A stretch of 64,000 bases of DNA from Vicinamibacteria bacterium (GCA_965246965.1 CBDFGD010000001.1:218631-282630); one strand, 5' to 3'; positions 1 through 64,000 are shown, counted from the stretch's first letter. The notes: generated by a model from the letters alone, not told the origin. Made by a program: numbers and translations.

Positions 1-214
1 TATCCGAATCGACACTCCTTTCTGTCTTGGTTAACCACTCGCGTGAGGGGATGGATAGCGCATCGAGAGACCGGTCCTATCGCCTGGGGCGCCAGAGCCC
101 TAAGCTGAATCTTTCAGGATCCGAGGCTGACCAGGAGTCGCGCCCGCCTCGCGCTAAGAACCCGGAGGCATCCTGTCACAACGCCTGAATCGAGGTTTCG
201 AGTATCGCGGCCGC

Positions 215-1084
215 GTGCCCCGCCAGGACGGCGAGTCGACGCTGCTCGACTACCTGAGCCGTCGCTATGATCACTCGACCCGGGCTGATTGGGAGCAGCG
301 CGTCGAGCGGGCACAAGTGACGCTCGATGGCGAGCGGGCCGCGCCGGATCAAGTGCTGCGCGGAGGAGAATCGCTGGCCTGGCATCGGCCTCCCTGGAGG
401 GAGCCGGATGCTCCGCGATCGTACGGCGTCCTGTACCGCGACGGGGACGTGCTCGGCGTCGCCAAGCCACGCGGGCTGCCCACGCTTCCCGGCGCCGGCT
501 TCCTGGAGAACACGCTGCTCTCGCTCGTGCGCTCTCGGCACCCGGAGGCGTCTCCCGCCCATCGGATTGGCCGGGGGACCACCGGCGTGGTCGTGTTCGC
601 CTTGAACCGGGAGAGTCGATCCCCCCTCCAGACGGCCTGGGCCGGGCGAGCGGTTCTCAAACGCTACCTCGCCGTGATCCAGGGTCGGCCCTCACTCGAT
701 GCGTTCGCCGTCGATCAACCGATCGGTCGCGTCCCTCATCCGCGACTGGGCAGCGTGCACGCTGCCACGCCTGAGGGACGGCCGAGTCGCACGCGCGTCC
801 GGGTCGTCGAACGGAGGGAACACGAGACCCTGGTCCAGGCCGAGCTCGATACGGGCAGGCCCCATCAGATTCGTATCCACCTCGCCGCCGCGGGTCACCC
901 GATCGTCGGCGACGCGCTCTACGCGCCGGGCGGCGGAGTGCTCCCGCAAGACCCCGCGCTGCCGGGCGAGCCCGGCTACTGGCTACACGCCAGCTGCGTC
1001 GAGTTTCCCCATCCCCGCACCGGCGACCAAGTGCGGATCGACTGTGTCCCGCCGCCGCGGCTGCGAAGCGGCGCTGGACGATGA
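215..1084 (+). CDS. RluA-family 23S rRNA/tRNA pseudouridine synthase
   Basis: 289-aa ORF with motifs HRIGRGTTGVVVFA and GRPHQIRIHLAAAGHPIVGD (RluA catalytic Asp loop and HQIR motif). Confidence 0.8.
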   Translation: MPRQDGESTLLDYLSRRYDHSTRADWEQRVERAQVTLDGERAAPDQVLRGGESLAWHRPPWREPDAPRSYGVLYRDGDVLGVAKPRGLPTLPGAGFLENTLLSLVRSRHPEASPAHRIGRGTTGVVVFALNRESRSPLQTAWAGRAVLKRYLAVIQGRPSLDAFAVDQPIGRVPHPRLGSVHAATPEGRPSRTRVRVVERREHETLVQAELDTGRPHQIRIHLAAAGHPIVGDALYAPGGGVLPQDPALPGEPGYWLHASCVEFPHPRTGDQVRIDCVPPPRLRSGAGR

Positions 1085-1184
1085 GCGCTGACCCCCGGGC
1101 CACCTCGCCGGCCGTCGGCCGTTGACCCCGGCCGACGCGCTGCGTATTCTCCGAAACGGCCTGGCAGAACAAGGAGGGATCGAA

Positions 1185-1883
1185 ATGAATCGCGAACCCA
1201 CGCTGCTCCCCTCTACCCGGTGGCTTCGTTCGGTGCTGCTTTTCGGCTTCGCGGCTACCGCCTGCGGCGCACCGGCTCCCGTGGCCCAGGCTCCCGCTGC
1301 CGCGCCGGCGGCCAGGCCCGCCGCGAGCGCCAGGGCGCCAACCGACAAGATCCGCTGGAAGGACGCTTCGGAGAAACAGCTGCTCGAGCTGAAGCCGCGC
1401 GAGGGCGGCTTCACGATCGGCGACGCCGCCGACGCCAAGATCGGCAGCGTCACCGTCTCGGTGGATCGGGTGAAGCTCGAGGACCCCGAGGGCGTCGAGG
1501 TCGCCAAGGTCAAGATGAAGGACGATGGCGGCGTCGAGCTGGAGGATGCCAGCGGCAACCGGCTCTACCGCATCAAGTTGGACGACGACGGCTCCTACCG
1601 CGTCAAGGACGCTAGCGACGCGACGGTCTACAAGGCCAAGGTGAAGGACGACGGATACGAGGTGCGGGATGCGTCCGGCGCGACGCTGGCCAAGGTGAAG
1701 CGCCGCGAGGGCAAGGTGAACTTCAAGACCGAGGAGGGGCAGAGCCTCGGGGAGCTGAAGGGGACCGAAAACGCGCGCGCCGCGATGTGGCTGGCCCTGG
1801 ACGGCCTGCCGGTGACGCAGCGGGCCGCGCTCGTCGTCTTCTTTCTCGTGGTCTATCAGTGCGATGAGCTGCCAGGAGCGTAG
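1185..1883 (+). CDS. secreted/lipoprotein with internal KDDGxYxVxDASG repeats
   Basis: AGGAGG-like RBS 7-14 nt upstream of ATG at 1185; hydrophobic signal with Cys (AATACGAP); degenerate ~20-aa repeats (KMKDDGGVELEDASG / KLDDDGSYRVKDASD / KVKDDGYEVRDASG). Confidence 0.5.
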   Translation: MNREPTLLPSTRWLRSVLLFGFAATACGAPAPVAQAPAAAPAARPAASARAPTDKIRWKDASEKQLLELKPREGGFTIGDAADAKIGSVTVSVDRVKLEDPEGVEVAKVKMKDDGGVELEDASGNRLYRIKLDDDGSYRVKDASDATVYKAKVKDDGYEVRDASGATLAKVKRREGKVNFKTEEGQSLGELKGTENARAAMWLALDGLPVTQRAALVVFFLVVYQCDELPGA

Positions 1884-2175
1884 CGGCTTCCTCTTTGCAC
1901 ACGGCTGCGACCGCGTGGCCGGGGCGAAGTGCTCGAAGTGCCAGAAGGACGTGTGCTCGCTCCACATCGGCAAGGGTCTCTGCACGACCTGTCAGAGGCA
2001 GGCCGCGGGGCGCACCCGCGGGAGGCCGGCGGGCGAGAACGACGACCCGTACTTCTACGCCGACACGTACTACCACGACTACCACTACTACGACGGCAAG
2101 GACCAGGCCGTCTTCGACGCGTCCGCCGTCGAGGCCGGGGCCGCGGATTTCGAGGGAGACTTCGAAGGGAGCTGA
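1864..2175 (+). CDS. small zinc-ribbon (CxxC x2) protein with Tyr/His/Asp-rich acidic tail
   Basis: 103-aa ORF: CSKCQKDVCSLHIGKGLCTTCQ followed by DDPYFYADTYYHDYHYYDG; overlaps upstream gene end by 20 nt. Confidence 0.35.
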   Translation: MSCQERSGFLFAHGCDRVAGAKCSKCQKDVCSLHIGKGLCTTCQRQAAGRTRGRPAGENDDPYFYADTYYHDYHYYDGKDQAVFDASAVEAGAADFEGDFEGS

Positions 2176-2817
2176 GACGAGGGTCGTCTACTACGCCCTC
2201 GGTGGCGGCCACGGCCACGCCATCCGCGCTCTCGCCGTAGCGCGTCGCCTGCGCGCTATCGATCCGTCGCTGACACCACAGGTCGTGATCCCGGAACGCC
2301 TGGCCGCATGGGCCGCTGCCGAGAAGATCGCATCGCTCTGCGTGCCCCCCGGCCTCGATTCGCTGGCCCTGGCCCGTTTCATCGCCGAGCGGCTGCGTGC
2401 CGCGTCGCCGGAACTGATGCTTGTCGACGTCTTTCCGCGAGGCGTGCTCGGTGAGCTGCCCGACGCTCTCGGTGACTGGAGCGCGAGGCTGTGGCTCATC
2501 GCTCGCCGTGTCGACCCACGTTTCTACACGAAGCCGGCGGCGGCTATGCTGCCTACCACGAGACGCGTGCGCTCGGTCTGTCGGGAGTCTTCGTGGCGCG
2601 CTCCAGGCGCTACGACGACCAGAAGTGGCGAGTGCGGGACCAGGCGCCTCCCACCACGCCGACGGAGCTCGAACGCGCGGTCGCCAGGGCCCTGGCGGAC
2701 GGTTCGGTTTTGGCTCCAGTGTCCGCCGCCGGCGCTCAGCAGATCGCCGGCTCCGTTGTCGACGCGCTCGGTCCGAACGCCGCGGTCAGGCGGCGCCTGA
2801 GCTCGGTTTCCGCCTGA
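2176..2817 (+). pseudogene. MurG/GT28-N-like glycosyltransferase, apparent frameshift (or split Alg14/Alg13-like)
   Basis: frame 2 encodes VVYYALGGGHGHAIRALAVARRL (G-rich GT-B N-domain loop, MurG-like); coding continues in frame 1 from ~2530 (YAAYHETRALGLSGVFVARSRRYDDQKW..); no ATG at N-terminus. Confidence 0.35.
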
Positions 2818-3907
2818 ACTCCGCCGCCGGGCCGAGCTCTTTGTGCAGGCGCGCGTTCTCTTCGAGGAACAGATCGCACCGGTGGCACGTCGGCAGGTGC
2901 TGCCCGCTCATGAAGCGCCGGCGGATTCGACGGTAGGGCTTGCCGTGGAAGATGGCCTTCATCGATTGCGAGCGCGCGTTGCCGAGCGGCTCCATCCGCC
3001 CGTTCGTCATGCAGCAGAGGAAGACGTCGCCGTTCCAGGCGAAGAAGGCGTGAAGCCAGGGAGCGAGGCACGGGTGACGCTCGTAGAAGCCGCGCGCGTA
3101 GAGTCCCTCCCGACTGAGCTTGACGTCGCCCGGTGTCACCCCGAACGGGTAGACCTTGCCCGGCGCCGTCGAGAAGCCGTGCTCACGCCGCAGGTCGAGG
3201 ACGAGAGGCGCGATCTCACGGTTGTACGCCTCGATCTGGCCGCGCGAAAGGCGCTTCTTGCGGGGTCCCTTCTCGTCGACGGGCATGGGATTGAGCTCGA
3301 CGGCACCGAGCTCCGCCGCCAACCGAACCATCTCCGGTAGCGTGCGGAAGTTGTCGTTCATGACGACGAAGTTGATGCGCACTTTGAGAGGGCGCTTCTC
3401 CCCTTCGGAGTAGCGGCGCAGCCAGCCGATCGTCTTCACCGATCGCTTGAATGCGCCCGCCATCCCGCGAATCCGATCGTGGACGTTGGGATTCGGGCCA
3501 TCCAGCGAGATCGATACGCTGTTGATGCCCGCGCGTGCCATGCGTCGCGCCCGCTCGCGATCGATCAGCGTGGCGTTCGTCGTCATGTTGGCGCGCATGC
3601 CGACGGCGATCGTGTGGTCGACCGGCGCGAGGAAATCGCGACGGAGGAACACCTTGCCGCCGGAGAAGTGGACCTTGCGGCAGCCCATCGCCGCCAGCTC
3701 ATCGAGGACCTGTTTCCAGCGCGGCGTCGTCAACGTGTCTTCGGTCTTCGTCTCCCAGTAGTGGCACATCTGGCAGCGCAGGTTGCAGCGGGACGTGATC
3801 TTGATCTTCGCCTCGCGAAGCACCGGCGGCGGGCCCGGTTCGAGGAGGCTCGTACGCATGGCCGGAGTGAAGCCAGGCTCGGCGATCAGCTCTTCGAGCG
3901 CGTACAT
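2786..3907 (-). CDS. radical SAM enzyme with C-terminal SPASM/twitch-type Cys cluster
   Basis: CNLRCQMCHYW (CX3CX2C) near N-terminus; C-terminal PCLAPW..NGDVFLCCMTNG..LGN..LPTCHRCDLF; ATG overlaps stop of upstream gene (TGATG). Confidence 0.8.
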   Translation of the reverse strand: MYALEELIAEPGFTPAMRTSLLEPGPPPVLREAKIKITSRCNLRCQMCHYWETKTEDTLTTPRWKQVLDELAAMGCRKVHFSGGKVFLRRDFLAPVDHTIAVGMRANMTTNATLIDRERARRMARAGINSVSISLDGPNPNVHDRIRGMAGAFKRSVKTIGWLRRYSEGEKRPLKVRINFVVMNDNFRTLPEMVRLAAELGAVELNPMPVDEKGPRKKRLSRGQIEAYNREIAPLVLDLRREHGFSTAPGKVYPFGVTPGDVKLSREGLYARGFYERHPCLAPWLHAFFAWNGDVFLCCMTNGRMEPLGNARSQSMKAIFHGKPYRRIRRRFMSGQHLPTCHRCDLFLEENARLHKELGPAAEFRRKPSSGAA

Positions 3908-4629
3908 CAGGCTGCCTTGCCGCGCACGCGGCCGACTCCGTCGTAGATCCAGAGCAGCGCCTTGAGGATGTGATCTCCGCTGACCCTGTGCTCTGGGCCG
4001 GTTTCCCGGACGGCGTCCCGGACGGCGTCCCCGCGCCCCTTGAACCACGTGTACTCCGGCGTCATCAATGAGCAGGTCAGTCGCCGGCCCCGGTGACGAG
4101 CACTCCGCAGCACCAGTGAGGCGGGGCGCGCGGATTGCTCGAGGTGAGCCGCGACCTGCGCCGGATCCGCGCTCTTGAGCCGCAGCGCGATGTCCAGCCG
4201 ACTGCGGATCCGTTCTTTCACCTTCGTGTACTTGCGTTTGGTCTTCTTTTTGACAGCCGCCAGATCGGTGACACGCAGGTCGTAGCGATTTCCGTCCATC
4301 AGCACGCCGCGCAGGCCCAACCAGGAATGCTCGTAGGCGAGCTGTTGCTGCCAGGGAGCGGGCTTCTCGTCCTTGAGCTTCTCGCCTCCTTTCTTGTACG
4401 ACCTGAAATCGATGTCGACAGTGACCTCGCTCTCCTGGGGCGTGTCCGCATTGAGCATCCGCAGCAGCTTGACCACGGTCTCGAGCTTGCGGTCGTCGAG
4501 ATCGAAGTCGGACGCCTGGCTCATCTTCACGAAGAAGAAAATCGCCACGGCCAGAAGCGCCGCAGGGATGAGCCAGAGCAGGCCGGAAGCGAGGTTGGCC
4601 GCCGCCAGGATGCCGGCCACCATACCCAC
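3907..4629 (-). CDS. single-pass membrane protein, paralog A (unknown family)
   Basis: N-terminal TM helix (GILAAANLASGLLWLIPAALLAVAIFFFV), Lys/Arg-rich patch KKKTKRKYTKVKERIRSR, conserved C-terminus RLTCSLMT...LLWIYDGVG; paralogous to 4799..5665. Confidence 0.6.
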   Translation of the reverse strand: MGMVAGILAAANLASGLLWLIPAALLAVAIFFFVKMSQASDFDLDDRKLETVVKLLRMLNADTPQESEVTVDIDFRSYKKGGEKLKDEKPAPWQQQLAYEHSWLGLRGVLMDGNRYDLRVTDLAAVKKKTKRKYTKVKERIRSRLDIALRLKSADPAQVAAHLEQSARPASLVLRSARHRGRRLTCSLMTPEYTWFKGRGDAVRDAVRETGPEHRVSGDHILKALLWIYDGVGRVRGKAA

Positions 4630-4798
4630 GAGCGACGTGCAGCCGAGGCCGGTAAAGCGCTTGACGCGAGCTTCGGCGTCCTTATCGCTGACCTGGGCGG
4701 CCTCGAACCGCCGCAGCAGCGGCAGAACTTTCGACGTAATCTCGTAGTTGTCGACCTTCCTGGCTGTGCGTGGATCCTATTCTGAATCCGGCCGCCGT

Positions 4799-5665
4799 TC
4801 ACGCGGCCCGGCTTCCGCCAACAGCGTCGAACACCCAGAGCAGACCCTCGAGGAGCATCTTGCCCGTGACCTTGTTCTCCGTGCCCCCGATGTCCTCGTG
4901 ACCATAGCGACCCCGGGTGACGAGATGATGGCGAGTGGTCAGGCTGCAGGTGAGCCGGTTGCCCCCTGCGGAGACGCTGCGCAGCGCCAGGCCGCGACGC
5001 TGCGGCTGAGTCTTGATGCGCTCGGCGATCCGGCCGACGCCCACCTTGCGGGAGGGCTTGAAGCGCAGCGCGATCGAGACGGTGCCCCGCGTTCGCGTTC
5101 TCCTCTTCGTGTACTTTCGCTTGCGCTTGTCTTTGACGATCGCTGTGTCCGTGAGTCCCAGCTGGAAGCGGGTGCCGTCGGCGAGGACACCGCGAAGCGT
5201 CAGCCACGGGTGAACGTAGGTGATGCTGCGTGTCGACCAGAAAATCCAGAAGCGGTCCTTCTCGGTCCGATGCTTGCGACCTGCTTTGACAGGATCGCGG
5301 AAGTCGAGCTCGAGATTGACTCGCGCGGCCGAAGGGATGTCGGCTCGGAGGATGCCCAGGACCCGGAGAGGAGCTTCGATCTTTCGGTCCTCGAGGTCGA
5401 CCCCCTGTGCGTGTGCTTGGATGATCCTGGCCACGAGCCCCGCAAGGGCCAAGGGCGGCACGAGCCACAAGACGTAGTAGAAGCCGGAAAGGCCCCAAAA
5501 GACAGCCGCAATCGTGACCGGAATGCAGCCGATCAGGAGTCGCTTGGCCCACTTGCCAGCAGTGACGGCTCGCTGCTCCGCGGCGCTGTCCCGCTCCTGA
5601 GCAGTCGTCAGGCGCGCCAGCAGCGGCTCGATCTGTTCCGTTGCTCGATGAACGCCGACTCGCAT
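4799..5665 (-). CDS. single-pass membrane protein, paralog B (unknown family)
   Basis: start at internal ATG 5665 (the 432-aa ORF N-terminal extension overlaps the GT4 gene in another frame); TM helix, KDKRKRKYTKRRTRTRG patch, RLTCSLTT...LLWVFDAVG C-terminus aligned with paralog A. Confidence 0.6.
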   Translation of the reverse strand: MRVGVHRATEQIEPLLARLTTAQERDSAAEQRAVTAGKWAKRLLIGCIPVTIAAVFWGLSGFYYVLWLVPPLALAGLVARIIQAHAQGVDLEDRKIEAPLRVLGILRADIPSAARVNLELDFRDPVKAGRKHRTEKDRFWIFWSTRSITYVHPWLTLRGVLADGTRFQLGLTDTAIVKDKRKRKYTKRRTRTRGTVSIALRFKPSRKVGVGRIAERIKTQPQRRGLALRSVSAGGNRLTCSLTTRHHLVTRGRYGHEDIGGTENKVTGKMLLEGLLWVFDAVGGSRAA

Positions 5666-5681
5666 AGGGAGTGCGCCGATC

Positions 5682-6815
5682 CTACTCCTCGAGACCCGCG
5701 ACCGCAGCCGCGAGCTTGGCGCGAAAGGCGTCCGGGCCCCAGCTCGCGAGCGCCGCTTCGCGTGCGCGACGCCCCAGCTCTTCGCGCTCCGCGGGGTGGT
5801 CCAGCATCCATGTGATCCCGTCCGCCAGGGCGAGCGGGCTGCCGGGGCGCGCGAGCCACGCGGTGAGCTCGTGCTCGAGGATCTCCTCGACAGGCGAGAT
5901 CGCCGTTGCGAGGATCGGGCGCGCGGCGGCCATGTACTCGAGCAGCTTGATCGGGCAACAGCCCTGCACGGCGTTGCGCGCGTCCGCGGCAAGCGGAGCC
6001 ACGCACACGTGGGCCGTGTGCAGGATCGGAGCGAGGTCGGCCTGGCCCGTCGCGGGCAAGAGCTGTACTTGATGATGGACCCGGCAGCGGCGTGCAAAGA
6101 GCCGCAGGCGGCGTCGCCAGTGACTCTTGGCGGGGCCGATCACGTGAAGCTCGACCGGGGCGCTGCGGAAACGCGTCAGCGCCTCGATCAGCGTGTCGAG
6201 ACCCTGCCACGGCGCCAGGGTGCCCTGATACACGAGGCGGACCGGTGGATCAGTGACCATAGGCGTGGCCGCCGGTACGAAGAGGTCGCCGTCCACGCCG
6301 TTCGGAACGAAGCGCATCCCGGGCCGGTCGCCGACGATGAGCCGGGCCGCGTCGAGGATCTCCCGCGAGACGCCGAGCAGCGCATCAGCCCCGCTCAGGG
6401 TCGCCTGCAGCAGACTGAGCCGGCTGCCGTGGAACATTCCCAGCTCGACGTCGTTGCCGCGCAGGCTCACGAGCGACGGGCGCCCGAGTCGACGGGCGAG
6501 GGTCACGGCCGCGTAGCCGGCGCGCCCCGCGTAGAAGCCGTGGACCAGATCGGGATCATTCCGCGCCGCGATCGTGGCGCCGACCTGGAACAGCAAGCGA
6601 AGGCTTTCGTCGTCGCGCCGCGACTGACCGATGCGGTGCACGCGAACGCTGCCTTCAGAACCTGCGACGACCTCTCCGGGCGCGAGGTCGCGAGTCAGCT
6701 GGAGGACGTCGATGCCTTCGAGACGAGGGCCGAGCCCCGCCACCTGTCGACCCGCAGCGGCGGCAACGCCTCCCTTCTGCGGTGGGAAGCGTTCGACGAT
6801 CCAGAGCACTCGCAT
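5682..6815 (-). CDS. GT4-family (group 1) glycosyltransferase
   Basis: 377 aa; EX7E-type C-terminal domain (CVAPLAADARNAVQGCCPIKLLEYMAAARPILAT), typical GT-B fold length. Confidence 0.8.
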   Translation of the reverse strand: MRVLWIVERFPPQKGGVAAAAGRQVAGLGPRLEGIDVLQLTRDLAPGEVVAGSEGSVRVHRIGQSRRDDESLRLLFQVGATIAARNDPDLVHGFYAGRAGYAAVTLARRLGRPSLVSLRGNDVELGMFHGSRLSLLQATLSGADALLGVSREILDAARLIVGDRPGMRFVPNGVDGDLFVPAATPMVTDPPVRLVYQGTLAPWQGLDTLIEALTRFRSAPVELHVIGPAKSHWRRRLRLFARRCRVHHQVQLLPATGQADLAPILHTAHVCVAPLAADARNAVQGCCPIKLLEYMAAARPILATAISPVEEILEHELTAWLARPGSPLALADGITWMLDHPAEREELGRRAREAALASWGPDAFRAKLAAAVAGLEE

Positions 6816-7129
6816 CGCGCCCTAAGCTATCGCGAACGCCACGGCGGCGCTTGCTGCACTGGGTCTATGCTGCGTCGCAGCCGCCCAGGTTCAATTCCAT
6901 GGACGCGCTCTCTTCCAATTCCATGGATCGCCCCATACTGTACCCGTGCAGGGCCTCCCCTGGGGTTCGGTCCGCGAGCGCAAGTACAAGAGGAGAAAGG
7001 CGTTCAATGGCGGCGTGCGCTCCGGTGATGGCAGATGGCCGCGGCGTGGCACTCGGGCCTGGCGGACCAGTGCTTGCGTTCTTTGACACTGCAACGGCCA
7101 CAACTAGTGGCAAGAGGCGGAACGTGGCG

Positions 7130-8587
7130 ATGAAGGGCGGCCCAGCGGTTGTTGCAGTCCATTTGTTGATGACGAGTCCGGTCGTGGCTCAGGACGGCGG
7201 CAGATGGGCTCAGTTCAGAGGACCCAACGCTTCCGGTGTCCATGCGTCCGCCGAGCTTCCGGATCGCCTGGCCCCTTCCGAGGCGCTGTGGAAAGCCCGC
7301 GTCCCGCCCGGGCATTCGTCCGTAGTGCTCTCCAAGGACCGCCTTTTCCTCACTGGCTTCGACGAGCGATCCGGGGGACTCGACGTGCTATGCCTCAACC
7401 GCACCGACGGACAACTCCTCTGGCGTCGATCAGTGCCAGTGGAACAGATCGAGGCCCACCATGAAGTGGCCAGCCCGGCGGCCGCGACACCCGTCGTCGA
7501 CGGCGAGGCGGTCTTCGCATACTTCGGGTCCTTCGGCCTCGTACGCTACGACCTCGACGGAAACGAGATCTGGCGGAAACCGCTCTCCGTGCCAGAGACG
7601 CCTTACGGGACGGCCACATCTCCCGTCGTGGGCGCAGGTCTCCTCTTCTTGAACGGCCAAGGCAAAGAGCCGTACTTGCTCGCCGTGAATCCCGAAACGG
7701 GGGCGACCGTCTGGCGCAAGCAGACGCCCCGCTCCGGCTCAGCCCACTCGACGCCCATCATCGCCCCCGGCGCGGATGGTGCCGCCGAGGTCATCGTCTT
7801 TGGCGACGCCGCGATCGCTGCCTATGACGTCCGTAGCGGAGATGAGATCTGGTGGATGACGATCGCCACGCTGGATGCCATTGCGACGCCCGTGATTGGC
7901 GACGGATTGCTGTACCTTGTTTCGCAGAGTTCAGCGGCATTGAACGAGGGGTATCAAGGCACGTTCGACAACTTGCTGGAGCGGTTCGACAAAGATGGGG
8001 ACACCAGCCTCAGCGCGGCCGAGGTTCCCGAAAGCTTCATCTTTCTCGAGCGCAGCGCGGAGAGCTCCGGAGACATATCGCTCAGGGTGCTCTTCCAGTA
8101 CTACGACACGAACGGGAACGATGTCCTCGATCGGGCCGAATGGCGTGCTGCACGGCAGTTCCGCGCGCGCTTCGACAACGCTCTCGTCGCTCTGAAGCCC
8201 GGCGGGCGGGGGGAGCTGTCGCCGAAGCGGCTGATCTGGCACTACAAGCGCTCCCTGCCCGAAGTGCCGTCGCCGCTGCTGTACCGCGGGAAGATCTATC
8301 TCGTCAAAGACGGGGGTCTTCTGACCTGCTTGGATGCCGGGGACGGACGTCTCGTCCATCGTGAGCGGCTCCCGGCGCGAGGTCAGTACTACGCCTCCCC
8401 CGTGGCCGGGGACGAGAAGATCATCATCGCCTCCAATAGTGGGATAGTCGCTGTTCTAAGGGATGGTGACGAGTTCGACGTGATGTCCGAGCAACAGTTC
8501 GACGAGCCGGTCTTCGCGACCCCGGCTCTCGGCGGGAACGCGGTCTACATCAGAACCGAAGCCCACGTATACGCCTTCCACAGGTGA
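7130..8587 (+). CDS. PQQ-repeat (BamB-like) beta-propeller protein with central EF-hand pair, secreted
   Basis: ATG at 7130 preceded by GAGGCGG; signal peptide MKGGPAVVAVHLLMTSPVVAQ; repeated W-motif blades; two canonical 12-residue EF-hand loops DKDGDTSLSAAE and DTNGNDVLDRAE. Confidence 0.7.
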   Translation: MKGGPAVVAVHLLMTSPVVAQDGGRWAQFRGPNASGVHASAELPDRLAPSEALWKARVPPGHSSVVLSKDRLFLTGFDERSGGLDVLCLNRTDGQLLWRRSVPVEQIEAHHEVASPAAATPVVDGEAVFAYFGSFGLVRYDLDGNEIWRKPLSVPETPYGTATSPVVGAGLLFLNGQGKEPYLLAVNPETGATVWRKQTPRSGSAHSTPIIAPGADGAAEVIVFGDAAIAAYDVRSGDEIWWMTIATLDAIATPVIGDGLLYLVSQSSAALNEGYQGTFDNLLERFDKDGDTSLSAAEVPESFIFLERSAESSGDISLRVLFQYYDTNGNDVLDRAEWRAARQFRARFDNALVALKPGGRGELSPKRLIWHYKRSLPEVPSPLLYRGKIYLVKDGGLLTCLDAGDGRLVHRERLPARGQYYASPVAGDEKIIIASNSGIVAVLRDGDEFDVMSEQQFDEPVFATPALGGNAVYIRTEAHVYAFHR

Positions 8588-8628
8588 GGCTCGAGGCGCG
8601 AGACCCGCATGAGGGCGCTGCTCTGGCG

Positions 8629-9491
8629 CTACTCAGCCGCTTTCATGGCACGCGCATAGTCGGCGAGGCGACGAGCCATAGTCGCGGCGGGATCGTCGGG
8701 AGCCAGGCGCATCGCCTCCTCGAACTTGGAGATGGCCAGGTCGAATTCCCGGTCTCGAATCTGGGCCTGCCCCTCTGCGACGAGTCCCATCGCCCGCGGA
8801 TCGCCGATGCCGACCTCGAAGAAATGGGTCACGCTGACGACTCCGGGCAGCGATGAGGCCAGCGCCACGGCGCCGTCCCCGTCCTCACGGGCTCTTATCT
8901 CGCCGGTCAGGGTGACCACCCCGGCCTCGACGCTCACCCGGAAGACGTTGCCATTCACGGACGCGGACTCGGCGAGAGCCGCCTCGACTCCCGCACGGAT
9001 CTGCTGGTCATCTGGGCCGCGCTCACGACCGAGGAAGAAAGCGCCCAGCATGAGCGCGATCGCCAGAATCCCTCCACCCACGTAGAAGGACCGTGGAAGC
9101 TGCCCGGCACCTGGCGCCGGCGTTCGGGGCGCACTCGGCGGGTGCGAGCGTACACCTGGGGGTTGCGACCGTACGCCGGGGGGCCGCGAGCGCACGCCGG
9201 GAGGTTGCGAGCGGACGCCGGGGGGTCGCGAGCGTACGCCGGGCGGTTGCAGGCGTACGCCGGGCGGGCCCGTACTCGACGGTCGGCGAGGCGTCGCTCT
9301 GGCCGGACCCGGTGGGGCATCTGGCTTCTCCGCCGATGGCGCGGCCTCGTCCGCTCCGATATCGGCTTTCTCGCCCGCGGGAGAACCCTCCCCGGCCAGC
9401 CCTTGTGGGGCGAGGGTCTCCGGCATCTCGGCGAGCAGAGCCAGGACTTTGGCGAATTCGTCGGCCGATGCGAACCGTCGATTCGGATCCT
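8629..9491 (-). pseudogene. C-terminal portion of Ser/Thr kinase gene (heptad-repeat linker, TM helix, BON domain, TPR-like tail) separated from its N-terminus by IS1595 insertion
   Basis: begins ..DPNRRFASADEFAKVL (kinase C-lobe end) in frame with kinase at 10593..11492 across an 8-bp TSD; BON motif NVFRVSVEAGVVTLTGEIRAREDGDGAVALASSLPGVVSV. Confidence 0.65.
9141..9266 (-). repeat. 21-bp tandem repeat x6 encoding PPGVRS(R/Q/H) heptapeptides
   Basis: near-identical 21-nt units (..ggttgcgagcgtacgccgggg..) within the kinase C-terminal linker. Confidence 0.6.
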
Positions 9492-10592
9492 CGGGGGTAT
9501 CCATTTAACCGGTGTAAACTGAGCCGGTGGATCAGCCTCGTGCTGGCACGCACTATCCGCGGTCCGTGGGCGAGTTCCAGGCCTGGTTCCGGACCGATGC
9601 GGACTGCCTGGAGTGGCTGCGGTGGCCCGCCAGCTTCGCCTGCTTGGACTGCGGCCATGATGGGGGCTGGCGGCTGGGCGACGGTCGCTTCATGTGCTCA
9701 GGGTGCGGCGGCCGTACGTCGGTGACAGCGGGCACGATCTTTGACCGGACGCGCACGCCGCTAACGGTTTGGTTCACCGCCTGCTGGCTGTTCGCCACCG
9801 GCAAGGACGGGATCTCGGCGCTGAGCCTGAAGCGGACGCTGGAGATCGGCTCCTACCAGACCGCGTGGGCGATGCTCCATCGGCTGAGGTCGGTGCTGGT
9901 GCGCCCGGGCCGGGACCGGCTGGCCGGGATGGTACAGGTAGATGAGACCTACATCGGCGGTGAGGAGGCGGGGCTGCGCGGCGGCCGGGCCAAAGGCAAG
10001 AAGGTTTTGACCGGGATCGCGGTGGAGGTCCGGGAGCCGAGAGGATTCGGACGGTGCCGGATGCTGCCGCTGACCGATGCGTCGGCCGCCTCGTTGCACG
10101 CCTTTGTAACGGCTCACGTCGAGCCGGGCGCGAGGATCGTCACCGACGGCTGGCAGGGCTACCGCGGGCTGGAGAAGCTCGGCTACGTCCACGACCGGCG
10201 CAGCCAGCGGGCCGCCCGAACCCGCGGGGAGGATCCCGGCGAGCTACTGCCCGCAGTGCACCGGGTCGCCTCGCTAGCCAAGCGGTGGTTGCTGGGTACC
10301 CACCAGGGCTCGGTGAACGACGCGCACCTGGCCAGCTACCTGAATGAGTTCGCGTTCCGCTTCAACCGCCGCACCTCCCGCAGCCGCGGGATGGTGTTCT
10401 ACCGAGTGCTCGAGCTCGCCGTCGCCCACGACCCGGTGCGCTACCAGGACCTCATCGCCACCCAGCGGCCCCGGGCAGTGCCGCCCTCGCAGCCGCAGGC
10501 GCGCGGGCACCCGCCGAGCCTGGAGCGCTCTCCAGCGAACCGCCCGTGGAGAACTGCCAACCTGGACTCCTCCGGTTAAATGGAGACCCCCA
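9492..10592 (+). mobile_element. IS1595-family (ISXO2-like) insertion sequence, 1101 bp, 21-bp IRs, 8-bp TSD CGGATCCT
   Basis: left end CGGGGGTATCCATTTAACCGG, right end reverse complement TGGGGGTCTCCATTTAACCGG; direct repeat cggatcct at 9484..9491 and 10593..10600. Confidence 0.85.
9527..10579 (+). CDS. ISXO2-like (IS1595 family) DDE transposase
   Basis: 350 aa with N-terminal zinc-finger CLDCGHDGGWRLGDGRFMCSGCGG and FTACWLFATGKDGISALSLKRTLEIGSYQTAW. Confidence 0.85.
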   Translation: MDQPRAGTHYPRSVGEFQAWFRTDADCLEWLRWPASFACLDCGHDGGWRLGDGRFMCSGCGGRTSVTAGTIFDRTRTPLTVWFTACWLFATGKDGISALSLKRTLEIGSYQTAWAMLHRLRSVLVRPGRDRLAGMVQVDETYIGGEEAGLRGGRAKGKKVLTGIAVEVREPRGFGRCRMLPLTDASAASLHAFVTAHVEPGARIVTDGWQGYRGLEKLGYVHDRRSQRAARTRGEDPGELLPAVHRVASLAKRWLLGTHQGSVNDAHLASYLNEFAFRFNRRTSRSRGMVFYRVLELAVAHDPVRYQDLIATQRPRAVPPSQPQARGHPPSLERSPANRPWRTANLDSSG

Positions 10593-11492
10593 CGGATCCT
10601 TATGGAGCGCCTTCATGAGGACGTCCGACACTTGCGAAGGAATGCGCAGCTCGGGCCGGGAGCGATGGGGTGCTGGGGGTACGGTCTGGATGTGATCGAA
10701 GAGCATCTCCATGGGCGTCTCCGAGACGAACGGCGCCTCGCCGGTCAGTAGCTCGTACAGCACGACCCCGAGGGAGTAGATGTCCGAGCGGCCGTCGAGA
10801 TCGTCGCCCCGCCTACCCTGCGCCTGCTCGGGCGACATGTACTGAGGCGTACCGATCAGCACGCCCGTCCCGGTGGCGGTGTATCCCTGGCCCCCTGCGA
10901 GCGTCCCCTCCTTGACCTTGGCGATTCCGAAATCGAGAACCTTGACGACGTCGCTGCCATCGTCGGTCTTCACGAGCAGGACGTTGTCCGGCTTGATGTC
11001 GCGGTGCGTGATGCCCAGCTCGTGGGCCGCGGACAGGGCTCGCGCGATCTGCTCGGCGATGCGCAAGGCACGGCGCGCCGGCATCGGGCCCGTCTTCTTG
11101 AGGACATCGCGCAGCGCGCTTCCCTCGACGCATTCCATGACGATGAACGGCCGCCCGTCCTCCGTCGTGTCCAGGTCGTCGACCCGCACAGCGTTCGGGT
11201 GCTTGAGCTTGCGCGTGACGACCGCCTCCTGCTTGAAGCGCTTGAGGAAGCTCTCATCGTCGGCGAGCTTGGCGCTGACGACTTTGATCGCGCGCTCCTC
11301 ACCGAAGGCGAGATGCTTGGCGCGATAGACGGCGGCCATCCCGCCGGACCCGATGCGCTCCAGAATCTCGTACTTCTCCCGAAGGATCATCCCCGGTAGC
11401 AGTTCGTTGGCGCTACGCAGCTCGCCCTGACACTTTGGGCAAGTCGTGAAGTCTCTCGGGAACGTCGAGTGACAGGAATCGCAGTACTTCAT
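10593..11492 (-). pseudogene. N-terminal portion of Hanks-type Ser/Thr kinase (zinc-ribbon + kinase domain) interrupted by IS1595
   Basis: MKYCDSCHSTFPRDFTTCPKCQ, GSGGMAAVYRA..AIK, HRDIKPDNVLL, DFGIAK, TPQYMSPEQ; frame runs into IS end after ..KALHKDP. Confidence 0.75.
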
Positions 11493-11615
11493 AGGCGGGC
11501 CCAGGGATTGTAGCGTGCGCACTGGTGCAGTCCCGTCTGCAAGCGCCGCGAAATTTCCTCTGGGCGGTCGCAGTTTCTCGAGCAATCGATCCGGACGCCC
11601 TCGAGAGCACGCTTA

Positions 11616-11936
11616 TTGATTCAACGCCCTCGAGGTGAACTCCATCTGGTCGGCCTCTCGATCTCCGGTTGGGCGTCTGCAGCGGCCGCCGCGACGGCCC
11701 GAACGGGTGACAGCGTCATGGTCGTTCCCGACGAGATCATCGACGATGATCTGTACGCATTCGGGTGGACCATCGAGACTCAGGGACGCGTCAACGGCGA
11801 CGTGTTTGCCTTCGGCAACCGCGTCGTTGTCGGCGGAACCGTAACGGCGTCGGCGTGCCGCTGGCCCTCAGCGCCATCGTGTTCGGTCTCGGAGGGCTCG
11901 CTGGCGAGCTGGTTCGCGCCCGGAAATCTCTGGTGA
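11616..11936 (+). CDS. bactofilin-like (polymer-forming cytoskeletal) fragment
   Basis: DDDLYAFGWTIETQGRVNGDVFAFGNRVVVGGTV resembles bactofilin beta-helix repeats; short and C-terminally odd. Confidence 0.3.
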   Translation: MIQRPRGELHLVGLSISGWASAAAAATARTGDSVMVVPDEIIDDDLYAFGWTIETQGRVNGDVFAFGNRVVVGGTVTASACRWPSAPSCSVSEGSLASWFAPGNLW

Positions 11937-11964
11937 CGTAGCTCGACACCGAGGCAGCGCTGGA

Positions 11965-12725
11965 TCAGCCCCCCGGCGGCGAACGGGCGAAGTAGTAGTT
12001 GAACGGGTCTCGTTCGGAGTATTGCTCAAGCCGCCTGTAGCCGTGCGCAGAAAAGTACTCCATCAGACTCTCACGCACGCCGACATGCGCTTCGACGCAG
12101 GCGAGCTCCGGCTTGAAGCGATCGATATCGAAGCCGGCGAGTGCGAGAGGTTCCGCGTCCTCGATGTCCATCGTGAGCAGGTCTATTCTCTCTACGTCGT
12201 TCTGGTCGAGCAGGTCGGTGAGGGTGATCGTGGGAATCTGGATCTCCTCGTACTGGACGTCGCCCATCGGTCCCCTGCCTCCCTTGAGCGACGATATGCC
12301 TCGCAGATCCCGCCGCACGGTGCGGTGGAAGGTCTCCAGCCCCCCGAATAGTCGGTCACGATGAAGTTGAAGAATCGGCTCTTGCGCTGGCGCTTGAGCC
12401 AACGCTCCGCATACTCTGGCAGTGCGTCGACGCCAATGCCCGTCCACTTGAGCCGGCTCTCGAGGTAGTACGTATTGCTGTCCCGGACGGGCCACGCGCA
12501 CCCGACATCCAGAAAGAAGCCTTCCCGACGATCGCGGAAGAAGTGTCTGATGATGAGCTCTTCGCCGTGCTGGGAGTAGTGGTTCTCCTGGGCCAGATAG
12601 TCGATCGAGGAGTCGGTGTTCCCCGCATTGCCCGCCTGCGCATGCTCGGTGGGGCCGCGGCTACAACCGAGCATCAGCAAGGGGGCGCAAGCCACGGCGA
12701 GGCGCCACACCAACCTCCTGCCAAC
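11965..12725 (-). pseudogene. FkbM-family SAM methyltransferase lipoprotein, frameshifted at a G7/C7 homopolymer (~12343-12349)
   Basis: N-part (frame of 12192..12986) has lipobox LLMLGCS and GFFLDVGCAW; C-part (frame of 11965..12501) has IDLLTMDIEDAE. Confidence 0.55.
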
Positions 12726-13164
12726 GGTCGAGTGAAGCGTCGACGTGCCACCTCTCGGGCCTCGAGCGTGTGGCGAGCTTCGCCGGCACGGCGCAGGGCG
12801 GGACTTTCTTCGCATCTCCTCGAAGGATGCAGGATCGGGCATCCGGCAGCCACTTCGGAGTGACTTACCTCGGCCAACGCCGCCGGGCCTGGTGCGTTCC
12901 GACCGATATACTTCGCCCAGCCCGCCCTTCCCGAGTGGGACGACGATCTCGAGTATGCCACGGCGGGTTCCGGCGGGGAGCGGCATGAGCTGTCCTGCTT
13001 GAGGTGGTGAGATTGTACCGGGGAAAGCTGGTCAGCTGGTTGACCGAGCGACGCTCATCCCGAACATCCGTTTCTCGGACCACACCTGGGCCACTGTAAG
13101 TCGTGGCAGGGATGGCGGCGTGAGACGGAATTGAACCGCCGACACGCCGACTTCTCGCAGCGCT

Positions 13165-15645
13165 TCAGCGCAGCCTTTTCGCGATTCCTCTCACCGTCTC
13201 GCCCAGCGCGGCCCGCCGCATCCGCGCGATGTCGCCTGAGCCCTCTTCTTCGAGCGCCGCCGCCAGCGATTCCAGACCGACGGCCAGATCTTCGTCGCGC
13301 GCGCCGTCCTCGAGTTGCGCTGCCGAGCGGTCGAGCGCTTCGGCCAGGCTGACCGCGAGCGCCTCTGAGAGTTCCTCGCCCCGCGCGAGCTGATCCAGGT
13401 ACGCCCGGGCCACGACCGGCTCGGCCGGCCAGCGGACACGGAACTGCTGCTGCGGGTTGAACAGGCCGCCCTGGTCGGCCACGGCCGCCGCGGCGACTTC
13501 GTGCTCTGACAGGTGTTCACTGGGCACGAGCGCAAGCACATCCAGCCCGCGCGCGATCTCGGTTCCGTAGATCCGGCCGTCGTACCAGTAGGTCGACCAG
13601 TACCCGCCGAGGATCAGAGCCTCGGTATCGATGGGCCCGCGGTCGAAGTACGCGATCTCGACCGGGGTGGCCGAGTCGGTGAAGTCGACCACCGAGAGGC
13701 CGCCCTGGTACCAGGCCTGGACGAAGATGTCGCGGCCCGGTACGGGCACGATGGAGCCGTTGTGCGCCACGCAGTTTTCCTCCTCCAACTGCGGTGCGGG
13801 CATCTTGTAGTGGGCGCGGAACTCGAGCTTGCCGTCGACGATGTCGTAGATCGCGTCGGCGCCCCATTCGAGCGGGTCGTAGGCGCGGCAGCGCGGCCGG
13901 CTTCCGCCGCCCCACTCGTCGGTGAAGATGACCTTCGTGCCGTCGTTGTTGAACGTCGCCGAGTGCCAGTAGGCAAAGCCCTTGTCGACGACCGCGTCGA
14001 TGCGCTTCGGGTTCAGCGGATCGGAGATGTCGAACAGGATGCCGTTGCCCGAGCACGCGCCGGCGGCGATAGCGCGCTCGGGGAACACGGTGATGTCGTG
14101 GCATTGATCGGTCCGGCTGGTCTCCTGCGTGTCGTCGCCGTGGTCGCCGCCCTTCCACAGCCCTGCCAGAACGCCCAGCTCCGGATCGGCGAACACCGCC
14201 GGGCTATCGACGATGCGCGCCTCGGCCGGCTTGTCGACCGGGATCTCGATGACGTCGATGCGAAACAACGCGGTGCGCTCGTCGCCGGGGGACTCGTCGA
14301 TGCAGCCTGGCAGCTCTTCTTCGTCGCGGACGGAGCTGGTTCCGGAGTTGTAGACGATGATCTTGCCGTCCTCGCCCCTGCCGTCCATATGGGGCCCGGA
14401 GACTACCGAGTGCGTGTGCGAGCCGCGGCACGTCTGGACCGCGCCGACCTGCACCGGCCGAGCCAGGTCGCTGATATCGATGATGCGAAGCCCCCGGAAC
14501 CGCTCGGCGCTGACGTCTTCGCTCACGCCCTCGAGCCCGCAGTCGAGCCGCCCGCGGGTCTGCTCCACCGACATGATCAGCAGGTCGCCGACGATCGAGA
14601 CATCGCCCTGGCCGCCCGGGCAGACCACGGAGCTGAGCAGCTCCGGCCGCCCGCCATTCTTCCCATCGGGGGCCAGCCGGTAGACGTTGAAGCCGTGGTA
14701 GTTGCCGACCACCAACACGTCGTCTGCAAAGGCCATGTCGGTGTTGGCGAAGCTCAGCAGCGGCGAGCGCCCGTCCTCGTCGTCGTCCTCTTTTTCGGGA
14801 TCCCCGTCGGCCGGTTCGTCTTTGGCGGCGTCCTTCTGTAGGCGCTTCGGCAGCAGCCCTGCCGGGTTCTGCGGGTCGAAGAACCCCGCCGGTTTGGGCA
14901 GCGAGGTAACCAGCTCCAAGTTCAGCAAGGCCTGGCCGGCGTCATCGAAACCGGCGGCCAACGCCGCGCGCGGATCGGCGGAGAGCCTGACCAGGAGCGC
15001 GTTCATGCGCTCGATCTCGGCGTTCTGGCCGTTGGTGATTTCCGTGGTGAACTCGAACAACACCGGATCGTAGGCCGAGCCCGGCTGTTCGAGCAGCTCC
15101 TCGACCATCTTCACCGCGCCCTCATGGTGGGGGATCATCAGCTTCAGGAACAGCCGGTCGAACGCCGTGCCTTCCGATGCCGCGAGCTCGGCCATCTGCT
15201 CCGGCGTGGCCATGCCGGCCATCTTGTGGCTGGTGTGCATCGCCTCGTGCGCCGTAGGGTCCGGCCCGCGCTCGCCGCGCTCGCGCAGCCAGTTCTGCAT
15301 GAACTCGATCTCGTCTCCCTGGGAGGCGTCGATGCGCCCGGCCACGTCGATCAGCTCGGGTCGGTTCGTGCGGTTGGCCACCAGTGCGCCCATCTCCATG
15401 GCTTGGTGATGGTGCGGGATCATGTCCTGCATGAACAGCGCGTCGGCCGGCGAGTAGCTCGTATCGGCAATCTCGATCGCCTCGTCGGCACTGAGCTCCC
15501 GCGCCGGCTCACCCGGCGCCCCCGGCTGGATGATGGGAACTTGAGCCAGGCAGGGGGCCACGCCGGCGGCCGCGAGGCTGACCAGAAACGCGCCCAGGCA
15601 GGCGGACCGAAGCTGCCGAAGGAGCGAATCAAGAATTGAGGTCAT
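13165..15645 (-). CDS. secreted DUF305 (ferritin-like, copper-associated) domain fused to LVIVD/beta-propeller repeat domain
   Basis: signal peptide; two MIPHH(H/E) motifs typical of DUF305; then >500 aa of beta-propeller-like repeats; 826 aa. Confidence 0.6.
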   Translation of the reverse strand: MTSILDSLLRQLRSACLGAFLVSLAAAGVAPCLAQVPIIQPGAPGEPARELSADEAIEIADTSYSPADALFMQDMIPHHHQAMEMGALVANRTNRPELIDVAGRIDASQGDEIEFMQNWLRERGERGPDPTAHEAMHTSHKMAGMATPEQMAELAASEGTAFDRLFLKLMIPHHEGAVKMVEELLEQPGSAYDPVLFEFTTEITNGQNAEIERMNALLVRLSADPRAALAAGFDDAGQALLNLELVTSLPKPAGFFDPQNPAGLLPKRLQKDAAKDEPADGDPEKEDDDEDGRSPLLSFANTDMAFADDVLVVGNYHGFNVYRLAPDGKNGGRPELLSSVVCPGGQGDVSIVGDLLIMSVEQTRGRLDCGLEGVSEDVSAERFRGLRIIDISDLARPVQVGAVQTCRGSHTHSVVSGPHMDGRGEDGKIIVYNSGTSSVRDEEELPGCIDESPGDERTALFRIDVIEIPVDKPAEARIVDSPAVFADPELGVLAGLWKGGDHGDDTQETSRTDQCHDITVFPERAIAAGACSGNGILFDISDPLNPKRIDAVVDKGFAYWHSATFNNDGTKVIFTDEWGGGSRPRCRAYDPLEWGADAIYDIVDGKLEFRAHYKMPAPQLEEENCVAHNGSIVPVPGRDIFVQAWYQGGLSVVDFTDSATPVEIAYFDRGPIDTEALILGGYWSTYWYDGRIYGTEIARGLDVLALVPSEHLSEHEVAAAAVADQGGLFNPQQQFRVRWPAEPVVARAYLDQLARGEELSEALAVSLAEALDRSAAQLEDGARDEDLAVGLESLAAALEEEGSGDIARMRRAALGETVRGIAKRLR

Positions 15646-15797
15646 GGTCGGGTTCCTGTTTCGAGATCGGAGATCGGGTGTTGCGGGCCCGTGAACCCTA
15701 TCGCGATCTACAAGAAGATGCTCCCGCGAGTGTGGCCTCGAGGCTCAACCGCTGACCCTTCATCTGTCATGACTGCGCGCAAGAAGTCGACGAGGCG

Positions 15798-16958
15798 CTA
15801 GGATTTACAACAGCAGGAGCCGCCCCCCCCAGAGCCCGACTCGTAGAACTTCAGGAACTCATCGGCGATGAGCTGGTGCCCTCCTTCGTTCCAGTGAACG
15901 TCTCCCGGGATGAAGTAGGCGTCGAGCACGGTATCTCCGCCGTCGCCCTTGATGAAGCAGGGAAAGTAGTTCAGGAAACGAACGTCCTTCTCCGCCGCCC
16001 AGCGCCGCCAGTACGACACCTGGATGGACTCGAGGTCGTTGCTGGCAATCTGGTCCGGCCATGGATACACGGCGAGTGTCAGTCGAATCCCCCTCGACCG
16101 AAGCATCTCTTACAACAGATTCATGTGGTAGGCGGCCGTTTCCAGGCCCTTCCGCCCGTAGGAGTCCATGAGTCTCCCCTCGACCGTCCAACGACTACGA
16201 TCGCCACGGCTGGCGACCTGGATGAACAAAAGATCGTGGCTCAGGTTCAGGACGAAGAACGTGAACATGAGCCGTTCGCGAATGAACGCCTTGAGTTGCG
16301 TGCTCCTGCTCTCGGGCTCGGCCCGCTCGGGCTCGGCCTGCTCGGCGCGCTCGACGGTATCCCGTTCGGTCAATCGGTAGTACTTCGCTTCGTCCTCGAT
16401 ATCGGAAATGTCCAGGTACACGATCAGTTCGTCGAGTTCGAGGCCGACGTCCTCGATCAGGTGCTTCACCTTCCGCCAATAGATGATCGGCGAGTAGGTA
16501 GATACGCCGGCGTTCAAGACCTCGATGCCCTTGCCGGCCAGTGCCTGCGCGATTCTGCCGACGAAGGTACTCTCGTATTCGACGCCGATTCCCTCAGTGA
16601 ACGAGTCACCGATGAAAACGATCCGAAGTCGCTCGCTTGACAAGGGCGTGAACTTGACCCTGTCGCTCTTGAAGCCGAGGGAATCCGAGTGGACCGTGTA
16701 GACCCTGTTTTCCCAGGTTTCACGATTCGATGAGTTCGGCCTCAGGTCGTGATGATAGACGCTCGATGCCTGCCGGTAGGCCGTGTTGTGATCGGTTTCG
16801 GTTGGCGGGGCATGCAACGGGCTCTTCTGGCTGCGCACCAAGCTCGTTGCGTACGTCGTGATCAAGTCGATTGTAATGAAGGCAAATGTCAACAGCGCCA
16901 GAAGCGTGAGACGCGGGTGCCGCTCGAAGACGGACTCGCTCGGTGACTCTCTAGACAT
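15798..16958 (-). pseudogene. membrane-anchored SGNH/GDSL hydrolase interrupted by in-frame TAA (16110-16112); lower GC than surroundings
   Basis: N-terminal TM, block I IVFIGDSFTEG in upstream ORF; block V GDVHWNEGGHQLIA (DxxH) in the downstream in-frame ORF; C8 homopolymer near 3' end. Confidence 0.55.
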
Positions 16959-17379
16959 CTCTCAGTTCACACTCGAACTCACCGCCGTGCAGGCTCGTGT
17001 CGTCACCCCCGATGGATTTTGGTCGCGTCGACGATGGGTAGCGGGTCCAGGCGCGCGCCGCCGGAAGATCAGGCCTACTACCGGGAAGATCAGCTCGCCT
17101 CCAGACGTACGAAGATCGGATGAGGTAGCCGAGTTCAAGCGTGAGGACGAATAGGATCTGCGTAGTTTCCAGGCTCAGGCCCGATCTCCCAGCTGAGAAA
17201 CCGTTGGCTACCGTTGGTTTCGATTGGTCTGAGGAAAGTCAAAGGAAAGCCGCCGTAGTCGGCTACTGACCCGCCTCGGCAGACTTCGCCTTGACTAGCT
17301 CGACGACGCCTGGCGCCCGGTGCGGGTGACGTGACGCGCCAGGGCACGCAAGTCAGCGGCGTAACCACGGACCTCCCGG

Positions 17380-17883
17380 TCATCGCCGGATCACGAACAA
17401 TGTCGAGCCCTGCGCCAACTGGCGCTCGGATTCCTGCGCATCACCGCGCTCCAAAGCGAGGTTCAGACGCAAGGGGACGAGATACGCCTCCGGCATTCGT
17501 CCAGCATCGACGAGCGTCTCGAATTTCTCGATGAGGCTCGACGCCTCGTCGAAGCGATTCAGCTCGATCAGGGCCAGCGACCTGTAGAACACAGCAACCG
17601 CCATCTCGGGCTCGATGGAGAGCAGGAAGTTCACGATCTCGAGGGTCTCGAGCGGCCTGCCCAGCTTATGGAGCACTGCGGCCGCATTGAGGTGGCTGTA
17701 CAGGTAGAAAGGTTCTATCTGCCGCACTTCCTCGTAGCCGGCAGCTCGAGCTCGCGGCCGTCGACCGACCGAACCCGAGGGCGCGGCAGCGTCGCCCGAC
17801 GTCCGCCCATAACCAGCGATCCGACCGTCGTTCCGTGGCGATGAGCTTTGCGATCCGTGTTCTGCTTGTAGCGTGGCCCGCAC
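17380..17883 (-). CDS. TPR-like fragment
   Basis: EPFYLYSHLNAAAVLHKLGRPLETLEIVNFLLSIEPEMAVAVFYRSLALIELNRFDEA; likely remnant. Confidence 0.3.
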   Translation of the reverse strand: MRATLQAEHGSQSSSPRNDGRIAGYGRTSGDAAAPSGSVGRRPRARAAGYEEVRQIEPFYLYSHLNAAAVLHKLGRPLETLEIVNFLLSIEPEMAVAVFYRSLALIELNRFDEASSLIEKFETLVDAGRMPEAYLVPLRLNLALERGDAQESERQLAQGSTLFVIRR

Positions 17884-18101
17884 AGCACCTCCTGCTGAGC
17901 ACGCAGCATCTCGATCGCCTGGATCGTTCCGCTCGCGATCACAGTCTCGAGTAGCGTCTGACGCATCAGTTCAGCCAGCGGCGACGCTAATTGACCAACA
18001 ACCTCTTGGGGGATGGCTCGTCTGCTGATAGCTTTCTTCATGGCGGCTTTCTCCTCTTTTGATCCAGCCCGATGATCCCATCGGGCCGGAGAGGCCGCCA
18101 C
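17715..18101 (-). pseudogene. IS256-family transposase N-terminal fragment (about first 110 aa)
   Basis: LLETVIASGTIQAIEMLRAQQEVLCGPRYKQNTDRKAHRHGTTVGSLVMGGRRATLPRPRVRSVDGRELELPA matches IS256 Tnp N-terminal region; truncated. Confidence 0.55.
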
Positions 18102-18443
18102 TCAACTTTCAACAGATTTCGGGACTACACCGTTCGCGAGGGCAGCATGTCGCAGCCCGAGGAGGGTGGGAATGAACGAGTTCATGCTCGCAGGGGAAGT
18201 CGCGAAGCTATTGAATCGAACCCCGGCGGCGGTAAGAGCGGCAGCGGACGCCGGACGGCTTGCGGTAGCGGAGACAACTGAAAGTAAAGCGGACCCGGTT
18301 TTCTTGGACACGAAACTAGGGAAAGTCATCTTGTTCAAGGAGACTCGATCGATGAAGCAGGTCAGGCGCAAGAGGTCTGAGAGGAAGAAGGGAGTGGGCG
18401 AGACGGAGGGAGGGCGACCGGAGTTTCGCCCACCGGCGGCGCG

Positions 18444-18758
18444 GTGGTGGGCGCCTTGGGTCCCGGGCAGCGTTGGAGCGTGGCGCGCAAGCGGGAGGTC
18501 GCACTGCGGCTGCTGCGCGGGGAGTCACTCGAAGCGCTGTCTCGTGAGCTGTCCGTGGAGATGCACCGGCTGCAGCGCTGGCGTGATCAAGCCATGGCCG
18601 GGATCGACGAGTCGCTGCGGGAGCGCAATGGCGACCCGCTGAAGGTGGAGCTGGACGCGGCGGTCAAGCGGGTGGGCGAGCTCAGCATGGAGAACGAGCT
18701 GTTGCGGAAGAAGATCGGGGCGGCCCGCCCTTTGGCCTTCGGGAGGTCGCGGCGATGA
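18444..18758 (+). CDS. IS3-like OrfA (HTH + leucine zipper), N-terminally truncated by frameshift in this copy
   Basis: identical to OrfA of other copies from MVGALGPGQRW onward; upstream ATG at 18352 is in a different frame. Confidence 0.7.
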   Translation: MVGALGPGQRWSVARKREVALRLLRGESLEALSRELSVEMHRLQRWRDQAMAGIDESLRERNGDPLKVELDAAVKRVGELSMENELLRKKIGAARPLAFGRSRR

Positions 18759-19648
18759 GTGCGGCGATCTCCCCTGCGACAGGCCGGGCCTACGGGGTGG
18801 AGCGGGTGTGCCGGGTGTGGAAGCTGGCCCGCTCGAGCTACTACTCCCAGCTCGGCGAGGCGGCTCCTGAGATGGTCCGCGCTGGCCGACGTGGTCCCAA
18901 GCCCAAGGTGTCTGACGAGGAGCTGTTGCGGCTGATCCGAGAGGACCTGGCGGCCTCGCCGTTCGTAGGAGAAGGACATCGCAAGGTCTGGGCGCGGCTC
19001 AAGGTGCTGCGCCAGGTGCGCGTGTCGCGCAAGCGGGTGCTGCGGATCATGCGTGAGCACCACCTGCTGTCGCCGCGTCGGGTACGCCAGGGCGAGGGGC
19101 TGCTCCACGAGGGGACGATCACAACCGATGCGCCCAACCTGATGTGGGGGACGGACGGGGCGAGAGTTCTCACGGCAAAGGACGGCTGGGGCTGGATCTT
19201 CGTCGGCGTCGAGCACTTCAACAGCGAGTGCGTCGGCTACCACGTGTGCAAGAAGGGGACGCGCTACGAGGCCCTCCAGCCCATCGCCATGGGGCTGACG
19301 CAGCTCTTCGGCTCGGTCGAGGCGGGTGTGGCTCGTGGCCTCGAGCTGCGCATGGACCACGGGACGCAGTACCTCTCGGACCACTTCCTCAACCAGCTGC
19401 GTTTCTGGGGCATCACGCCCAGCTTCGCCTTCGTCGAACAGCCGCAGACCAACGGAGTGGCCGAGCGTTTCATCCGGACTCTCAAGGAACAGATCATTCA
19501 TGGCCGCGTCTTCCACACCCTCGAGGAGGTGCGCCAGGCCGTGGCTGCCTTCGTCAAGCGCTACAACCAGCAGTGGCGCGTCGAGAAGCTGGGATTCCTC
19601 ACCCCGCGCGAGGCCCGCGACCAGCACGGCCAGGGGAAGGCCGCGTGA
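18755..19648 (+). CDS. IS3-like OrfB DDE (rve) transposase
   Basis: WGTDGARV .. MDHGTQYLSDHF .. QTNGVAERFIRTLKEQ (D, D, E catalytic triad); ATGA overlap with orfA, in -1 frame. Confidence 0.85.
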   Translation: MSAAISPATGRAYGVERVCRVWKLARSSYYSQLGEAAPEMVRAGRRGPKPKVSDEELLRLIREDLAASPFVGEGHRKVWARLKVLRQVRVSRKRVLRIMREHHLLSPRRVRQGEGLLHEGTITTDAPNLMWGTDGARVLTAKDGWGWIFVGVEHFNSECVGYHVCKKGTRYEALQPIAMGLTQLFGSVEAGVARGLELRMDHGTQYLSDHFLNQLRFWGITPSFAFVEQPQTNGVAERFIRTLKEQIIHGRVFHTLEEVRQAVAAFVKRYNQQWRVEKLGFLTPREARDQHGQGKAA

Positions 19649-19797
19649 ACCTCGAGGTCATCAAAGAGGGGCTACCCCAGGTATGGACTCACCCCGCCGC
19701 GTCGATCCTGGGGCATCCTCGTGCGTCGTTTTCGGGATCGTCTGCCAAACGAACCCGAGATCGTCAAACTGGTGTCCAAGAAACCGGGCGCGGTACA

Positions 19798-20394
19798 GAA
19801 GTTGGTGATCATGCTGTACGTCGAGTTCCCCCCGTCCTCGTCGACACCGTAGCCTCGATAGAGGCTGGGAAACGAGGTGTGGATATCTTCGATGATGTAG
19901 ATCCCGCGTGATCGGAGGTGGGGAAAGAAGAACCCGAAGCTGACCTGCTGCTGCTCCATCGAGTGACCCCCGTCGTCGACCACGATGTCGAAGCCGGACC
20001 CGTGCTCATCGATGAACCGGGTCAGCTGCTCCCGGTTCGCCTGGTCCGCGACGAAGGTCCGGATCCTCTCTGTCTGGTGCTGCGACGCATCATCTATGTC
20101 GATTCCGAAGATCGCGGCACGAGAAAAATAGGCTTCCCACATGCGAACCGACTCGCCCCCCAGGACGCCGATCTCGAGCACCCGCTCCGCTCGACTTCGC
20201 AGCGGCGCGAAGAACGTGTCGTAGAGCTCTAAGTAGTTGTGGTGAGACGCGCACTTGTCCGTCTGGTGCTGCGCACACAGCTCCGCCAGAGTCGACACGT
20301 GCTCGTCCCCCCCAGGGTCGGCTACTGGGGTCGCGCACGCGACAGAGAGGCTCGTCGTGACGGAAAGTAGGAGCATCCAGGTCCGTCTCTTCAA
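19798..20394 (-). pseudogene. class I SAM-dependent methyltransferase lipoprotein, 3' end truncated by IS3 copy 1
   Basis: signal LLLSVTTSLSVAC; VLEIGVLGGESVRMWEAYF..IFGIDID; reading frame runs into the IS right end after ..STYSMITNF. Confidence 0.5.
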
Positions 20395-20490
20395 GCTCTT
20401 GCCTCCTTGGCGGCTGGCCCGTCGGGGAATTCCAACTCGCGCTCGGGGGTCGTTCGGTACGCCCGGATTCTAGCGTGCCGGGCCGGCGCG

Positions 20491-21261
20491 CTAGGGGGCG
20501 CCGCTGCGCCTGTCCTGGAGAGCTGAAAAGCGTTCCCGGGCTTCCCGTACGCGGGCGGGATCGAGCTCGGCCAGAAGCAATGTCTCGTCGTGCGACGCGG
20601 TGGCGAGCGGCTCGCCCCAGGGGTCGTGGATCGCGCTGTCGCCCGCATAGTTGAGCCGAGCGGCGCGGCCGACGCGGTTGACGCCCACGACGTAGGCGAG
20701 ATTCTCTATCGCCCGCGCCCGCAGCAGCGTGCTCCAGTGCGCGCGCCGGGTGTCGGGCCAGTTGGCGACGACGATATAAGCATCGGTGCGCTCGGCCGTG
20801 GTCCAGAACTCGTCGGCGAAGCGGAGGTCGTAGCAGATGAAGAACGTGCAGCGTAGGCCCTCGACATCGACCGTCACGAGATCCGCGCCGGCCGAGTAGT
20901 GTCGATCCTCCCGAGCGTAAGTGAAGGGGTGAAGCTTGCGATAGCGCGAGACCTCGCCCTGGGGGCCGGCCAGGATGAGCGTGTTGGCGGGCTTGAGCTC
21001 TCCAGGCGAAAGCTCAGGCGCGGAGCCGCAGATCCAGACGCCCGCGCGCTGCGCCTGCTCGACGAGGAAGCCGGCACTGGCCCCATCCTCCGGCTCCGCA
21101 ATGCGGTCGGTGTCCATCGAGAACCCGACCGAGAACATCTCGGGCAGAACGATGAGCCGCGCGCCCGCGCCGACCGCTTCATCGATTTTCGGGACGAGGC
21201 GGCGGAAGTTGGCTGCACGATCCTCCCAGACGATGTCGTACTGGAGCCCCGCGACCTTCAT
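20491..21261 (-). CDS. nitrilase-superfamily omega-amidase (YafV/Nit2-like)
   Basis: Glu-Lys-Cys triad context: LIVLPEMF, K, FFICYDLRF; 256 aa. Confidence 0.8.
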   Translation of the reverse strand: MKVAGLQYDIVWEDRAANFRRLVPKIDEAVGAGARLIVLPEMFSVGFSMDTDRIAEPEDGASAGFLVEQAQRAGVWICGSAPELSPGELKPANTLILAGPQGEVSRYRKLHPFTYAREDRHYSAGADLVTVDVEGLRCTFFICYDLRFADEFWTTAERTDAYIVVANWPDTRRAHWSTLLRARAIENLAYVVGVNRVGRAARLNYAGDSAIHDPWGEPLATASHDETLLLAELDPARVREARERFSALQDRRSGAP

Positions 21262-22418
21262 CGACGCAGTGTGGCGAGGCGACGCACGGCCTCGTCCAGG
21301 GTCTCGAGCTTCTTGGCGAATGCGAAGCGCACGAGGTGCCGACCCTCCTGCTTGTTGACGTAGAACGCGCTGGGTGGCACGGCGGCCACGCGAATTCGTT
21401 CCGGGAGCATGCGGCAGAACGCCACGTCGTCATCGTATCCGAGGGGCCTGATGTCGGCGAGAACGAAGTACGTGCCCTGTGGCGCTCGGACCTCGAACCC
21501 GGCATCGGCGAGGCCGTTGCAGAGGTGATCGCGACGCTCGAGGTAGCCACGTCGGAGTTCCTCGAAGAAGACGTCGCCTGTCGCGAGCGCAGCGCCCATC
21601 GCGTGCTGCAGCGGCGTGGCCGTGCAGAACGTGATGAACTGGTGGGCGGTCCGGATGGCTTTCGAGAGCGCCACAGGAGCGCAAGACCAACCGATCTTCC
21701 AGCCCGTCATGCTGAACGTCTTGCCCGTCGACGAGATGCGGATCGTGCGCTCCCTCATCCCGGGCAAGGTGGCGATCGAAACGTGCGCACCGTCGAAGAC
21801 GATGTGCTCGTAGACCTCGTCGCTGAGCACGACCAGGTCGTGCCGCCGGCAGAGCGCCGCGATGTGCTCGAGCTCGCCACAGTCGAAGACGCGCCCGGTG
21901 GGGTTGTTGGGCGTGTTGAGCAACAGTACCCGGGTCCGGTCCGTGATTGCGGCTTCCAGCTCCTCGGTGCGATAGCGGAAATCGGGGGCGTGGAGCGTGA
22001 CGACGCGGCTGCGCCCTCCCGCCATCGCGACGCTGGCGAGATAGGAGTCGTAGAAGGGCTCGAAGAGCACGACCTCGTCGGCTTCGTTCAGTAGCCCCTG
22101 AAGCGACGCGAAGATGGCCTCGGTCGCGCCGCTCATGACCGTGATTTCCGTCTCGGCGTCGTAGTCGAGGTCGTAGAAGCGCCGGCCATGAGCCGCCACC
22201 GCGCTCGTCAGCTCGGGCACCCCAGCCATGCGCGCGTACTGATTGTGATCGGCCTGGAGGGCGGCGATGGCCGCGTCTTTGGCGACGCCGAAGCCGGGGA
22301 AGTCCGGAAACCCCTGTCCCAGGTTGATGGCGTCGTGCTCCTGGGCGAGTCGTGTCATTTCAGTGAAGACAGTGGTGCCGAATTCCTCGAGCCGCGAGCT
22401 CAGAAGAGGGCGTCTCAT
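21258..22418 (-). CDS. class I/II PLP aminotransferase (methionine/glutamine transaminase YbdL-like)
   Basis: INLGQGFPDFP, NTPNNPTGRVF, SFSKTFSMTGWKIG; 4-bp overlap with downstream omega-amidase. Confidence 0.8.
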   Translation of the reverse strand: MRRPLLSSRLEEFGTTVFTEMTRLAQEHDAINLGQGFPDFPGFGVAKDAAIAALQADHNQYARMAGVPELTSAVAAHGRRFYDLDYDAETEITVMSGATEAIFASLQGLLNEADEVVLFEPFYDSYLASVAMAGGRSRVVTLHAPDFRYRTEELEAAITDRTRVLLLNTPNNPTGRVFDCGELEHIAALCRRHDLVVLSDEVYEHIVFDGAHVSIATLPGMRERTIRISSTGKTFSMTGWKIGWSCAPVALSKAIRTAHQFITFCTATPLQHAMGAALATGDVFFEELRRGYLERRDHLCNGLADAGFEVRAPQGTYFVLADIRPLGYDDDVAFCRMLPERIRVAAVPPSAFYVNKQEGRHLVRFAFAKKLETLDEAVRRLATLRR

Positions 22419-23572
22419 TCTCTTTCCGCCCCGACGAAGAGGGCTCGCACCCGGTCGATCGGGATGGCCTCTGCCTCGTGCCCATCGCGTCCGCTCACGC
22501 TCGTCGCCATCGTGAGCGAGTTGTAGATGGCCTCCTCGATGGACTCGACGGCCGCCAGGAACAGCGGACTCATGGCGTCATTCGTCAGTAACTCGACCGG
22601 CGCCGGCTCGCGCGCGTCGTGGGGCAGCCGGTAGGCCGTCGAGAATGCGATGACGAAGTCACCCGAGCCGTTGCTCATGAAGCCGCCGGTGCGGGCCATG
22701 CCGAGGACCGCGCGGCGAGCGACGCGCTCCAGATTGCGTGGCGACAACGGCGCGTCGGTTGCGACGATCATCATGCAGGAGCCGGCGTCTTCGTTCGGCC
22801 CTGCGGATGAGCCCGTCTCGAGGCTCTCCCTGAAGCTGTACCGGCCGAGTGCTTCTCCGACACGCACGCCGTCGATCGTGAGGACGCCTCCGAAGTTGGT
22901 CTGGACGAGGGCGCCGACGGCGTAGCCGCCCAGCGAGTCCGGGAGCACGCGGGACGCCGTACCGATGCCGCCCTTCCAGCCGAAGGCGCGCGTTCCGGTG
23001 CCCGCTCCGACGCTGCCCTCCGCCACCGGTCCCGGACGAGCGGACTCGATGGCCGACCACACGTGCTCGCTCGTCACGTGCATTCCGCGGATGTCGTTCA
23101 GGTAGCCGTCGTTCGTCTCGCCAACCACGGCGTTCACCGATCGGACGCTCTCCTGCCCCTCCTGTCGCAGTGTCCAGGCGACCGTCGCCTCGATCGCTCG
23201 GCCGACACTGAGCGTGTTGGTGAGAACGATGGGGGCCTCGATCGTCCCCAGCTCCTGGACCTGGAGGAAGCCGGCCGCCTTGCCGAAGCCGTTGCCGACG
23301 TAGACGGCTGCCGGCACCTTGTCGCGGAAGATGTTGCCGCCGTGAGGAAGGATGGCCGTCACCCCGGTGCGCACGTTGTCGGCGTCGACGATCGTCGTGT
23401 GCCCGACCCGCACTCCCACGACGTCGGTGATCGCGTTCGCATGACCGGGCTCGAGCACACCGGGTGTCACCCCCAGGTCCCGGACTCGGGCTCGCTCGCC
23501 CGGCTGGGCCGAGCGGGCGGGACACACGGCCGGTCCCAGACTGGCCGCGATCAGTGCTGCAGCGAGACGCAT
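22415..23572 (-). CDS. P1/S58 family peptidase (DmpA-like L-aminopeptidase/D-Ala-esterase)
   Basis: signal peptide; GVRVGHTT, self-cleavage type GxS/T region, 385 aa. Confidence 0.7.
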   Translation of the reverse strand: MRLAAALIAASLGPAVCPARSAQPGERARVRDLGVTPGVLEPGHANAITDVVGVRVGHTTIVDADNVRTGVTAILPHGGNIFRDKVPAAVYVGNGFGKAAGFLQVQELGTIEAPIVLTNTLSVGRAIEATVAWTLRQEGQESVRSVNAVVGETNDGYLNDIRGMHVTSEHVWSAIESARPGPVAEGSVGAGTGTRAFGWKGGIGTASRVLPDSLGGYAVGALVQTNFGGVLTIDGVRVGEALGRYSFRESLETGSSAGPNEDAGSCMMIVATDAPLSPRNLERVARRAVLGMARTGGFMSNGSGDFVIAFSTAYRLPHDAREPAPVELLTNDAMSPLFLAAVESIEEAIYNSLTMATSVSGRDGHEAEAIPIDRVRALFVGAERE

Positions 23573-23663
23573 CGACGCTGATTCTAGTGGCTCGGAGGCA
23601 CGGGGGACCGGGTCCCCTAGAATGTCGAGCTTTGTGGTGCGGTTGATGGGAGGCGCGGCGACT

Positions 23664-25079
23664 ATGAGGATCCTGCTTGGCGTCTATTTGCTCGTCCTGG
23701 CTCAAGCCGCGGCGGCGCGGGCTCAGGAACGAGCGGTCGATCTCGCCGTCGTCGGTGGAACGGTCGTCACCATGGACGGGAGCCGCCAGGTCATCGCGGA
23801 TGGCGCCATCCTCGTCCGGGATGACGTGATCGTGGCGGTCGGGCCTCGCGACACGCTCTCGGGTGCTTTCGAGGCCGAGACGACGCTCGACGCGAGCGGC
23901 ACGCTGATCGTGCCGGGCCTCATCAACGCTCATACCCACGCTCCGATGGTCCTCTTTCGCGGCCTGGCCGACGACCTTCATCTGATGGATTGGCTCGAGA
24001 ACCACATATTCCCGGCTGAGAAGGCCCATGTCGATGAGGAGTTCGTGCTCGTCGGGACGCGGCTCGCTGCGCTCGAGATGCTCTTGTCCGGCACGACCAC
24101 CTTCGTCGACATGTACTACTTCGAGGAACAGGTTGCTCAGGCGGCCAAGCAGGCCGGCATGCGGGCCGTGGTGGGAGAGACGATCATCGGCATTCCCGCT
24201 CCCGACAACGCGAGCGTCGAAGAGGCGCTCGGCTACACCGAGCGTTTTCTGGAGCGCTGGCGGAACGATCCGCTGATCACTCCCGCGGTAGCCCCCCATT
24301 CCGCCTATCTGCTCGAACCGGAGGGCCTGCAGGCGTCGCGAGCGCTGGCCGATCGATACGGCGCACCGCTCCTGATTCACCTGTCCGAGGCCGAGCCCGA
24401 GCAGCGGATCGTACGGGCGCGGTTCGGTAAGACGCCCACCGAGCATCTGCGCGATCTCGGCGTGCTCGGTCGCGGCATGCTCGGGGCCCACGGTGTGCAC
24501 CTGAATGCGAGCGACCGGAAGCTCCTGCTCGAGGCCGGCGCGGGCGTCACGCACTGCCCGCAGAGCAACATGAAGGTCTCGGCGGGGCGAGCGCCGATTC
24601 CTCAGATGCTCGCCGAGGGACTGCGACTCGGCCTCGGCACCGACGGAGCCGCGAGCAACAACGATCTCGACATGTTCGAGGAGATGCTGATGGCCGCACT
24701 GCTCGCGAAGCATGGAACGCAGGACCCGACGGCCGCGCCGGCCGCCGCCGTGCTCGAGATGGCCACGTTGGGCGGCGCGCGTGCGCTCGGCATGGAAGCC
24801 GACCTGGGCTCGCTCGAAGTGGGCAAGCGGGCGGACATCGTCCTGGTGTCGCTCGCCGCTCCGCGGCTTCGGCCGCTCTACGACCCGGTCTCACACCTCG
24901 TCTATGCGGCCAAGGGCGCCGACGTCCGGGACGTGATCGTGAACGGGCGCGTTGTCGTGCGCAACCGGCGTGTCCTCACCCTCGATGCGGCAGCAGTTCT
25001 CGCGGATGCTGAGAAGCTGAGCGCCCGCATCGCGGAGCGCGCTGACGCCTCGGAGCAACCCGCGCGGCCGGGCAGCTAG
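23664..25079 (+). CDS. secreted amidohydrolase (MtaD/SsnA/chlorohydrolase-like)
   Basis: signal MRILLGVYLLVLAQAAAARA; GLINAHTHAPM metal-binding HxH motif; 471 aa. Confidence 0.7.
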   Translation: MRILLGVYLLVLAQAAAARAQERAVDLAVVGGTVVTMDGSRQVIADGAILVRDDVIVAVGPRDTLSGAFEAETTLDASGTLIVPGLINAHTHAPMVLFRGLADDLHLMDWLENHIFPAEKAHVDEEFVLVGTRLAALEMLLSGTTTFVDMYYFEEQVAQAAKQAGMRAVVGETIIGIPAPDNASVEEALGYTERFLERWRNDPLITPAVAPHSAYLLEPEGLQASRALADRYGAPLLIHLSEAEPEQRIVRARFGKTPTEHLRDLGVLGRGMLGAHGVHLNASDRKLLLEAGAGVTHCPQSNMKVSAGRAPIPQMLAEGLRLGLGTDGAASNNDLDMFEEMLMAALLAKHGTQDPTAAPAAAVLEMATLGGARALGMEADLGSLEVGKRADIVLVSLAAPRLRPLYDPVSHLVYAAKGADVRDVIVNGRVVVRNRRVLTLDAAAVLADAEKLSARIAERADASEQPARPGS

Positions 25080-25172
25080 TACTCTGATCCGTAAATACGG
25101 TGTCGCACCGAGAACGCCGAGGCGCCCGGATGGCAAGGAGCCGAAGAGGGAAAATACCGGGAGTATTTGACC

Positions 25173-25207
25173 GATGAGCGACGCAGCCAGGCGGGATGCA
25201 TCGGCGT
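25173..25207 (+). repeat. 35-bp intergenic repeat copy A (GATGAGCGACGCAGCCAGGCGGGATGCATCGGCGT)
   Basis: exact match to 30036..30070, same orientation. Confidence 0.8.
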
Positions 25208-25283
25208 TCGAATGCAACCGTAATTGCGGATCCGAGTACTAGTGCATTTCCAACTTGCTGCGCCATACCTCCGCGAGGGGAGG

Positions 25284-26175
25284 CTATTTCCCGAGCACGA
25301 AGTGCAGCGTGACCACTTTGTAGACGGCCACAGTCTCGCCATTGAGGCGCGCGGGTTGATAGTGCCACTGTTTGACGGCCCGCCGCGCCGCGCTATCGAG
25401 TGCTCTGCTGACCGAGCGCATCACGCGGGCGTGCTCGACCTTGCCCGTGCGATCGATCGTGAGCATGAACACGACGGTGCCTTCGTTGCGCATGCGCTGC
25501 TCTTCGACCGGGTACTCCGGCGCCACACGCTCGATCAGCACGGGCTCCTGGACGGCACCGCTGATATGGATCGGCGGGGGCGGGGCTTCCTCTAGCACGG
25601 CCCCGCTGAAGCCGTCCTTTCCCAGCGCCCTGCTGCCTCTCGCAACGACTGTCGGCTCCTCGGGCGGCGGAGGGGCTGGGGCCTGCGCTGCACGAAGGTT
25701 CTCGAGGTCCATCCGCGCAACCACCAACTCCCGGTACTCTCTGGCCAGCTCGGATTCGGGGTCGAGACTCAGCGCTGCATCGAGTGACTTCAGGGCCGCC
25801 GAGAACTCCTTGGACGCGTAGCTCGCTTTGCCCCGTCTGAACAGCTCGCTCGCCGTCTCGCTGCGAGCGTTGCGAAACTGCTCCAGCACCTTCGGCGCGA
25901 CGAGGCTCTGATCGAGCTGGTGGCTGGGATCGGCAGTCAAAAGAGCGCTGAATTCGCTTCTCGCATCCTTGTTGCGTCCCAGGGCGATCAGGCTGAAGGC
26001 GCGATACTTGCGTCCCTCGTTGGCCGCGCTGGCCGGGAGCTCCGTCAGGGTGGCGTCGGATAGCGTCGTCAGCGTCTGCTCGTACTCACCGTTCCAGTAC
26101 AGCTCGATCGCCTGGTCCAGCGGCGAGGCGAGGTTCTGCATTGGAAGCAGGATGAGCAGGGGGAGGGCGACGCTC
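25284..26175 (-). CDS. TonB-family protein (TPR-like N-region, Pro-rich linker, TonB C-terminal domain)
   Basis: C-terminus EGTVVFMLTIDRTGKVEHARVMRSVSRALDSAARRAVKQWHYQPARLNGETV matches TonB_C. Confidence 0.6.
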
Positions 26176-27342
26176 ACGAACCGCTCATCTCGACGCGAAC
26201 GGTATTCGTTTCGCCGGCCGTGATCACGATCTGTTGGGTGCGCTCCCCGAACTGCGGATTCTTCAAGACGACCGTGTGTGGACCGGCCACCACTTCGATC
26301 TTCGCGATGGGCGTCTGACCCAGTGGCGCGCCGTCGACGAACACCACGGCCCACGGAATCGCGATGACTTTGAGAAAGCCCAGCTCCGCTGGCGCGAAGC
26401 GCCGGTCGAGGGTTTCACCCGGTGCCAGATCGAACGTCTGCCGCGAGATCCCGACGAAGTCCCCCGCAAGCGCGGCTTCGTGGGGGCCGGGGGGAAGGCG
26501 CAGCGGCGCAAATGGGGGCCCCTCCAGGTCCTGACCGTCGATCGAGATTCGAATGCCGGGATCGGCTGTGGCCTGGAGAAAGCCGAAGGCCGGCGCCGCC
26601 GTCGGAGGCGGCGCCACCGGTTCCCTTCTCACTTCGGTGGTCTGAGGCGCCGGGCTCGGGGCATCCTCCTCGGGGGAGGCTGCGACGACGTCCGCCGGGT
26701 TGAGATCTTCGACTTCCATTGTGGCCGGGGCCGGCTCGGGCACGGCTGCCAATGGAGGCGCTGCCGCTCGATCACCACTCTCTTCCGAGTCCGGGCGCAG
26801 CACGCTCATGGCCAGCGCGACGCCGAGCAGGAGCGCTCCGACGGCGATCGCCGCCGTCGGAACGGCGCTGGTCTTCTTGCCCTCGGGCACCGGGATTCCG
26901 GTGGTCGGGCGCCGGACCACCTTGACCGATCCGCTCTTCGACGTGGCGGAGCTCTCGCGGTCGGGCGGCGGCACGAAGCTGTCGCTGCTGTCCTCGTCCA
27001 TCTGGGTGAGCGTCGAGAGCATCAGGCTGGACGCGCTTTCCGAAACCGTGACCTTCGGCAGGCCGATCACGCCGTCTTCCAGGATGAACTCCGCGTCGGT
27101 CCATTGCAGCAGCTCTGCGAACGCCTGGCGCCCTTCGAGAGCGCCGCCTCGGCGTGCAGGACATTCGCCTCGTCGAAGAAGATGCGACCCCGGACGCCGC
27201 CCCGCTCGAGGATCAGCGTCGCCGTCCGCCCCGTCATTCCCATCAGCTGGATGAGGTCGGTGAGGCCGAGGCTGCCTATGTCACCGGCGACCTTCTTTGA
27301 CTTGTCAGCGATCATGCGAGCTTCCGCTTCCGTCCCCCTCAC
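26174..27342 (-). pseudogene. DUF4388-PEGA domain protein with 2-bp frameshift (ctctc dinucleotide) near 27128
   Basis: N-part GSLGLTDLIQLMGMTGRTATLILERGG (DUF4388); correct continuation LEGRQAFAELLQWTDAEFILED is in another frame; C-terminal PEGA domain PWAVVFVDGAPLGQTPI..GPHTVVLKNP. Confidence 0.5.
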
Positions 27343-27456
27343 GCAACCCCACCCGGTGAACGCCGGAGCCCCCGAACGTGAGCCCGCCGAGGCGCGAGCG
27401 AGGAACGGTATTAATTCCGCCAGCCTAGCAAACTCGCCGCGCCCTGCGGCGGCTTG

Positions 27457-29937
27457 CTACAGCTCTACTGGGACTGGCTCGACCCGCCAGATGTCCCGGC
27501 AGTACTCCGAAATGGCCCGGTCCGAGGAGAAGCGCCCCATCCGGGCGCTGGTGAGGATCGACATCCGCGCCCAGCGGTCCGGTTTGCGGTAGGCCAGATC
27601 GACCTCTGCCTGCCGTTCGAGGTAGCTGGCGAAGTCCTCGAGAACGAGGTATTCGTCCCTCTCGAGAAGCGAGTCGATCAGCGGCCGGAAAAGCTCTGAG
27701 TCTCCCTGCGAGAAGTGGCCTGAGCCGATCAGGTCCAGCACGCGGCGCAGCACGGAGTCGGATTCGTAGCGCTCCCGGGGCCGATAGCCTCGCGCCTTGA
27801 GCTCGCGAACCTGCCCGACATCCAGACCAAACAGGAAGAAGTTCTCGGGGCCGATGTCCTCGCGGATCTCGACGTTGGCGCCATCGAGGGTTCCGATCGT
27901 CAGGGCGCCGTTCATCGAGAACTTCATGTTGCCGGTGCCCGACGCCTCCTTGCCGGCCATCGAGATCTGCTCCGAGAGGTCGGCGGCAGGGTACACGGGT
28001 TGAGCGTTCTTGACGTTGAAATCAGGTAGATAGGCCACCCGCAGGCGGCCCTTCATAGCGGGCTCCGCGTTGACGACCGAAGCGACGGCGCCGATCAGCT
28101 TCACGATCAGCTTCGCCATCCGGTAGCCGGGGGCGGCCTTGCCCCCGAAGATGCAGGTGCGCGGCGCGATCTCGGCGTCCGGGTCGTTCTTGAGCCGATC
28201 GTAGAGGGCGACGATGTGCAGAACCTGCAGTTGCTGGCGCTTGTATTCGTGAATGCGCTTCACCAGGATGTCGAACATCGAGGTGGGATCGGCATCGACT
28301 CCCGCGCGGCGTCGCAGCTTCGCGGCCAGGTCGGCCTTGTTCTCGCGCTTGACCGCCCGCCATTGCTCGCGGAAAACCGCGTCGTCTGCCAGCTTCTCGA
28401 GACCGCGCAGCTGCTCGAGGTCCTTCACCCACCCGTCTCCGATGGCTTCGGTGATCAGGCGGGCCAGCCGGGGGTTGCTGAGCGCCATGAAGCGCCGGGG
28501 TGTCACGCCATTGGTCTTGTTGCTGAACTTGTCCGGTTGCAGCTCGTGGAAGTCGCGCATCACGTCCCGCTTCAGGAGCTCCGTGTGGAGCGCCGCGACG
28601 CCGTTGATGGCGCGGCTGCCGACGCTGGCGAGATGGGCCATGCGCACGTAGCGTTCGCCGCCCTCGTCGATCAGAGAGAGCCTCGCCATTCGCTCATCGT
28701 CACCCGGGTAGCGGCCCCGCACTTCTTCCAGGAAGCGGCGATTGATCTCGTAGATGATCTCGAGATGCCTGGGCAGCAGGCCGCCGAGCAGCGCGACCGA
28801 CCACTTCTCCAGGGCCTCGGGCAGCAACGTGTGATTCGTGTAGGCGAACGTCTCTCGTGTGATCTTCCACGCTTCGTCCCATCCCATCGCATGCTCGTCG
28901 ACGAGCAGCCGCATCAGCTCGGCCACGGCGATCGAGGGATGAGTGTCGTTCAGCTGAACCACGTATTTCTCGTGAAAGTCCTGGAGGCTCGAAGCGCGCT
29001 GCAGGTGAATCCGGATCATGTCCTTGAGCGCGCACGTTGCAAAGAAGTACTGCTGCTGCAGGCGCAGCGTCTTCCCTTCGAGGGGCTCGTCGTTGGGGTA
29101 GAGGACCTTGGTGATGTTCTCCGACACGACCTTCTCGTCCACCGCGCCGTAGTAGTCGCCCACGTTGAACGCCCGGAAGTCGAATGACTCGCACGCCTCC
29201 GCCTTGAACAGGCGCAACAGGTTTGCGGTGTTCACCCGGTAGCCGAGGATCGGCGTGTCGAAGGCCACGCCTCTGACGAGCTGGTGCGGGACCCAGCGCG
29301 TCCTGCGATGTCCCTGCTCGTCCTCGTAATCTTCTGTGCGCCCACCGAAGCCGACGTCGAAGGCGATCTCCGGTCGCGGGATCTCCCACGGGTTGCCGAA
29401 GCGCAGCCACTTGTCGGTGATCTCGACCTGCCAACCGTCGCGGATCTCCTGATCGATTGTGCCGTACTCGTAGCGGATGCCGTAGCCGATCGACGGGATC
29501 TGCAGCGTGGCGAGTGAGTCCAGGTAGCAGGCTGCGAGTCGCCCCAGCCCGCCGTTGCCCAACCCCGGCTCCTCCTCGGCCTCCAGCAGCTCGTCGAAGT
29601 CGAGGCCCAGCTCCGTGACGGCTTGCCGGGCTTCTTCGTAGATCCCGAGGTTGAGCAGATTGTTGCCGAGGTGCGGGCCGAGCAGGAACTCCGCGGACAG
29701 GTAGCAGACGGTGCGACTGCTCTGCTGGTAGTAGGTCCTGACGGTCTGCACCCAGCGCTGCAGCAGGCGATCGCGCACCGTGACCGCGAGCGCCATGTAG
29801 TTGTCGTTGGTCGTCGCGATCTTGGGGAAGCGAGCCTGCGCGTAGAAGAGGTTGTCGGCGAAGGCGCGCTTGAGCGCCTCGACGCTCAGCCCGGTCCGCG
29901 TCGGTTCGTAGGGAGCGGGGCCGCCTGGATCTTCCAA
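27457..29937 (-). CDS. glgP: glycogen/alpha-glucan phosphorylase
   Basis: 826 aa, full-length GT35 family sequence with PLP-Lys region; highly conserved. Confidence 0.9.
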   Translation of the reverse strand: MEDPGGPAPYEPTRTGLSVEALKRAFADNLFYAQARFPKIATTNDNYMALAVTVRDRLLQRWVQTVRTYYQQSSRTVCYLSAEFLLGPHLGNNLLNLGIYEEARQAVTELGLDFDELLEAEEEPGLGNGGLGRLAACYLDSLATLQIPSIGYGIRYEYGTIDQEIRDGWQVEITDKWLRFGNPWEIPRPEIAFDVGFGGRTEDYEDEQGHRRTRWVPHQLVRGVAFDTPILGYRVNTANLLRLFKAEACESFDFRAFNVGDYYGAVDEKVVSENITKVLYPNDEPLEGKTLRLQQQYFFATCALKDMIRIHLQRASSLQDFHEKYVVQLNDTHPSIAVAELMRLLVDEHAMGWDEAWKITRETFAYTNHTLLPEALEKWSVALLGGLLPRHLEIIYEINRRFLEEVRGRYPGDDERMARLSLIDEGGERYVRMAHLASVGSRAINGVAALHTELLKRDVMRDFHELQPDKFSNKTNGVTPRRFMALSNPRLARLITEAIGDGWVKDLEQLRGLEKLADDAVFREQWRAVKRENKADLAAKLRRRAGVDADPTSMFDILVKRIHEYKRQQLQVLHIVALYDRLKNDPDAEIAPRTCIFGGKAAPGYRMAKLIVKLIGAVASVVNAEPAMKGRLRVAYLPDFNVKNAQPVYPAADLSEQISMAGKEASGTGNMKFSMNGALTIGTLDGANVEIREDIGPENFFLFGLDVGQVRELKARGYRPRERYESDSVLRRVLDLIGSGHFSQGDSELFRPLIDSLLERDEYLVLEDFASYLERQAEVDLAYRKPDRWARMSILTSARMGRFSSDRAISEYCRDIWRVEPVPVEL

Positions 29938-30035
29938 TGGGTTACCGGGGCTGTCGAACGTCCGAAAGAGAGCGGGCTGAGTATACGACCATGGCGCCCG
30001 CGGCTACTGGTCAGACCCACCGCCACCGTGTCGGT

Positions 30036-30070
30036 GATGAGCGACGCAGCCAGGCGGGATGCATCGGCGT
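30036..30070 (+). repeat. 35-bp intergenic repeat copy B
   Basis: exact match to 25173..25207. Confidence 0.8.
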
Positions 30071-30122
30071 CGCAGCGGTATCGAATCCCCTGTTACAGGC
30101 CACTAGGAGCGGGTCGTTCCGG

Positions 30123-30566
30123 TTAGGGCAGTACTGCCAGGACCACCTCCAGCGTCGCGACCTGAACCTCGTGCGTCCACGCGCTGATCTTGGCGAAGCT
30201 CAGGTTGCGCTTGCCGCGCACCTCGGCACACAGCCGCATGCGAGCGTCCTGGGGCTCGACGGGGTGGTGGAACTTAGCGCTGGCGCGGACCAAACGCGGC
30301 CGGCCGCGCTTCCCGCGGGACCAGGCGCACAGCGCCACGAGCTGACCGGCGGCCTCGATGATCAGGGTTCCTGGGAAGATCGGGTCTCCTGGGAAGTGAT
30401 GCGGATACACCCAATGCTCCAACCCCAGATCGACCTCGCCGGAGATGGCGGACTCTCCGACGTCGGTGACGCGACAGATCTGCCGCATCTGGCCGACGGG
30501 GAGGAATGTGGAGTCGATTTCTATCAGTGACCCGCGTTCGACGCGGGCGGAGTCGGTGTCGTGCAT
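30123..30566 (-). CDS. FabZ/FabA-like hot-dog 3-hydroxyacyl-ACP dehydratase
   Basis: HFPGDPIFPGTLIIEAAGQ motif; start at internal ATG 30566. Confidence 0.65.
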   Translation of the reverse strand: MHDTDSARVERGSLIEIDSTFLPVGQMRQICRVTDVGESAISGEVDLGLEHWVYPHHFPGDPIFPGTLIIEAAGQLVALCAWSRGKRGRPRLVRASAKFHHPVEPQDARMRLCAEVRGKRNLSFAKISAWTHEVQVATLEVVLAVLP

Positions 30567-30729
30567 CGCGGGTCTGCCTCGTCCATGGCAACGGTGCCGG
30601 GCTCGTGGGCGTTCGTAGACCCGGCTCGCTTTCAGGCGCACGTCGTCGACCCACGCGAGGTCGTGCCCACCCTAAGGTGTTCCCGGGCTCGCACCGGTGC
30701 TTCGGTAGCCGCAACAAGTTGGAAGCGTA

Positions 30730-32613
30730 CTAGAAGTCGAGCGGCGAGGGCACCGGCTCGAGGCGTCCGAGCAGCTTGAGCAACCCGAGCGACAGGTCCG
30801 GGACGTAGGTGATCAGCAGCACGCCGATCAACAAGATGACGAGAAAGGGGAAGGTGTCGCGATAGACGCGGAGCAGCGGGCGATCGAACCGGGTCGACGA
30901 GAGAAACAGGTTCATGCCCACCGGCGGCGTGAGGAAGCCCAGCTCGAGGTTGGCGAGAAAGATGATGCCCATGTGCAGCGGGTGCACGCCGAAGGCCGCG
31001 CCGATCGGTGCGATCAGCGGCACGACGATGACGATCGCGGCGTAGATGTCGACCAGGCAGCCGACGATCAGCAGCAGCACGTTCAACGCCAACAAGAAGA
31101 CGAGCCGCGAGTCGATCGCTCCGCGCACCCATTCGAGCAGGCGGTCGGCGATCTGGGCGTCGACGATGTAGCTCGTCAGGCCCATCGCCACGGCCAGCAG
31201 GATCAGGATCGCACCCATCAGCGTCGAGGCTTTCAGCAGGACGGCAGGAAGCCCGAGGCGGAAGGAGATGTCACGCGTCACGAAGCACTGAGTGACCACC
31301 GCGTAGGCCACGGCGGCAGCGGCCGTCTCCACCATCGAAGCGAGGCCGCTGGCGAACAAGGCGACCACGAACAGCGGCAGCCCCAGCTCCCATTTCGCTT
31401 CCCAGGCGCCGCCGACCAGCTCCTTCAGATTGAAATCGGTACGGTCGATGGCGGTCTTCCGCCCCACCAGGACGCCGTAGACGGCGACGATGCCGACGAG
31501 CAGAAGCCCTGGGATCAGACCGGCGATGTAGAGGTCGTCTGCGGGGACCGACATCTCACTCGTGCTGGCGACCACGGCATAGAGGATGACCGGCAGGCTG
31601 GGCGGGAACAGAAGACCCAGGCTCCCCCCGGCCGTGATCAGCCCGAGCGAGAAGCCCTCGGGGTAGCGGTCCGCCTTGAGGATCGGCAGCACGAGACCAC
31701 CGAGAGCGATGATCGTGATTCCGGAGCCGCCCGTGAAGGTCGTGAAGAGCGCGCAGGCGGCCGCCACCACGATCGCGAGCCCTCCCGGCATCCAGCCGAA
31801 CAGGGCCCGGAAGAAGCGCAGCAGGCGGGTCGAGGCACCGCCCTCTGCGAGGACGTAGCCCGCCACGGTCAGCAACGGGATCGCCGGCAGCGTCGGCGAC
31901 TGGATGAGGCGATAGACCTCCGCAGACACGGCCGCGACCGGCGTTCCGTCCGCGAAGAAGAGCGCCAGCGCCAGGGCGCCGAGCACGACGAAGATGGGAG
32001 TGCCGATCGTCGCCGAGGCGAGGATCCCAGCGGCCAGCGGCCAGAAGAAGGCGGCGACCGTGTCGGGAATCAGACCGAGCGAGATCGCGACGGGAATTGC
32101 CGCGAAGGCCGCCGCCTTGCCCCGCCAGCCGTCGGAGGCGCCCCACGCGAAGCGGAGTGCCATCAAGCCCAGGCAGGTCGGCATCACGAGCTCGCTGACC
32201 CATGCGGGAAGACCGATGGGGAGCGTCTCGCTGAACTCTCTGTTGGAGGCCACGAGGACGCCGCTGGCGTAGGCCAGAACGGTCAGTGTCGCCGCGGAGA
32301 TGGCGTGAGAGACAACCCGGGCGGCGCGTCGCGCGCGGTCGCCCATGAACTCGGTCGTCGAGAGCATGAGGTGCTTGCCGGCGCGCGTGGTGATCAGGCC
32401 GCCGACAAACGCGAGCCACATCACGAGGTGCTGCACGTACTGGGCGGAGCCGGGGATGTGAGCGCCGCTCACGTAGCGGCCGAGCGCTTCGCTCAGCAGC
32501 ATCAGCGTCGCCAGGGCGAGCGCGGCGATCACGCCAAGCTGCTCGGCGCGTCCCAACCAGGCGTCGACCGAGCGCAACACGCCGCGGTCCGGCGTCGCGG
32601 CGGCCTCAGTCAC
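30730..32613 (-). CDS. TRAP transporter fused DctQ-DctM permease
   Basis: 627 aa polytopic; small-subunit-like N-terminus plus DctM-like 12-TM body. Confidence 0.8.
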   Translation of the reverse strand: MTEAAATPDRGVLRSVDAWLGRAEQLGVIAALALATLMLLSEALGRYVSGAHIPGSAQYVQHLVMWLAFVGGLITTRAGKHLMLSTTEFMGDRARRAARVVSHAISAATLTVLAYASGVLVASNREFSETLPIGLPAWVSELVMPTCLGLMALRFAWGASDGWRGKAAAFAAIPVAISLGLIPDTVAAFFWPLAAGILASATIGTPIFVVLGALALALFFADGTPVAAVSAEVYRLIQSPTLPAIPLLTVAGYVLAEGGASTRLLRFFRALFGWMPGGLAIVVAAACALFTTFTGGSGITIIALGGLVLPILKADRYPEGFSLGLITAGGSLGLLFPPSLPVILYAVVASTSEMSVPADDLYIAGLIPGLLLVGIVAVYGVLVGRKTAIDRTDFNLKELVGGAWEAKWELGLPLFVVALFASGLASMVETAAAAVAYAVVTQCFVTRDISFRLGLPAVLLKASTLMGAILILLAVAMGLTSYIVDAQIADRLLEWVRGAIDSRLVFLLALNVLLLIVGCLVDIYAAIVIVVPLIAPIGAAFGVHPLHMGIIFLANLELGFLTPPVGMNLFLSSTRFDRPLLRVYRDTFPFLVILLIGVLLITYVPDLSLGLLKLLGRLEPVPSPLDF

Positions 32614-32630
32614 GCCGTGCCGTCAGGCTT

Positions 32631-33668
32631 TCAGTCGTTGCCGGCTCCGGCTCCGCTGCTCCGATAGTCCTCGAGGTGCCGGCGGGCCTCGTCGAAGGCG
32701 TCCGCCGGAATGACACTGCCCCGGATCCGAGGGTAGGCGTCCTGCACGAGCTTCTCCCAGACCGCCTGCGTGGCCGCGTCCACCTCGACGACGTCGAGGC
32801 CTCGCTGCTGCATGGCCGCGATGTCCTTGGGGCCCGATTCGCGGGTCTCCTGACGCAGGCGCTCGCCCGCGGCGCGGGCCGCCTCGATCAACTCGGGTCG
32901 CAGCTCCGCCGGGACGCTCTGCCACGCCTTCTTGGTGACGACGGTCGCGCCCACGAGGAGCGTCCAGCGGACGTTTGTCATGTGGGTGGCGTGTTTGAAC
33001 CACTGCAGGGCGACGGCGGCCTGCGGGGGCGCCGGCATGGCCGTGACGAGCCCGGTCTGAAGCGCCGTGGAGACCTCGGTCGACGGCAGCGGGATGGGGG
33101 TCATGCCCGCGGCCTTGTATGTCTCTATGACGTCTGTGTCGCCGGCCCACGCGAAGAGCTTCGTGCGCTTCAGATCGTCGGGCGTCCGGACGGGCTCCTT
33201 GGTGAAGAAGTAGACCCATCCGGCGTCGGTCCAGTTGAGCACCACGAAGCCCTGCGCCTCGAAGGCGGCGTCGAGTCGCGGCGTCATCTTCCCGCGCACG
33301 TAGTCGGCCTCCTCGAAGGTGCGGTAGAGCATCGGGATCTGAAGTGCGTAGACGTCCGGCACGACCGTTCCGACGCCGGCGAGCAGCGCCGCATGGAGCG
33401 TCCCGAGTCGCATCTTGCGCACGACCACGGGGTCGTCTCCGGCCGTCTGTCCTGGATAGATGCGCAGCCGGACGCGGCCCCCCGAGATCTCCTTCCACTC
33501 GTTCTCGAGCTGCTTGAAGATGCGGTGCCACACGGAACCCGCTGGCGCCGGGCTCGCGAGCTTGATCAGCACGGGGCGCTGCGCCACGGCGACCGGCAAC
33601 CCGAAGGTGGCGAGCGTCAGGCTGGCAGCGATCACGACGGCCAGGCTGGCTCGGGCTCTACGCTTCAA
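32631..33668 (-). CDS. TRAP transporter substrate-binding protein (DctP family)
   Basis: signal peptide, 345 aa, DctP-like. Confidence 0.8.
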   Translation of the reverse strand: MKRRARASLAVVIAASLTLATFGLPVAVAQRPVLIKLASPAPAGSVWHRIFKQLENEWKEISGGRVRLRIYPGQTAGDDPVVVRKMRLGTLHAALLAGVGTVVPDVYALQIPMLYRTFEEADYVRGKMTPRLDAAFEAQGFVVLNWTDAGWVYFFTKEPVRTPDDLKRTKLFAWAGDTDVIETYKAAGMTPIPLPSTEVSTALQTGLVTAMPAPPQAAVALQWFKHATHMTNVRWTLLVGATVVTKKAWQSVPAELRPELIEAARAAGERLRQETRESGPKDIAAMQQRGLDVVEVDAATQAVWEKLVQDAYPRIRGSVIPADAFDEARRHLEDYRSSGAGAGND

Positions 33669-33707
33669 TCAAAACCTCCTTAGGCGGCCCCACGCCGGCC
33701 ACCTCAC

Positions 33708-34634
33708 TCACTCGATGAAAAGCTCGTCGGTCCGGCCGAGCAGCCAGCGCGCGCGCCGCTGGGCGATCACGTTGCTCAAGCGCGCCGCCGGAAGGGCGTC
33801 GATATCCACTGCCAACGCTTGGTGCATCAGGGAGTCGAACTCCTCGCGATTCTGCTCGGCCACCGAGACCGCCTCGGCGAAGCTCACCAGAGGGAACGCT
33901 CGATTGCCCCCGGATAGTTCCATCGCCCGTTTCAAATGGTAGCGAGCCTGCTCGACCGAGGCGCCAGCCGACGCCGGCCGACCGCCCTCGAACGAAATGA
34001 AGAACTCGTGAATGGCGCCGTATTCAAAGCCCTCGTCGAGCGCCAGGCCACGTCTCATCATGGCGGCCATCAGATCCTGATCGGCCGTCAGCTCGGAGTC
34101 CTCGATAGCGATCGAGATAGCCGCTCCCCAGGAGGCCGCCGTCCAGTACAACAGTCTCACGTGCTCTCGCCTGGCGCGTCCGAGAACTTCGTCCGGGTTT
34201 CGGCGCAGGCGCGTCTCGAAGTCGTCGAACTCTTCTTCGAGGGCGCGCATGCCGTAGCCGAGTGCCCGCAAGTAGAGCCGCTTGGCCCGATCGCGCTGGT
34301 GCTCGGCGCGAGAGTAGTCCTCGTCTTCGACGAAATCCGCGTTCTGCTGGACGAAGCCATAGGCGTACTGAGTGAATCCGCTGACCGCGGCGTACAGCAG
34401 CCCCTCGTGCCTCGGAGATTCGGCCAAAAGGGCCTCTATCGTCTTGAGCCCGAACGGGATGGCCCCTTCGACCAGTTCCGGATCTTCGTCCGAAGAGTAG
34501 CTGTCGCCGGCTTCGGCAAGGGCGTTGCCCAGCGAGTTGATCGCCATCTTCTTGATCGAGCATCCCGGCAGCGTCGCGAGCGAGACGACGGCGACGAGAA
34601 CTCCTCCAGCGGCTTCGAAGGGGGGCTTCGGCAT
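33708..34634 (-). CDS. TatT-family TPR lipoprotein associated with TRAP transporter (TPAT system)
   Basis: lipobox LATLPGCS; all-helical TPR-like; position immediately upstream of dctP/dctQM. Confidence 0.6.
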   Translation of the reverse strand: MPKPPFEAAGGVLVAVVSLATLPGCSIKKMAINSLGNALAEAGDSYSSDEDPELVEGAIPFGLKTIEALLAESPRHEGLLYAAVSGFTQYAYGFVQQNADFVEDEDYSRAEHQRDRAKRLYLRALGYGMRALEEEFDDFETRLRRNPDEVLGRARREHVRLLYWTAASWGAAISIAIEDSELTADQDLMAAMMRRGLALDEGFEYGAIHEFFISFEGGRPASAGASVEQARYHLKRAMELSGGNRAFPLVSFAEAVSVAEQNREEFDSLMHQALAVDIDALPAARLSNVIAQRRARWLLGRTDELFIE

Positions 34635-34734
34635 GTCGACCAGACGATTCTACCCTTCGCAGCGCGACCTCACCCGCTGACCAAGAGCGAGTCCCTCGAA
34701 CCCGCGACCGCGCCGCTCGCGCGACTCGCCGCCG

Positions 34735-36051
34735 TCAGGCGCCCTGAAACCGCGCCTCGGCGGCCCGTGCGGCCCGCCGGCCCGCGTCGACGTCGACGAA
34801 GGCCAGAAGCGCCCCGCCGACGACGAAGAACGCGATGATGCCGAGGATGGCCGGACGGGCCGAGCCGGTCAGGCTGATCATGGCGGCGAAGAGCGCGGGA
34901 CCGAAGATGCCGGCGAACTTCTCGAACACCCCGAAGAAACCGAAGAACTCGGCGGACTTCTGCTTCGGGATCAGCGTGGCGAAGAGCGAGCGCGACAGCG
35001 CCTGTGAGCCTCCCTGGACTGTGCCCACCAGAATCGCCAGGACGAAGAAGTCGGCGGCGCTGGTCATGCGATAGCCGACGATGGCGATCAGCGTGTAGAC
35101 GCCCAGGCCGACGTAGATGGCCTGCTTCGGCCCGATGCGATCGGCGAGCGCGCCGAAAAGGAACGAGAACGGGATGCCCACGAACTGGACCAGCAGCAGC
35201 GCCAAGGCGAGAGTGCCGGTCGCGATGCCGATCTCGGCCCGGCCGTAGATCGACGCCATACGGATGATCGTGCCGATGCCATCGTTGTAGATCACGAAGG
35301 CCAGTAGAAAGATCGCCGCGTGCTTGTAGCTGCGAAGCTCGTGAAAGGTCTCCAGCAGGTGCCCGAAGGCCGTCCCGAGCCGAAGGTTACCGTCGCCCTT
35401 CGGCGGCTCGGGGACGGTGCGGAACAGCGGGATCGAGAAGACCAGCCACCACGCCCCGGCGAGGAGGAAGGAGGCGCGAAACGCCATCTCGTGATCGGCG
35501 AAGCCGAACGTCTCGGGCCACTGTAGCCATGCGATGTTGATGGCCATCGGCAAGGCGCCGCCGAGGTAGCCGAGCGCGTACCCGGCCGTGGCGACCCGAT
35601 CGATCTCATCCTGTTTCGCGACGTGCGGGAGCAGTGACTCGTAGAAGACGAGGCTGCCCGCGACGCCGACGTTGGCGAGGCCGAACAGCGTGGCCGCGAG
35701 CAACCAATCGCCGCTGCCCACTCCGGCCAGCGCCGCGGTTGCCGTGACCCCGATTCCGAGAAAAATCCCCAGGAAGCGTTTCTTCAGCCCCGCCGCATCC
35801 GCGAACGCGCCGAGAATCGGGGCCAGGGCCGCAGTGATTGCCAGCGCAATCGTGGTCGCCAGAGCGTGGCGCCGGGTCGCCTCGGCAGGCTCGAGCTCGG
35901 CCGCCACCACGTCGGCGAAGTAGATTGGAAAGATCAGGATTCCCGTCGTCATGAAGACGGAGTTGGCCCAGTCGTACATCGACCACGCGCGCAGCTCTGG
36001 GCGACCGAGCCCGACCCGCGCGAGCCAGCCTTGAAGCTGGCTCACTTCCAC
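34735..36051 (-). CDS. MFS transporter, UMF1/Atg22-like family
   Basis: [12 protein letters not shown]-terminal motif, 12 predicted TM helices. Confidence 0.7.
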
Positions 36052-37631
36052 TTCAGGCCGAGGCTGCTTCCGACTTTGATATCGAGGAAGTGGCCCTGGC
36101 CGACCACGAACGCACCCCGCAGCATTTCCGCTTTGGTCCGTCCGTTGTCGTCCACCTCCACTCGCACGAAGTACTCACCGCCTGGAACCGAGAGCGTCTT
36201 GCGGATGTTGGCCTTGCCATCGATGCGGGCCTTGCGCTCGTCCTCGGACATCAACGCCTCGTCGAGCGTCAGCTTGCCGTCGATGAACACCTTCCAGCCT
36301 CCCTGCTTGACTCTGTGCTCGAGGTCCACGATGAGCTGAGCCGCGCGTACCGGCGTAGGCCTTCGGGTCGGGCGCGGGGCCGCGGTGGCCGGGGGGCGCG
36401 TCACAGGTGGCGCTGCTGGGGTCGTGCTCGGGGGCGTTTCGTCGGCTCCGGACTCAGTGCCCGGAGCGTCCGGGTCCGCAACGGCGCCAGGATCGACGTC
36501 GGGCCTTCCGTCAAGGGTTGCGGCCTCGGACGGGATCGTCGTCGGCGCGGGGGTCAACGCTCGCGGGGTCGAGCGCCCAACATAGAAGGCCGAGCCGACG
36601 AGCGCGACTACCGCGACGGCCGCGAGGATGAATCGCCCGGGCGTGAGGATCGACGCCTTCGGCAGGCTCGCCCCCATCATGCTGTGTGTCTCGGCGGAGT
36701 AGACGGTGCCCGACGACTGGACGAGGGTGCTGAGACCGCCGGGCCGACCCTCGAGCTTGCTGGCCAGGCCCGGGCGTTCGCGGACGGGTCGGTCGGCGAG
36801 CAGATCCTCGACGTCCTCCCGGAGCGAAGCTCCGTCCGGATAGCGCCGCCCCGGCTCCTTCGCCAGGCAGCGTGCCAGGAAGCGGTCGATGTCGGTCGGC
36901 GGGCCCGGCCGTATGAGGGTCGGCGCCGCCGGTGCTTCGGTCGTGACCTTGGCGAGGATCGCTGGCACGCTGGGCGCGTCGAAGGCTCGTTGGCCGGTGA
37001 TCTGTTCGTAGAGGACCGAGCCGAGCGAGAACAGGTCGCTGCGCCCGTCGAGCTTGACGCCGGCCGCCTGCTCCGGTGACATGTAAGACGGCGTGCCGAA
37101 GACGTCGCCCTTGACGGTGAGCTGAGATGTCGGCGCCTTGGCGATTCCGAAGTCCATGATCTTCGGATCGCCGTTGGGCAGGATCATGATGTTCGCGGGC
37201 TTGATGTCGCGGTGAACGATGCCCTGCGCGTGAGCCAGGTGCAACGCGTCTGCGACACGCGCCGCGATGCGCAACGCCTCGCGCCACTCCATCAGCTGGC
37301 CTGCGGCGACGCACTCGTCTAGCGGCTGCCCTTCGAGGTACTCGAGTGCGATGAACGGCGTGCCCGTCGCCTCATCGCGGCCCACATCGTGAACCACCAC
37401 GATGTTGGGGTGGGTGAGGCCCGCGGCGAGGCGCGCCTCGGTCAGAAAGCGTTGCTCGAACACCTCCCGCTCCGCCGGCCTGACGCCGAGCGCCGGGTGG
37501 ATCGTCTTGAGCGCGACCGTCCTATCGAGCGCGGGATCGACGGCCTTGTAGACCACGCCCATGGTCCCCTGGCCGATGACGCCGTGGATCTCGTAGCGAC
37601 CGAGTGCGGTTGGATGTTGGTCTCGCGACAC
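36042..37631 (-). CDS. Hanks-type Ser/Thr protein kinase with TM helix and C-terminal extracytoplasmic domain
   Basis: GQGTMGVVYKA..ALK, HRDIKPANIMI, DFGIAK, TPSYMSPEQ; Pro-rich linker; TM ILAAVAVVALVGSAFYV. Confidence 0.8.
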   Translation of the reverse strand: MSRDQHPTALGRYEIHGVIGQGTMGVVYKAVDPALDRTVALKTIHPALGVRPAEREVFEQRFLTEARLAAGLTHPNIVVVHDVGRDEATGTPFIALEYLEGQPLDECVAAGQLMEWREALRIAARVADALHLAHAQGIVHRDIKPANIMILPNGDPKIMDFGIAKAPTSQLTVKGDVFGTPSYMSPEQAAGVKLDGRSDLFSLGSVLYEQITGQRAFDAPSVPAILAKVTTEAPAAPTLIRPGPPTDIDRFLARCLAKEPGRRYPDGASLREDVEDLLADRPVRERPGLASKLEGRPGGLSTLVQSSGTVYSAETHSMMGASLPKASILTPGRFILAAVAVVALVGSAFYVGRSTPRALTPAPTTIPSEAATLDGRPDVDPGAVADPDAPGTESGADETPPSTTPAAPPVTRPPATAAPRPTRRPTPVRAAQLIVDLEHRVKQGGWKVFIDGKLTLDEALMSEDERKARIDGKANIRKTLSVPGGEYFVRVEVDDNGRTKAEMLRGAFVVGQGHFLDIKVGSSLGLKWK

Positions 37632-37706
37632 GTCGCGTCAGTTTAGCCCGATCGGAAGCAACGAATCGGTCATTGCGACGTCGAGGTCAAGATCTCCCCG
37701 GCGACC

Positions 37707-38453
37707 TCAAGAGTCGCCGAGCACGAGTCCGAGGCCGTCGTCGTCGATGCCCGGCTCGTTCGGAGCGGGCTCGATGAGGTCGACGAGGCGAAACGCCCAC
37801 AGGCTCCGGCAGATCTCGAAGTCGCCGAGCTCGGATGACTCGCAAACGGCTCCGACGGAATGGGGCCGATCCAGCAGAGCCAGCAGGGCCCGCTCGCCCT
37901 CCGTGAGCGACAAGGCCTCGAGAGCCTGCTTCGCTTCGGGCTCGAGTCGGAGCCGCGAGTCGAGGTCCCCGAGGCCACGCTCGATCCGCGAGACGGACTC
38001 GACGCGCCGGATCCCCTCGAGGACGACGTCGCGGGTCCCGACCTTGAGCGTGATGGTCTCTTGCGGGGCGGCGGCCGGCGGCTCGAGGACGTAGCTGCCA
38101 TAGTCGCAGGGAAAGGTGCTGCAGATCAGCTCGCGCGTCTGGTCCACGACGACCTTGAACAGGTCCTCTGCTGGGAGAGCGCCGCGCTCGACCAGGATGC
38201 CGCCCAGACGCTTGCCGGGCGCCACCAGGCGACTAGCGCCAGCGAAGTCGCGCCAGCGGATCCGCCCGGTGCGCAGAAGGAAGGCCCCGAGCCGGTCATC
38301 GCGTTGGGCCGAAGTGGCGAACACGAGGCGCCCCTGCTGAATCGTGATGCGGCGCTGGCGTTCGCCGCTGGTGAGGAACCAGCTGACCGCTCCAACGGTC
38401 GACGTGCAGCTGCCAGATGATGTCGGCGACATCGCGTTCTGCAAGGCTGCCAC
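37707..38453 (-). CDS. DUF4388 / MshEN-like domain protein
   Basis: two repeats resembling GspE-N/MshEN fold (LGGILVERGALPAEDLFKVV; LALLDRPHSVGAVCESSELGDFEICRSLWAF). Confidence 0.4.
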   Translation of the reverse strand: MAALQNAMSPTSSGSCTSTVGAVSWFLTSGERQRRITIQQGRLVFATSAQRDDRLGAFLLRTGRIRWRDFAGASRLVAPGKRLGGILVERGALPAEDLFKVVVDQTRELICSTFPCDYGSYVLEPPAAAPQETITLKVGTRDVVLEGIRRVESVSRIERGLGDLDSRLRLEPEAKQALEALSLTEGERALLALLDRPHSVGAVCESSELGDFEICRSLWAFRLVDLIEPAPNEPGIDDDGLGLVLGDS

Positions 38454-38538
38454 TCTCGTCGGCCATCGTTATCGCCTCTGGAGTCGCTGTGTGCCGCTCG
38501 CCGCCTGGTTTGCCTCACGAAACGCGCGCGGCGAGGCT

Positions 38539-38614
38539 TGGTGGAGCTGACGGGGATCGAACCCGTGACCTCGTGAATGCCATTCACGCGCGCTCCCAGC
38601 TGCGCTACAGCCCC
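38539..38614 (-). tRNA. tRNA-Ala (anticodon GGC), CCA encoded
   Basis: GGGGCTGTAGCGCAGCTGGGAGCGCGCGTGAATGGCATTCACGAGGTCACGGGTTCGATCCCCGTCAGCTCCACCA; cloverleaf folds with G3:U70, anticodon loop AT-GGC-AT, T-loop TTCGATC. Confidence 0.85.
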
Positions 38615-38655
38615 ACAGGGAAGAGAGGGATGTTAGCAGTCGGTTCGGCTCAGGG

Positions 38656-39366
38656 TCAACGGAGACGGGCGACGCTGACCGTGAGTGAGCTCTCGAAGCG
38701 TTTGATCAGGTCGAGATCGTCGCCCACGATCGCCAGCGTCTGGCTTCCTCGGTGAAGCAGGCGGACACCCAGTCCGCCCAGTCGTCTCTCGTACTCATCG
38801 GTGAGTCGGACGGTTCGATGGATGACGAACAGCGAGGCGACGCCGCGATCCGAGCTGTAGTAGAGGTGCGGAACCATCGACCCGCCGATCAGCGGGCAGT
38901 ATCTGCCGCCGACCAGCTCCAGCCCCCCGGCTGCCCCGGGGATGATCGGCATCTCGGTGCCCTGCTCCTCGAACCACGCCGTCACCCGGCCGCGATCCGC
39001 GCTCCACACCTTGGCAGGGAGCGGATCCTTGGCGAAGCACTTGGTGTGATCGAGAGCTACTTCGTAAGCGACGACACCCGGGGCGCCCCGGAACCAGAGC
39101 ACGGCGATGGCGAGGACGGCCGCGACGGGCAGCAGCCAACGCAGCGGTCGGCTCCGGCGCCGCAGCCGGCGGCGGAGCGCCGGCTCGAACCCGGACCGTG
39201 GCTCGACGGGCGACAGCCGTTCGAGCGCCTCGCGTACGCGACGCTCGGCGGCGACCTGCTCCGTGCAATCGGGGCACTGCGCGAGGTGTGCCTCCACTGC
39301 CTCGCGCTCGACTACTCCGAGCGCGTCGTCGACGTAACCGGTCACCTGCTCGGGCTGGCAGCTCAC
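38656..39366 (-). CDS. anti-sigma factor (zf-HC2, single TM)
   Basis: AHLAQCPDCTEQ zinc-finger, TM WLLPVAAVLAIAVLWF; 4-bp overlap with upstream ECF sigma. Confidence 0.65.
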   Translation of the reverse strand: MSCQPEQVTGYVDDALGVVEREAVEAHLAQCPDCTEQVAAERRVREALERLSPVEPRSGFEPALRRRLRRRSRPLRWLLPVAAVLAIAVLWFRGAPGVVAYEVALDHTKCFAKDPLPAKVWSADRGRVTAWFEEQGTEMPIIPGAAGGLELVGGRYCPLIGGSMVPHLYYSSDRGVASLFVIHRTVRLTDEYERRLGGLGVRLLHRGSQTLAIVGDDLDLIKRFESSLTVSVARLR

Positions 39367-39863
39367 TTCTTCTCCTCCCTTTCGGAGAGCGCCTTGCGCA
39401 GCAGCGCTCGGCCGCGATGGATGCGGGACATCACGGTCCCGATCGGGATGTCGAGTATCTTGGCGATCTCGTCGTACGTGAACTCCTGGACGTCCCTGAG
39501 AATGACGGCCGAGCGGAAGCCCTCGGGGATCTTTTCGAGCTCCCGACCCACGTCTTCACCGCCCGTGAAGAGAGCCCGTGCCTCGGGAGCGACGCCGGGG
39601 CCGTCGCCTCGAAGCTCGACCGTCGTCGGGCTCCGGCTCGCCCGCCGGTAGGCGTCCGTCCTGACCCGATGCAGGATCGTGTAGAGCCAGGCCCGGATGT
39701 TGGTTCCGGCCTTGTAGCGATCGAAGGCCCGATACGCGCGCAGATACGTCTCCTGGACGAGATCCTCCGCATCGTGCGCGTTGCGCGTCAGGCGGAAGGC
39801 GGTCCCGTAGAGGGATCTCATGTGGGGAAGTGCTTCCATGTCGAATCGTTCGTCGCGGTTCAA
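39363..39863 (-). CDS. ECF (sigma-70 group 4) RNA polymerase sigma factor
   Basis: region 2 DAEDLVQETYLRAYRAF, region 4 EFTYDEIAKILDIPIGTVMSRIHRGR. Confidence 0.85.
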   Translation of the reverse strand: MNRDERFDMEALPHMRSLYGTAFRLTRNAHDAEDLVQETYLRAYRAFDRYKAGTNIRAWLYTILHRVRTDAYRRASRSPTTVELRGDGPGVAPEARALFTGGEDVGRELEKIPEGFRSAVILRDVQEFTYDEIAKILDIPIGTVMSRIHRGRALLRKALSEREEKK

Positions 39864-40075
39864 GCCATCTGCTCGAGGCCGCTCTACTCGGGAAAACGCG
39901 GCCCCAGCCCCTCCTATTCCTCGACTCTCGAGGGCAGGTCGCCAGAGCTTACGCTCCTAACCGGCCGGGCCTGGATCGTCGCCCACCGAGCCACAATGCT
40001 GACGGCCGCGGGATTCTGGCACGCTGGGTGCGTTTCGGGAAGGTTCCGGCATCGCTGCCGGTTATCATCCAGCCC

Positions 40076-40701
40076 GTGTCGCACGCTTCAATCCTGCTCA
40101 TCTGGGCGCTTCTGGCCGCGGCGCCCGGCTCTGCGCAGGAGCCCGAGGCTCCGCCCGCCTACTTCGAAGAGGAGCCCACGGAGTGGAGCTTCGACTGGGG
40201 AACCGATACGGCGTTCACGCTTTCGGGCCTCGAAGATCCCTCGACGAACGCGACGAACGACAGGACGACCAACTTCGATGCGCTGTGGATGCGTCTGTAC
40301 GGCCGCCTCGAACGAGGCGATCAGGTGAAACTCGTCATCGACTTATACAGCGCGAATGCGCGCAGCCCGCGGATCTTCGGGTTGCACGCGAGGGTCCAGC
40401 CGCTCGACCAGCTGGGCTTCCGCGTGGGCCTGATCCCGCTGGTGTTCGGTGGCTGGCAGCAGCGGGCTGCCCCGAGCCACCAGCCCCTGATCAACCAGCC
40501 GCTCTTTTCTCAGTACCTCGTCCCGCTTCGCAACGACAGCGTCCCGCGAAGCGTCGACGAGCTGCTCTCGCAGCGCGGCCGCCAGGGCAGGACCTCCTAT
40601 CGCCTCGGCAACGACAACGGGAGAGTGGCCTCGATCGCCTACGAGCGTTGCTGGGACACGGGTCTCGAACTGCTCGAGAACGTTGGACGCTTCCGATACC
40701 C
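40076..40701 (+). pseudogene. secreted hypothetical protein, 3' end interrupted by IS1182-family element
   Basis: GTG start with signal VSHASILLIWALLAAAPGSAQEP; ORF reads into IS inverted repeat at 40702. Confidence 0.4.
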
Positions 40702-41439
40702 GCTAGGAGTCTGCGCGGCAGTAGTTCAGCCCGGGTGTGTCATTGTGCCTTGTGACCCGAGAGATCATCTTGCCTGGGTTAAACGGCAGTAGTGGGCTCG
40801 CGGACGAGTGCTCGCGAGGGAGGACGGGCGGATCCAAGGCCGGGTGGTGGTCATACCCAGACCATCTTCTGATTGAGTCTCCTGAGGTTGAGCGCCAAGC
40901 AAACGAGATTCCACTCGGCGCTGGTTTTCTCAAGCCCTCGAAGGCTGAAGGATTGGAAACCAAGCACAGCCTTGATCCATCCGAATGGCGGTTCGCCGAG
41001 TTTGCGCCGCTTGTACCACTTGCGACCACGTTTCGTCTTGAGCTTCGCCTTCATGCGGAGCGTCGCTTCGAGCTTCGAATTCGACGTTGGTGGAGAGTCT
41101 TTCTTTTCTCTCCCCAGAGCCACGAAACCGTCGATTCCGGTACGTTCCAAGTGCAGTAGGTTCTTTTCGGAACGGTAGTCGGCATCGGCCAGGGCACGCT
41201 TGGGCTTCTCACCGGTGTTGGCTTGAGCCGTTTTCAGCATCGGCTCGAGCTGACCGACATCCGCAGCGTTGTTGGTCAGCCCGGTCGCAACGATCAGCTG
41301 CGATTTCTCGTCGACGGCGGCTTGGGCATTGAAGCACTGCTGGTAGCCACTCGAATCCTTCATGATGCGGCTTTCGGGATCGGTGAAGTTGTCCTGCTTC
41401 TTGTCCGGAGGTACGCCAAATCTCCTTTTGAACTTTGGC
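40702..41439 (-). mobile_element. IS1182-family element, right-hand part (IRR + transposase C-terminal half)
   Basis: 20-bp terminal repeat GCTAGGAGTCTGCGCGGCAG at 40702..40721 (same 20-mer at 47847..47866); encodes ..PKFKRRFGVPPDKKQ..YKRRKLGEPPFGWIKAVLGFQSFSLRGLEKTSAEWNLVCLALNLRRL (DDE_Tnp_1_6-like C-terminus). Confidence 0.7.
41426..41439 (+). repeat. 14-bp target duplication TTTTGAACTTTGGC (partner at 48632..48645 as reverse complement)
   Basis: identical 14-mers abut the left end of IS3 copy 2 and the right end of IS3 copy 3. Confidence 0.75.
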
Positions 41440-41506
41440 TAAAGCGGACCCGGTTTTCTTGGACACGAAACTAGGGAAAGTCATCTTGTTCAAGGAGACT
41501 CGATCG

Positions 41507-41920
41507 ATGAAGCAGGTCAGGCGCAAGAGGTCTGAGAGGAAGAAGGGGGTGGGCGAGACGGAGGGAGCCCGGAGGGCGACCGGAGTTTCGCCCACCGGCG
41601 GCGCGGTGGTGGGCGCCTTGGGTCCCGGGCAGCGTTGGAGCGTGGCGCGCAAGCGGGAGGTCGCACTGCGGCTGCTGCGCGGGGAGTCACTCGAAGCGCT
41701 GTCTCGTGAGCTGTCCGTGGAGATGCACCGGCTGCAGCGCTGGCGTGATCAAGCCATGGCCGGGATCGACGAGTCGCTGCGGGAGCGCAATGGCGACCCG
41801 CTGAAGGTGGAGCTGGACGCGGCGGTCAAGCGGGTGGGCGAGCTCAGCATGGAGAACGAGCTGTTGCGGAAGAAGATCGGGGCGGCCCGCCCTTTGGCCT
41901 TCGGGAGGTCGCGGCGATGA
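41507..41920 (+). CDS. IS3-like OrfA (full length)
   Basis: AAGGAG RBS 9 nt upstream of ATG; MKQVRRKRSERKKG..; leucine-zipper ELSMENELLRKKI. Confidence 0.75.
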   Translation: MKQVRRKRSERKKGVGETEGARRATGVSPTGGAVVGALGPGQRWSVARKREVALRLLRGESLEALSRELSVEMHRLQRWRDQAMAGIDESLRERNGDPLKVELDAAVKRVGELSMENELLRKKIGAARPLAFGRSRR

Positions 41921-42810
41921 GTGCGGCGATCTCCCCTGCGACAGGCCGGGCCTACGGGGTGGAGCGGGTGTGCCGGGTGTGGAAGCTGGCCCGCTCGAGC
42001 TACTACTCCCAGCTCGGCGAGGCGGCTCCCGAGATGGTCTGCGCTGGCCGACGTGGTCCCAAGCCCAAGGTGTCTGACGAGGAGCTGTTGCGGCTGATCC
42101 GAGAGGACCTGGCGGCCTCGCCGTTCGTAGGAGAAGGACATCGCAAGGTCTGGGCGCGGCTCAAGGTGCTGCGCCAGGTGCGCGTGTCGCGCAAGCGGGT
42201 GCTGCGGATCATGCGTGAGCACCACCTGCTGTCGCCGCGTCGGGTACGCCAGGGCGAGGGGCTGCTCCACGAGGGGACGATCACAACCGATGCGCCCAAC
42301 CTGATGTGGGGGACGGACGGGGCGAGAGTTCTCACGGCAAAGGACGGCTGGGGCTGGATCTTCGTCGGCGTCGAGCACTTCAACAGCGAGTGCGTCGGCT
42401 ACCACGTGTGCAAGAAGGGGACGCGCTACGAGGCCCTCCAGCCCATCGCCATGGGGCTGACGCAGCTCTTCGGCTCGGTCGAGGCGGGTGTGGCTCGTGG
42501 CCTCGAGCTGCGCATGGACCACGGGACGCAGTACCTCTCGGACCACTTCCTCAACCAGCTGCGTTTCTGGGGCATCACGCCCAGCTTCGCCTTCGTCGAA
42601 CAGCCGCAGACCAACGGAGTGGCCGAGCGTTTCATCCGGACTCTCAAGGAACAGATCATTCATGGCCGCGTCTTCCACACCCTCGAGGAGGTGCGCCAGG
42701 CCGTGGCTGCCTTCGTCAAGCGCTACAACCAGCAGTGGCGCGTCGAGAAGCTGGGATTCCTCACCCCGCGCGAGGCCCGCGACCAGCACGGCCAGGGGAA
42801 GGCCGCGTGA
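41917..42810 (+). CDS. IS3-like OrfB DDE transposase
   Basis: identical to 18755..19648 except R/C substitution. Confidence 0.85.
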   Translation: MSAAISPATGRAYGVERVCRVWKLARSSYYSQLGEAAPEMVCAGRRGPKPKVSDEELLRLIREDLAASPFVGEGHRKVWARLKVLRQVRVSRKRVLRIMREHHLLSPRRVRQGEGLLHEGTITTDAPNLMWGTDGARVLTAKDGWGWIFVGVEHFNSECVGYHVCKKGTRYEALQPIAMGLTQLFGSVEAGVARGLELRMDHGTQYLSDHFLNQLRFWGITPSFAFVEQPQTNGVAERFIRTLKEQIIHGRVFHTLEEVRQAVAAFVKRYNQQWRVEKLGFLTPREARDQHGQGKAA

Positions 42811-42959
42811 ACCTCGAGGTCATCAAAGAGGGGCTACCCCAGGTATGGACTCACCCCGCCGCGTCGATCCTGGGGCATCCTCGTGCGTCGTTTTCGGGAT
42901 CGTCTGCCAAACGAACCCGAGATCGTCAAACTGGTGTCCAAGAAACCGGGCGCGGTACA

Positions 42960-43487
42960 GCGCTGGCACGAGGCCTGGATCTCATCACTTGGACCTTCGA
43001 CCCCCTCCAGGCGAGAAATGCACATCTGAACCTGAGTCGGCTCGGCGCTTTCGGCGCGGAGTTCATCCCGAATCTCTACGGCGTGACATCTTCGCCGCTC
43101 CATCACGATCTCCCGACTCATCGCGTGCTGATTCATTGGGAGCTCAACGCTCCGCGCGTCGTCGAGCGAGCGCAGCTGGACCCCCGCTCGGCGCCTGGGC
43201 CGGCGCCCGATCTTCCGCGCCTCAACCAGGTCGAGTGGCAAGCCGGCTGGCCGGTGACTTCGGAAGTGTCGCTGGACATCGACGCTCCGAGGCTCCTGCT
43301 CGAGATCCCGCCGGACTTCAACACTCTCGCGGGCTCGGCGCCGAACGTGGCGAGCGATTGGCACGAGAAGGTCTCACGGGCGATGCAGACCTTTCTCGGT
43401 CGCGGCTACCAGGCCGTCGAGCTGATTTCGACCGACGACGGGGGTCGGCGCCGGCCGCTCTATCTCCTCGAGCGCCAGGAACAGTGA
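42960..43487 (+). pseudogene. GNAT acetyltransferase C-terminal half (begins with 14-bp TSD GCGCTGGCACGAGG)
   Basis: ALARGLDLITWTFDPLQARNAHLNLSRLGAFGAEFIPNLYG..; N-terminal half is at 50166..50491 (-) next to IS3 copy 3. Confidence 0.7.
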
Positions 43488-43493
43488 CGCTGG

Positions 43494-44406
43494 CTAGTCC
43501 ACTTCGACCGTAATACCGCGCTCGGCCGTATCCAGGACCAGCGCCTCCGACTGGACGCCAGCTCTCAGCCACGCCTCCCGCATCGCCGCGGCGATGTCGC
43601 CGTGGCCAGACCTCGCGAACGCGACCAGGCTCGGGCCCGAACCCGACAGAGTGACGGCGGCGGCGCCCGCCTCGAGCGCTGCGGTCCGCACGTCTGCGAA
43701 ACCCCGCACGTGGGGTTGCCGCAGCGGCTCGTGCAGCTCGTCATAGGCGACGCGCGCGAGGAGAGCGTAGTCGCCGACTCGCAGCGACTCCACCAGAAGC
43801 GCGACCCTGCCGGACGACGCCGTCGCCACCGAGAGTGGCACGCTCTCTGGAAGCAATGCCCGCATCTGGGCGGTACCGAGTCGGAAGCTCGGCGTGGCCA
43901 CGACCAGTCGCGCGGCAGTGATCGAGATCCGGCGACTGAGCGGTCCGTCGGCGACTCGAGTCGAGAGCGTCAGCCCGCCGAGCAACGCCGGAGCCACGTT
44001 GTCAGGGTGTCCCTCGAGCGCGACCGCCGCGTCCAGTCTCTGCACCTCGTCAGCGCCGACCTCGAGAAGCGTCGCAGCGGCGGTCACCCCCGCCACTACG
44101 GCCGCTCCGGACGAGCCAAGACCCGCGGACACCGGAATCCGGATGCGCTGCACGATGCGCAACGGCGGCAGCGAGCGGCCGACCTTCGCGGCGAGAGCCT
44201 CGGCCCCACGCAGCACCAGGTTCGACCCGTCGGTCGGGATCGATCGGGCATCGCGACCCTCGACCTGGATGCTGGCCGTCGACCCCCCCCCCGTGGCCTT
44301 CTCCACGACGACCACATCGCGGAGCTCGAGCGCGAGCCCGACGCAGTCGAAGCCCGGCCCAAGGTTGCTCGTGGATGCGGGAACCTCGATGCTGACGCGC
44401 CTCAAG
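43494..44406 (-). CDS. thrB: homoserine kinase
   Basis: NLGPGFDCVGLAL and GHMP motif RIPVSAGLGSSGAAVVAG; probable TTG start overlapping thrC stop. Confidence 0.8.
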
Positions 44407-45523
44407 CCCGGAGCATTCGGTCCAGCGCGTCGAGCTGCGGCTCGATCGTCGGGATGTCGGGGAGCCGGCCGGTGACGATGTCCGGGTCTTTCAGACCGTG
44501 CCCCGTGCAGATCACCACGACCAGCCTTCCTGCCAGGCTGAGGCGTCCGGCCCGAACCTCGGACTTCAAGCCGGCCAGACCGGCCGCCGAGGCCGGCTCG
44601 ACCCACAGCCCCTCGGACGCCAGGCGCATCTGCGCGGCAATCAGCTCCGCGTCGGGAACCGCGACGATGCGCCCTCCGGACTCACGGGCGGCGCGCAGCG
44701 CTTCCTCCCCGCGGACCGGCCGCCCGATCCGAATCGCGGTCGCCACGGTCTCCGGGTTCTCGACGTCGTGGCCCAGCACGAGCGGCGCCGCACCGCTGGC
44801 TTGCACGCCGAGCAACTGTGGCAGCTCGGCCCGCCCGAGCGAGTGATACTGGGACAGGCCTCTCCAGAGCGCCGTGATGTTGCCTGCGTTCCCCACCGGG
44901 AGTGCGATCAGGTCGGGGGCTCGTTCCAACTCATCGCAGATCTCGAACGCGACAGTCTTCTGCCCCTCGATGCGATACGGGTTGAGCGAGTTCACCAGCG
45001 TGACAGGACGGCTCTCGCAGAGCTCCCGAACCAGGTCGAGCGCTTCGTCGAATGACCCCTCGATCTGCGCCACGCGAGCCGCGTGGGCCATGGCGCCGGC
45101 CAGTTTGCCGGCGGCGACGTTTCCGCGCGGGATCAGAACCAGGCAAGTGAGGCCCGCTCGCGCCGCGTAGGCCGCGGCGCTGGCCGCCGTGTTGCCCGTG
45201 CTCGCGCACACGACGGAGGTGGCCCCGGCGTGCAGGGCCTGAGTCATCGCGACGGTCATGCCGCGATCCTTGAACGATCCAGTGGGGTTGCCGCCTTCGA
45301 ACTTGGCGAAGAGCTGGGCCGCGCCGATCTCTGCGGCGAGGCGGGGGAAGCCGATGAGCGGGGTTGCCCCTTCGTGCAGCGTCACGGGGTTGTCCCGACC
45401 CAGGACGTCGATCAGGTCGCGAAACCGGGCCAGCACGCCTCCTGGGCGCCTCGTCCCTCGTACCGTCGAGCTCACGGCGAACCGTCGCCCGTCTCGCTCG
45501 CCCGCGTCGGATCGGAGCTCCAC
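44402..45523 (-). CDS. thrC: threonine synthase
   Basis: GNPTGSFKDRGMTVAMT (PLP Lys), fold-type II; exact start uncertain (overlaps upstream gene). Confidence 0.8.
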   Translation of the reverse strand: MELRSDAGERDGRRFAVSSTVRGTRRPGGVLARFRDLIDVLGRDNPVTLHEGATPLIGFPRLAAEIGAAQLFAKFEGGNPTGSFKDRGMTVAMTQALHAGATSVVCASTGNTAASAAAYAARAGLTCLVLIPRGNVAAGKLAGAMAHAARVAQIEGSFDEALDLVRELCESRPVTLVNSLNPYRIEGQKTVAFEICDELERAPDLIALPVGNAGNITALWRGLSQYHSLGRAELPQLLGVQASGAAPLVLGHDVENPETVATAIRIGRPVRGEEALRAARESGGRIVAVPDAELIAAQMRLASEGLWVEPASAAGLAGLKSEVRAGRLSLAGRLVVVICTGHGLKDPDIVTGRLPDIPTIEPQLDALDRMLRA

Positions 45524-46314
45524 TCGCTCCAGGACCCGGCGTAGAGCCGTCCGCGCAGGCCTGCCAGCTCGAGAGCGAGGAGGTCATGGCACGCCGTCAC
45601 GCCGGAACCGCAGTAGACGGTCGGCTCGATTCGCTCTGCTCCGAGCGAGGCGTATCTTGCCCGCAGCTCTTCAGCCGTTCGGAACACCGGGGCGTCATCG
45701 CCGGTGAGGTTGTCGGCAAACGGCGCGTTGACCGCTCCCGGAATGTGTCCCGCTCGTGGATCGAGGGGCTCGGTGTCACCGCGGTAGCGCTCGGGCGCTC
45801 GCGCATCGAGCAGCAGCTCGGACCCTGGAACATCGCTCCGCGTGACGACCCAACCGGGACGCTCGCGTGCGCTGAACGAGCCCGGCGTAATGTCGGGCAG
45901 CTCCCGAGTCACTGGCCGACCTTCGGCGACCCATCTCGCCAGACCTCCATCGAGGAGCGCAACGTGATCGTGACCGAACGCCCGGAGCATGTACCAGACC
46001 CTGGCGGCGATGGCTCCCGCCACGTCGTCGTATGTGACCACGGAGACCCCGTCGGACACTCCGATCCGGCCCATCACCTCGGCCACCTGGGAGGCCGCTG
46101 GCCAGGGGTGGCGACCGATCGGACCCCCGCGCTCGCCCCCCGGCGCGGAGAGGTCGCGATCCAGGTCGAGGAAGACCGCCCCCGGGAGGTGACCGGCCCG
46201 GTAGGCATCGACGCCCTGCCGCGCCGGATCGGCATACCAACGCGCGTCGATGATGCAGACGTCCCCGCGTCCGAGCCTCGGCTCCAGCTGCTCTGTCGAA
46301 ATCACAGGGTGCAT
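45472..46314 (-). CDS. tandem-rhodanese thiosulfate/3-mercaptopyruvate sulfurtransferase
   Basis: two rhodanese domains; active-site loop YCGSGVTACH. Confidence 0.75.
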   Translation of the reverse strand: MHPVISTEQLEPRLGRGDVCIIDARWYADPARQGVDAYRAGHLPGAVFLDLDRDLSAPGGERGGPIGRHPWPAASQVAEVMGRIGVSDGVSVVTYDDVAGAIAARVWYMLRAFGHDHVALLDGGLARWVAEGRPVTRELPDITPGSFSARERPGWVVTRSDVPGSELLLDARAPERYRGDTEPLDPRAGHIPGAVNAPFADNLTGDDAPVFRTAEELRARYASLGAERIEPTVYCGSGVTACHDLLALELAGLRGRLYAGSWSEWSSDPTRASETGDGSP

Positions 46315-46563
46315 GAGTTACAGATGTCCAACGGGAGCCGCGAGCTCGAGACCCACGACGCGGGCTAGCTCCTCGCCCGCCGCGAGTGAGGCGAGCGCCC
46401 TCGATGCGCCCGTGGAACAGCGGCGGCTCGCGGCGCGCACGCAGGTCCGCGTGAGCGAGGCATCCCAAGTGAGACATCGCGAGAATAGCATGGGGGTCGG
46501 GTCCGACCCGGCCGAGCGACGGCCGTATACTCCGCTCCTCGGTTACGAGAGGAGCGCCGCACG

Positions 46564-46887
46564 ATGCCGAAGCCCGATCGTCAGGTTCTCGTCTGCCTCA
46601 ACGCACGGCCGCCGGGCAACCCCAAGGGCTCCTGCGGCGAGAAGGACGCGCAACGACTCTACGACGCGCTGCGCGACAGGGTAAAGGAACTCGGGCTCGA
46701 GACCGTGATGGTCAACCGGACCAGCTGCCTCAAGCACTGCAGCCAGGGCGCGACGATCTCCGTGCAGCCCGACAACCTCTGGTACGCGAGAGTGACGGCC
46801 GAAGACGTCGACGAGCTGTGTCAGTCGCAGCTCGTCGATGGCCGCCCGGTCGAGCGGCTGATCATGCCCGACATTCCCTGGGAGTGA
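46564..46887 (+). CDS. thioredoxin-like [2Fe-2S] ferredoxin
   Basis: 107 aa; Cys at 11, 24, 55, 59 (VCLNARP..GSCGEKD..SCLKHCSQG) typical of 2Fe-2S_thioredx family. Confidence 0.7.
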   Translation: MPKPDRQVLVCLNARPPGNPKGSCGEKDAQRLYDALRDRVKELGLETVMVNRTSCLKHCSQGATISVQPDNLWYARVTAEDVDELCQSQLVDGRPVERLIMPDIPWE

Positions 46888-46897
46888 GGACGGGCGG

Positions 46898-47269
46898 CTA
46901 CGACCGGCCGGATGGGCCGCCGGCTTTCGGTCCGCGGCGCGGCTGAAACGCCGGGTTCACCCGAGCCAGCTCTCGCAGCAGGGCGTCCGGGTCAATCTCG
47001 GCGTCTCGTACGAATTGGTTGATCTCGCGCGCGAACTCGGCGATCGCATCCGGCCGTCCCGAGGCCGTCTTGTGGATCACGGTGCGGGTGCGAATCCTCC
47101 CGTCGGCGATCAGCTTCTCGATGTGGCTCAAGCGCGAGGGGCTCCATATCCGGTGCCCCTTCTTGTTGCGCGGCGGCTCGGGTACCTTGCCTGCGTAGAG
47201 CCAGTTGAGCAGGGTCTGCCTGCTGACTCCGAGCCGCTGCGCCACTTGTAGCGTCATCAGGTATTTCAT
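46898..47269 (-). CDS. excisionase-family HTH (HTH_17/MerR-like) DNA-binding protein
   Basis: LTLQVAQRLGVSRQTLLNWLYAGKVP. Confidence 0.55.
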   Translation of the reverse strand: MKYLMTLQVAQRLGVSRQTLLNWLYAGKVPEPPRNKKGHRIWSPSRLSHIEKLIADGRIRTRTVIHKTASGRPDAIAEFAREINQFVRDAEIDPDALLRELARVNPAFQPRRGPKAGGPSGRS

Positions 47270-47272
47270 CGT

Positions 47273-47842
47273 TCAACGAGCCAGCGAGAGCTGCAGCGCG
47301 TATACGTCCTCTTCCAGATTCGGCTCGAGCTCGATCTCGGTTCGCTGATAGACCGCTTTCACGGCCACGTGCTCCCAGAATTGGTACACGATGCCGGCCT
47401 CGAGGCGGCGGCTGTCGGCTTCCCACGAGATGGGCGTGCCACGCTTCGGCACCACATCGGAGTGGATCAGTCCGCTGTAGCGGGCGGCGAGGCGGACTCC
47501 CCCGGGGACGTTCACCGCCAACTCGCCGTAGTAGCCGTGAGTCTCCAAGGTCTCGGCGATGAAGGGCGAGCCGTAGCGGCTGAGGATCCACTCGCCGAAA
47601 AGCTCGAAACGCTCCGAGGTCCAGCCCAGATCGGCACCGAATGCGTCTTGCCTGAAATCGTCCAGCGAGCGCCCGCCGGGCAACTCGAAGCCGACGTCTT
47701 TCCGGAGGTAGCGGCCCTTGGCGAAGGATGCGCCGAGGAACGCCCTGTCCCAGGCGTCCAAGGTGACCCTGCCGTGAATTCCGGGCCCGCGAGGGGCCTG
47801 CGTTTCGCCCGGCCTCACGCTGACGCCCGGCACACCGGCCAT
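47273..47842 (-). CDS. hypothetical protein (possible outer-membrane beta-strand protein), start abuts IS1182 end
   Basis: alternating hydrophobic pattern; ATG directly adjacent to the IS1182 terminal repeat; may be the distal part of the gene at 40076..40701 prior to the inversion. Confidence 0.35.
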   Translation of the reverse strand: MAGVPGVSVRPGETQAPRGPGIHGRVTLDAWDRAFLGASFAKGRYLRKDVGFELPGGRSLDDFRQDAFGADLGWTSERFELFGEWILSRYGSPFIAETLETHGYYGELAVNVPGGVRLAARYSGLIHSDVVPKRGTPISWEADSRRLEAGIVYQFWEHVAVKAVYQRTEIELEPNLEEDVYALQLSLAR

Positions 47843-47846
47843 GGCG

Positions 47847-48645
47847 GCTAGGAGTCTGCGCGGCAGGAACGAAATCGGGTGAATGAGCGTTTTTGAAGTT
47901 ATGGGAACGAGTTTCCGTCCGTACAGTCCTGACCAATCGAGTTTGTTTCCGTCGAATCCACGAGACTGGCTTCCGGAGGGTCATCCTTCGTTTTTCATCT
48001 CGGATACGGTGGAGGCGATGGATGTGCGTGCTTTCTACGAGCGCTACGAGGGCGATGGACGTCGGAACCGACGATTCGATCCTCGAATGATGCTGAAGGT
48101 TCTGATCTACGGCTATGCGACAGGGACGTTTTCGTCTCGTGGGATCGCGAAGAAGCTGGAAGAGGATGTCGCATACCGTTATTTGAGCGGAGGCAATTTC
48201 CCGGCACACCGGACGATCAGTGATTTCCGTTGTGACCATTTGTCCCAGTTTCGATCTGTATTCGTCCAAGTCGTGCGTCTGGCTCAAGAAGTGGGTTTGG
48301 TCAAGCTTGGGACGTTGATTCTGGATGGAACGAAGGTCAAGGCGAATGCCAGCAAGCACAAGGCGATGAGCTACGAGCGTATGAAGAAAACGGAGAAACA
48401 GCTCCGTCGAGAGATTCGGGCTATCACCGCTCTTGCGAAACAAGAAGATGCTGCGGAAGACGTCGAGTTTGGTCCTGATTTTCGTGGCGACGAACTGCCA
48501 GAAGAGCTGGCGCGCCGAGATTCACGGCTCAAGAAAATCCAAGCAGCGAAGGCACGTCTGGAGGCCCGTCAGAAGGAAGAAGATCAGCAGGCCGGACGTC
48601 GGCCAGGGGATGACAAGGAATCGAAGCGAGGGCCAAAGTTCAAAA
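47847..48645 (+). mobile_element. IS1182-family element, left-hand part (IRL + transposase N-terminal half), truncated by IS3 copy 3
   Basis: terminal 20-mer GCTAGGAGTCTGCGCGGCAG; transposase N-half 47883..48645 (..KHKAMSYERMKKTEKQL..) ends ..RGPKFK at the 14-bp TSD. Confidence 0.7.
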
Positions 48646-48794
48646 TGTACCGCGCCCGGTTTCTTGGACACCAGTTTGACGATCTCGGGTTCGTTTGGCA
48701 GACGATCCCGAAAACGACGCACGAGGATGCCCCAGGATCGACGCGGCGGGGTGAGTCCATACCTGGGGTAGCCCCTCTTTGATGACCTCGAGGT

Positions 48795-49688
48795 TCACGC
48801 GGCCTTCCCCTGGCCGTGCTGGTCGCGGGCCTCGCGCGGGGTGAGGAATCCCAGCTTCTCGACGCGCCACTGCTGGTTGTAGCGCTTGACGAAGGCAGCC
48901 ACGGCCTGGCGCACCTCCTCGAGGGTGTGGAAGACGCGGCCATGAATGATCTGTTCCTTGAGAGTCCGGATGAAACGCTCGGCCACTCCGTTGGTCTGCG
49001 GCTGTTCGACGAAGGCGAAGCTGGGCGTGATGCCCCAGAAACGCAGCTGGTTGAGGAAGTGGTCCGAGAGGTACTGCGTCCCGTGGTCCATGCGCAGCTC
49101 GAGGCCACGAGCCACACCCGCCTCGACCGAGCCGAAGAGCTGCGTCAGCCCCATGGCGATGGGCTGGAGGGCCTCGTAGCGCGTCCCCTTCTTGCACACG
49201 TGGTAGCCGACGCACTCGCTGTTGAAGTGCTCGACGCCGACGAAGATCCAGCCCCAGCCGTCCTTTGCCGTGAGAACTCTCGCCCCGTCCGTCCCCCACA
49301 TCAGGTTGGGCGCATCGGTTGTGATCGTCCCCTCGTGGAGCAGCCCCTCGCCCTGGCGTACCCGACGCGGCGACAGCAGGTGGTGCTCACGCATGATCCG
49401 CAGCACCCGCTTGCGCGACACGCGCACCTGGCGCAGCACCTTGAGCCGCGCCCAGACCTTGCGATGTCCTTCTCCTACGAACGGCGAGGCCGCCAGGTCC
49501 TCTCGGATCAGCCGCAACAGCTCCTCGTCAGACACCTTGGGCTTGGGACCACGTCGGCCAGCGCAGACCATCTCGGGAGCCGCCTCGCCGAGCTGGGAGT
49601 AGTAGCTCGAGCGGGCCAGCTTCCACACCCGGCACACCCGCTCCACCCCGTAGGCCCGGCCTGTCGCAGGGGAGATCGCCGCACTCAT
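48795..49688 (-). CDS. IS3-like OrfB DDE transposase (copy 3)
   Basis: 297 aa identical to copy 2 OrfB. Confidence 0.85.
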   Translation of the reverse strand: MSAAISPATGRAYGVERVCRVWKLARSSYYSQLGEAAPEMVCAGRRGPKPKVSDEELLRLIREDLAASPFVGEGHRKVWARLKVLRQVRVSRKRVLRIMREHHLLSPRRVRQGEGLLHEGTITTDAPNLMWGTDGARVLTAKDGWGWIFVGVEHFNSECVGYHVCKKGTRYEALQPIAMGLTQLFGSVEAGVARGLELRMDHGTQYLSDHFLNQLRFWGITPSFAFVEQPQTNGVAERFIRTLKEQIIHGRVFHTLEEVRQAVAAFVKRYNQQWRVEKLGFLTPREARDQHGQGKAA

Positions 49689-50098
49689 CGCCGCGACCTC
49701 CCGAAGGCCAAAGGGCGGGCCGCCCCGATCTTCTTCCGCAACAGCTCGTTCTCCATGCTGAGCTCGCCCACCCGCTTGACCGCCGCGTCCAGCTCCACCT
49801 TCAGCGGGTCGCCATTGCGCTCCCGCAGCGACTCGTCGATCCCGGCCATGGCTTGATCACGCCAGCGCTGCAGCCGGTGCATCTCCACGGACAGCTCACG
49901 AGACAGCGCTTCGAGTGACTCCCCGCGCAGCAGCCGCAGTGCGACCTCCCGCTTGCGCACCACGCTCCAACGCTGCCCGGGACCCAAGGCGCCCACCACC
50001 GCGCCGCCGGTGGGCGAAACTCCGGTCGCCCTCCGGGCTCCCTCCGTCTCGCCCACCCCCTTCTTCCTCTCAGACCTCTTGCGCCTGACCTGCTTCAT
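49685..50098 (-). CDS. IS3-like OrfA (copy 3)
   Basis: MKQVRRKRSERKKG.. one substitution (A->V) vs copy 2. Confidence 0.75.
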   Translation of the reverse strand: MKQVRRKRSERKKGVGETEGARRATGVSPTGGAVVGALGPGQRWSVVRKREVALRLLRGESLEALSRELSVEMHRLQRWRDQAMAGIDESLRERNGDPLKVELDAAVKRVGELSMENELLRKKIGAARPLAFGRSRR

Positions 50099-50165
50099 CG
50101 ATCGAGTCTCCTTGAACAAGATGACTTTCCCTAGTTTCGTGTCCAAGAAAACCGGGTCCGCTTTA

Positions 50166-50491
50166 CCTCGTGCCAGCGCGGAGCCGCGCTGCGCACGCTT
50201 GAGCCCCAGGCCGACCCCTCGTCGACGGTACTCGGGCCGAACAGCCAGCATGTCGGAGTGGAGGTGGGCCACTCCGCCCTGCAGGGCCGGGAAGGCATAG
50301 CAGAACCCGATCGCTTCGCCCTCCGCCGTTTCCGCGAGGAGCATCAATCCCCCCGCATGGAGTGTGGCAATCAGCTGGATCGTCGGCGTGATGTCCAGAT
50401 CAGCGAGGCTCCACACGTCCCGCTGGAGCGCGACGCACGAGTCGGCGTCCTCCCGACCTCGAGCCTCGCGTATCGCGATCTCTCCGGTCAT
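50166..50491 (-). pseudogene. GNAT acetyltransferase N-terminal half
   Basis: ..IGFCYAFPALQGGVAHLHSDMLAVRPEYRRRGVGLGLKRAQRGSALARG; ends in the 14-mer duplicated at 42960..42973. Confidence 0.7.
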
Positions 50492-50535
50492 GCCGGCCGG
50501 GATCCTAGCACGCGGGTTTTGGGCGGCTCTCGACG

Positions 50536-50889
50536 TTACGGGCGCCCGCGGTCCCCGATGCTCCTCGCGGTCGCGGCCTGCGACCCTTTCAGATAGTCCA
50601 CGATCGCGAGTTTGTTGGGGAAGTCGATTTTGGTGATCTTGATCCCGGACCCTCCGGGGAGCTCGCGGCGCATGCCCGGCTCCTCGCGGTTCACCCAGCT
50701 CACCCTCCCAACGACCTTGAAGGGTTCCCGTTCGGGCAGCGTCATGGAAAGCTCGACGAGCTGGCCGAGCCCGGGCGGGCGATCGGTCGCGATGAAGAAG
50801 CCGCCGACGCTGAGGTTCAGCACGAGGTGGCTCTGACCGCTGAGCTCGCAGGTCACGTCGGCGACGCGATAGCGGTCTGTGGCCTTCAC
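50536..50889 (-). CDS. PilZ domain protein (c-di-GMP binding)
   Basis: RxxxR-like N-terminal (RYRVADVT) and D/NxSxGG motif NLSVGGFFI. Confidence 0.6.
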   Translation of the reverse strand: MKATDRYRVADVTCELSGQSHLVLNLSVGGFFIATDRPPGLGQLVELSMTLPEREPFKVVGRVSWVNREEPGMRRELPGGSGIKITKIDFPNKLAIVDYLKGSQAATARSIGDRGRP

Positions 50890-51137
50890 TCCGACTCCGA
50901 ACCCTGTTCCTTGACCCAGGCCCGCACGGCGTCTTCGAGCTCTGCTTCGCTCGGAGCCGACAGCGTCGTTGCCGACTGGTCGGAGCCGGCCGAGTCGAAG
51001 CGGCGCAGATAGATGTTCGCGCGATACTGGACGCCCAGCCTGTAGGGGTAGGCGTGAATCTCCTGGTCGCCGCGTTGGAACTTGAGCAGCCTCCCGGTCT
51101 TCACCGCAGCTCGACTTCGGGGTGGAGCTGCTTCCAC
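50886..51137 (-). CDS. hypothetical small protein
   Basis: 83-aa ORF translationally coupled upstream of PilZ gene; no recognisable motif. Confidence 0.3.
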   Translation of the reverse strand: MEAAPPRSRAAVKTGRLLKFQRGDQEIHAYPYRLGVQYRANIYLRRFDSAGSDQSATTLSAPSEAELEDAVRAWVKEQGSESE

Positions 51138-52216
51138 GCGAGCCCGCCGTTCGGGCGACCCGGCGTGTCGAACCTCACCACGGGAAGCGGGTAGGCCGAA
51201 GCGGCGGCGCCGACGCTCCCGCGTGCGATGCCCTCGAACATGGCCTCGGCCATGAGCTGGTAGCCCTCGCGTGTCGGGTGGACGTGATCCTCGAAGAGCG
51301 AGAAATAGTCGCCCTGGGCGAGGAACGCGGCGTGTACGTCCATCAGCACCGCGCCTTCTTCAGCCACCATCGCCCTGATCAGCTCGTTGGTCTCGGCCAC
51401 GAACTCGTTGCGGCTCGGCGGGGCGCGATCGTCGTAGCCGGTGTTGCTCGGCGGCACGGTGGCGACGAACGGCAGGCTGCCGGCGGCCTGGGCCTGCTGG
51501 ACCATCGTTCGGAGGCTCTCGACGGTGTGGCAGCTGGGCACGTCGAAGCACCCGTTCCAGTCGTTGGTGCCGTACACGATCAGCGTGATCGCGGGGCGGT
51601 GTCGGACGAGCAGTCCCGGCAGCCGGAGCGGACCGGAGTCCGAGTCGCTGCCGTCTTCTCCCGCGTTGATGATCCTGCCCACGCCGAAGTGTCCGCGCAG
51701 AATTTCCTGCAACGGTCCGCGGTAGGTCGTCTCTCCCCTTCGATCGTTGCCCTGGGTGAGGCTGTCGCCGATCGCAAGGTAGCTGTTGGGGAGATTGGAC
51801 CGGATCGGCAGTGTGATCGGGACCGGGACGACGGCGCTCGTGGGAACGTCGATCGTGGTGACCGCTCCGGGCCGATAATAAGGTGGCAGGGTGCCGTCCA
51901 TGAAGGTGATGCTCTGTCGGCCGGCCGGAGCCGTCTCGATCAGCGCGTGGCCGGTCGGAGCCTCTGTGGAGCCCCGCCCGCTTCCGATCTCCAGCGTTGT
52001 TTCGGGAATGCGCCCCGCCTCGTGGGCGTCGAGGACGCCGTTGCCGTTCTCGTCGTAGAAGGCGACGAGTTCGACGGGGTGCGTCGCGGTCGGCGGCGGC
52101 GGTGACGGCCCGGACGGGCCCGTCGGCGAATCGCTACCGCAACCGAGCAGGATTGCGAGAAGAAGGCAGCAGGCGAGCCGCACGCCGCGCACTTCGATCG
52201 TTGTGCCCCCTGACAT
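51101..52216 (-). CDS. SGNH/GDSL hydrolase lipoprotein
   Basis: lipobox LLGCGS; block I YLAIGDSLTQGN; block V DHVHPTREGYQLMA. Confidence 0.7.
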   Translation of the reverse strand: MSGGTTIEVRGVRLACCLLLAILLGCGSDSPTGPSGPSPPPPTATHPVELVAFYDENGNGVLDAHEAGRIPETTLEIGSGRGSTEAPTGHALIETAPAGRQSITFMDGTLPPYYRPGAVTTIDVPTSAVVPVPITLPIRSNLPNSYLAIGDSLTQGNDRRGETTYRGPLQEILRGHFGVGRIINAGEDGSDSDSGPLRLPGLLVRHRPAITLIVYGTNDWNGCFDVPSCHTVESLRTMVQQAQAAGSLPFVATVPPSNTGYDDRAPPSRNEFVAETNELIRAMVAEEGAVLMDVHAAFLAQGDYFSLFEDHVHPTREGYQLMAEAMFEGIARGSVGAAASAYPLPVVRFDTPGRPNGGLAWKQLHPEVELR

Positions 52217-52388
52217 CGACCGCTATTCGCCGGCTAGCTGTCGGACTGGGGCGTGTCGCGCAGGGAAGGCTGGATCTCGCGGGGCCCCTTGGGGAACTTG
52301 CTGGTCATCGTTCTCCGTCACTGAGTCGAGTATTCACCCGGTGCGAGCTCGGGCAGGCGCAAAGATCAGCGAGTTTATCACGCGACGC

Positions 52389-53267
52389 TCAGGCTCGACG
52401 CTCGCGTTCCCAAGCCGCGGGGTCCTGTCCGAGATACTCGCGAAGCAGGCCGTAGAGCGCGGGGTGACGTGACTCCACCGCGATGGGACGCTCGAGAAAC
52501 GCCTCCACGGCGACCGGGAAGAACTCGACGGGATCGTCGGCGGCGTACGGATCGAGCGCCGATCGGCCCGCGCGAAGCAAGCCCATCTCCCGCTCGCGAA
52601 CACGCTCCCAGGCGGCGAGCCGCTCGGCGGAGAGTCCGTTCGGAAGGCCGTTGAATTCGGCTTGCTCGACGTCCAGGATGTGCGCGAACTCGTGGAAGCC
52701 GACGTGGAAGCCGTCGGCCGGGTCCGCGAAAGAGTCTTCGAGTGCGGGGAGCGAGAGCAGGACGGTACCCCAGGCGTTCGTCTCGCCGGCGAAATCCGGA
52801 TCCGCGTAGCCGTAGTCGCGGTCGAAGTTGTCGGGGTAGACCAGAACCTCGCCGAGCCTCGTCCACTCGAACGAGCTCCACTCGCAGCTCAGGCACACGG
52901 CCGAGGCGGCGACCATGAGTCGCACGTCGTCACCGATCTCGATGTCGACTCCCGTGATGCGTGTGTCGTGGATGAACCGGACGAGGGCCTTCTCGAAGCG
53001 CCCGCGCTCGGCGGCGGGAAGCCTCCCGTAGTGGTCACACCACTGCGCGAGGGAGTCCCTCCAGGCCTCGGGGAACGGCCCGGCGACAGCTCGCGCCCGC
53101 TCGAGGCGGGCGAGCGCGCGGTGGTGGCTCAGCAGCATCGTTGCGACGACCACCAGACCTGCGGCGAGCAGGGCGCCCCCGACACCGGCGAGCGCCGCGC
53201 CCAGCGCGATCGCCGCGATCGCCAACGCACCCAGGGCAGCGCCGATGAGATGATGCCAGGCGCTCAT
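52389..53267 (-). CDS. MtfA-like M90 zinc peptidase with N-terminal TM segment
   Basis: HEFAH zinc motif, MtfA-family length (292 aa); ATGA overlap with upstream gene; long Arg-rich N-terminal extension of the 649-aa ORF is in-frame noise. Confidence 0.65.
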   Translation of the reverse strand: MSAWHHLIGAALGALAIAAIALGAALAGVGGALLAAGLVVVATMLLSHHRALARLERARAVAGPFPEAWRDSLAQWCDHYGRLPAAERGRFEKALVRFIHDTRITGVDIEIGDDVRLMVAASAVCLSCEWSSFEWTRLGEVLVYPDNFDRDYGYADPDFAGETNAWGTVLLSLPALEDSFADPADGFHVGFHEFAHILDVEQAEFNGLPNGLSAERLAAWERVREREMGLLRAGRSALDPYAADDPVEFFPVAVEAFLERPIAVESRHPALYGLLREYLGQDPAAWERERRA

Positions 53268-56101
53268 TCGCCCCTGGGACGCACGTAGCCGCCGACGATC
53301 ATCTCGAGGCGCGGCTCGCCGCAATGGGTCGCGATGGCGTCGGCGACCTCGTTCCTTAGCGCGATGATCGCGTCCCAGCCCTCGTCCTTCGGTGCGATGG
53401 GTTCCCCGATCCAGAGCGAGATCGGACCCCGCCGGAACATGAACTCGCCTTCTCGCAACATCTGACGAGTGCCGCGAAGCGCCATCGGGACGATCGGCGT
53501 TCCGGTGGCAACGGCGCTGCGAAAGGCCCCGAGCCGGAACGGTCGGAGGCCGGCGGCGGCGGTGAACGTCCCTTCCGGAAACACGACGACGGAGCGACCG
53601 GCTCGCAGGGTCGCTTCGATCCGAGCGACGTCTGCCACGCTCTGCTCGGCATCGTGTCGATCGACCGTCAGATGGAAACGTCGAATGAAAGGCCCGACGA
53701 CGGGCCACGATGCCGCTTCCCGCTTCGCCGTGAAGGAGATTTCCACGGGGAGTACGGCGGTCAGGGGAGCGATGTCGATGTACGACGCGTGATTGCAGGC
53801 GAAGACGAAGGGTCCCGAGCTGGCAGGCTGCGCGCCCTCGACAGTGACGGGGCACCTGGCGATGCGGAGTGCGAGTCCGGCGAAGCCCCGCTGCAGGCGT
53901 TCGGCTGCGGTACGCGGCAGCAGGGCTCCCAGCGGCCAGAGCACCAACACCAGAGGAAGCAACGTGCCTCCGAGGTAGAGCAGGTAGGCCCAGCGGCCCA
54001 GGCCTTGCGCGCGCTCGGCGCCGGCGGCCCAGAGCGCCCCGGCGACGATGCGCGCTCGGCGTCGGAATGGGGTCGACTCGCGCTTGCCGAGCGCACCGGC
54101 CTCGAAGAGGCGCCGCGCGTCCGACCGTCGGATCTTGCCGCTCGACGTCTTGGGCACGGCGCCCGGCGCCACGATCGCAACGTGGTCCGGCGGAATCCCG
54201 ATCGAGGTCGTGACGGCCTCGGTGACGGCGGCGACGATCTCGGTCTTTTCCTGCTCGGTGTGCGCCCGGCTCTCCGCGACCACGACGAGCTGCTCGGTCC
54301 CCTGCTCGGTCTGGACGACGCCGAAGGCGGCGATACATCCGCGCCGCACCCTCGGAACCTCGGCGACGACCTCTTCGATCTCATGCGGGACCAGGTTTCG
54401 TCCCCCTTTGATGATGATGTCCTTGCGGCGGCCCGCGATATGGATCTCGTCGCCCGCCTGATAAGCGAGATCACCGCTGTCCAGCCACCCTCCCGCCAAG
54501 CTGATCTCGGCCGTGGCCTCCGGCTTGCGGTAGTAGCTCGCCATCGCGGAGGGTCCTTTGAAGAACAGCCGTCCGAGTCTCCGCTCGGGAAGCTCTCCGC
54601 CCTCGTCGTCGAGGAGCTTGACGTGGTGACCGGGGAGCGCGCCGCCCACCGAGACGAACTCCAAAGCGCCCGCCGCCCCCGGGGCCGCGGGTCGAGCTTC
54701 TCCGTGGTCCTGGAACGCCGCCCGTTCGACGCGGTCGACCACGGGTCCTCGGCCCGGCGGGGGAAAGCAGAGGCCGACCGAGTTCTCGGCCAGCCCATAG
54801 ACGGGCATCAGTGCCTCGCGGCGGAAGCCGTAGGGTGCAAACCGCTCCGCAAAGCGCTCGAGGGTCGCGGGCAGGACCGGCTCCGCCCCGCTCAGCAGAC
54901 AACGCCAGCTCGACAGGTCGAGCCCTTCGATGGCCGTGTCCGGAATCCGCCGGACGCACAGCTCGAAGGCGAAATTCGGCGCCGCCGAAAGCGTCGCTCG
55001 GTGCTTGTGCACCGTCCAGAGCCAACGCTCGGGACGCGCCAGGAACGACAGCGGCGACTGGATCGCGATGGGCAGCCCCTCGTAGAGGCAGAAGAGCCAG
55101 GATCCGATCAACCCCATGTCGTGATAGAGCGGTAGCCAGCTCGCGCCCACGTCGCTCGGCTGAACCAGGAGACCGAGGCCGATCGCTTGGACGTTGGCGA
55201 GCAGGTTGCGATGCGTGAGCAGCACCCCCTTTGGATTGCCGGTGCTGCCCGAGGTGTATTGAATGAAGGCGGGATCGTCTCCAGAGCCTTCGACGGCATT
55301 CCAATTGGAGCGACGCCCGATCAGCTCCGCGACGGTCGTTACAGAAGCCAGGCTCGGCACCAGTGTCCGGAGCAGGTCCGCTATCGCGCGGGCGCGCTCG
55401 ACGGTGATCAGCATCGTCACGCCCGCGTCCCGCAGGATGCCGGCCTGCCGTGTCGCGTACTCTTCGAGACGATCCAGCCGCACCGGGGGGTAGATCGGAA
55501 CCGGCACGGCCCCCGAGATCAAGGTGCCTTGAAAGGCGGCCAGAAAGTCGAAGCCCGTGGGGAGCATGAGGGCGATGGTGTCGCCGCGGCGCGCGCCGGC
55601 GTCGCGTTGACCTCCGGCGACCAGGCGGGAGGCCTCGAGGAGGTCGGCGTAGGTCACCGTCCGCTCCGCGCCGTCATCCTCCTGGAGGAAGACCTGGGGG
55701 CGCTCCGGCTCGCGCTCCGCCCGACGCCAGAGCGCTTCGTGAATCGTCTCGACCGTTTCCAGCGGGCGCGCCTGGCTCGGGGAGGCGGCCAGGTGACGAT
55801 CGCTCAGGCTCGAGGTCGGGCTGAGCTTGCCGATGGCCGTCGCGAGGTCGTGGGCAGTGTCCAGCCCGAGGTGCTCGACGTCCAACTGCGTCCCAAACTC
55901 CCGCTCCAGCCGAGCCAGTAGCTCCGCGCGCTCGAGGCTCCCGAAACCGAGCTCTGTCTCGAGCGAGGCGCCCGGCGAGACCGCGTCTCGCGCTCGGGAG
56001 CCGGCGAGCTCTCCAGCCAGCGCCCGCACGATCTGCGTCACGCGCTGCTCGACGTCGGCGCCCTCGTTTTCGACCGGCTTCTGCGCTTCCATCGGATCCA
56101 C
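53264..56101 (-). CDS. tri-domain ACP-like / fatty-acyl-AMP ligase (AMP-binding) / PlsC-type lysophospholipid acyltransferase
   Basis: N-terminal carrier domain LETELGFGSLERAELL; adenylation motif FIQYTSGSTGNPKGVLLTH; C-terminal LPLAT motifs FACNHASYIDI and VVFPEGTFT; 945 aa. Confidence 0.75.
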   Translation of the reverse strand: MDPMEAQKPVENEGADVEQRVTQIVRALAGELAGSRARDAVSPGASLETELGFGSLERAELLARLEREFGTQLDVEHLGLDTAHDLATAIGKLSPTSSLSDRHLAASPSQARPLETVETIHEALWRRAEREPERPQVFLQEDDGAERTVTYADLLEASRLVAGGQRDAGARRGDTIALMLPTGFDFLAAFQGTLISGAVPVPIYPPVRLDRLEEYATRQAGILRDAGVTMLITVERARAIADLLRTLVPSLASVTTVAELIGRRSNWNAVEGSGDDPAFIQYTSGSTGNPKGVLLTHRNLLANVQAIGLGLLVQPSDVGASWLPLYHDMGLIGSWLFCLYEGLPIAIQSPLSFLARPERWLWTVHKHRATLSAAPNFAFELCVRRIPDTAIEGLDLSSWRCLLSGAEPVLPATLERFAERFAPYGFRREALMPVYGLAENSVGLCFPPPGRGPVVDRVERAAFQDHGEARPAAPGAAGALEFVSVGGALPGHHVKLLDDEGGELPERRLGRLFFKGPSAMASYYRKPEATAEISLAGGWLDSGDLAYQAGDEIHIAGRRKDIIIKGGRNLVPHEIEEVVAEVPRVRRGCIAAFGVVQTEQGTEQLVVVAESRAHTEQEKTEIVAAVTEAVTTSIGIPPDHVAIVAPGAVPKTSSGKIRRSDARRLFEAGALGKRESTPFRRRARIVAGALWAAGAERAQGLGRWAYLLYLGGTLLPLVLVLWPLGALLPRTAAERLQRGFAGLALRIARCPVTVEGAQPASSGPFVFACNHASYIDIAPLTAVLPVEISFTAKREAASWPVVGPFIRRFHLTVDRHDAEQSVADVARIEATLRAGRSVVVFPEGTFTAAAGLRPFRLGAFRSAVATGTPIVPMALRGTRQMLREGEFMFRRGPISLWIGEPIAPKDEGWDAIIALRNEVADAIATHCGEPRLEMIVGGYVRPRGE

Positions 56102-56136
56102 TCTAGCAACCCGCCTCGCGCGGGAATCCGTCGCTG

Positions 56137-56433
56137 GTGCGGTTCCTAGATTGTTCGGTGGGTCGAGGCACGCGGCGTCCCGAGGAGGGGCTAGGATTGC
56201 GGTACTGGGAGGCGGCTTTGCTCGAGGTAATCACGATACGGGAGATCGAGAGGATCTTCGAGGTGACGGACGCGCTGGGAATTCACCGCGAGGAGATCGT
56301 CATTCCTCTTGCCCCGGGCAGCCCCGGCGGCGTCACTAGCGAGAAGGGCAAGCTGCGGATCGTCGTGGACGCTGCGGCCAACTTCGAGGTGTGGGTGGCG
56401 GGACTCGAGGCGCTCATCCGCGCCGCTCGCTGA
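56137..56433 (+). CDS. hypothetical protein
   Basis: 98-aa ORF, no recognisable motif; start uncertain. Confidence 0.25.
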   Translation: MRFLDCSVGRGTRRPEEGLGLRYWEAALLEVITIREIERIFEVTDALGIHREEIVIPLAPGSPGGVTSEKGKLRIVVDAAANFEVWVAGLEALIRAAR

Positions 56434-56446
56434 GCCTACTGGCCGG

Positions 56447-56737
56447 CTAGCGTCGGCGTCCGATGATGGCATCCCGGGCGAGCTTGGACACTCGGAACCT
56501 GACGCGCCGCTTGGCTCGGATCTTCATCGCCTCGCCCGTCCGGGGGTTGGAGCCGCGCCGGGCCTTCGAGTGACCGATCATCAGCTTGCCGATCCCCGGT
56601 ATCGAGAAACCGTGACGGGTCTCTTTGTACGCGAGCGCGGCCAACGCGTCGAGGTACGCCGCCGAGGTCTTCTTCGGGATCCCGACCTTCACAGCCAGCG
56701 CCGCCACAATCTTCGCCTTCGTCATCGCCCTGGCCAT
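56447..56737 (-). CDS. HU/IHF-family DNA-binding protein
   Basis: MTKAKIVAALA..GIGKLMIGHSKARRGSNPRTGEAMKIRAKRRVRFRVSK (HU arm motif). Confidence 0.8.
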   Translation of the reverse strand: MARAMTKAKIVAALAVKVGIPKKTSAAYLDALAALAYKETRHGFSIPGIGKLMIGHSKARRGSNPRTGEAMKIRAKRRVRFRVSKLARDAIIGRRR

Positions 56738-56855
56738 CGAGCCCCTCCTCTGGGTGCGACGCGTGCGGCCGAGCTTCCCCAAGAAAAGCGCGACATTGTC
56801 CCGCCAGCCCGGAGAAGCTGTCAACTCTCTCGCACGTCGAGAGAGAGCGCCGCTA

Positions 56856-57134
56856 CTACGGTATCGGAGGCGGGTCCCGGCGGATGATGAAGACGGTCTC
56901 GCCTGGCGACGCGAGCCCCAGCTCTTCCCGCGCCAGCCGTTCGATCGGCCTGGGGCTGCTGCGCAGCTCCAGAATCTCGCGGGCGAGCCGCTCGTTGTCG
57001 CTTTCGAGCGCCTGGATCTCCGCGGCGAGCGCCGCTACCCGGGCGCGTTCCTCGATGAGGCGCAGGATGCCGCGGTCGCCGATCAGCGCCCCGACGATCA
57101 GCGCCACGAGCGCGATGATCGACGCCAGAGTCAT
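56856..57134 (-). CDS. FtsB/DivIC-family septum formation initiator
   Basis: TM + coiled coil (LAAEIQALESDNERLAREILELR) + LAREELGLASPGETVF. Confidence 0.6.
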   Translation of the reverse strand: MTLASIIALVALIVGALIGDRGILRLIEERARVAALAAEIQALESDNERLAREILELRSSPRPIERLAREELGLASPGETVFIIRRDPPPIP

Positions 57135-57246
57135 CGCCTTGCCGCGCAGGCTGGCTTCTTCGCGAATCTCAGGGCGGGTGCTCACTTGTTGAGTGTTCAC
57201 TTTAAGTTTCTGATTGTAAGTCTCTACCATAACGGGCTTTTAACTA

Positions 57247-57654
57247 TCACCCCTCAATAGGAATCCCGAGCTGCCGACCGCCCTCTCGGGCGGACCCCAG
57301 CTGGTAGCGACGCAGCAGCTCGACGAGCTCCTGGTTGAAACGCTGGAGCCGCTTCAGCCCGGTGCGGAAAGCCCTGAAGCGCCGCACCATCTGACGAGCC
57401 TGTTCGGCATCCGTCCGCTCCAGGTACGTGAAGCCGCCGCTGCCGCCGCTGCGCGTCGAAAGGACGTAGTAGGGGCCGTGCCGCTGCCCGCGGCGGCACA
57501 CGCAGTTCTGCTTACCGCACTGGCCGTAGCGCGTGATCAGCGACCCCTGCAGCTGCTGCCGCAGCGTCAGCAACGAGTCGACCAGCGTGCGCTGCTGTTT
57601 GAGCCGCGCCTTGATTCGACGTTGGAGTGTCTCTTGTTTCGTCAATCTTACAGT
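57247..57654 (-). CDS. CxxC zinc-ribbon protein of unknown function
   Basis: GQCGKQNCVCRRGQRHGPYYVLSTR motif; probable TTG start adjacent to AT-rich palindrome. Confidence 0.4.
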   Translation of the reverse strand, partial: TVRLTKQETLQRRIKARLKQQRTLVDSLLTLRQQLQGSLITRYGQCGKQNCVCRRGQRHGPYYVLSTRSGGSGGFTYLERTDAEQARQMVRRFRAFRTGLKRLQRFNQELVELLRRYQLGSAREGGRQLGIPIEG

Positions 57655-57681
57655 GTAAATTATAAAAAGCACTGTAAGATT
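57644..57681. promoter_or_regulatory. AT-rich perfect palindrome AATCTTACAGTG-N14-CACTGTAAGATT (candidate operator) in divergent promoter region
   Basis: 12-bp perfect arms, 14-nt A/T spacer taaattataaaaag, in a ~70% GC genome; between divergent genes 57247..57654 (-) and 57767..58171 (+). Confidence 0.5.
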
Positions 57682-57766
57682 AGGGAGTCCACCACGCGAT
57701 GTCAAGGAGCTTCGCGGGACCCGAGCGGCGGCGGCCGGCACGGTTAGAATCCGCGACCGGAGGCCT

Positions 57767-58171
57767 GTGATGTGGCTACTGAAGACGGAGCCGACCAGCT
57801 ACAGCTTTTCCGATCTCGAGCGCGATCGGCGCACGGTGTGGGATGGCGTGAAGAACCCGGCGGCGCTCAAGCAGATGCGCGCGATGAAGGAGGGCGATCA
57901 GGCGTTCGTCTACCACACCGGAGACGAGCGGTCGGCGATCGGCATTGCCGAGATCGTTCGAGAGGCCTATCCCGATCCTGATCTCGCCGATCCGAAGCGC
58001 TCGGTCGTCGACATCAAGAAGGTGGCGCGTCTGAAGCGGCCCGTAACCCTGAAGGAGCTGAAGAGTCTGGCGACCTTCGAGGGCAGCCCCCTGCTGCGGC
58101 AGGGTCGGCTGTCGGTGGTGCCACTCACGAAGGCGCAGTGGGCGGCGATCTGCCGCCGGGGCGAGAAGTGA
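57767..58171 (+). CDS. EVE (PUA-like) domain protein
   Basis: MWLLKTEPTSYSFSDL..VWDGVKNPAALKQMRAMKEGDQAFVYHTG. Confidence 0.7.
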   Translation: MMWLLKTEPTSYSFSDLERDRRTVWDGVKNPAALKQMRAMKEGDQAFVYHTGDERSAIGIAEIVREAYPDPDLADPKRSVVDIKKVARLKRPVTLKELKSLATFEGSPLLRQGRLSVVPLTKAQWAAICRRGEK

Positions 58172-58512
58172 GCGAGCGACTCGTGGTGCTGTCGACCGTC
58201 GGCGATGCCGAGGCCGCCGAGGGGATTGCGCGGGACGTGGTCGGGAAGGGCCTGGCCGCGTGCGTCAACATCGTTCCGGGAATCCGCTCGATCTACTCCT
58301 GGAAGGGGCGGATCGAGACCGACACGGAGCGCCTGCTCGTGATCAAGACGACGAGCGAACGCTTCGAGGCGCTGCGCGAGGCGCTCGTGGCGCGCCATCC
58401 GTACGAGCTGCCGGAAGTCGTCGCGCTACCCATCGAGGCAGGGCACCCGCCTTACCTCGAATGGCTCGACGCCGCCTGCGCCGAAGCTACTGAACGTACC
58501 CCAGTGCCCTGA
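58168..58512 (+). CDS. cutA: CutA1 divalent-cation tolerance protein
   Basis: GTG start overlapping EVE stop; LVVLSTVGDAEAAEGIARDVVGKGLAACVNIVPGIRSIYSWKG. Confidence 0.7.
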   Translation: MSERLVVLSTVGDAEAAEGIARDVVGKGLAACVNIVPGIRSIYSWKGRIETDTERLLVIKTTSERFEALREALVARHPYELPEVVALPIEAGHPPYLEWLDAACAEATERTPVP

Positions 58513-58534
58513 GCGTCTCGAGCGCGCGCCGGTG

Positions 58535-59671
58535 TCAGAGCGCCGCCAGACCCAGCTCGAGGTCGGCGATCAGGTCCTCGACCTCCTCGACTCCTACGCT
58601 GATGCGCACCAGGCCGTCCGAGATGCCCATCTCGTCGCGTTCGGCTTGCGAGTAGGCGGCGTGGGTCATCCCGGCCGGGTTCGAAATGAGCGTCTCGACT
58701 CCTCCGAGGCTCTCGGCGAGGGAGCAGAGGCGCAGCGCCTTCAAGAAGCGATTGGCCGCCTCGCCGTCGCCGACGTCGAACGTGATCAGCGCTCCAAAGC
58801 CGGACGCCTGGCGCTTTTGAACCTCGTGCCCGGGATGGTCTTCGAAGCCGGGCCACAAGACGCGACTGACCTTGGGCTGCTCCCGTAGGAAGTTGGCGAT
58901 GCGGACCGAGTTCTCTTCGTGGCGCTGCATGCGCAGCGCCAACGTCTTGACGCCCCGCAGCGTGAGCCACGAGTCGAACGGCGAGAGGATCGCGCCGGCC
59001 GCGTTTTGCACGTACTGAAGCCACTCGGCGTGCAGCTTCGATCGGACCACGGCGACTCCTCCGATGCTGTCGGAGTGGCCGTTCACGAACTTCGTCGTGG
59101 AGTGGACCACGATGTCGGCGCCCCACTCGAGCGGACGCTGAAAGAAGGGGCTCATGAAGGTGTTGTCCACCGCGAGCAACGCCCCCTTGCTGTGGGCGAT
59201 CTCGGCCAGCGCTTCGATGTCGCACACCTTCATGAGCGGATTCGTCGGCGTCTCGATCCACAGCAGCTTGTACGGCTCCGCGTGGGCCGCGACGCGGGCG
59301 GTATCGCTCGTGTCGATCAGCGTGAACGAGATGCCGTAACCCGCCAGGATTTTGTTGAAGAGGCGGTGAGTGCCCCCGTAGAGATTGTCCGAGACGAGAA
59401 CCGAATCGCCGGCCTTGACGAAGGTGAGCACAGCCTGGGTGGCCGCCATGCCGGAGGCGAAGCAGTAGGCGTCCTCGCCCTTCTCGAGGGCTGCGAGGTT
59501 CAGCTCGAGGGCGCGGCGCGTCGGGTTGCCAGTGCGCGCGTACTCATAGCCCTTGTGGTCGCCGACGCCCTGCTGCACGAAGGTGGACGTCTGGAAGATC
59601 GGCGTGGCGATCGCTCCGGTGGCAGGCTCCGGCTCCTGGCCGGCGTGAATGCAATCCGTCGAGAATCCCAT
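58535..59671 (-). CDS. Cys/Met-metabolism PLP enzyme (cystathionine gamma-synthase/beta-lyase family)
   Basis: 378 aa; GAIATPIFQTSTF, PLP-Lys region STTKFVNGHSD. Confidence 0.8.
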   Translation of the reverse strand: MGFSTDCIHAGQEPEPATGAIATPIFQTSTFVQQGVGDHKGYEYARTGNPTRRALELNLAALEKGEDAYCFASGMAATQAVLTFVKAGDSVLVSDNLYGGTHRLFNKILAGYGISFTLIDTSDTARVAAHAEPYKLLWIETPTNPLMKVCDIEALAEIAHSKGALLAVDNTFMSPFFQRPLEWGADIVVHSTTKFVNGHSDSIGGVAVVRSKLHAEWLQYVQNAAGAILSPFDSWLTLRGVKTLALRMQRHEENSVRIANFLREQPKVSRVLWPGFEDHPGHEVQKRQASGFGALITFDVGDGEAANRFLKALRLCSLAESLGGVETLISNPAGMTHAAYSQAERDEMGISDGLVRISVGVEEVEDLIADLELGLAAL

Positions 59672-59793
59672 CGTCGCTCCTCACACCCGGCGCCGCCGAG
59701 CCGCCCCGAAAGGCAGCGAGGATAGCTCGCGCCGAGAAAGCGGGTCAACGGCGAGCGTTACACTCTCCGCATGGACTCCGACTGGAGGTTGGC

Positions 59794-61158
59794 TTGAGAC
59801 TCCGATTCCCGTTTCTCGTTCTGGGCCTCGCCTGCGCCGCGTCCCGGGCCGCGGGCCAGGACCCCGCCGCCGCCGCCGTGGACTGGGCGGCGGTGGGTCG
59901 TGAAGGCATCGAGCTGCTGTCGCGCTACGTTCAGATCGACACGACCGTGCCTCCCGGGATGACGATCGAATCGGCCGATCTCCTCGAGGACTTCTTGAAG
60001 CGCGAGGGTATCGAGTCTCGCCGCTTCGACTCGGAGTCGGGCGTCACGACGAACCTTCTGGCCCGGTTGGAGGCGTCCGTCCCGGCGCAGGGCAAGCCGA
60101 TCCTGCTCTTGCATCACATGGATGTCGTACCTGCGGACGCGTCGCGCTGGGGTCGAGATCCCTTCGGCGGCGAGATCGCCGAGGGGCGATTGTGGGGACG
60201 CGGCGCGATGGACATGAAGGGCATCGGAGTTCTGCATCTGATGGCGCTGGCTGCACTGAAGCGCCAGGCCGTGCCCCTGGAACGCGACGTGCTCCTGCTG
60301 GCCGTGTCCGACGAAGAGGTGGGAGGCGAGCGTGGCGCGCGCTTCATGCTCGAGCATCACCCCGACCTGCTCGACGTCGAGTACGTCTTCGACGAAGGCG
60401 GCTTCGGTGCGAGCGACGTCCTGGCCGAGGGTCGGCTGGTGTTCAACATCGCGGTCGCCGAGAAGAAGATCGTGTGGGTCAAGCTGACGGCCCAGGGCGT
60501 CGCCGGCCACGGCTCCCAGCCGCATCCGGAGAACCCGAATGACCGACTGGTCGCCGCCCTGAATCGGATATTGGCGATGCCGGCGATGGGAGAGGCGCCA
60601 CCCGTCGTGCGGGAGTTGCGATCCCGCGTCGGAGAACTCGCCGACAACAAGTTCACTCATGCGATAACGCACACGACCACTTCGCTGGCGAGCCTGCGAT
60701 CGGGAGTCGGGGTGCCGCCGAAGGTCAACGTCATTCCCTCCGTGGCCGAGGCCACCCTGGACAATCGGCTGCTCCCGGGTGTCAGTGCGGATGCCTTCGT
60801 CGCCGCCCTGCGCGATGTCGTCGCGGATCCGGCGATCTCGATCGAGGTCGTCTACGAGTCGGGCGGGACCCCCGTGACCGCGTGGGACTCGAGCCTCTTC
60901 GAGATCGTCGAGCGCGCGATCCTGCGCCACCATCCCGATGCGATCGTGACGCCCTCGCCGATCCCCTACGGGACCGACTCCAACACGTTCCGGTTGCGCG
61001 GCGCCGGCGCCTACGGGCTGGCGCCGCTCGTCATCTCACTCGACATCGTCTCGTCGATGCACGGTGACGCCGAGGGCGTTCCGACGCAGGGCTTCGGAAC
61101 GGGGGTTCGGATCTTCTTCGAGATCCTGAGCGAGTACGCCGGAGCTACCTCAGGATGA
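59794..61158 (+). CDS. secreted M20-family metallopeptidase (ArgE/DapE/CPG2-like)
   Basis: signal peptide; LLLHHMDVVP, GRGAMDMKG metal-binding motifs. Confidence 0.75.
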   Translation: MRLRFPFLVLGLACAASRAAGQDPAAAAVDWAAVGREGIELLSRYVQIDTTVPPGMTIESADLLEDFLKREGIESRRFDSESGVTTNLLARLEASVPAQGKPILLLHHMDVVPADASRWGRDPFGGEIAEGRLWGRGAMDMKGIGVLHLMALAALKRQAVPLERDVLLLAVSDEEVGGERGARFMLEHHPDLLDVEYVFDEGGFGASDVLAEGRLVFNIAVAEKKIVWVKLTAQGVAGHGSQPHPENPNDRLVAALNRILAMPAMGEAPPVVRELRSRVGELADNKFTHAITHTTTSLASLRSGVGVPPKVNVIPSVAEATLDNRLLPGVSADAFVAALRDVVADPAISIEVVYESGGTPVTAWDSSLFEIVERAILRHHPDAIVTPSPIPYGTDSNTFRLRGAGAYGLAPLVISLDIVSSMHGDAEGVPTQGFGTGVRIFFEILSEYAGATSG

Positions 61159-61855
61159 CGTCGAGCTCGTGTAGCTGACCATCACGCCGCACCGTCGCGT
61201 GCAGCTGGCTGGCGACCCTGGCCGACGGCCAGAGTGAGGCGAGCGCCTGCAGGCTGTCGATCGGCACGTCGTTGATCAGCGTGATGATGTCGCCCGGCCG
61301 CAGACCGGCGACGCTGAGCAAGCTGTCTTCGGGAAAGCGCGTCAGCGAGAAGCCGACGACGACGCCGTGCTCGCGCACGGGGACCAGGGTGGTCTGCTGC
61401 AGGATGCGCGGTATCTCGGCCGAGAGCCGCGCCTCGACGTCGGCGCGCTCGAGAGTGAGCTGCGTCGTCGCGCGTATCGCCCCGCTCGGTGCTTCTGGCG
61501 GCTGCTGCGCGGCCTCGAGACCGCCGCGGCTTCCCTCGATCCCGATCTCGAACTGACGACCGAGATACTCCACGAGGACGCGATCCGCATCGACGCCCAG
61601 CAGGCGCGTACCGAAGGCGCGCTCGCCGATCGATACGACCCGCGTCCGGTCGCCCGAGCTGAGCACGGCGGCACTACGCGAGGGGTCGGCGGCCGCGACG
61701 ACACCAAGAAGCTCGAGATCCTCGGGAAGCAGCGCCTGACCGGAAGCGGGCGCGCTCGGCAGGACGGCGCACACGAACAACGCCGACGCGATCGAGCCGA
61801 CGCCTGCGCCGCTTTGCATCAAACGACGGTACCGGTCCCGACACGAGTGTGTCAA
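61145..61855 (-). CDS. GspC-like PDZ-domain protein
   Basis: N-terminal TM; C-terminal PDZ (GFSLTRFPEDSLLSVAGLRPGDIITLINDVPIDS). Confidence 0.5.
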   Translation of the reverse strand: MTHSCRDRYRRLMQSGAGVGSIASALFVCAVLPSAPASGQALLPEDLELLGVVAAADPSRSAAVLSSGDRTRVVSIGERAFGTRLLGVDADRVLVEYLGRQFEIGIEGSRGGLEAAQQPPEAPSGAIRATTQLTLERADVEARLSAEIPRILQQTTLVPVREHGVVVGFSLTRFPEDSLLSVAGLRPGDIITLINDVPIDSLQALASLWPSARVASQLHATVRRDGQLHELDVILR

Positions 61856-62238
61856 CGACGTGGGCCGCGGTGTCGAGAGAACGGCACAACTGCCAATCGC
61901 ACACCTCCATTATCTATACTGCGTTGAGATCCGTACTGCGTGGAAATCCGCGTCACCGCGAGGCCTGGGCCGACCGGGGCTGGCTAGCTCATTCATCGAG
62001 GGTGAGATAGGCACTGGCGAGGCTCAGCAGGCTGCGGCGCTCGCCGGGAGGCTGCTGGGTGCGCCCGTGACCATCGTGATGACCGATGACGCACCACGGG
62101 CCAAGCGCGCCGCCGGCTTCCGCCGTTCGAACAGCGCCAACTCACCGCTGCTCCGGGCACGAGGTCGAAGGAGTTGATCGCCGTGCAGGCAGGGCTGCTG
62201 TTCGAGTCGCTTTCGGCCGGCTCGCCGCGGAGACCCGC

Positions 62239-64000
62239 TTGATTCTCGCGCTGTACGTCGCGTTCTTCCTGTCCGGAGCCGCGGCACTCATCTTCGAGAA
62301 CCTGTGGTTCCGGCAGGTGGGACTCATCTTCGGCAACAGCGTCTGGGCCAGCAGCATGGTGCTCGCTAGCTTCATGGCGGGGCTCGCCCTGGGCAACGCC
62401 GCGTCGGGGCGCTGGGGCCACCTCGCCCGGCGCCCCGTATTGCTCTACGCCGCCTTCGAGGCAGTCGTGGCTGTGGCGGGGCTGACGCTGGTCTACGTGC
62501 TGCCCGGGATGCCGGCGCTGCTGGCCCCCTTCCTTACGGAGATGATGGATGCTCCCGCCCTGCGCGACGCGGTTCGCCTCTCGGCGGTGTTTGTGATGCT
62601 CGTGATCCCGACGACCGCGATGGGCATGACGCTGCCGATTCTCGCCGAAGCCCTGCGACGACGGCGGCCCGAGTTCGGACGCAACCTGGGTGCGCTGTAC
62701 GGTTGGAACACCCTCGGCGCCGTGGTGGGAGCCGTCGCGGTCGAAGCGGTGCTGCTCGAGGTGTTCGGGGTGACAGGCAGCGCGTGGATGGCCGCTGCGG
62801 TCGCCGTTGGCGCGGCTCTCGTGGCCAGCGCGGTCGCATCTCGCCTCGGCAAAGATGCTGGAGAGCTCGGGGAGGAGCAACGCCGGCTGCTTGCGCGATC
62901 GGGGCGCTTGACCCGGTTCGTCGTTGCCGCGGCGCTGGCCGGCGGGATCATGTTGGCCCTCGAGGTCGTGTGGTTCAGGTTCCTGGCTCTCTTCGCCGTG
63001 GACACCCAGTTGAACTTGGCAGTCATCCTTGCGGTGGTGCTCGCGGGAATCGGCCTGGGCGGCCTCGTGGCATCGAGCTGGTTGCGTTTCGCGCCGGGTG
63101 CCGAAAGACACGCCCGCAGCATCGCGCTGCTGGCGGGACTCGGCGTGGTCGCCAGCTACTCCGGCTTCGACGACTGGATCCGTCACGTCGGTCCGGTGGG
63201 ATTGCGCGCGACGGCCCTCCTGGCCGCCGTGCTGGCGGGGCCGGCGTCGTTCCTGTCCGGAGTTCTCTTCACCCTGCTGGGAGCGGCGCTCAAACGGGAG
63301 TTCGGGGGCACCGCCGCGTCTGTCGGCCTGCTGACCCTCGCCAACACCCTCGGTGGCATGATCGGAGCGCTCGTCGCGGGGTTCTACCTCCTGCCCCATC
63401 TCGGTATGGAGGCTTCGTTCGCGCTGCTGGCGACCGCCTACGGCCTGGTGGCGGCGTGCCTGCCGAGTCTCGACGGAAAGGCTTCGCCGGAGCGGCGCTT
63501 GTCGTGGCTGGCGGCGGGAGCCTGGCTGCTGTTCGTCGCTCTATTTCCCCACGGCCTGATGGAGCGAAGCTACGCGCGGCTCTCCGTTCTGGAGCTCGGC
63601 GAGCCGGGATCGCGCATTGTCGCGTTGCGGGAAGGGTTGACGGAGACGGCGGCCTACCTCGAGAAGCGAGTAGCTGGAGAGCGTCTCCACCTCCGGCTCG
63701 TCACCAACGGGTTTTCGATGTCGGGGACGGAGTTTCGCGCCCGGCGCTACATGCGCTTGTACGTTCAGCTTCCCCTCGCCATCCACCCCGGAATGAAGCG
63801 CTCTCTCCTGATCAGCTACGGCGTCGGCAACACGGCCGACTCCCTCGTGAAGACAAGGGAGCTCGAGAGCATCGACGTCGTGGACATCTCGCGCGACGTG
63901 TTGGAACTCAGCCGCCTCGCGCAACCCGGCTCGTCGCCTCTGTCCGACCCGCGCGTCAGAGTTCACATCGAAGATGGCCGACACTTTCTACAGACGACCC
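62239..64000 (+). CDS. fused MFS-like membrane domain / spermidine-synthase-like protein (partial, runs off window end)
   Basis: continuous frame-1 coding from ~62239 (TTG) with many TM helices then ..VHIEDGRHFLQTT (aminopropyltransferase-like motif); no stop before 64000 so absent from ORF track. Confidence 0.55.
   Translation, partial: MILALYVAFFLSGAAALIFENLWFRQVGLIFGNSVWASSMVLASFMAGLALGNAASGRWGHLARRPVLLYAAFEAVVAVAGLTLVYVLPGMPALLAPFLTEMMDAPALRDAVRLSAVFVMLVIPTTAMGMTLPILAEALRRRRPEFGRNLGALYGWNTLGAVVGAVAVEAVLLEVFGVTGSAWMAAAVAVGAALVASAVASRLGKDAGELGEEQRRLLARSGRLTRFVVAAALAGGIMLALEVVWFRFLALFAVDTQLNLAVILAVVLAGIGLGGLVASSWLRFAPGAERHARSIALLAGLGVVASYSGFDDWIRHVGPVGLRATALLAAVLAGPASFLSGVLFTLLGAALKREFGGTAASVGLLTLANTLGGMIGALVAGFYLLPHLGMEASFALLATAYGLVAACLPSLDGKASPERRLSWLAAGAWLLFVALFPHGLMERSYARLSVLELGEPGSRIVALREGLTETAAYLEKRVAGERLHLRLVTNGFSMSGTEFRARRYMRLYVQLPLAIHPGMKRSLLISYGVGNTADSLVKTRELESIDVVDISRDVLELSRLAQPGSSPLSDPRVRVHIEDGRHFLQTT

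Follow-up and report, generated by a model that had tools for sequence, protein, structure and literature searches.

How did two genes in this part of a Vicinamibacteria genome come to lie in halves, with the halves of each abutting different copies of one insertion sequence (IS)? Inversion between IS copies is an ordinary, textbook rearrangement in bacteria, and a first-pass annotation of the window - the whole 64-kb stretch of DNA analysed here - had proposed such an event. Our follow-up agrees: every prediction that an IS-bounded inversion makes at the level of sequence holds, with inverted IS copies, exchanged target duplications, genes that become whole again on un-inversion and an ancestral-type gene order in relatives. 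By these measures, the segment 42960..48645 (5,686 bp), which runs from the C-terminal part of a GNAT gene to the N-part of an IS1182-family element, appears to be in the opposite orientation to that of its ancestor, the breakpoints both falling within inverted IS3-family copies. The earlier figure of ~4.9 kb for the block has to be revised upward; 4,887 bp is what remains without the IS1182 piece.

Results

Repeat comparison across the window finds 1520-nt inverted arms at 41440-42959 and 48646-50165, with 5686 nt separating them. Both arms are IS3-family elements of 1520 bp, copy 2 (41440..42959, +) and, in opposite orientation, copy 3 (48646..50165, -), matching the coordinates previously given for two near-identical copies. 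They differ by a single mismatch (C in copy 2 vs T in copy 3 at IS nt 207), which changes Ala to Val in OrfA. Another copy (copy 1; 18285..19797, +; 1513 bp) has 3 SNPs and a 7-bp deletion that frameshifts its orfA; a flanking duplication was looked for round copy 1 and none is present. Copy 1 lies outside the inversion but is a member of the same IS population.

The flanks of copies 2 and 3 consist of two 14-bp target duplications which have been exchanged between them. TTTTGAACTTTGGC forms the left flank of copy 2 (41426..41439, +), at a site within the IS1182 transposase gene, and recurs at the right end of copy 3 (48632..48645, -); GCGCTGGCACGAGG forms the right flank of copy 2 (42960..42973, +), at a site within the GNAT gene, and recurs at the left end of copy 3 (50166..50179, -). 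Within the 64 kb, TTTTGAACTTTGGC is found only at 41426 and, as reverse complement, at 48632, and GCGCTGGCACGAGG only at 42960 and, as reverse complement, at 50166, all four sites abutting IS ends. Read in IS orientation, the exchange is reciprocal and exact both times: what flanks one copy on the left flanks the other on the right and vice versa, when the chance that even one pair of fixed positions would share an exact 14-mer is ~4^-14. The report of two exact occurrences of each 14-mer is thus borne out, and we could reproduce the accompanying in-silico recombination, in that un-inverting 42960..48645 provides each IS copy with a perfect 14-bp direct repeat and restores the GNAT and IS1182 transposase genes.

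Keeping one copy of the 14-mer at the join yields continuous open reading frames (ORFs) for GNAT and the IS1182-type transposase, while zero or two copies break the frame, 14 not being divisible by 3. Codons 1-108 of GNAT plus 2 nt make up its N-terminal part (50166..50491, -), which the inverted segment does not include; the C-terminal part (42974..43487, +) falls within the segment, convergent with thrB. Rejoined GNAT (279 aa) shares 74-81% identity with homologues of 277-279 aa across 97-100% of its length; the alignment has 0 gaps in 279 columns and the junction falls in an invariant stretch. As for the IS1182-family element, its left part (47852..48645, +), comprising a terminal repeat and the transposase N-part from the ATG at 47883, sits inside the segment, and its right part (40707..41425, -), comprising the transposase C-part up to the stop at 40851..40853 and then a terminal repeat, sits outside. 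The rejoined transposase (445 aa) reaches 359.3 bits (cut-off 270) with the IS1182 model of NCBIfam, in a single match that runs through the junction, and the element's ends share a perfect 20-nt identity made up of a 15-nt repeat plus G and the CTAG of the target. Judged by transposase score and terminal repeats, the nested element is a member of the IS1182 family.

The previous count of two split genes is right for GNAT and the transposase but overlooked a third. This is a secreted outer-membrane-like (OMP-like) gene, whose product has a signal peptide and is without Pfam family; its N-terminal part (39830..40706, +) lies outside the inverted segment and its C-terminal part (47273..47847, -), followed by a MerR gene, inside. 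It is split by the IS1182 element at CTAG, the inferred 4-bp IS1182 target duplication (40703..40706; other copy at 47848..47851), and it, too, is restored by un-inversion. With one CTAG kept, a sequence of homologue length (RFRYPLAAMAGVPG) and a gap-free junction result, while removing both leaves a 2-residue gap; the rejoined protein (~400 aa) covers 93-99% of homologues of ~400-410 aa. Hence all three rejoined proteins are free of junction gaps when set against intact homologues or a family profile.

Between the gene fragments, Pfam and NCBIfam models place thrB (43494..~44400, -), thrC (44402..45523, -), a rhodanese/3-mercaptopyruvate sulfurtransferase-like gene (45472..46314, -), a 2Fe-2S ferredoxin gene (46564..46887, +) and the MerR/HTH_17 gene (46898..47269, -) within the inverted segment. 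An ECF sigma gene (39417..39863, -) adjoins the N-part of the OMP-like gene, with an anti-sigma gene (38674..39366, -) beside it. For the right breakpoint, a single contig of one relative (L088) carries PilZ (+), an intact GNAT gene (+) and thrB (-), the latter 77% identical to the one here, and two others (L082, L089) have the order GDSL lipase-72aa-PilZ-GNAT, with peptidase M90 farther upstream in L082. For the left breakpoint, zf-HC2 (-), sigma70 (-), OMP (+) and MerR (+) are contiguous in two further relatives (L085, L086). At both breakpoints, relatives so carry the order predicted for the ancestor, namely PilZ-GNAT-thrB and sigma-OMP-MerR. GC skew is -0.036 in 42960..47846, the native part of the block, and +0.002 to +0.026 in all flanking blocks. 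Searches for a second assembly of the species found none, the best GNAT relative being 81% identical and the window's proteins being absent from the gene-position index; the metagenome collection contained neither an empty-site 35-mer nor an IS-end 35-mer, and none of the sequences found has both IS copies in the un-inverted arrangement.

In copy 2, orfA (41507..41920) and orfB (41917..42810) are in a -1 frame relation that predicts a frameshift, presumably at the slippery heptamer CCCTTTG (41890..41896). In the window IS and 11/11 relatives checked, CCCTTTG/A is fixed 28 nt 5' of the orfB ATG, even though the flanks have otherwise diverged. OrfB has HTH_21, rve and rve_3 domains (Pfam). OrfA and OrfB concatenated score 188.6 bits with the NCBIfam IS3 model (cut-off 160; profile positions 6-369 of 369), whereas OrfB alone remains under the cut-off (153.2 bits) because the model spans the OrfAB fusion. 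The copy 2 ends read 5'-TAAAGCGGACCCGG on the left and ...GCGCGGTACA-3' on the right; the right end is ...GGTACA and the left end in the window (TAAAGCGG) starts with TA, while relatives have TGAG...CA; the ends used to recognise the IS3 family are 5'-TG...CA-3'. A TA start has been described for the left inverted repeat (IRL) of IS2 (PMC3219604).

Around related IS copies from three alphaproteobacterial MAGs (n=60), the duplication is exactly 14 bp in 33/60, 15 bp in 4/60 and carries one mismatch in 5/60. Duplications of 14 bp likewise surround related IS in an Acidobacteriota (L002), a Geothermobacter (L006) and a gammaproteobacterial (L007) sequence and on a Burkholderia gladioli plasmid (L091), so that the lineage with this trait spans Alpha-, Beta- and Gammaproteobacteria, Acidobacteriota and Geothermobacter. 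We conclude that elements of this IS lineage natively duplicate 14 bp. The earlier concern about assembler k-mer overlaps as the source of the 14-mers can be dropped because duplications of that length are native to the lineage in unrelated genomes.

Discussion

Our data resemble IS-mediated inversions such as those by IS150 and IS1 in the E. coli long-term evolution experiment (PMC11708052), where the segment is enclosed by near-identical inverted IS, neither copy retains its own direct repeat but has half from each site instead, and un-inversion restores the split genes. Unlike those cases, little DNA is inverted here (5.7 kb), one of the breakpoints falls within an IS that itself sits in another IS, and the exchanged duplications measure 14 bp, a length that makes the signature unusually unambiguous.

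The route which we consider the likeliest, albeit with moderate confidence, is that of two independent insertions followed by recombination between the inverted copies. In this scenario, an IS1182-family element would have entered the CTAG of the OMP-like gene, between the ECF-sigma gene pair and the MerR gene. An IS3-family element may next have inserted into the IS1182 transposase gene, duplicating TTTTGAACTTTGGC, and a second IS3-family copy, 5.7 kb off and in opposite orientation, into the GNAT gene, duplicating GCGCTGGCACGAGG. Host homologous recombination between the 1.5-kb inverted copies would then have flipped the intervening DNA, leaving one duplication from each site on each IS copy. 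Here, we infer the order of the two IS3-family insertions, the RecA type of the recombination and the agreement of the assembled orientation with that in the cells. As documented elsewhere, recombination between dispersed IS commonly brings about rearrangements, as well as the loss or exchange of duplications (PMC11708052).

A possible, although rather less probable, option is one-step inversion driven by the transposase itself, whereby the IR-IR junction of the IS1182-resident copy (a tandem dimer or its equivalent) would attack the GNAT gene on the same chromosome. Such a single reaction would add the inverted second copy, flip the DNA in between and split the 14-bp duplication, all without a separate second insertion or homologous recombination, and it predicts an identical final sequence and flank pattern with one event fewer than the two-insertion route. 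Indeed, tandem-dimer intramolecular transposition (IS30, IS21, IS911) produces an inversion, two inverted IS and a split duplication, so that the products are indistinguishable; with it, the second independent insertion and host recombination of our preferred route may be unnecessary, making it a candidate here. The near-identity of the two copies (1 nt) and their distance of just 5.7 kb are in keeping with this option. Moreover, tandem dimers occur among copy-out-paste-in IS including the IS3-family members IS2, IS3, IS150 and IS911, and their IR-IR junctions lead to intramolecular deletions and inversions (PMC9333248); a related IS forms a tandem dimer with 1-bp spacer in an alphaproteobacterial MAG (L074). 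Yet dimer-mediated inversions are known mainly from engineered junctions and other IS, the 64-kb window has no tandem dimer, and inverted repeats of 1.5 kb often recombine, which is enough on its own.

Could the inversion instead be an assembly artefact? If the genome had the ancestral orientation, with both copies or with one each in two strains, a wrong exit from a collapsed IS repeat would give the order seen here, and short junctions (IS end plus flank) are the same in both orientations, only linkage across 1.5 kb being different. Besides, the source is apparently an environmental-sample assembly, and every one of its closest relatives is a MAG or metagenome contig. However, the 628,132-bp source contig crosses at least 5 IS copies within 64 kb, three of them of this IS at >=99.7% identity; since it crosses so many, reads much longer than 1.5 kb were practically required, and these would resolve the IS repeat. 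The 1-nt difference between the copies has also been kept rather than collapsed, and we regard an artefact as improbable.

That both IS copies and the thrBC block arrived as one composite transposon, inviting as inverted copies of one IS bracketing cargo may be in view of Tn5 or Tn10, is highly improbable and refuted by outer flanks that form no direct repeat (TTTTGAACTTTGGC vs CCTCGTGCCAGCGC); these flanks are gene halves whose partners sit inside the unit, and relatives have the 'cargo' in synteny with the adjoining chromosome. Least credible of all is a programmed switch in which a dedicated site-specific invertase flips the block for gene regulation: bounded by inverted repeats, the segment resembles Hin/Gin/Fim-type systems, but its anatomy contradicts them, given that each repeat is a complete transposable element that has target duplications of its own, the block ends in genes already disrupted by insertion, promoter-gene relationships are unchanged and protein-family scans of selected ORFs in or beside the segment gave no serine or tyrosine recombinase.

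The inversion itself is probably neutral because it disrupts no further gene and rhodanese-thrC-thrB move as a unit with their upstream intergenic region, which is common with the divergent ferredoxin gene. In principle, it is reversible.

Our analysis also yielded a noteworthy by-product, a clade of the IS3 family whose duplication is fixed at 14 bp. Rather than the 3-5 bp typical of described IS3 subgroups, we found 14 bp at both window sites and with most relative copies. The 3-5-bp duplication is a trait of the described IS3 subgroups and stands outside the protein-based definition of the family. Hence we file the element under IS3 by transposase and gene organisation, as a variant in duplication length; literature values are 3 bp (IS3, IS51 and IS150 groups), 4 bp (IS407) and 5 bp (IS2) (PMC10045372). 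Like other members (IS911, IS2, IS3, IS150, IS407), it has the 0/-1 orfA/orfB arrangement with an X_XXY_YYZ heptamer (CCCUUUG/A) just before the orfA stop, an OrfB with HTH_21 plus rve-type DDE motifs (WGTD...DHGTQY...NGVAERF; K seven residues after E), imperfect terminal inverted repeats that end in ...CA-3' and a size of ~1.4-1.5 kb. Unlike them, it combines its 14-bp duplication with a slippery motif other than the common A6G, and the window copies start 5'-TA in place of 5'-TG. The IS481 family was rejected as an assignment (93.8 bits with the IS481 HMM vs cut-off 224; two ORFs rather than one). Nevertheless, IS481, the IS1202 group and eukaryotic IS481EU share with our element a related rve-type DDE transposase and a long duplication, even if IS481/IS1202 elements have a single transposase ORF and ours has the two-ORF frameshift organisation of IS3. 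Duplications of ~15 bp in IS481 members and of 15-17 and 24-29 bp in the IS1202 group form a class about one helical turn above the short class (PMC10045372). The 14 bp seen here correspond to about 3-4 bp plus 10-11 bp, comparable to that long-duplication class of IS481/IS1202.

Exchanged flanks and split genes at two inverted IS copies

A 1.5-kb repeat is present in three copies in the 64-kb window. Two of these, copy 2 (41440..42959, +) and copy 3 (48646..50165, -), are 1520 bp each, lie mutually inverted and differ by a single nucleotide at IS position 207; copy 1 (18285..19797, +) carries three substitutions and a 7-bp deletion. Read in IS orientation, copy 2 has TTTTGAACTTTGGC at its left end and GCGCTGGCACGAGG at its right; in copy 3 the two are swapped, with GCGCTGGCACGAGG left and TTTTGAACTTTGGC right. 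Each 14-mer occurs exactly twice in the 64-kb window, only at the ends of these two copies. This direct reading of the four junctions bears out the layout with exchanged 14-mers described in the first-pass annotation. The block between the copies (42960..48645), which had been put at ~4.9 kb, measures 5,686 bp, and 4,887 bp only when the IS1182 piece is omitted.

That a GNAT gene and an IS1182 transposase gene each have halves that can be rejoined, as had also been claimed, holds once the block is reverse-complemented in silico (un-inversion). For GNAT, the reverse complement of 50166..50491 joined to 42974..43487 with one GCGCTGGCACGAGG kept gives a continuous 279-codon ORF, whose product has GNAT Pfam domains and is 74-81% identical to 277-279-aa homologues over 97-100% of its own length, with no gap in 279 alignment columns and with the junction (…KRAQRGSALARGLDLITW…) inside a nearly invariant stretch. 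For the transposase, 47883..48645 joined to the reverse complement of 40851..41425 with one TTTTGAACTTTGGC kept gives a 445-codon ORF, which the NCBIfam IS1182-family model (cut-off 270 bits) matches with 359 bits in one stretch across the junction. Since 14 is not divisible by three, a join must keep a single copy of the 14-mer to hold either of these frames.

The insertion in GNAT is also associated with hybrid reading frames. At 49685..50491 (-), codons 1-108 of GNAT share one frame with the IS left end and with orfA (a 268-aa GNAT-N::OrfA fusion ORF), and at 42807..43487 (+) an ORF starting within the IS right end runs into GNAT-C. Public protein collections list the product of the latter as P0006, 226 aa long, from a contig of 628,132 bp. 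Annotated gene fragments beside an IS, such as this one, can be parts of genes that an insertion split and an inversion then separated.

Both ends of the IS1182-type element carry the same 20 nt (40702..40721 and 47847..47866); these are direct in the present window and become inverted once the block is un-inverted. Beyond them, a rightward ORF that reaches ~40.7 kb joins in frame with a leftward ORF from ~47.85 kb, and the resulting OMP-like protein has a signal peptide and is 43-52% identical to 400-410-aa Acidobacteriota hypothetical proteins, with 93-99% covered. Removal of the full 20-nt terminal identity from this join was rejected, as it left a 2-residue gap against the homologues exactly at the junction. 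With one CTAG (40703..40706 = 47848..47851) kept, the gap is gone (RFRYPLAAMAGVPG versus consensus RYRVAAMEGSPG), which makes the nested IS1182-type element ~1515 bp long, with CTAG as its inferred 4-bp target duplication. The OMP-like gene is a third split gene, with one half on either side of the left breakpoint.

Gene order in relatives

Our reading of the ancestral order draws on relatives of both breakpoints. In the closest GNAT relative, an ENA metagenome scaffold (L088), PilZ (+), an intact GNAT gene (+) and, convergent with it, thrB (-; 77% identity to the thrB of the window) follow one another within one 1.8-kb piece; their counterparts in the window are PilZ and GNAT-N at 50.8-50.2 kb on the minus strand, and GNAT-C at 42.96-43.5 kb (+) with convergent thrB at 43.5-44.4 kb (-). 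Two more distant loci (L082, L089) have the order GDSL lipase, 72-aa ORF, PilZ, GNAT, which matches the window from 53.1 to 50.2 kb, and L082 has a peptidase M90 further upstream. At the other breakpoint, a Vicinamibacteria MAG (L085) and a second contig (L086) hold anti-sigma (-), ECF sigma (-), OMP-like (+) and MerR (+) genes contiguously, and in the window these genes are found at 38674..40699 and, reversed, at 47860..46955. By the gene orders of L088 and L085/L086, relatives have uninterrupted collinear DNA over both breakpoints, exactly as un-inversion would predict.

The GC skew of the native block part (42960..47846) is -0.036 and that of the flanking blocks is +0.002 to +0.026 throughout, so the block is reversed relative to its flanks; this only restates its opposite ancestral orientation and holds alike for a real inversion and a misjoin. 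Neither a 35-nt GNAT empty-site sequence nor a 35-nt IS-end sequence was present in the metagenome collection, and exact look-ups of the rhodanese, PilZ and P0006, made in search of an un-inverted or IS-free allele in the same species, matched no indexed contig. The best GNAT relative is only 81% identical, and those neighbours that have a name belong to the Vicinamibacteria (Acidobacteriota), with 50-63% identity.

An IS3-family element with a 14-bp target duplication

In copy 2 the element comprises orfA (41507..41920; weak HTH_Tnp_1) and orfB (41917..42810; HTH_21, rve, rve_3) in a 0/-1 frame relation. The NCBIfam IS3 model has a cut-off of 160 bits, chosen for the OrfAB fusion; against it, OrfB by itself reaches 153 bits and concatenated OrfA and OrfB 188.6 bits (profile positions 6-369 of 369); the IS481 model gives 94 bits versus 224 required, and plasmid-borne relatives are annotated 'IS3 family transposase'. 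All members checked (the window IS and its relatives at L001, L002, L004, L006, L007, L012, L013, L050 and L090-L092) have a CCCTTTG/A heptamer (window 41890..41896) 28 nt upstream of the orfB ATG, with its surroundings diverged, and in all the relatives so compared the orfA stop and orfB start overlap as ATGA. Because the heptamer has the X_XXY_YYZ form in the orfA frame, it is likely to be a -1 frameshift site through which an OrfAB fusion is made, and it differs from the slippery motif usual in the IS3 family, A6G. The left end of the window IS (41440, 50165) starts 5'-TAAAG, that of the relatives 5'-TGAG, and the right end is canonical (...CA-3'); IS2 has a TA-ended left repeat, which is part of its junction promoter (PMC3219604).

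By transposase, gene organisation and frameshift site the element thus belongs to the IS3 family, and it departs from the family as described in its 14-bp duplication. IS3-family duplications are given as 3, 4 or 5 bp by subgroup (PMC10045372). As 14 bp looked suspicious for this family, we examined the flanks of relatives from reference genomes with 62-69% OrfB identity, the best OrfB match among GTDB representatives being 69% identical. Three long-read alphaproteobacterial MAGs hold dozens of copies of a 1420-bp relative, and of 60 non-redundant copies 33 lie between exact 14-bp direct repeats; four more read 15 bp (a chance extra base), five have 14 bp with one mismatch and the remainder have none. 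The 33 duplications are all different and show no target-site consensus (no position exceeds 0.3 bit of information content). Duplications of 14 bp likewise flank single copies in an Acidobacteriota MAG (L002), Geothermobacter hydrogeniphilus (L006), a gammaproteobacterial MAG (L007) and a Burkholderia gladioli plasmid (L091). Because related copies in other genomes have such duplications, 14 bp is native to the IS lineage and the 14-mers of the window are real target duplications; the suggestion that they might be assembler overlaps can be dismissed on the same grounds.

In the literature, to which the comparison was confined, we found no report of a 14-bp duplication in a bacterial IS3-family element. 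In the IS481 and IS1202 groups and the eukaryotic IS481EU, duplication lengths fall into classes ~10 bp, or one helical turn, apart (PMC10045372), and set against these our element corresponds to the 3-4-bp class plus one turn. So we tentatively propose, with slightly more doubt than conviction, a widespread and apparently undescribed IS3-family clade with two ORFs, a CCCUUUG/A frameshift site, an rve DDE domain and an invariable 14-bp duplication instead of 3-5 bp; as to whether it is indeed undescribed, we see the chances as evenly balanced. If the proposal is true, the IS3 family joins a 'one helical turn longer' duplication class documented so far only for IS481, IS1202 and IS481EU, and provides closely comparable natural 3-bp/14-bp pairs for asking how integrase-like transpososomes space their two strand transfers. 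The 14-bp IS3-type lineage spans at least five phyla or classes and touches the question of why rve-type duplication lengths are discrete and about one DNA turn apart.

Within the same lineage, two copies ~19 kb apart and in opposite orientation on CBDDBZ010000019.1 (L026, L034) have the 14-mer CCCGCGACAAGCCG in common, which lies on the left of one copy and on the right of its counterpart, their remaining flanks being unmatched. This partial signature of exchanged duplications suggests an IS-mediated rearrangement in that genome, too.

Routes to the inversion

The first-pass reading of IS3-like insertions followed by inversion is supported and gains a third restored gene, synteny at both breakpoints and a lineage-wide 14-bp duplication. 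Four events can be read from the sequence: insertion of the IS1182-type element, insertion of an IS3-type copy into it, arrival of an IS3-type copy in GNAT, and inversion. As the route we prefer, we consider it reasonably probable that two IS3-type insertions took place independently and that the host then recombined the 1.5-kb inverted copies by homology, recombination between IS copies being common and sufficient (PMC11708052).

An inversion in one step, by an IR-IR junction reacting within the same molecule, fits equally exactly and with one event fewer, and the two routes would be indistinguishable from one sequence; to our minds, the one-step route is nonetheless rather unlikely. Copy-out-paste-in elements, IS3-family members included, form tandem dimers whose junction can attack the same molecule to give inversions (PMC9333248). 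An alphaproteobacterial MAG (L074; CAUVXB020000002.1, 3283..6123) holds such a tandem dimer of the related IS, two copies head-to-tail with a 1-bp spacer, a single G, between their ends (…GCGATACA G TGAGTCGG…) and without flanking duplication. Tandem IS dimers are the reactive intermediate of copy-out-paste-in elements, and this head-to-tail pair could also be an assembly feature.

An assembly misjoin would leave every short junction unchanged, whichever way the block lies, but we regard it as improbable, since the 628-kb source contig runs through at least five IS copies in the window and so implies reads much longer than the repeat. Lastly, a composite transposon was rejected, as the outer flanks form no direct repeat and consist of partial genes whose remainder is found within the unit, and so was a site-specific switch, no recombinase having been found in scans of selected ORFs in and around the segment.

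Consequences and IS load of the window

The GNAT, OMP-like and IS1182 transposase genes had been disrupted earlier by the insertions, and no additional gene is broken by the inversion itself. Rhodanese, thrC and thrB travel with their upstream intergenic region, which the divergent ferredoxin gene shares; the inversion could in principle flip back and is probably neutral. Exchanged target duplications at an inversion bounded by IS copies are a textbook signature, and the thrBC locus is a new but ordinary instance of it: of little importance in itself, yet a clean example of insertion sequences reshuffling bacterial chromosomes. Long target duplications make such IS-mediated rearrangements traceable with near certainty. 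Small inversions in IS-rich long-read MAGs may be polymorphic, and a read check is advisable before synteny or strain comparison.

Copy 1 has no target duplication (CAACTGAAAG on its left, GAAGTTGGTG on its right), and both flanking 14-mers are without a partner in the window. Its left flank (18163..18284, +) is the start of a small HTH-like ORF, and its right flank (19798..20400, -) a SAM-methyltransferase-like gene (Methyltransf_24) with its C-terminus cut off. The lack of a duplication together with the cut-off gene suggests that copy 1, too, has probably rearranged with a partner beyond the window or suffered an adjacent deletion. Its 7-bp deletion lies between GGAGG repeats and frameshifts orfA after codon 20. 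With an IS1595 (ISXO2-like) transposase gene at 9518..10579 (+), the 64 kb hold at least five IS copies (three IS3-type, one IS1182-type, one IS1595-type) in otherwise ordinary chromosomal surroundings, with glycogen phosphorylase, TRAP transporter, FabA and Ser/Thr kinases among other genes. Relatives of the window organism are also IS-rich and the M90-GDSL neighbourhood is variable: in a related 6.5-Mb genome (L081/L082), the spacer separating the peptidase M90 gene from that of the GDSL lipase contains an IS630-type (DDE_3) transposase gene in two to three tandem copies, whose strand is opposite in one assembly to that in the other.
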